The notes beneath the pieces are model-generated. The model saw nothing but the letters and a program-made list of their open reading frames with translations. It was not told the DNA's origin and did not search any database. A stretch of DNA of 30,366 nt from Chitinophagales bacterium. Lineage in GTDB: Bacteria; Bacteroidota; Bacteroidia; Chitinophagales; Saprospiraceae. The translations under genes were made by a program, and so were the position numbers. The stretch lies in the NCBI GenBank assembly GCA_038219375.1, contig JBBRJL010000001.1:1-30366 (forward strand). The letters are read 5' to 3'. Positions 1-30,366 of the stretch are shown one piece after another. The stretch's first letter is position 1. Each line of letters starts with the position of its first letter.

Positions 1-147
1 GCACATATGGAACAGACTTATCAGATTGGGAATGAACCAGTCACCATTGAGCACGATATTCAAGCACTCAAAGCAGGATATTATATCATTGAGTTCAAGA
101 ATTTGTCAAATGGAAGGCAATTATTCAAGAAATATGTGTTAAATTAG
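1..147 (+). CDS. 3' end of a secreted protein with a T9SS type-A C-terminal sorting domain (partial; not in ORF track)
   Basis: Frame 1 is open to TAG at 145-147: AHMEQTYQIGNEPVTIEHDIQALKAGYYIIEFKNLSNGRQLFKKYVLN. It matches the D-x-x-x-L-x-x-G-x-Y ... K-K-hydrophobic end pattern of Por secretion tails. Confidence 0.7.
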   Translation, partial: AHMEQTYQIGNEPVTIEHDIQALKAGYYIIEFKNLSNGRQLFKKYVLN

Positions 148-399
148 CCATATTTGTTACAAAAATTTAAATGTACCTAACACATAACGAATAGACTGCA
201 GTCAAAATCATATTTGGGAGTCTGATTTCTTTTTATGAAACGTAGTTAGACTTTTATACATTTAAATAATTGAATATGTTTTTGTGAAAAATTTATTTGA
301 GACGTCGAAAAAAGAGTTTTAAAAGTGGAACGCATTAAATTTCAACATTTTATTGAAAAAAATAATTCCAATTTCTACCTTTCATTAGGAAAATAATAA

Positions 400-407
400 T
401 ACCTTTG
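400..407 (+). promoter_or_regulatory. Bacteroidota sigma-70 -7 element for the str operon
   Basis: TACCTTTG(CG) matches TAnnTTTG, 66 nt upstream of the rpsL ATG; no clear -33 TTG at canonical spacing. Confidence 0.75.
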
Positions 408-473
408 CGTCTCTTTTTGAAGAAGCGTTGTTTTTCTTCGAGAAAATATCAAAATTTTATTAAATTTGCACAT

Positions 474-848
474 ATGCCAACTATAAATCAGTTAGTTAAA
501 AAAGGTAGGGAAAAAGTGGTGGTTGCCAGTAAGTCTAGAGCACTTGATTCATGCCCTCAGAAAAGAGGAGTTTGTACAAGGGTTTATACTACAACACCAA
601 AGAAACCAAACTCTGCACTTAGAAAAGTTGCCAAAGTAAGAATGACGAATGGTATCGAAGTGATTTGTTACATTCCTGGTGAAGGGCACAATTTACAAGA
701 ACACTCCATCGTACTAGTGAGAGGCGGAAGGGTAAAAGATCTTCCAGGTGTTAGATACACTATCGTGAGAGGTGCATTGGATACTGCTGGTGTGGCTAAG
801 AGGTTACAAAGCCGGTCAAAATATGGTGCAAAAGCGCCTAAGAAATAA
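474..848 (+). CDS. rpsL: 30S ribosomal protein S12
   Basis: MPTINQLV...[13 protein letters not shown]...[10 protein letters not shown]. The true start is ATG 474, not TTG 405. Confidence 0.99.
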
Positions 849-886
849 TATATCGTTTAAGATCATTATAATAATTTTATCGAAAG

Positions 887-1354
887 ATGAGAAAAAGAAA
901 ACCAAAAAAGAGAGTAATAGCACCAGATCCAAGATATGGCGATCCAATGGTTACTCAATTTGTAAACAACATGATGTGGGAAGGTAAGAAAAGTGTTTCT
1001 TACGCAATATTCTATGACGCTATGGATAAGATAGAAAGTAGAATAAGCGAAAACCCCCATGAAATATGGAAGAAAGCATTGGAAAATGTAATGCCAGCTG
1101 TTGAAGTAAGAAGCAAGAGAATCGGTGGTGCAACTTTCCAGATTCCTACCGAAATTAGACCTTCTAGAAGACTTTCTATTGGTATGAAGTGGGTGATCAG
1201 ATTTTCAAGGGCTAGAAGCGGAAAAGGAATGGCAGAAAAATTATCTGCAGAATTGATCGCAGCAAGCAAAGGTGAAGGTGCCGCAGTAAAAAGGAGAGAA
1301 GATACGCATAGAATGGCTGAAGCAAACAGAGCTTTCGCACACTTCAAAGCGTAA
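887..1354 (+). CDS. rpsG: 30S ribosomal protein S7
   Basis: PDPRYGD...VEVRSKRIGGATFQIP...HRMAEANRAFAHF; lies between rpsL and fusA. Confidence 0.99.
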   Translation: MRKRKPKKRVIAPDPRYGDPMVTQFVNNMMWEGKKSVSYAIFYDAMDKIESRISENPHEIWKKALENVMPAVEVRSKRIGGATFQIPTEIRPSRRLSIGMKWVIRFSRARSGKGMAEKLSAELIAASKGEGAAVKRREDTHRMAEANRAFAHFKA

Positions 1355-1413
1355 TCATACTTTTACTGAAGTTTTATTTTTTAATCGATCAATAAAATCT
1401 TATAACCATAATC

Positions 1414-3573
1414 ATGGCAAAGGATCTTAAATTTACCAGAAATATTGGTATAGCTGCGCACATAGATGCAGGTAAAACGACCACTACTGAGCGTATTCTT
1501 TATTATACAGGAATAAGCCACAAAATAGGTGAAGTTCATGATGGCGCTGCTACCATGGATTGGATGGAGCAGGAGCAAGAAAGAGGTATTACCATTACTT
1601 CTGCAGCTACTACTTGTAGCTGGAGTTATCCTACTATACAAGGCAAGCCAACTGATGAAACACAACCATATCATTTTAACATCATTGATACTCCTGGTCA
1701 CGTCGATTTCACGGTCGAAGTAAACAGATCCTTGAGAGTTTTGGATGGTCTTGTATTCTTATTTAGTGCAGTAGATGGTGTTGAACCACAGTCTGAAACT
1801 AACTGGAGACTTGCAGAAAGATACCGTGTACCAAGTATCGCTTTCGTTAACAAAATGGATAGATCTGGTGCAGATTTCTTTAATGTAGTAAACGATATAA
1901 AAGAAAAATTAGGTGCTAATGCTATTCCACTTCAAGTTCCAATCGGAGCAGAAGAGAAATTCAGAGGTGCTGTAGATTTGATTAGTAATGTTGCCATGGT
2001 ATGGAATGATGATGACCAAGGCATGACTTACAAAGAAATAGAAATTCCAGCCGACATCGCTGATACTGTCATTGAATATAGAGCAAAACTTATCGAGGCA
2101 GTAGCTGAGTATGATGTTGAATTAATGGAAAAGTTCTTTGAAGATCCTGATTCAATTACACAAGATGAAATTAAAGCAGCTGTTCGTACAGCAGTAATGG
2201 ATCTTGCATTTACTCCGGTAATGTGTGGTTCAGCTTTCAAAAATAAAGGTGTTCAAGCAGTTTTGGATGCGGTTTGTGCATTCTTACCATGTCCATTGGA
2301 TGTAGATGCTATTACTGGTATCAATCCGAAGACAGAGAAAGAAGAGCAAAGAAAACCATCCGTAAACGAGCCATTTGCAGCACTTGCTTTTAAAATCGCA
2401 ACTGACCCTTATGTAGGTAGGTTAGCATTTATGAGAGTTTATTCAGGTGGGTTGGATGCTGGTTCTTATGTTTTGAATACAAGATCTGGTAATAAAGAAA
2501 GAATTTCTCGTCTTTATCAAATGCATGCTAACAAGCAAAATGCTATTGATAGAGTAGAAGCGGGTGATATCGCAGCAGGAGTTGGATTTAAGGATATCCG
2601 TACTGGAGATACCTTATGTGACGAAAGCAAGCCTATCGTATTGGAAAGTATGGTATTCCCTGAACCAGTTATCGGTCTTGCGATTGAGCCTAAAACTCAG
2701 AAAGATCTTGATAGGCTAGGTATGGCATTAAACAAACTTTCTGAAGAAGATCCGACATTCAAAGTAAAGTATGACGAAGAAACCAACCAAACTGTAATCA
2801 GTGGGATGGGTGAGCTTCACTTGGAGATCATCGTTGACAGACTTAGAAGAGAATTCAAAGTTGAAGTTAATGAAGGTGCACCACAAGTAAATTACAAGGA
2901 AGCATTAACAGCTAGCGTAGAGCACACAGAAAGATTGAAAAAGCAATCGGGTGGTTCGGGTTTATTTGCACAGATGTCTTTTGAATTAGGACCTGCGGAT
3001 GAGAAGTTTTTGGAATCAGAAGATTTTAAATCTGGTAAAACGAAACTTCAGTTTGTTAATGATATTTTCGGTGGATCAGTACCTAAGGAATATTTTGCAT
3101 CAATCGTAAAGGGATTCACATCTATGATGGATAATGGTATCCTTGCTGGTTACCATATAGATAGTATGAAAGTAAGATTGTATGATGGTCAGACCCACGC
3201 AGTGGATTCAAAACCATTGGCTTTCGAATTGTGTGCAAAGGAAGGGTTTAAAGAAGCATCAAAGAAATGTAATCCCGTGTTACTTGAGCCTATTATGAAG
3301 TTGGAAGTAGTTTCTCCCGACGAGTATGTGGGTTCTGTGATAGGTGACCTTAACAGAAGAAGAGGATTACCAAAAGGTCAGGATACTAGGTCAGGTGGTG
3401 CCGTAGCAATACAAGCAGAAGTGCCTTTGGCAGAGATGTTTGGTTACGTGACGCAGCTTAGAACGATTACTTCAGGTAGAGCATCTAGTAGTATGGAGTT
3501 CAGTCACTTCTCACCAGCGCCTAAGGGAATAGCTGATGCAGTGATAGAAAAAGCAAAAGGTTCAAAAGTTTAG
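1414..3573 (+). CDS. fusA: Elongation factor G
   Basis: AHIDAGKTT (G1), ERGITI (G2), DTPGH (G3), NKMD (G4), GMGELHLE; 719 aa. Confidence 0.99.
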
Positions 3574-3624
3574 AATTTTTTTTTAAAATAATGTTAAAAT
3601 ATTTTTTAATTAGGTAAAGATTAC

Positions 3625-3632
3625 TATCTTTG
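3625..3632 (+). promoter_or_regulatory. -7 promoter element for the S10 operon
   Basis: TATCTTTG(CG) 39 nt upstream of the rpsJ ATG in an AT-rich spacer. Confidence 0.75.
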
Positions 3633-3671
3633 CGCCCTCTTAAAAAATAGAGATAATAATAACAACAGGTC

Positions 3672-3980
3672 ATGAATCAAAAAATCAGGATAAAACTCCG
3701 TTCTTACGATCATAATTTAGTAGATAAAAGTACTGAAAAGATTGTTAAGACGGTTAAAAACAGCGGTGCTGTTATTTCCGGTCCGATTCCGCTGCCAACT
3801 GAGAAGGAAGTATTTACGGTATTGCGCTCCCCGCACGTAAATAAAAAATCTCGTGAGCAGTTCCAGCTAAGGACCCATAAAAGAGTCATCGAGATTTTTA
3901 CGCCTACCCAAAAGACGGTAGATGCACTTTCGAAGCTTGAGCTTCCAAGTGGTGTAGATATTCAGGTTAAACTCACTTAA
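3672..3980 (+). CDS. rpsJ: 30S ribosomal protein S10
   Basis: [11 protein letters not shown]...GPIPLPT...[13 protein letters not shown]. Confidence 0.99.
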
Positions 3981-4068
3981 TCGCTGGATTTTATTTTTTA
4001 TTTTTAGATTCTGAAGTATTGAGGTACTAGACTCTAAAGTCTTATGTCTTTAGTTTAAAAATTTAATC

Positions 4069-4689
4069 ATGAACGGATTAATAGGAAAGAAAATTGGTAT
4101 GACCAGTATTTTCGATTCTGCTGGCAAGAATATTGCTTGCACAGTAATCGAAGCCCTACCTAATGTTGTCACTCAGGTGAAAACAAAGGAAATTGACGGA
4201 TACGATGCTATTCAGTTAGGATATGGTGAAGCGAAGGTAAAGAATACTTCGAAAGCGCTTTTAGGGCATTTTGATAAAGCAAATACTACACCTAAGCGTG
4301 AAGTGGTAGAATTCAGAGATTATCCTGTAGCCAAGGCGTTGGGTGAAGAGATCGCATTAACAGAAATCTTCACAGAAGGTGAGAAAGTAAGTGCTGTAGG
4401 TACATCCAAAGGTAAAGGTTTTCAGGGTGTCGTAAAGAGGCATCATTTTGCGGGTGTTGGACAAGCAACCCACGGTCAGCATAATAGACTTAGAGCTCCT
4501 GGTTCCATTGGTGCATCATCATGGCCTTCGAGAGTTTTTAAAGGAATTAAGATGGCTGGACGTATGGGCAATGATCGAGTCAAGACGAAGAATTTGAAAA
4601 TAGTAAAACTTTTACCGGAAGCAAATCTGATCCTTATTCAGGGTTCAGTACCGGGTCATAAAGGTTCTTTCATAATCATTGAAAAGTAA
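4069..4689 (+). CDS. rplC: 50S ribosomal protein L3
   Basis: [10 protein letters not shown]...[13 protein letters not shown]...RAPGSIG...KMAGRMG. Confidence 0.99.
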
Positions 4690-4694
4690 GGAAT

Positions 4695-5324
4695 ATGAAA
4701 CTCGATGTATTAAATATTCAAGGTAAAAGTACGGGTAGATCAATAGAGTTGCCTGAAGGTATCTTTGGGATAGAGCCCAATACTCATGCGGTTTATTTAG
4801 CTGTAAAGCAATTTAATGCTGCTCAGAGACAAGGTACACACAAATCCAAAGAGAAGTGGGAAATATCTCGCTCAACTAAAAAGATTAAGAAACAAAAGGG
4901 TACTGGTACGGCAAGAGCGGGTTCTGCAAAGAGTCCTGTCTTCAGAGGTGGTGGTAGAACTTTCGGGCCAGAGCCTCGTAACTATACCTTTAAGTTAAAT
5001 AAAAAGGTAAAAGAACTTGCACGTTATTCTGCATTTTCTGATAAGGTTGCAAACACATCATTGATCGTAGTTGAAGACTTTAGTTTCGCTTCACCTAATA
5101 CTAAAGAGTACATGAAAGTGCTTACAAGTCTTGATGTGACGGGCAAATCTATATTACTTACTTCTGATTACAACAATAATGTATTTTTAAGTAGCAGAAA
5201 TTTACCGAAGGCTAAAGTGGTGAATGTTAAAGATGTGAATACTTATGAGCTTATAAATGCTGATATTTGTATTATTTCTGAAAATTCAGTGAATCAGTTG
5301 AAAGCTTCTTTCGAACAACAATAA
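4695..5324 (+). CDS. rplD: 50S ribosomal protein L4
   Basis: RQGTHKSK...KQKGTGTARAGS...FRGGGRTFGP. Confidence 0.99.
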   Translation: MKLDVLNIQGKSTGRSIELPEGIFGIEPNTHAVYLAVKQFNAAQRQGTHKSKEKWEISRSTKKIKKQKGTGTARAGSAKSPVFRGGGRTFGPEPRNYTFKLNKKVKELARYSAFSDKVANTSLIVVEDFSFASPNTKEYMKVLTSLDVTGKSILLTSDYNNNVFLSSRNLPKAKVVNVKDVNTYELINADICIISENSVNQLKASFEQQ

Positions 5325-5336
5325 AATTGATCCGAG

Positions 5337-5639
5337 ATGTCAAATAATATTTTAATAAAACCAATCATATCTGAGAAATCAGAAAAATTGACAGGAAAGG
5401 TTAATCAATACACCTTTATAGTAGACAAGAAGGCGAATAAAATCGAAATCAAGAAGGCTGTAGAGTTGATGTTTACCACAAATGTGATAGCGGTGAATAC
5501 AGTAGTTATGCCAGCTAAACTAAAGTCAAGAAATACTAGATCAGGTGTAATTAAAGGAAGGGTAAGTGCTTACAAGAAAGCATATGTGACGCTTGCTGAA
5601 GGTGAAGAACTTGACATTTACGGAAGTTCTGAAGATTAA
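5337..5639 (+). CDS. rplW: 50S ribosomal protein L23
   Basis: IKPIISEKS...KANKIEIKKAVE...YKKAYVTL. Confidence 0.98.
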   Translation: MSNNILIKPIISEKSEKLTGKVNQYTFIVDKKANKIEIKKAVELMFTTNVIAVNTVVMPAKLKSRNTRSGVIKGRVSAYKKAYVTLAEGEELDIYGSSED

Positions 5640-5666
5640 TAGCTTAAACAGTTAAAAGCAAAAGAA

Positions 5667-6491
5667 ATGGCAATTAAAAAGTTTAATCCAATCACTCCGG
5701 GCTTACGTCAGAAAGTTAATGTAAGTTATGCTGAGATAACAACAAATGTTCCTGAAAAGAGCCTTACAGTTGGTATTCACAAAAGTGGTGGTAGAAATCA
5801 TGACGGTAAGATGACCATGCGCCAAATAGGTGGTGGTAATAAAAAGAGATATAGAATTATCGACTTCAAGAGAGATAAGGAAGGGATTCCTGCTAAAGTG
5901 TCTTCTATTGAATACGATCCAAATAGATCTGCATTTATAGCACTGTTAGTTTATGCTGACGGTGAGAAGAGGTATATAATAGCTCCGGACAAGATTAAGG
6001 TAGGTGATGCAATTATGTCTGGTAAGACGGCAACGCCTGATAACGGTAATGCATTATATTTTTCTGAAATCCCATTGGGTTCTGATATACACGCTATTGA
6101 AATGGCGCCTGGTAAGGGAGCCGCTTTAGCTAGGAGTGCGGGTACTTACTGCACTATGATGGGCAGAGAAGGTAAATATGCAATTGTTAAATTACCATCA
6201 GGTGAAGTAAGAAGAGTATTATTGACTTGTAAAGCAGTTATGGGTAGAGCATCTAACCCAGATCACGGTCAAGAAGTGTTTGGTAAAGCAGGTAAGACAC
6301 GATGGTTGGGTAAGAGGTCTAGAGTTAGAGGTGTAGCGATGAATCCTGTAGATCACCCGATGGGTGGTGGTGAAGGTAGAGCATCTGGAGGTCACCCTAG
6401 GTCTAGAACTGGTATCATGGCGAAAGGACAAAAAACCAGAGATGTTAACAAAGCATCTTCAAGGTTAATCATATCTAAACGTAAGAAGTAA
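5667..6491 (+). CDS. rplB: 50S ribosomal protein L2
   Basis: SGGRNHDG...IEYDPNRSA...[17 protein letters not shown]. Confidence 0.99.
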
Positions 6492-6511
6492 CAAAGTAAT
6501 ATAATAGCATT

Positions 6512-6775
6512 ATGGCTAGATCAATTAAAAAGGGACCTTATATTCATTTTAAGCTTTTAGAAAAAGTAGTAAAAGCTGGTGAATCTAATAAAAAAACAGT
6601 TATAAAAACTTGGTCGCGTGCATCAATGATTATTCCTGATATGATAGGGCTTACCATGGCAGTTCATAATGGTAAAACATTTGTGCCTGTTTTCGTGACA
6701 GAAAATATGGTTGGTCATAAGTTAGGGGAGTTTTCACCAACACGTACCTTTAGGGGACACGGCGGTAAGAAATAA
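6512..6775 (+). CDS. rpsS: 30S ribosomal protein S19
   Basis: [10 protein letters not shown]...KTWSRAS...[11 protein letters not shown]. Confidence 0.99.
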
Positions 6776-6814
6776 TATTAATAAAGTTAAGCGAATCGCA
6801 TAAATATATTTAGA

Positions 6815-7171
6815 ATGGAGGCACTTGCGAGATTAAGGAATTGTCCTATGTCAGCCCGAAAGATGAGGTTGGTAGTAGATAACATAAGAGGTAAATCAGT
6901 AGATGATGCACTGAATATCCTTAAGTTTACTAATAAGGAAGCAGCAATATGGTTGGAAAAGGTAGTTTTATCTGCTATATCTAACTGGGCTAATAAGTCG
7001 GAGTCACTTAGTCCTGAGGATTATAAGCTCTTTATCAAAACTGCTTTCGTAGATGGAGGTCCTGTTTTAAAGAGATTTAGACCTGCACCGCATGGTAGAG
7101 CTCATAGGATAAGAAAGCGTATGAACCATGTAACAATTGTGGTGGAGAATAAAGTAAAAATTGAAGAATAA
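6815..7171 (+). CDS. rplV: 50S ribosomal protein L22
   Basis: SARKMRLVVDNIRGK...VDGGPVLKRFRPAPHGRAHRIRKR. Confidence 0.99.
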   Translation: MEALARLRNCPMSARKMRLVVDNIRGKSVDDALNILKFTNKEAAIWLEKVVLSAISNWANKSESLSPEDYKLFIKTAFVDGGPVLKRFRPAPHGRAHRIRKRMNHVTIVVENKVKIEE

Positions 7172-7194
7172 ATAATTAATAAAACATCAGTTTC

Positions 7195-8022
7195 ATGGGT
7201 CAAAAGACAAATCCAATAGGTAACAGACTAGGCATCATCAGAGGATGGGATTCTAGTTGGTTTGGTGGAAAAGAGTTTGGTCAAAAGGTAGTTGAAGACG
7301 AACAAATAAGAGTTTATTTACATGCTCGTATTCAGAAGGGTGGGATCTCAAAGATAGTAATAGAGAGAACACTCAAGAGAGTTACCGTGACTATTCATAC
7401 TTCTAGGCCTGGTATTATTATTGGAAAGGGTGGACAGGAAGTTGATCGTGTAAAAGAAGAATTAAAGAAGTTAACTTCTAAAGATGTTCAGATCAATATC
7501 ATCGAAATCAGGAAACCTGAGATGGATGCAGCTATAGTTGGAGAGACCATTGCTAAACAGATTGAGTCTAGAATTAATTATAAGAGGGCAATAAAGATGG
7601 CTATTCAGGCGGCTATGAGAGCTGGTGCTGAAGGTATCAAGGTAAGAGCAAGTGGTAGATTGAATGGTGCTGAGATGGCTCGTAGCGAAGAATTCAAAGA
7701 CGGTAGAACGCCTTTGCATACTTTTAGAGCTGATATAGATTATGCTATTAAGGAGTCACTTACTGTGTATGGTAAGATAGGTATTAAAGTGTGGATCTGT
7801 AAAGGTGAAGTACTAGAGAAGAGAGATTTGTCACCAAATGCAAACGTAGGAAAAGGAAACTCTGAAGGTGGTTTCAGTTCTGACAGTCGTGGTGGTGATA
7901 GAGGTGGAAACGATCGTAGAGGCGGTGGTAATGATAGAAGAGGTGGTAATGATCGTAGAGGCGGTGGAAACGACCGTGGAGGAGATAGAACTGGAGGCGG
8001 AGATCGCAATAAAAAAAGATAA
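7195..8022 (+). CDS. rpsC: 30S ribosomal protein S3 with Gly/Arg/Asp/Asn-rich C-terminal tail
   Basis: [14 protein letters not shown]...[12 protein letters not shown]...[14 protein letters not shown]...GKIGIKVWI, then a low-complexity tail. Confidence 0.99.
7888..8007 (+). repeat. Coding tandem repeat (G)GGNDRR x about 4 plus RGGD units in the S3 tail
   Basis: Protein [40 protein letters not shown]; synonymous codons differ between units. Confidence 0.9.
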
Positions 8023-8044
8023 GCATTAATTTGTAAAAATGTAT

Positions 8045-8052
8045 TACCTTTG
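8045..8052 (+). promoter_or_regulatory. Internal -7 promoter element between rpsC and rplP
   Basis: TACCTTTG(CG), identical over 10 nt to the str promoter, in a 72-nt spacer. Confidence 0.65.
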
Positions 8053-8094
8053 CGCCACTTTTGGAATAGGGTAGTTATTTAAATATTAAAAGAT

Positions 8095-8514
8095 ATGTTA
8101 CAACCAAAAAGAACGAAGTACAGGAAGCAGCATAAGATGAAAACCAAAGGTATCGCTATCAAAGGTGGTACTATATCGTTCGGTTCCTTTGCACTTAAGT
8201 CCTTGGATATTGGTAGAATAACCAACCGACAGTTGGAATCTGCTAGGATAGCGATGACTCGTTATATGAAGAGGGAAGGAAAAGTTTGGATAAGGATATT
8301 TCCAGACAAACCTATCACTAAGAAACCGCAGGAGGTTCGTATGGGTAAGGGAAAAGGTCCCTTAGATCACTGGGTAGCAGTGGTCAAGCCTGGTAAAATA
8401 ATGTTCGAAATCGATGGTGTTCCTTCTGAGATTGCAGTAGAGGCATTAAGATTGGCGGCTCAAAAGTTACCAGTTCAAACAAAGACGGTTGTAAGGGTAG
8501 ATTATAGCGAATAA
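8095..8514 (+). CDS. rplP: 50S ribosomal protein L16
   Basis: [13 protein letters not shown]...[22 protein letters not shown]. Confidence 0.99.
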
Positions 8515-8530
8515 TAAAAGTATAGATGAC

Positions 8531-8785
8531 ATGGCATCAAAGAAATTTATAGAGCTTCAAGGTATGACAGTAGAGTCAATCCATGAAGAGTTAAAGCAAG
8601 CACAGTCTGATTTAGGTAGGATGATGTTTGATCACGGTTCAAAAGGGTTAGAAAATCCTTTAATGCTTGGTGAAACTAAAAAAGATATCGCCAGATTGAA
8701 GACAGAACTCAGGTCAAGAGAGGTTAAAGCAATGTCGCCAGAAGCTTTAGCTAAGAGATCTAGAATGAGATTAAGAAGAAAGTAA
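8531..8785 (+). CDS. rpmC: 50S ribosomal protein L29 with basic C-terminal extension
   Basis: LENP...KKDIARLKTELR core; position between rplP and rpsQ. Confidence 0.95.
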   Translation: MASKKFIELQGMTVESIHEELKQAQSDLGRMMFDHGSKGLENPLMLGETKKDIARLKTELRSREVKAMSPEALAKRSRMRLRRK

Positions 8786-8807
8786 TAACTTATAAAATTT
8801 AAGTCCA

Positions 8808-9065
8808 ATGACTGACAATTTATTAAATAAAGTAAGAATAGGTGTGGTAGCCAGCTCAAAGATGGATAAAACAGTTACTGTTTTGATCGAGAGAAAATTG
8901 AAGCACCCTATTTATGGGAAATTCGTTAAGAAGTCCAAGAAGTTTTTTGTCCATGACGAAAAAAATGAATGTACCGAAGGCGATACTGTAAAAATAACAG
9001 AGACTAGACCTATCAGCAAGAATAAGAGCTGGAGATTAGTTGAAATTTTAGAAAAAGCGAAATAA
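8808..9065 (+). CDS. rpsQ: 30S ribosomal protein S17
   Basis: [14 protein letters not shown]...HPIYGK...[13 protein letters not shown]. Confidence 0.99.
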
Positions 9066-9084
9066 CTAATAAATATAATTAGTC

Positions 9085-9450
9085 ATGATCCAACAAGAGT
9101 CGAGATTAAAGGTAGCTGACAATAGTGGTGCGAAGGAGGTCCTTTGTATCAGGGTACTAGGTGGTACTCGTAGAAGGTATGCTTCTGTCGGGGATAAAAT
9201 TGTGGTAGCTGTTAAATCTGCTACCCCTAATGGTATCAAGAAGGGTACGGTTACAAAAGCAGTAATTGTGCGTACTTCGAAGGAAATCAGAAGGAAAGAC
9301 GGTTCGTACATCAGGTTTGATGACAATGCAGTAGTATTGTTGAATGCAGCTGATGAGCCGAGGGGTTCTAGGATTTTTGGGCCTGTTGCGAGAGAGTTAA
9401 GAGATCGTGATTATATGCGTATTGTTTCATTGGCACCAGAAGTGCTATAA
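9085..9450 (+). CDS. rplN: 50S ribosomal protein L14
   Basis: [17 protein letters not shown]...FDDNAVV...[12 protein letters not shown]...SLAPEVL. Confidence 0.99.
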
Positions 9451-9467
9451 TCTTTAAATTTAGTAAT

Positions 9468-9803
9468 ATGCCTACTTCAAAACGTTTCGCTCCTAAATTG
9501 AGCATTAAAAAGGGTGATAAAGTACAAATTATAGCTGGCTCTAATAAAGGGGAGTCTGGTGAGGTTAAGCAAGTATTCCCAAAATTAAATAGGGCAATTG
9601 TTGACGGACTTAATTTAGTAAAGAAACATACTAAAGCCACGCAGGATAACCCTGGTGGTATAAACGAAATCGAATCTCCTATACATATCTCTAACCTTAT
9701 GGTTATTGATCCTACATCAGGTAAGCCTACTAGAATAGGTCGTAAATTGGTGGATGGCAAATTAGTGAGGTTTTCTAAAAAATCAGGTGAAATTATCAAG
9801 TAA
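9468..9803 (+). CDS. rplX: 50S ribosomal protein L24
   Basis: [16 protein letters not shown] (KOW)...ESPIHISN; short N-terminal extension [10 protein letters not shown]. Confidence 0.98.
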
Positions 9804-10360
9804 TGAGTTATATTCCAAGGCTTAAGACAAAATACAATTCAGAGATTGTACAAAAACTTTTCGAACAGTTTGGTTACAAGAGTGTAATGCAAGTTCCAAG
9901 GTTGTTAAAAATATCTGTTAATCAGGGTGTTGGTTCTGCAACACAAGATAAAAAGCAGGTGGACAATGCTGTAAACGAAATGACCACTTTTACTGGTCAG
10001 AAAGCTGTAGCTACCATTGCATCTAAATCTATCTCAAACTTCAAGTTGAGAGAGTTTATGCCGATTGGTGCTAGAGTGACGCTTAGAGATCGTCAAATGT
10101 ATGAATTTCTTGACCGTTTATGTACGGTAGCATTGCCACGTGTAAGAGATTTTAAAGGTATCAACGATAAAAGTTTTGATGGTAGAGGTAATTATTCTTT
10201 AGGTATTAAAGAGCAAATTATTTTCCCTGAAATTGATATCGACAAGGTAAGTAAGATCACTGGTATGGATATTACTTTTGTGACATCTGCTAAAACTGAT
10301 GCCGAAGCAATTGCCTTACTTAAGGAATTGGGATTACCATTTAAAAATCAAAAGAATTAA
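9803..10360 (+). CDS. rplE: 50S ribosomal protein L5
   Basis: [13 protein letters not shown]...[15 protein letters not shown]...[20 protein letters not shown]; overlaps the rplX stop by 1 nt (TAATG). Confidence 0.99.
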
Positions 10361-10365
10361 TTGCA

Positions 10366-10635
10366 ATGGCAAAAAAATCAATAATCGCAAGAGAAATAAA
10401 AAGAGAAAAGCTTGTAGCAAAATTTGCTGATCTTAGGAAAAAGCTTAAGGATGCCGGTGATTATGAAGCTTTAGATAAACTTCCAAGAAATTCTTCTAAA
10501 GTACGTTTACACAACCGTTGTCAGCTTACTGGTAGGCCAAAGGGTTATATGAGAAGGTTTGGTATAAATAGAGTTATGTTTCGAAAAATGGCCAATGAAG
10601 GGTTAATACCTGGTATAACTAAAGCCAGTTGGTAA
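10366..10635 (+). CDS. rpsN: 30S ribosomal protein S14 (long, Zn-ribbon-free form)
   Basis: [21 protein letters not shown]...[11 protein letters not shown]; 89 aa with a single Cys. Confidence 0.99.
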
Positions 10636-10662
10636 CATTAATTAATAGTAGAATAATTTAAG

Positions 10663-11067
10663 ATGATAGTAACAGATCCAATAGCAGATTATCTAACAAG
10701 AATCAGAAATGCTCAGCAAGCTGGTCATAAAGTTGTGGAGATTCCTTCTTCAGGTTTGAAGAAGTCAATCACGGAAATATTGTATGAGAATGGTTATATC
10801 CTGAAATACAAGTTTGATGATGCAGCTGGGAAGCAAGGGATAATAAGCATAGCATTAAAATATGATGTCTTGACCAAAAAGCCGGTGATTCGTGAATTAG
10901 GTAGAATATCTAAGTCAGGTCTAAGGCAGTATGCTGGTGCAACAGAAATACCTAAGGTTATTAACGGTCTTGGTATTGCGATAGTGTCTACATCAAAAGG
11001 GTTGATGACAGATAAGCAAGCGAGAAAGGAAAATGTTGGCGGTGAATTACTCTGTTACGTTTATTAA
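10663..11067 (+). CDS. rpsH: 30S ribosomal protein S8
   Basis: [14 protein letters not shown]...[16 protein letters not shown]...GGELLCYV. Confidence 0.99.
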
Positions 11068-11086
11068 TTTTTAAATTTTTATAGTC

Positions 11087-11644
11087 ATGTCAAGGATAGG
11101 AAAAGCTTTAATAAATATACCTTCCGGAGTATCTGTAGATATTTCAAAAGGAAATTTGGTCACCATCAAGGGTACTAAAGGTACTTTGTCAGAACAGGTG
11201 AATCCTGATTTGACTGTTAAATTTGAAGATGGTGTATTAGTAGTAGAACGTCCAACTGATCAAAAGCGACACAGAGAGGCACATGGTCTTTACCGATCAT
11301 TAATTAATAATATGGTTATTGGTGTTTCTACAGGTTTCGTAAAAAGAATGGAGCTTATAGGTGTAGGTTTTAGGGTTAGTAGTACTGGAAATATGCTAGA
11401 GCTGTTGTTAGGATTTTCTCACCCAATTTACTTTCAAATTCCTAGTGAAATTATCCTTACTACCAAAATGGATAAGGGAGAGAGTCCTACTATTATTTTG
11501 GAAGCTGCTGATAAGCAATTGTTAGGCCAAGTGTGCGCAAAGATAAGAGCATGTAGAAAGCCAGAACCATATAAAGGAAAAGGTATTAAGTTTGCTGGTG
11601 AAATCATCAGAAGAAAGGCTGGTAAGACATCAGGTAAGAAATAA
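11087..11644 (+). CDS. rplF: 50S ribosomal protein L6
   Basis: MSRIGK...LGFSHP...RKPEPYKGKGI. Confidence 0.99.
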   Translation: MSRIGKALINIPSGVSVDISKGNLVTIKGTKGTLSEQVNPDLTVKFEDGVLVVERPTDQKRHREAHGLYRSLINNMVIGVSTGFVKRMELIGVGFRVSSTGNMLELLLGFSHPIYFQIPSEIILTTKMDKGESPTIILEAADKQLLGQVCAKIRACRKPEPYKGKGIKFAGEIIRRKAGKTSGKK

Positions 11645-11672
11645 TAAATAGATAAATCCTAAGCTGTTTAAG

Positions 11673-12017
11673 ATGGATAGTAAGTTATATAATAGGACGA
11701 GAGTCAGATTTAGAATCAGAAAGAAGGTAAGTGGAACAAGCACTAAACCAAGGTTATCTGTATTCAGAAGTAATAAAGAAATATATTGTCAATTAATTGA
11801 TGATGTTAACGGTGTTACGCTTGCAAGTGCCTCTACAAAAGGTATCGCTAAAGTAGGTAATAAAGTAACTCAGTCTTCCGAAGTTGGGAAATCAATCGCT
11901 GCCAAAGCTAAAGCTTTAAGTGTGGAGAAAGTTGTTTTCGATAGAGGTGGATATCTTTACCACGGTCGAGTTAAGTCTTTAGCTGATGGAGCTAGAGAAG
12001 GTGGGTTAATTTTCTAA
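11673..12017 (+). CDS. rplR: 50S ribosomal protein L18
   Basis: [20 protein letters not shown]...[15 protein letters not shown]. Confidence 0.99.
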
Positions 12018-12029
12018 ATAATATCAATT

Positions 12030-12542
12030 ATGTCAACACCAGTTAGAGTAAATCAAGGAGAACCAGAATTGAAAGAGAAGTTGGTTAACTTAGCAAGAGT
12101 TGCTAAAGTTACCAAAGGGGGTAGAACTTTTAGTTTTTCTGCTTTAGTAGTAGTAGGAGATGGAAATGGTTCAGTAGGTCATGGTTTAGGTAAAGCTTTG
12201 GATGTTTCTGAATCTATTCAAAAAGCTGTTCAGGATGCAAAGAAGAATTTAGTTAAAGTATCTCTGAATAAAGGAACAGTTCCTCACGAGCAGAAAGGAA
12301 AGTATGGTGCAGGTAAAATTTTGATTAAGCCGGCAGCTGATGGTACAGGGGTTATAGCAGGTGGTGCTATGAGAGCAGTACTTGAAATGGCTGGGGTTCA
12401 TAATTGTCTTGCCAAGTCTCAAGGATCATCCAATCCCCATAACGTGGTAAAAGCGACAATAGATGCACTATCTAAAATGAGAAATGCACATGAAGTAGCT
12501 AAAAATAGAGGAGTATCTTTAAGTAAAGTGTACGAAGGATAA
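12030..12542 (+). CDS. rpsE: 30S ribosomal protein S5
   Basis: [22 protein letters not shown]...[15 protein letters not shown]. Confidence 0.99.
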
Positions 12543-12557
12543 TAAATATAAGCATCA

Positions 12558-12737
12558 ATGGCAAATATTAAGATAACACAAGTTAAAAGTACAATAGATA
12601 GGAGTAAACGTCAGAAGGCGACTATGATTGCCTTAGGAATTAAAAAACTCAATGGTTCTGTTGTAAAGGAAGCGACACCTCAGATTTTGGGGATGGTTGC
12701 TAAGGTTCAGCATCTAATTGTAGTTGAAGATATTTAA
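12558..12737 (+). CDS. rpmD: 50S ribosomal protein L30 (59 aa; not in ORF track)
   Basis: Hand translation MANIKITQVKSTIDRSKRQKATMIALGIKKLNGSVVKEATPQILGMVAKVQHLIVVEDI; lies between rpsE and rplO. Confidence 0.97.
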   Translation: MANIKITQVKSTIDRSKRQKATMIALGIKKLNGSVVKEATPQILGMVAKVQHLIVVEDI

Positions 12738-12775
12738 TTGTTTCAACTAATTAAGTAATACGTAAATATTTACAA

Positions 12776-13222
12776 ATGAAATTGCATAATTTGACTCCAG
12801 CAGCGGGTTCAGTTAAATCACAGAAGGGAAGAATCGGTAGAGGTGAAGGTTCTGGATCAGGTGGGACAGCTGGTAAAGGTCATAAAGGAGCGAAGTCTAG
12901 GTCAGGTTATTCTAGTAAAAGAGCTTTCGAAGGTGGACAAATGCCTTTGCAAATGCGTCTTCCTAAAAGAGGGTTTAAAAACATTAATAACATAACTTAT
13001 GTGGCTATTAATGTGTCTAGGCTTCAGGAAATCTTTGATAATTATGGTTTGACAGAGATTACGAAGTTGGCTTTGTATAATGAAGGAATCATCAATAGAG
13101 GGGATAAGATTAAAATTCTTGGAAATGGTGAGATTAGTGTTAAACTTAATGTTAACGTAGACGCTTTCTCTGCAACTGCTAAGGCCAAAGTTGAGGCAGC
13201 AGGCGGTACTATTAACGCTTAA
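12776..13222 (+). CDS. rplO: 50S ribosomal protein L15
   Basis: RIGRGEGSGSGGTAGKGHKG...FEGGQMPL..RLPKRGF. Confidence 0.99.
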   Translation: MKLHNLTPAAGSVKSQKGRIGRGEGSGSGGTAGKGHKGAKSRSGYSSKRAFEGGQMPLQMRLPKRGFKNINNITYVAINVSRLQEIFDNYGLTEITKLALYNEGIINRGDKIKILGNGEISVKLNVNVDAFSATAKAKVEAAGGTINA

Positions 13223-13234
13223 TATTTTTAGAAA

Positions 13235-14602
13235 ATGAACAAGTTTATTGAAACCTTAAAAAATATATGGAGTATCAAGGAGTTGAGAGATAGGATTCTT
13301 TTCACTGTTTTGATATTAGCAGTTTACAGGTTAGGTTCTTTTATAGTTTTACCTGGTGTTAATTCATTAGCATTGGAAGCTGGTAATTCTGGAAGATCTG
13401 CATCTGATCTTTTGTCCTTAATAAACACGTTCACTGGTGGTGCCTTTAATCAAGGCTCTATTTTTGCGCTTGGTATTATGCCCTACATTACTGCATCTAT
13501 AATAGTTCAACTACTAGGTTTTGCAGTACCTTATTTTCAGAGGTTGCAACAAAAGGAAGGTGAGTCAGGTCGTAAGAAAATCACGCAAATCACTAGGTTT
13601 TTAACTTTATTAATTACATTAGTTCAGGGTGGCGGTTATTTGGCCTTTTTAAGGAGCACTGAGGGCGCAATTGATCCTAATATAAGTGATAGTGTCTTTT
13701 GGTTTAGTAATATGATTATTTTGGCTACGGGTACAATTTTTGCAATGTGGTTAGGTGAGAAGATCACTGATAGAGGTATTGGTAATGGTATCTCGTTGTT
13801 GATCATGGTAGGTATAATTGCAAAACTTCCTGCGTCTTTTATTGCAGAAGTACTGAGTAGAACTGATGGTAATGGATTGATTCCTTTAATTTTAGAATTA
13901 GTTTTCTTCTTGTTTGTCGTAATTGCTACTATTCTTATTGTACAAGGGGTTCGTAAGATTCCTATTCAGGCTGCAAAGAGGATGGTTGGTAGGGCATCTG
14001 GTGATATCGCAGGTGGCGCAGGAAATGATTTTATAAATCTAAAGTTAAGTGCAGCAGGTGTAATGCCAATAATTTTTGCACAGGCCATAATGTTTCTTCC
14101 GCTTACAGCAGCTCAATGGGCATCCCAAGATGGAGCGCAGAGCGATTTATTATTAAGTTTGAATGACTGGAAATCTTTCCCATATAATTTATTATTTTTC
14201 TTACTCATTGTGTTGTTTACTTATGTCTACACAGCGTTGATAGTAAATCCACAACAGTACGCAGAGTATTTAAAAAGACAGAATTCTTTTATCCCAGGTA
14301 TAAAGCCAGGTGAGGATACGCAGAATTATATTGATACTTTGACCACTAGAATAACGTTACCAGGTGCTTTGTTTATTGGCGCAATTGCCATACTGCCAGC
14401 TTTAGTTGCTGTAGCAGGTGTAACTGATTCGTTTGCGATCTTTTTTGGTGGAACTTCCTTATTGATTCTGGTAGGTGTAGTATTGGATACTTTACAACAA
14501 ATTGAGAGTTATCTTTTGATGAGAAAGTATGATGGTTTAGTAAAGTCAGGTAGAATACAAGGAAGAGGAAACCAAGGTATTACCATTGGTGCAGGAATGT
14601 AA
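13235..14602 (+). CDS. secY: Preprotein translocase subunit SecY
   Basis: SIFALGIMPYITASII...GIGNGISLLI...GVMPIIFA...FGGTSLLILVGV; multiple TM helices. Confidence 0.99.
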   Translation: MNKFIETLKNIWSIKELRDRILFTVLILAVYRLGSFIVLPGVNSLALEAGNSGRSASDLLSLINTFTGGAFNQGSIFALGIMPYITASIIVQLLGFAVPYFQRLQQKEGESGRKKITQITRFLTLLITLVQGGGYLAFLRSTEGAIDPNISDSVFWFSNMIILATGTIFAMWLGEKITDRGIGNGISLLIMVGIIAKLPASFIAEVLSRTDGNGLIPLILELVFFLFVVIATILIVQGVRKIPIQAAKRMVGRASGDIAGGAGNDFINLKLSAAGVMPIIFAQAIMFLPLTAAQWASQDGAQSDLLLSLNDWKSFPYNLLFFLLIVLFTYVYTALIVNPQQYAEYLKRQNSFIPGIKPGEDTQNYIDTLTTRITLPGALFIGAIAILPALVAVAGVTDSFAIFFGGTSLLILVGVVLDTLQQIESYLLMRKYDGLVKSGRIQGRGNQGITIGAGM

Positions 14603-14608
14603 TAAGAT

Positions 14609-15418
14609 ATGATCTATTACAAGACTGATGAGGAGATAGAATTAATGCGTGAGAGTAATTTGCTTGTAAGTAAAACTTTGGCGCATGTAGCAGGATTACT
14701 AAAAGTAGGAGTCTCAAGCAAAAGTGTTGATAAGGAAGCTGAACAATTTATAAGAGATCATGGTGGAATTCCTGGTTTTAAGGGTTATAGAGGTTTTCCT
14801 TCAACATTGTGTATGTCTGTAAATGATGCTGTTGTACATGGTATTCCAAGTGCTTTAGAATATAAAGATATAGATGTAGTTTCAATAGATTGTGGCGTTA
14901 TTCTTAATGGATTTTATGGTGATGCAGCTTTTACTTTTGCTTTTAAAAATGCAGGTGAGAAAGTTGAGCGTCTTCTTAGGGTTACTAGGGAATCATTAAG
15001 CAAGGGAATTTCTGTTGCTCTAGTTGGAAATAGGATTGGAGATATAAGTCATGCTATACAACATTTTTGTGAAAGGGTTAATGGGTTTGGAATAGTCCGT
15101 GAGTTGGTGGGTCATGGTGTAGGCAGAAATCTTCATGAGGATCCAGAAGTTCCTAATTTTGGCTTAAAGGGTAAAGGCCCTATGCTAAAAGATGGAATGG
15201 TTATTGCGATTGAGCCTATGGTTAATATGGGTCATCGTAGTGTCAAGCAGAAAAATGATGGGTGGACCATAGTAACGAGAGATGGAAAAGCTTCAGCACA
15301 CTTCGAACACAGCGTCGCTATCCGTAAAAATGGCCCTGATATCTTATCAAATCATACTTTTATAGACATTGCAGTTAAAAATAACTCGGAAATACTTGAT
15401 ATTTCAATAAATAGTTAG
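14609..15418 (+). CDS. map: Type I methionine aminopeptidase
   Basis: VHGIP, IDCG...GDAA, GHGVG..LHE.P, AIEPM, SAHFEH metal-ligand motifs. Confidence 0.98.
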   Translation: MIYYKTDEEIELMRESNLLVSKTLAHVAGLLKVGVSSKSVDKEAEQFIRDHGGIPGFKGYRGFPSTLCMSVNDAVVHGIPSALEYKDIDVVSIDCGVILNGFYGDAAFTFAFKNAGEKVERLLRVTRESLSKGISVALVGNRIGDISHAIQHFCERVNGFGIVRELVGHGVGRNLHEDPEVPNFGLKGKGPMLKDGMVIAIEPMVNMGHRSVKQKNDGWTIVTRDGKASAHFEHSVAIRKNGPDILSNHTFIDIAVKNNSEILDISINS

Positions 15419-15425
15419 ATATTTG
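15396..15425 (+). promoter_or_regulatory. Probable promoter for infA-rpmJ-alpha genes, overlapping the map 3' end
   Basis: TTG (15396-15398), a 19-nt spacer, then GATATTTG(CG) (15418-15425): a -7 box with one mismatch at canonical -33 spacing. Confidence 0.5.
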
Positions 15426-15441
15426 CGCTCCAAAATAGAAA

Positions 15442-15660
15442 ATGGCAAAACAAGACCTTATAAAGTTAGATGGTATCATTGAAGAAGCATTATCCAATGC
15501 GATGTTTCGAGTTCGTTTGGAGAGTGGTCATTTGATTACAGCCACTATATCTGGTAAAATGCGGATGCACTATATCAGAATTTTGCCTGGAGATAAGGTT
15601 GCGGTAGAAATGTCGCCGTACGATTTATCAAGAGGACGTATTAATTACCGTTATAAATAA
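15442..15660 (+). CDS. infA: Translation initiation factor IF-1
   Basis: [15 protein letters not shown]...[31 protein letters not shown]. Confidence 0.99.
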
Positions 15661-15679
15661 TAGTTAAATACTTTATATA

Positions 15680-15796
15680 ATGAAAGTACAAGCATCAATT
15701 AAAAAACGTTCTGCGGATTGCAAGATCGTTAGAAGGAAGGGTAAGCTTTATATTATAAATAAAAAGAACCCAAAGTATAAACAAAGACAAGGATAA
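15680..15796 (+). CDS. rpmJ: 50S ribosomal protein L36 (38 aa, Zn-free type; not in ORF track)
   Basis: Hand translation [38 protein letters not shown]. Confidence 0.97.
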
Positions 15797-15808
15797 TAAT
15801 TAATAATT

Positions 15809-16186
15809 ATGGCACGTATTGCTGGTGTAGATTTACCAAGAAATAAGAGAGGAGTCATAGGTTTGACTTATATTTATGGCATAGGAAGTACCCTTGCTAG
15901 CAAGATTTTATCTGCTGCAGAGGTTTCTGAAGATACCAAGATACAAGATTGGACTGATGAAAATATTAAGTTTATCTCTAAGTATATTCAGGATGAGTTC
16001 AGAGTTGAGGGAGAGTTAAGAAGTGAAGTTCAGTTGAGTATTAAGCGACTTATGGATATAGCTTGTTATCGTGGCTTACGTCATAGGAAAGGTCTTCCTG
16101 TAAGGGGACAGAGCACTAAGACCAATGCACGGACGCGTAAAGGTAAGAAGAAAACAGTTGCTAATAAAAAGAAAGCAACCAAATAA
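15809..16186 (+). CDS. rpsM: 30S ribosomal protein S13
   Basis: [13 protein letters not shown]...[27 protein letters not shown]. Confidence 0.99.
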
Positions 16187-16204
16187 TAGTTAATATATAA
16201 TATT

Positions 16205-16594
16205 ATGGCCAAAGGTAAAAAAGTAAGTAAAAAACGTGTTGTAAAAGTTGAATCTGAAGGTTTAGCGTTTATCCATGCGTCTTTTAATAATATAATCATT
16301 TCTCTATGTAACAGGTCTGGCCAAGTTATTTCTTGGGGTTCAGCAGGTAAAGCTGGTTTCAGAGGATCTAAGAAGAATACACCATATGCTGCTCAAATGG
16401 CGGCTAATAGTGCGTCTTCTACTGCTTATGAAGCTGGTTTAAGAAGCGTTGAAGTTTTTGTAAAGGGACCAGGAGCTGGTAGAGAGTCTGCTATACGTGC
16501 TATTGATACTTCAGGTATCAAAGTACTGAAGATTAAGGATATGACGCCAATTCCACATAATGGTTGTCGTCCTCCGAAGAAAAGAAGAGTTTAA
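16205..16594 (+). CDS. rpsK: 30S ribosomal protein S11
   Basis: HASFNNII...[14 protein letters not shown]...[10 protein letters not shown]...[16 protein letters not shown]. Confidence 0.99.
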
Positions 16595-16617
16595 TAAGTT
16601 ATTAAAATCCATTATTA

Positions 16618-17232
16618 ATGGCAAGATATACAGGGCCTACTACTAAGAAGGCAAGAGCATTTGGTGAACCAATATTTGGTTACGATAAAGCTTATGAAAA
16701 GCGTAAGTTTCCTCCTGGACAGCATGGAGCAAGTAAGAAGCGTAAGCAACGGTCAGATTATGCTATTCAGTTGACTGAAAAGCAGAAAGCTAAGTATACT
16801 TATGGTGTACTTGAAAGACAGTTTAGAACATTGTTTGAGAAGGCGTCTGCAAAATCTGGTGTAACAGGAGAGATTCTATTACAACTTCTTGAGTCTAGAT
16901 TAGATAATGTCGTTTTTAGGATGGGTATTGCTAAGACTAGAAGAGCTGCTCGTCAGTTAGTTTCACATAAGCACATTCTAGTAGATGGTATCTTAACAAA
17001 TATTCCTTCTATGTTGCTAAGACCAGGTACTATAGTTTCCGTAAGGGGCAAGTCAAAGGAAGTAGACGTTATCAAAAGTAATGTAACTGCTAAAAGAGAC
17101 GGTGCTAAAACTTTCGGTTGGATAGAATGGAACGGTGATAAAATGGAAGGTAGATATCTTGCTCATCCAGAACGGGAGAAGATACCTGAAAATATCAATG
17201 AACAACTAATAGTTGAATTGTATTCTAAATAA
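16618..17232 (+). CDS. rpsD: 30S ribosomal protein S4
   Basis: MARYTGP...PPGQHG...[13 protein letters not shown]...[10 protein letters not shown]...QLIVELYSK. Confidence 0.99.
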
Positions 17233-17238
17233 TATTTT

Positions 17239-17269
17239 GGCTATCCTTTGTGGATAGCCTATCCTTTTT
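17239..17269 (+). terminator. Terminator/attenuator-like hairpin between rpsD and rpoA
   Basis: GGCTATCC-TTTGT-GGATAGCC perfect 8-bp stem followed by TATCCTTTTT. Confidence 0.45.
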
Positions 17270-17294
17270 AATTAAAATTAGAAAAATTATCATA

Positions 17295-18293
17295 ATGAGT
17301 ATTCTAAATTTTCAAAAGCCGGAAAAAATACTTCTACATAAATCAGATGATTTTGATGGTACTTTTGAATTTAAGCCATTAGAACAGGGGTTCGGTCAGA
17401 CTATAGGAAATTCATTAAGGAGAGTTCTTTTATCTTCGTTGGAAGGTTATGCTATATCTGCAATAAGAATTGCTGGTGTAGATCATGAGTTTTCAACTAT
17501 TAAAGGTGTAGTTGAAGATGTGGTTGATATTATTCTTAATATCAAGCAAATTAGGCTGAAGCCAATGGTCATTATAGAAGGATCAGAAGAGGAAAAGTTA
17601 TACGTAACTATTTCAGGTAAAGAGCAGTTTGTAGCTGGTGATATTGAAGCAAGTACTAATACTTTCAAGATTATGAATCCTGACTTGTATATATGTACAT
17701 TGGAGCCAAATGTGACTTTAGAAATTGAATTTACAGTCACTAAGGGTAGGGGATATGTGCCAGCAGATGAAAATTTGCCAAAGGATGCTTCAATTGGTGT
17801 TATACCAGTTGATGCAATTTATACGCCTATCAAGAAGGTCGCTTATAAAGTAGAAAGTACTAGGGTTGGTCAACGAACTGATTACGAAAAGCTTACTATT
17901 GAGCTAAAGACAGATGGTACTATTCATCCTGAAGAGGCAATTAAAGAAGCATCTCGTATTATGATTCAGCATTTGATGTTGATTACTGATGAGAATATTA
18001 CATTCAATGACTCATCATCAAGAGAGGATAGTATTGTAGATGAACATATTCTCCACATGAGGAAGTTATTGAAAACTTCTTTGGAAGACCTCGATCTCTC
18101 CGTTAGAGCTTACAACTGTCTCAAAGCAGCGAAGATCAATAGCTTAGGAGAAATGGTTAGATTTGATATGCACGAATTGCTTAAATTTCGAAATTTTGGT
18201 AAAAAATCATTAGTTGAAATTGAAGAATTGTTGCAACAGAAGGGACTTACTTTTGGTATGGACCTTTCTAAATATAAACTTGACGAAGAGTAA
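17295..18293 (+). CDS. rpoA: RNA polymerase alpha subunit
   Basis: PLEQGFGQTIGNSLRRVLLSS...HEFSTIKGVVED...LSVRAYNCLK...RNFGKKSL. Start set at ATG 17295 (MSILNFQKP), not GTG 17250. Confidence 0.99.
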   Translation: MSILNFQKPEKILLHKSDDFDGTFEFKPLEQGFGQTIGNSLRRVLLSSLEGYAISAIRIAGVDHEFSTIKGVVEDVVDIILNIKQIRLKPMVIIEGSEEEKLYVTISGKEQFVAGDIEASTNTFKIMNPDLYICTLEPNVTLEIEFTVTKGRGYVPADENLPKDASIGVIPVDAIYTPIKKVAYKVESTRVGQRTDYEKLTIELKTDGTIHPEEAIKEASRIMIQHLMLITDENITFNDSSSREDSIVDEHILHMRKLLKTSLEDLDLSVRAYNCLKAAKINSLGEMVRFDMHELLKFRNFGKKSLVEIEELLQQKGLTFGMDLSKYKLDEE

Positions 18294-18296
18294 TCG

Positions 18297-18389
18297 CATC
18301 GACCCGGCTTAAAGCTGGATGAATATTTATTTAATAACGGTATAAAACGTTGCTTTCGTGTATCTAAGGTCGAATATAGATAAAAGCAA
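18297..18389 (+). ncRNA. Candidate structured cis-regulatory RNA (two bulged hairpins plus pseudoknot) upstream of rplQ
   Basis: Hairpin 1 at 18297-18321, hairpin 2 at 18350-18389; TCGACC (18299-18304) is complementary to loop GGTCGA (18368-18373). Predicted by eye. Confidence 0.45.
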
Positions 18390-18413
18390 TAGTGGTACAT
18401 AATTAAAAAGTTT

Positions 18414-18926
18414 ATGAGACACGGTAAGAAGTTTAATCATCTCGGAAGAAAAAAAGGACATAGAGATGCCTTGCTTTTGAATATGGCTAATTCGTTGATT
18501 CTACACAAGAGAATAAACACAACTCTAGCAAAAGCGAAAGCACTTAGAGTATTTGTGGAGCCTATTTTGACAAGATCAAAAGATAACACCACACATTCTA
18601 GAAGAATGGTATTTGCTGATCTTCAAAATAAGGCAGTTATCAATGAATTATTTGATAATGTAGCTCCTAAAATTGCAGATAGACCAGGTGGTTATTGTAG
18701 AATCATCAAAACAGGTTTCAGAAAGGGTGATGCTGCAGAGATTGCGATGATTGAATTGGTAGATTTCAATGATGTTTTAGTTGCCAAAACTAGTACTGCA
18801 AAAGCTGCTGTGACTAGAAGAAGTAGAAGAAAGTCAGGTGGAGATGCCACAGTGGGTGCGGTTGCAGCGGCAGCTGTTGTAGCTACAACGGTTGTTGATG
18901 AAGAAGCTGGTAACGAAGAAGAATAG
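18414..18926 (+). CDS. rplQ: 50S ribosomal protein L17 with C-terminal extension
   Basis: [12 protein letters not shown]...INTTLAKAK...[27 protein letters not shown]. Confidence 0.99.
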
Positions 18927-18947
18927 TCATATGACTTAGTGATATAT

Positions 18948-18985
18948 AAAAGGGGTGCTATCCATTGTGTTAGTGCCCCTTTTTT
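18948..18985 (+). terminator. Intrinsic terminator ending the ribosomal supercluster
   Basis: AAAAGGGGTGCTA-loop-TAGTGCCCCTTTTTT; GC stem with two G.U pairs and a U tract. Confidence 0.85.
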
Positions 18986-19074
18986 ATTTGTATAATTTTC
19001 GGCCTTATTTTAAATACAAAAGAAAATTTATTTTTTTTCTCTAGGCTTGTCCTTTTATATTTTAAGAACGCTTA

Positions 19075-19119
19075 ACATTCAATTTGCAAACTTAGCATAG
19101 AAATATTATAATTGAATGT
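19075..19119. promoter_or_regulatory. Perfect 10-bp inverted repeat upstream of the carA promoter (candidate operator)
   Basis: ACATTCAATT (19075-19084) and AATTGAATGT (19110-19119), 25-nt spacer. Confidence 0.3.
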
Positions 19120-19139
19120 AATTTGTTTATTATATATCT

Positions 19140-19147
19140 TATATTTG
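19140..19147 (+). promoter_or_regulatory. -7 promoter element for carA-eno-ftsB-sucD
   Basis: TATATTTG(CA) 28 nt upstream of the carA ATG. Confidence 0.7.
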
Positions 19148-19175
19148 CACGAAGTTATTTCACAAAATTTAAATC

Positions 19176-20291
19176 ATGGATTTTTCAAAACCTAGTAAAG
19201 CCGTAGTACTTTTTGAAGACGGAAGTTTTTTTGAAGGACTTGCAGCCGGTATTATCGGTACAACATTTGGTGAAGTTTGTTTTAACACTGGTATGACAGG
19301 ATATCAGGAAATTTTTACTGATCCGTCCTATTATGGCCAAGTCTTAGTAACAACAAATGTTCATGTCGGAAATTATGGTATTAAGGCAACCGATGCAGAA
19401 TCAAAAAAAGTTCAGATTTCAGGTCTTATCTGTAAGAATTTTACAAATGATTTTAGCCGCACAATGGCTGATATGGACATTCAGAAGTATTTTGAGGAAA
19501 ATCAATTAGTTTGCATATATGATATCGACACTCGTTCTATTGTAAGAAATATCAGGGATAAGGGTGCAATGAATTGTATCATCTCTAGTGAAATATTCGA
19601 CGTTGATGTCTTAAGAGAACGACTGAAAACAGTGCCTTCTATGGAAGGTCTTGAGCTTGCGAGCTTGGTTTCGACGGTTGATGCGTTTGCTTTGGGAGAT
19701 GAAGACGCTGATATTCGTATTGCAGTTTTAGATTTTGGCACAAAGATGAATATTCTTAGGAGTCTTGCACAGAGGGGATGTTATCTTAAGGTTTTCCCAG
19801 CTAAAACCACATTTTCAGATTTGTTGAGTTTTAATGCAGATGGTTACTTTTTGTCCAACGGTCCGGGAGATCCATCAGCAATGGATTATGCAATTGGTAC
19901 GGTTCAGTCTATTTTGGAGTTAAAAAAACCTCTTTTTGGAATTTGTTTAGGTCATCAAATATTAGCTTTGGCTAACGGTATTCCTACCTATAAAATGCAC
20001 CATGGACATCGTGGAGCTAATCATCCTGTCATAAACCTTCAATCAGGCAAGTGCGAAATAACTAGTCAAAATCACGGTTTTACGATAAGTGAAAAAGATG
20101 TGATAGCACTTGACGATACTGTTGAAATAACGCATAGAAATCTAAATGATGACACGATTGAAGGTATAAAGATGAGATATCAACCTGCTTTCTCGGTACA
20201 ATATCACCCTGAAGCCAACCCTGGGCCACATGATTCAAAATATTTGTTTGATGATTTCGTAAACCTTTTAAAACAATCAAAAAATAATTAA
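19176..20291 (+). CDS. carA: Carbamoyl-phosphate synthase small (glutaminase) subunit
   Basis: GEVCFNTGMTGYQE..TDPSY.GQ, SNGPGDP, GICLGHQ (catalytic Cys), TSQNHGF, QYHPEANPGP. Confidence 0.98.
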   Translation: MDFSKPSKAVVLFEDGSFFEGLAAGIIGTTFGEVCFNTGMTGYQEIFTDPSYYGQVLVTTNVHVGNYGIKATDAESKKVQISGLICKNFTNDFSRTMADMDIQKYFEENQLVCIYDIDTRSIVRNIRDKGAMNCIISSEIFDVDVLRERLKTVPSMEGLELASLVSTVDAFALGDEDADIRIAVLDFGTKMNILRSLAQRGCYLKVFPAKTTFSDLLSFNADGYFLSNGPGDPSAMDYAIGTVQSILELKKPLFGICLGHQILALANGIPTYKMHHGHRGANHPVINLQSGKCEITSQNHGFTISEKDVIALDDTVEITHRNLNDDTIEGIKMRYQPAFSVQYHPEANPGPHDSKYLFDDFVNLLKQSKNN

Positions 20292-21578
<1,287 letters not shown>

Positions 21579-21614
21579 GTTTCTAATATATTATAATGTT
21601 AAAATAGGTTTTAT

Positions 21615-21932
21615 ATGTCAAAAAATAAGAAGTTACTAGATCATGTTGCTAAATCAGCAGGTATTTCTCCATCGTGGATAAATAAGTTTACTGTCGTTAC
21701 TGCTCTGTTTATTGTATGGGTTACCTTTTTTGATAAACATAATATTTTTGCTTATCAAAAGTTGAAGGGAACCATCGCAAAAATGGAAATGGAAAAGGAC
21801 CATCTCAATCAAGAGATTGCACAAGCACTAAAAGATAAACAGGATTTAGAATTAGATCATGAGAAATTTGCAAGGGAGAAACACCTGATGCATAAGGCTG
21901 ATGAGGAAATCATTTTAATAGAACAAAAGTAA
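21615..21932 (+). CDS. ftsB: FtsB/DivIC septum-formation-initiator family protein
   Basis: One TM helix (FTVVTALFIVWVTFF), then a coiled coil ending EKFAREKHLM...EEI; directly after eno. Confidence 0.75.
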   Translation: MSKNKKLLDHVAKSAGISPSWINKFTVVTALFIVWVTFFDKHNIFAYQKLKGTIAKMEMEKDHLNQEIAQALKDKQDLELDHEKFAREKHLMHKADEEIILIEQK

Positions 21933-21946
21933 GAAATACCAATTGT

Positions 21947-22822
21947 ATGAGTGTATTAGTAAATAAAAATTCAAAGATCATTGTTCAAGGATTTACAGGT
22001 AAGGAAGGAAGTTTTCATGCCGAACAGATGATTGAATATGGGACAAATTTAGTAGGTGGTGTGACTCCTGGTAAGGGAGGGACTGAACATCTAGGAAGAC
22101 CAGTTTTTAATTCTGTAAAAGAAGCTGTTGAGAAAGTAGGTGCAGATACTTCGATAATATTTGTACCACCAGGATTTGCAGCGGATGCTATCATGGAGGC
22201 TGCGGAAGCTGGAATAAAAGTGATTATATGTATTACGGAAGGAATTCCTGTTCAAGATATGGTTATTACTAAGGCTTATATTGAAAAATACGATACCACT
22301 TTGATCGGGCCTAACTGTCCAGGTGTCATCACTCCTGAAGAAGCAAAAGTTGGTATCATGCCTGGTTTTGTATTCAAGAAGGGAAGAATAGGGGTCGTAT
22401 CAAAGTCAGGTACATTAACTTATGAAGCAGCTGATCAGATCGTAAAGGCAGGGATGGGTATCTCTACGGCAATTGGTATTGGTGGTGATCCGATCATTGG
22501 TACACCAACTAAGGAGGCTGTAAAATTATTGATGGAAGATCCTGAAACAGATGGTATCGTTATGATAGGTGAGATAGGTGGTAATTATGAAGCTTTGGCA
22601 GCAAGATATATTTTAGAAACAGGTAATAAAAAACCTGTTGTAGGATTTATCGCCGGTCAAACAGCTCCTAAAGGTCGTACTATGGGACACGCAGGTGCAA
22701 TCGTTGGTGGCCATGAAGATACCGCTGAAGCAAAGATGAAGATCATGGAGGAGTGTGGTATTCATGTAGTACATTCTCCAGCTGAAATAGGCATTACTAT
22801 GGCTAAAGTGCTAAACAAATAA
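21947..22822 (+). CDS. sucD: Succinyl-CoA synthetase alpha subunit
   Basis: IVQGFTGKEGSFH, GGVTPGKGG, IGPNCPG, SKSGTLTYE, GIGGDP, MGHAGA (phospho-His). Confidence 0.99.
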   Translation: MSVLVNKNSKIIVQGFTGKEGSFHAEQMIEYGTNLVGGVTPGKGGTEHLGRPVFNSVKEAVEKVGADTSIIFVPPGFAADAIMEAAEAGIKVIICITEGIPVQDMVITKAYIEKYDTTLIGPNCPGVITPEEAKVGIMPGFVFKKGRIGVVSKSGTLTYEAADQIVKAGMGISTAIGIGGDPIIGTPTKEAVKLLMEDPETDGIVMIGEIGGNYEALAARYILETGNKKPVVGFIAGQTAPKGRTMGHAGAIVGGHEDTAEAKMKIMEECGIHVVHSPAEIGITMAKVLNK

Positions 22823-22880
22823 GACAGAAGGTGAAAGGTGTAATTTTTAAGAATGGAAAGGGCTTTAAACTTTAGTTAGC

Positions 22881-22934
22881 CTTAATCTTAATCTCAACCT
22901 TAAACTTAACCTAAGTCTCAACCTTAAACTAAAT
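22881..22934. repeat. Degenerate hexamer tandem array, 9 units (consensus CTYAAH)
   Basis: cttaat cttaat ctcaac cttaaa cttaac ctaagt ctcaac cttaaa ctaaat; the 14-mer ctcaaccttaaact recurs at a 24-bp period. Confidence 0.85.
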
Positions 22935-22972
22935 AAAAAAGGGTTGTAAACATCAAGTTTACAACCCTTTTT
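22935..22972. terminator. Bidirectional intrinsic terminator between convergent sucD and iscA
   Basis: AAAAAAGGGTTGTAAAC-ATCAA-GTTTACAACCCTTTTT; perfect stem with A and T tracts on the two sides. Confidence 0.92.
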
Positions 22973-23008
22973 AAATATTTTTAGATTTGAACTATTTCAA
23001 AAGCAGTA

Positions 23009-23335
23009 TTATACGGCAAAACTCTCACCGCAGCCACAAGTCCTTGATGCGTTAGGATTATTGAAATAAAATCCTTTACCATTAAGACCTCCTGAAAACT
23101 CTAAAGTAGTGTTGCACAAGTACAAAAAACTCTTGAGATCAGTGACTACTCTTACACCATTATCATCAAATACCTGATCATTTGGCTTGTTTTCATTGTC
23201 AAAATCCATGCTATAGCTCAAGCCTGAACAGCCTCCACTAGTCACACTTACCCTTACAAAATAATCGTTGGTAAGATTTTTTGTACGAATGACTTCTACA
23301 ATCTTTTCTTTAGCACTGTCTGCTACAAATAACAT
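23009..23335 (-). CDS. iscA: A-type Fe-S carrier (IscA/HesB family)
   Basis: SGGCSGLSY and CGCGESF motifs; adjacent to iscU. Confidence 0.9.
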   Translation of the reverse strand: MLFVADSAKEKIVEVIRTKNLTNDYFVRVSVTSGGCSGLSYSMDFDNENKPNDQVFDDNGVRVVTDLKSFLYLCNTTLEFSGGLNGKGFYFNNPNASRTCGCGESFAV

Positions 23336-23358
23336 ATATTAATGTCTTTTAATTATAA

Positions 23359-23772
23359 TTATGCATTTAGAGCTTCTGCTTCTGCATGTACTACATTTTT
23401 GCTTTTGTAGTCTGCAATGGCACTTTTGATCGCGTCTTCTGCCAATACGGAACAGTGAATTTTTACTGGAGGAAGTGCTAATTCTTCTACGATATCCATG
23501 TTGTCAATTGTTAGCGCCTCGTCTATGGACTTACCCTTGAGCCACTCTGTTGCAAGTGATGAAGAAGCAATTGCCGAACCGCAACCAAATGTTTTGAATT
23601 TAGCATCGATGATGGTATTTGATGCTTCATCAACTTCTATTTGAAGTCTCATCACGTCACCACACTCAGGAGCTCCTACGAGTCCTGTACCAACATTCTT
23701 TTTACTTTTATCTAGTGTACCAACATTTTTTGGATTCTTAAAATGGTCGAGTACTTTTTCTGAATATGCCAT
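23359..23772 (-). CDS. iscU: Fe-S cluster scaffold IscU
   Basis: AYSEKVLDHFKNPKNVG, GAPECGD, FKTFGCGSAIASSS, LPPVKIHCS. Confidence 0.97.
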   Translation of the reverse strand: MAYSEKVLDHFKNPKNVGTLDKSKKNVGTGLVGAPECGDVMRLQIEVDEASNTIIDAKFKTFGCGSAIASSSLATEWLKGKSIDEALTIDNMDIVEELALPPVKIHCSVLAEDAIKSAIADYKSKNVVHAEAEALNA

Positions 23773-23804
23773 GTCTTATTATTTTAAAATTTAACGATTT
23801 ATTA

Positions 23805-25028
23805 TTAGTGTTCTGACCATTGGACTGATTCCAAGTCTACACCTTCTTTATACATTTCCCATATAGGGCTCAAATCTCTCATGTGATTCACACCAGCTGT
23901 AACTGCTTTTATGGCATAATCTATATCTTCGTCAGTCGTGAATCTACCAAGACTAAATCTGATCGAAGAGTGTGCCAAATCATCACCTAACCCTAAGGCC
24001 ACAAGTACGTATGAAGGTTCAAGTGAGGCAGAAGTGCAAGCTGAACCTGATGAAACTGCTATATTTTGATTGAATGTCATCATCAACCCTTCTCCTTCTA
24101 CGTGTTTGAAGGATATATTAGTAACATGTGGCATCCTATTATTTACATTTCCATTGATATAAACTTCTTCGAGGTTATCAAAGTATGCTTTTTCTAGCTT
24201 GTCTCTAAGTATCGTCAGTCGTGCCCCATCTTTATGCATTTCTTCTTTAGCTAAAGCTGCTGCTTTGCCAAATCCTACTATACCTGGTACATTAAGCGTT
24301 CCCGATCTCATACCTCTTTCGTGTCCGCCGCCATCCATCTGAGCAGTAACTTTTACTCTAGGATTTTTTCTATTGACAAATAAAGCACCTACTCCTTTAG
24401 GGCCATACATTTTGTGCGAAGTAAAAGCCATTAAGTGTACACCTACTTCTTTAGGATGCGTAGTGATTTTACCTACTGCTTGAGTGGCATCACTCATGAA
24501 TAATACACCATGTTTTTGGCAGATATCACCTATTTCCTTCATCGGTTGGATGACACCAGTCTCATTATTGGCCCACATGATAGAGATCAAAATTGTTTTG
24601 TCTGTAATTGCCGCTTCTAGCTCTTTCAAGTCTATTAAGCCATCGTATTGTACGTCAAGATAAGTCACCTGACCACCCATTTTCTCAACTTTTTTACAAG
24701 CATCAAGAATTGCTTTATGTTCTGTTTTGGTGGTAATGATATGATTTCCTTTTACGGCATACATTTCAAAAATACCTTTAATGGCTAAGTTATCCGATTC
24801 GGTCGCTCCTGAAGTAAATATTATTTCTTTAGAATCGACATCAAGTAAGTCTGCTATTTGCTCACGCGCATAGTCTACGGCTTCTTCTGCTTTCCAACCA
24901 AAAGGATGATTTCTACTTGCAGCATTACCTGGTATTTCATAAAAGTACGGCAACATTGCTTCTACTGCTCTTGGATCGGTAGGTGTTGTGGAATTATTGT
25001 CAAGATATACTAATCTCTTATCACTCAT
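23805..25028 (-). CDS. iscS: Cysteine desulfurase, IscS subfamily
   Basis: YLDNNSTTP, GNAASRNH, FTSGATES, SHKMYGPKG (PLP Lys), SSGSACTS (catalytic Cys), C-terminal SPIWEMYKEG. Confidence 0.97.
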   Translation of the reverse strand: MSDKRLVYLDNNSTTPTDPRAVEAMLPYFYEIPGNAASRNHPFGWKAEEAVDYAREQIADLLDVDSKEIIFTSGATESDNLAIKGIFEMYAVKGNHIITTKTEHKAILDACKKVEKMGGQVTYLDVQYDGLIDLKELEAAITDKTILISIMWANNETGVIQPMKEIGDICQKHGVLFMSDATQAVGKITTHPKEVGVHLMAFTSHKMYGPKGVGALFVNRKNPRVKVTAQMDGGGHERGMRSGTLNVPGIVGFGKAAALAKEEMHKDGARLTILRDKLEKAYFDNLEEVYINGNVNNRMPHVTNISFKHVEGEGLMMTFNQNIAVSSGSACTSASLEPSYVLVALGLGDDLAHSSIRFSLGRFTTDEDIDYAIKAVTAGVNHMRDLSPIWEMYKEGVDLESVQWSEH

Positions 25029-25055
25029 TATTCTTAATTATATTAAATCTAAATA

Positions 25056-25063
25056 CAAATGTA
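25056..25063 (-). promoter_or_regulatory. -7 promoter element for iscS-iscU-iscA
   Basis: TACATTTG on the minus strand (CAAATGTA on plus), 27 nt upstream of the iscS ATG. Confidence 0.6.
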
Positions 25064-25260
25064 AAGCTATTTTGTTTAATTTGTGTCGGTTTTTAATTAA
25101 ACTTTATAAAATTCTTTGAAGAAATTTAAGTTGATTTCAGCCATTGTTCGAATATCAATTTAGATTTTGTCTTAACATCACATTTTGAATTGTTTATGAA
25201 GTACAATTTATAACATATAAAAATGCCGAATTTTGGTTTCCATATTCTAAGATAGACTTT

Positions 25261-26538
25261 TTAGTCTATACCTTCAATGTTTTTATCAGAATAATTACTA
25301 CTTTTTATTACACGGACTTCATCAACTTTTGTATCAGATTTTGATATTATAATAAACTTGTAATTATCCAAAACGATCTCTTCGCCTACTTCAGGAATGC
25401 TACCGTGAGTCATGACGATGTAGCCTGATAATGTGACATATTCTTCTTCAGGCAAATTGAGATTTTCGTATTTACTATTGAGGTACCCTAACTCAAGTCT
25501 CCCTGAAAAAATAAATTCTGAATCTGAAATAACTGTTTCAGTGAAGTCTTCATCATCGTGTTCATCAGCTATCTCTCCGAATATTTCTTCAAGTATATCT
25601 TCTAAAGTAATGATGCCCGCTGTACCGCCAAATTCGTCTACGACACATGCTATGTTTGTGCTACCTTTGATAAATTTGTACATGAGATCTTGTACGTTCA
25701 TGACATCTGGTACATATTCAATATCCATGATGTGTCGCTTTATACTTGCAGGGTTTTTGAATAATTGTTGGTGGTGTAGATATCCTATGGCGTTTTCGAC
25801 GTCCCCATCTACTACGATAAGTCTGGAATGTTTGGACGAAATAAAAGCTTCTTTTACAGTGGCTATATCATCATTTTTATCAATAAAAACTATTTCATTC
25901 CTTGGAATCATACACTCTCTTACCTTAAGTTGGTGGAGATTTAGGGCGTTTGATAGAATCTCTTTATCTATTTCTTTTTCTTCATTTGCATTAGAATTAA
26001 TATAATGCTCAAGATCTAGTTTTGTGATACTATTCTCATTATCAGATTCTACATTTCCAAAGACTATTCTAATGACTAGATTGGAAGTTTTCGTCATAAA
26101 CCAACTTGGTACTAATAATACCCATTTAAAAAAATTGAGTATATATGCTAGTCTGAAGATGAGTTCATTTGCAAATAGTCTAAATAATGTTTTAGGTATA
26201 AACTCTCCAAAAACCAATAAAACCAAAGTAAGAATAATAGTCGTCGTAAACGAAATCCCAAAAGAACCTACGGGCATTACCATTTCTAATAATGGAGTCA
26301 CAAGTTGACTAAAGAAAATGGTGTACATCACTAGGACAATATTATTGCCGACGAGCATTGTACTGAGGAATGACTTAGGGTCATCATACAGAGCTGTTAG
26401 TATTCTTCCTTTTTTAGAGCCTTTATTTTTTAATACTTCTACACTGAGTTTATTTGCCGAAAGGTAAGCTATTTCACTACCCGAAAAGAAGGCTGAAAGT
26501 ATCAATGTAATGATAACCGATATTATAACAATAGACAT
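25261..26538 (-). CDS. Hemolysin-family / CNNM (DUF21) + CBS pair + CorC-HlyC transporter-associated protein
   Basis: LSAFFSGSEIA, LSTMLVGNNI, LVFGEFIPK, MIPRNEI, HSRLIV, VVDEFGGTAGIITLEDILEEIFGEIADEHD, TLSGYI. Confidence 0.92.
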   Translation of the reverse strand: MSIVIISVIITLILSAFFSGSEIAYLSANKLSVEVLKNKGSKKGRILTALYDDPKSFLSTMLVGNNIVLVMYTIFFSQLVTPLLEMVMPVGSFGISFTTTIILTLVLLVFGEFIPKTLFRLFANELIFRLAYILNFFKWVLLVPSWFMTKTSNLVIRIVFGNVESDNENSITKLDLEHYINSNANEEKEIDKEILSNALNLHQLKVRECMIPRNEIVFIDKNDDIATVKEAFISSKHSRLIVVDGDVENAIGYLHHQQLFKNPASIKRHIMDIEYVPDVMNVQDLMYKFIKGSTNIACVVDEFGGTAGIITLEDILEEIFGEIADEHDDEDFTETVISDSEFIFSGRLELGYLNSKYENLNLPEEEYVTLSGYIVMTHGSIPEVGEEIVLDNYKFIIISKSDTKVDEVRVIKSSNYSDKNIEGID

Positions 26539-26556
26539 TTACTACAAATTAAGCCA

Positions 26557-26564
26557 CAAAATTA
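26557..26564 (-). promoter_or_regulatory. Possible internal -7 element for the CNNM gene, overlapping the lptC stop codon
   Basis: TAATTTTG on the minus strand, 18 nt upstream of the ATG; AT-rich context makes a chance match possible. Confidence 0.3.
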
Positions 26565-27152
26565 ATCAATTAAGCCGACAAAATCTGAAACATTCATTTT
26601 ACCTTGTACTTTTTTCTTTATTTCTATACGGCTGAAGTCTTGATTTGCTTTAAATCCAAAGCCATATGTGGTATCTCCCTTCTCGGCTTGGGTGATTCTG
26701 ACGATTTTTTCTGTATAAACTATTCTTTCTTTCTCGTCCCAAATGAGTTCTGGAGTTTCCAGTTTTTCATTTTTTGCATTGTAAAATATGACATTTCCTT
26801 TTGCAGTTACCTTAGATGTTCGTGCTTCTCTCACGGCATTGTCAGCTTTGAGCCAGCTATCTACGACTTTTTGGTCATTTAGAAACTCTATAAGGATTCC
26901 CTTGGGGAAAACATCTTTGGAGTCATTGTAGGCGTTATACCTTTCCAGCACAGGTGCATTAATGATGACCTTAACACTTGCTGAGTCACTGTAGAAGATT
27001 CTAATGTTTTTGCCTCTTTCCACATTGGTTTGGAGGTCTTCTGCCAATAGCTGGTTGATTTCTTCTACTTCATTGCTGCAAGACATAAATGACAGACCTA
27101 TGGTCATTAAAAATAAGAAAAAACAACTTTGCTTTGAATAAGTGTGTGGCAT
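26562..27152 (-). CDS. lptC: LPS export periplasmic protein LptC, predicted lipoprotein
   Basis: Lipobox-like LSFMS-C25; FPKGILIEF, LKADNA, AKGNV, LETPELIWD, IVYTEKIVRI, GFGFKANQDF beta-jellyroll pattern typical of Bacteroidota LptC; directly upstream of the hemolysin-family gene. Confidence 0.8.
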   Translation of the reverse strand: MPHTYSKQSCFFLFLMTIGLSFMSCSNEVEEINQLLAEDLQTNVERGKNIRIFYSDSASVKVIINAPVLERYNAYNDSKDVFPKGILIEFLNDQKVVDSWLKADNAVREARTSKVTAKGNVIFYNAKNEKLETPELIWDEKERIVYTEKIVRITQAEKGDTTYGFGFKANQDFSRIEIKKKVQGKMNVSDFVGLID

Positions 27153-27172
27153 GGTTTATTTTTCTTACTGAA

Positions 27173-29311
27173 TTACCTTATTAGTGTAAGATCACCAGAA
27201 TAATTAATGGTATCATCGTCTATAAATCTCACTAAAGCGCGCCAAGCGAATATCCCAGGATTCATAGGTTTACCATTGAATGAACCATCCCAACCATTTT
27301 GCTGATCATTGATAATAAGCTTACCGTTTGCATTTGGTATCCTGATATCCTTACCTTGATAAACGAGATTGCCCCATCTATCATAGACTTCTAGGAGTTC
27401 GACATATTTTACGCCACGATTGCCCCATACATTAAAGAAATTATTGAATAGGTCTTCATCTGGTTTAAAAATATTAGGCGCATGAAGTTCATAATTTTTG
27501 TTGACCCTGATGGTTACCATATCTTCTTCCGTACATCCGTTTTCATCAGTGACGGTAAAGGTATATGTCGTAGTTGTCTTCGGAAAAACTTCGGGATTTT
27601 CTATCCCATTTATTTCAAAATCTGCTGCGGGCGTCCACAATAAAGTATCAACTCCATTGAATGAAACGTATGACCCATTTAGGAAAATGGTTTCGCCAAG
27701 TTCTATTTCTTGATCTGCACCGGCGTCTACGACTATTGGTGGTGGTTCATTGATGATTCGTTCGATAAGTTGCGTACAGCCCTTTATATCCTGAACACTC
27801 AATATATAAGTACCCACATCGAGATTGCCAAAAAGTGGATTCGGCTGGAAAGGGCCGCCATTAAGGCTAAATAAGTATTCAGGAGCGCCTCGCTCTCCGC
27901 TGGCAAGAATCTGGCCCTCTGGTATATTAAAACAACGTAAGTCAATTACTGCTGCATCCAAAGCCAAAGTGCTCGTGTCTTTACAACATGGGTCAACAAA
28001 AAAGTCTACTATTTTTGTGACGGTACACCCTCTACTACTTTCTACGGTCAGTGCAGCTATTTTATTGCCGAATGATTCGTAAAGCACATCATAAGGACCA
28101 AAACCAGTAGCCCTATTGGGTACCGATCGGTCTCCAAAGTTCCAACTATAACTAATAATAGGATCAGTCTCAGATTCTGATGTATTTGTAAATTGAATGG
28201 TTTTGTCACATTCAAATGCGTTGTTTGCATTGATTTCAAAATTAGGTATTGGGCCAAGGAAAGTACCTGTACCGCCGAATTCGATACCAAAACCTAGACC
28301 TGATCTGCTAAAGTTATTGATGATCAAAACATATGATTTTCCCGTCTCCATATTAAGGGCGGATACAAAATTATTGTTTCCAGGTTGGCATCCTGGCGAT
28401 TCGGTAATGTCAGGATCACCTATCATGAGACCTGTGGGACCGTTGCACGCTCGCCAAGATGGTAGAGGGTCAGTGGCACCGCCAGTACCATTGGCTCCTG
28501 AAGCCATACAACGCAACAATACTTTGCCAGCACAATTGTCTATGCCATTGGGCAGTTCATACACTGCAAAATCAAGGTCGTCAGATATGGAGTTTGGTCC
28601 TCTGAAGTTATTTGGTGTCAATGTAAATGATAGGGGTCCTGGCTCGTCACAAGTCCATTTATACCATGAAGACGCAAACTCTTCTCCGATGCAGTTATTA
28701 GCATCTATTTCATTTCTGTCGTCACCAATGCTAGTAAGGCTCGCTACATTAAAGGCAGATTTATCACAAAGTATAACAGCATCCTTGCAATCAGATTCAG
28801 GAGAAGGGGTAGGTATGAAATCATTTATACATAATTTGAATGTGCCTTCCCCACCTAACGAAGATTCTATCATGATAAAATAAGTCTGACCTATACTAAG
28901 GTCTGAAACGACCAATTCATCTAAACCTATTTCTTTTCCGGGTGAACATTGTAAATAGTCATTACACTTTTCGAAGAGTATTATTTTAGGATTTCTTAAC
29001 GTACCTCCTTGGCCTGAGCCGAATACCCTAATTAGTACAGCAGGTTCTCGTGGTACAAAACTAAACCATACCCCATTGGCCCATTGGAGAGATACACAGC
29101 CGTTAGGGAATACTGGATCTGAAGTCGCCCCAACATTCGTAAACTGAGCATCATCGGAACAATAATTGTCGGAACTTGGCAGAGAAGTAGCAAATCTACA
29201 TTCGTCATTAAGTACCTGTCCTGTTGCAAAATAAGCAGTTAATGACAAGATAACCGATAATAAGGTTGTCCTATATGTTGCTCTGATTATGTAGTGGCTC
29301 ATTGATTTCAT
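27173..29311 (-). CDS. Secreted Cys-rich surface protein with PKD domain, SprB-like repeat and T9SS type-B (gliding motility-associated, CHU_C-like) CTD
   Basis: Signal peptide ending ATG/Q32; IQFTNTS...YSWNFGD (PKD); CF...G.I.ASG.RG..EY.FSLNG...L..GTY...V.D.KGC (SprB-like); PNIFKPD...N..F...YDRWG..VY...GWDG.FNG...G.....V...G..TLIR (type-B CTD); 21 Cys counted. Confidence 0.88.
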   Translation of the reverse strand: MKSMSHYIIRATYRTTLLSVILSLTAYFATGQVLNDECRFATSLPSSDNYCSDDAQFTNVGATSDPVFPNGCVSLQWANGVWFSFVPREPAVLIRVFGSGQGGTLRNPKIILFEKCNDYLQCSPGKEIGLDELVVSDLSIGQTYFIMIESSLGGEGTFKLCINDFIPTPSPESDCKDAVILCDKSAFNVASLTSIGDDRNEIDANNCIGEEFASSWYKWTCDEPGPLSFTLTPNNFRGPNSISDDLDFAVYELPNGIDNCAGKVLLRCMASGANGTGGATDPLPSWRACNGPTGLMIGDPDITESPGCQPGNNNFVSALNMETGKSYVLIINNFSRSGLGFGIEFGGTGTFLGPIPNFEINANNAFECDKTIQFTNTSESETDPIISYSWNFGDRSVPNRATGFGPYDVLYESFGNKIAALTVESSRGCTVTKIVDFFVDPCCKDTSTLALDAAVIDLRCFNIPEGQILASGERGAPEYLFSLNGGPFQPNPLFGNLDVGTYILSVQDIKGCTQLIERIINEPPPIVVDAGADQEIELGETIFLNGSYVSFNGVDTLLWTPAADFEINGIENPEVFPKTTTTYTFTVTDENGCTEEDMVTIRVNKNYELHAPNIFKPDEDLFNNFFNVWGNRGVKYVELLEVYDRWGNLVYQGKDIRIPNANGKLIINDQQNGWDGSFNGKPMNPGIFAWRALVRFIDDDTINYSGDLTLIR

Positions 29312-29503
29312 TTTTTCTCTTTACATTTTAGAATTTTAGTTGAAAACACATCAGTGCTTAATTCTCTATTGAAAATTTTTCTGGATAAAACTGCGCATGT
29401 GTTTTTGTCTATTATCGCTATCATTGTTGTATTAACGCAATATTGCTATAAACTGTTGACTGATTATTTTAGTAAGACGCTTTCAGTTTATAAATTGCAC
29501 CGA

Positions 29504-29511
29504 CAAAAATA
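29504..29511 (-). promoter_or_regulatory. Candidate -7 element for the T9SS cargo-lptC-CNNM unit
   Basis: TATTTTTG on the minus strand (CAAAAATA on plus), about 190 nt upstream of ATG 29311. Confidence 0.4.
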
Positions 29512-29537
29512 CAATTTTAACGTTAATTTAATGTTTT

Positions 29538-29570
29538 TTTGCACTTCTAAAAGGTATATGATTACTTTTG
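29538..29570 (+). promoter_or_regulatory. Consensus -33/-7 promoter upstream of rsmI
   Basis: TTTG (29538-29541), 21 nt, TACTTTTG(CA) (29563-29570). Confidence 0.65.
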
Positions 29571-29665
29571 CAGGACATTTATAGCCTGAAGAATTTGATT
29601 TAAAGGGAAATTAGCTTTTGCGACAACAGAAATTTTGGGTCAAAATTGATAATATTTCACAAATG

Positions 29666-29691
29666 AATTTACTTTATACTTAAAGTAAATT
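29666..29691. promoter_or_regulatory. Perfect 11-bp inverted repeat in the rsmI leader
   Basis: AATTTACTTTA-TACT-TAAAGTAAATT. Confidence 0.4.
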
Positions 29692-29766
29692 TAAATTTTT
29701 AGCGATTTAATTTCTCTTGACTGTAAGTACAATCAAAGGTATTCTAAAAATTAGTAATAAATTATC

Positions 29767-30366
29767 ATGTTGTATTTAGTTCCGACTCCAATAGGCAATC
29801 TTGAAGATATGACATTCAGAGCGATCAGTGTGCTCAAAGATTGTGATGTGATTCTATCTGAGGATACCCGTACAAGTGGAAAACTACTCAAACACTTTAA
29901 CATTGACAAACCTTTGTGGTCTTTTCATGCGCACAACGAACACAGGGCTTTAAAAAACATCATGGATCACTTACAGCAAGGTAAAAAAATGGCTTTAATC
30001 TCGGATGCAGGTACGCCTGGCATCTCTGACCCTGGTTATTTGTTGGTAAGAGAATGTCAAACCCATGATATCAAGGTCTCATGTTTGCCCGGTGCCACAG
30101 CGTTTGTTCCAGCTTTGGTATCTTCCGGAATGACAACAGATAAGTTCTACTTTGAAGGTTTTCTTCCCCATAAGAAAGGTAGGCAGACAAGATGGAAATA
30201 TTTATCTCAACTAGATGTCACAATCATCCTTTATGAATCGCCTCATAGGCTCATGAAATGTCTAGAAGAGGTGAAAGAGTTTTTGGGAGAAGACAGACGT
30301 GTATGTGTGGCACGTGAGATCAGTAAAGTATTTGAAGAGTTCAATGCGCTTTCAGTGGTCGATGCC
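29767..30366 (+). CDS. rsmI: 16S rRNA (cytidine1402-2'-O)-methyltransferase, partial (runs off window; not in ORF track)
   Basis: Hand translation MLYLVPTPIGNLEDMTFRA...EDTRTSGKLL...ISDAGTPGISDPG...PGATA...FYFEGFLPHKKGR...YESPHRL...AREISK; 200 codons open. Confidence 0.97.
   Translation, partial: MLYLVPTPIGNLEDMTFRAISVLKDCDVILSEDTRTSGKLLKHFNIDKPLWSFHAHNEHRALKNIMDHLQQGKKMALISDAGTPGISDPGYLLVRECQTHDIKVSCLPGATAFVPALVSSGMTTDKFYFEGFLPHKKGRQTRWKYLSQLDVTIILYESPHRLMKCLEEVKEFLGEDRRVCVAREISKVFEEFNALSVVDA

Follow-up and report, generated by a model that had tools for sequence, protein, structure and literature searches.

A conserved pseudoknot-type RNA between rpoA and rplQ in the Saprospiraceae, a candidate ribosomal-protein leader

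The alpha operon ends with rplQ, and how this gene is regulated apart from rpoA is a question even in Escherichia coli; the literature searched yielded no experimentally supported L17-binding leader. The analysis concerns a window, that is, the whole stretch of 30,366 nt analysed here, comprising the ribosomal-protein supercluster of a Saprospiraceae genome (Chitinophagales bacterium, GCA_038219375.1, contig JBBRJL010000001.1), in which rpoA and rplQ are separated by a spacer of 120 nt (18294-18413). An earlier note on this DNA had read the spacer as a candidate pseudoknotted ribosomal leader. The present analysis supports that reading insofar as the spacer encodes a conserved pseudoknot-type RNA that is apparently undescribed so far; the note had overlooked a core that is conserved family-wide, set its first hairpin (H1) off register and proposed a pairing with rplQ codons that is not conserved.

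Gene context and architecture of the spacer

The identities of rpoA, rplQ and rpsD were confirmed by NCBIfam. An open reading frame scan starts rpoA at a GTG (17250), which falls inside a hairpin of the rpsD-rpoA spacer (17239-17270), whereas the first ATG agrees with the start in relatives (table 1). The hairpin itself (GGCTATCC/GGATAGCC), followed by repeated CTATCC and a T-run and kept in the genus (L104-L108), is terminator- or attenuator-like. Further upstream, positions 15390-15430 before infA are by eye a near match to the Bacteroidota -33/-7 promoter pattern, which suggests that the alpha operon could begin at infA. The rpmJ-rpsM spacer is short and AT-only, as previously observed.

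Within the rpoA-rplQ spacer no terminator or sigma-70-type promoter was matched by a scan whose promoter models exclude the Bacteroidota type. Readthrough producing an rpoA-rplQ fusion was rejected because the spacer contains an in-frame stop and the spacer lengths of relatives are not multiples of three. Downstream of rplQ, a hairpin and U-run resemble an intrinsic terminator, one that a simple terminator scanner with a loop limit of 8 nt did not report. Relatives have equivalents by eye at this site and the next gene differs between genomes; rplQ is thus the sole gene that the spacer element could control in cis.

Table 1. Coordinates of the genes and RNA features discussed, numbered within the window
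Feature	Position	Strand	Remarks
rpoA (RNA polymerase alpha)	17295..18293	+	first ATG 17295; TAA stop overlaps stem P1
5' domain	18293..18320	+	P1 (18293-95 with 18318-20) around G-N-N, pseudoknot strand and hairpin P2
5' strand of long-range (pseudoknot) helix	18299..18304	+	covariation
P2, variable hairpin within 5' domain	18305-09 with 18313-17	+	length varies freely
AU-rich linker	18321..18339	+	sequence and length variable (alignment A1)
Core 5' strand	18340..18348	+	P3 GTAT (18340-43), A-rich bulge, AC (18347-48)
Arm	18350..18389	+	P4 (18350-56 with 18383-89), asymmetric bulge, P5, apical loop
3' strand of long-range helix	18368..18373	+	in apical loop of arm, 19 nt past core AC
Core 3' strand	18392..18398	+	GUG (18392-94) and P3 partner GTAC; stops 15 nt short of AUG
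rplQ (bL17), last operon gene	18414..18926	+	TIGR00059 above cut-off
Intrinsic-terminator-like hairpin and U-run, 3' of rplQ	18948..18989	+	-19.4 kcal/mol fold

The element comprises a 5' domain and an arm-bearing core joined by a linker, and is 104-128 nt long across 38 genomes of the same genus. In most pseudoknot-type members the AC and GUG of the core are ∼42-46 nt apart. The pseudoknot strand begins 3-7 nt past the rpoA stop codon in 34 of 35 genus members; outside the genus this distance is 1-81 nt. A single-sequence fold of the element is no more stable than those of shuffles (z = +0.37), and the case for structure therefore rests on comparison.

Comparative evidence for the structure and its family-wide core

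The helices and the 6-nt complementarity described in the earlier note are all present in the sequence at the coordinates it quoted, and we followed them through a MAFFT alignment of rpoA-rplQ spacers from the 38 genomes (A1), judging covariation by tree-step counts and swap tests. The six long-range pairs (18299-18304 with 18368-18373) are 98.2% paired (n = 38), the unpaired cells deriving mostly from one sequence (L197) that MAFFT shifted by one column. Three of the six pairs change on both sides, none of 500 shuffles matches the observed values, slid controls are only 23-46% paired, and RNAalifold selects the helix unprompted. The central pair (GC in 20 genomes, AU in 17 and GU in one) swaps repeatedly between A-U and G-C on a tree of flanking coding DNA. 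Taken singly, its two sides need 7 and 8 steps, yet 8 joint steps suffice rather than the 15 expected if the sides were independent, counts that are rough given the short alignment (∼310 nt). Across other genera (49 spacers) the strands of this helix differ in sequence and remain complementary at a fixed offset: their mean duplex score of 17.3 falls to 14.7 ± 0.37 when the upstream regions are exchanged among genomes, and none of 10,000 permutations reaches the observed score. The commonest pseudoknot core is GGC/GCC (41 of 74). Together these results bear out the bulge-to-loop pairing, and with it the claim of a conserved pseudoknot-type RNA before rplQ, and we regard the structure as almost certainly real.

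The 3' long-range strand mostly begins 16-22 nt past the core and is 83% unpaired in the predicted fold of the arm, a geometry from which we infer that helix and arm would form together. The hairpins of the earlier note required revision. The outer stem proposed for H1 (CAT/ATG) is fully paired in only 6 of 38 genomes, and a shifted register (ATC/GAT), corresponding to P1 with its NTC/GAN pairing and its overlap with the rpoA stop codon, is paired in 34 of 38. For the second hairpin (H2), the lower stem covaries in A1 and stands, whereas only 2 of 38 genomes have the CGTG bulge, so that its suggested pairing with rplQ codons 2-4 is rejected.

The most conserved part of the RNA is helix P3 (18340-43/18395-98) with its internal loop, in which AC lies opposite GUG. 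In order, P3 is followed by a 2-3 nt A/U bulge opposite G and by an A-U and a C-G pair. Of 136 Saprospiraceae spacers, ∼114 match a descriptor of this core, a count in which about six picks are misregistered and several misses are visible variants. Twelve of the 136 spacers (L040, L041, L043, L046, L047, L051, L053, L057, L058, L088, L207 and L224) are only 9-42 nt long and do not contain the element, making these genomes natural comparisons for rplQ control in its absence. In some genera (L048, L114, L162, L211 and L241), terminator-like hairpins with T-runs are seen by eye between the rpoA stop and the core. The GTG is invariant in A1 and in two further alignments (A2 and A3) that were themselves chosen on GTG. 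Among 30 members with short arms, P3 covaries strongly (last pair A-U in 14, G-C in 11, U-A in four and U-G in one) and is followed by a GAWG tail; many family members have no 5' domain, and the smallest are hairpins of ∼35 nt lacking the pseudoknot. Since a model built from pseudoknot-type arms alone also picks up many of the short-arm forms, and does so at the same location, both forms belong to one family. The pseudoknot is therefore an accessory module that many members do without.

Throughout the family the bases of the internal loop are conserved while the stems covary. This bears on two readings that involve no bound ligand. In the first, cleavage in the AU-rich linker parts rpoA from rplQ and the arm shields the new 5' end, making the element an mRNA processing or stability signal. 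The products of rpoA and rplQ are required in different amounts, and the linker is conserved as an AU-rich stretch between two folded domains; however, this reading leaves the conserved internal-loop bases, the GAWG tail, the fixed arm length and the 15-nt spacing to the AUG unexplained, and we think it rather unlikely. In the second, the RNA acts in translation independently of protein, either as a standby or docking structure for the 30S subunit or as a switch coupled to rpoA termination, as might be expected from the overlap of P1 with the rpoA stop, the position of the pseudoknot strand just past it in the genus and the fixed AUG spacing. Its appeal is reduced by the variable stop distance outside the genus and by the many members missing the 5' domain, and we consider it similarly unlikely. 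Processing and coupling account for the linker and the stop-codon overlap, but not for the conserved loop bases.

Distribution and candidate functions

A DNA search, a scan with the descriptor and the covariance model each find the element only once in its own genome, and a repeat or mobile element was therefore rejected. A model of the short-arm form yielded three new Saprospiraceae matches, all directly before rplQ, as well as a fourth, weaker match in the family and matches outside it that are not before rplQ. None of 42 loci of other families of the order showed the core, although one (L023, Chitinophagales) bears a loose resemblance. A strict pattern applied to 301 genomes of the order matched at about control level, and none of the 30 matches inspected is before rplQ, most being in reading frames; a class-wide model search of 150 genomes gave only one weak AT-rich match, also not before rplQ. 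Among the genomes searched, the element is restricted to the rpoA-rplQ spacer of the Saprospiraceae. Many Flavobacteriales have rpoA-rplQ spacers of only 6-9 nt. Two Crocinitomicaceae metagenome-assembled genomes (L127 and L160), from an order in which most of these spacers are 6-9 nt, have an unrelated conserved long hairpin stopping ∼11 nt before the rplQ ATG.

Searches of Rfam returned no relevant match for the window, the spacer or 20 family loci even at E values up to 10, consistent with an undescribed RNA, and no published description of the element was found in literature searched largely without subscription papers. No known small self-cleaving ribozyme or riboswitch consensus was matched in Rfam. 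A ribozyme or small-molecule riboswitch might nonetheless be envisaged for a pseudoknot of such rigid geometry, and with two domains joined bulge to loop its topology is reminiscent of the ZTP riboswitch. We find this highly improbable given also that the element is reduced to a ∼35-nt hairpin in some genera and is seen only before a ribosomal-protein gene.

The consistent position of the element directly upstream of a ribosomal-protein gene (rplQ, in family spacers and model matches) and its covarying structure are the two features by which ribosomal-protein leaders are recognised comparatively, and conserved internal-loop bases amid covarying stems are the pattern of a putative protein site. 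We therefore consider it probable, on sequence comparison, that a ribosomal protein binds this RNA as a regulatory leader, with the family-wide core the likely binding site. Eckert and Weinberg assign leader ligands by an "Only" criterion (PMC7247131); with rplQ as the only downstream gene, this rule indicates L17. Our preferred reading, to which we give about an even chance, is that the RNA is a cis-acting leader of rplQ with surplus bL17 as its most likely ligand. In the ribosome bL17 contacts H57 (PMC11354259), which pairs loop-to-loop with H96 (PMC2275092), by eye perhaps a loose topological analogue of the long-range pairing.

From the end of the core to the ATG there are 13-18 nt in the genus (mode 15), and this spacing is constant in pseudoknot-type members. 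Initiation independent of Shine-Dalgarno (SD) pairing in Bacteroidota needs low structure from -20 to +20 and an A at -12/-13 (PMC6847099). We predict that free L17 would bind the conserved internal loop and stabilise the helix that stops ∼15 nt before the start codon. Because the edge of this helix sits within the low-structure zone, binding would prevent initiation at rplQ or trap the 30S subunit. More speculatively, the pseudoknot would pack the 5' domain onto the arm and increase affinity and, in the genus, P1 would be opened by a ribosome reaching the end of rpoA, which would relax this packing. Among short-arm members the core lies 10-54 nt from the ATG, which suits simple occlusion poorly.

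Ribosomal-protein leaders often, though not necessarily, mimic the rRNA site of their ligand; here a two-strand profile scan of 16S and 23S rRNA, in which AC and GTG were forced invariant, reached at best 14.2 bits against a null of 15-16, and the covariance model had no match in rRNA. Mimicry of h18, H96 or H54 was not supported, with no site above the null in the profile scan and none found by model search. For 23S H101, an idea based on E. coli, the Saprospiraceae helix has no UAAC strand.

A different ligand would be uS4, repressing rplQ from a second direct site that reproduces the base of 16S helix 18 in compact form. By eye the family consensus (GCAN, UAAC ... UGC, GAAG) resembles the organism's own h18 base, in which nucleotides 508-512 contact S4 and A509/A510 are required for binding (PMC2665224), and the commonest pseudoknot core, GGC/GCC, is that of the 505-507/524-526 pseudoknot. 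In E. coli, rplQ is under repression by S4, and a second site has been proposed there but never demonstrated (PMC10931766). Set against this, neither the profile scan nor the covariance model singles out h18, the invariant U of GUG and the AAAAC of the window differ from it, and S4 binding requires h3, h4 and h16, none of which is present in the element. Lying downstream of rpsD, the site could moreover not serve S4 in controlling itself. We regard uS4 repression as the leading alternative to L17, but as unlikely.

A two-input switch, in which a ribosomal protein occupies the core and the pseudoknot is opened by a ribosome that terminates on rpoA, is a doubtful possibility; the protein in such a switch is possibly uS4, recognising 16S helix 18 in a minimised version that draws its pseudoknot strand from upstream. 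If true, it would provide a direct physical mechanism for the control of rplQ across rpoA, a question in E. coli since 1984. The family forms a natural deletion series, from a ∼35-nt hairpin to a 105-nt pseudoknotted form, of a compact and strongly covarying RNA in a phylum whose translation initiation does not use SD pairing. Ligand identity, pseudoknot function and repression independent of SD pairing can thus be tested directly.

Comparison with known leaders

The closest published counterpart of an L17-bound leader is the L17-Actino-Proteobacteria candidate, itself a prediction (PMC7247131). It likewise stands directly before rplQ, has the same presumed ligand and logic, and includes an optional 5' hairpin. 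In that candidate the core consists of a 10-nt loop that contains CCUGAUACG and is closed by a stem, in contrast to the internal loop, long arm and long-range pseudoknot of the Saprospiraceae RNA. The loop motif (CCUGAYACG) is absent from the window and occurs in one of 136 Saprospiraceae spacers (L075), where it is apparently stem-paired. The L17 downstream element (L17DE) is also associated with rplQ, but is downstream of the gene and confined to Firmicutes.

The E. coli alpha-operon S4 operator is similarly a pseudoknotted RNA near a start codon in this operon, and its entrapment mechanism is compatible with the one proposed above. Its nested pseudoknot surrounds the ribosome-binding site of rpsM, whereas the Saprospiraceae element precedes rplQ, does not extend to the start codon and matched nothing in Rfam. 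The S4-Bacteroidia and S4-Flavobacteria candidates (PMC7247131) share phylum and operon with the element, but are single hairpins before rpsD with an unrelated consensus; the rpsK-rpsD spacer of the window, at 23 nt, has no hairpin of either type. As judged from consensus sequence and structure, the element lies outside the published L17, S4-Bacteroidia, S4-Flavobacteria and alpha-operon families.

In a sister family of the same order (f25), five of six genomes (L298, L301, L302, L307 and L308) have a different conserved rpoA-rplQ hairpin with the loop CC(U)UGACACG. These hairpins have no Rfam match either, making Rfam an insensitive test of L17-leader membership. Their loop matches that of the L17-Actino-Proteobacteria candidate, a point in favour of L17 as the ligand at this position, and may extend that candidate to the Bacteroidota. 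Neighbouring families appear to fill this position with different structures, a pattern relevant to the evolutionary replacement of such regulators.
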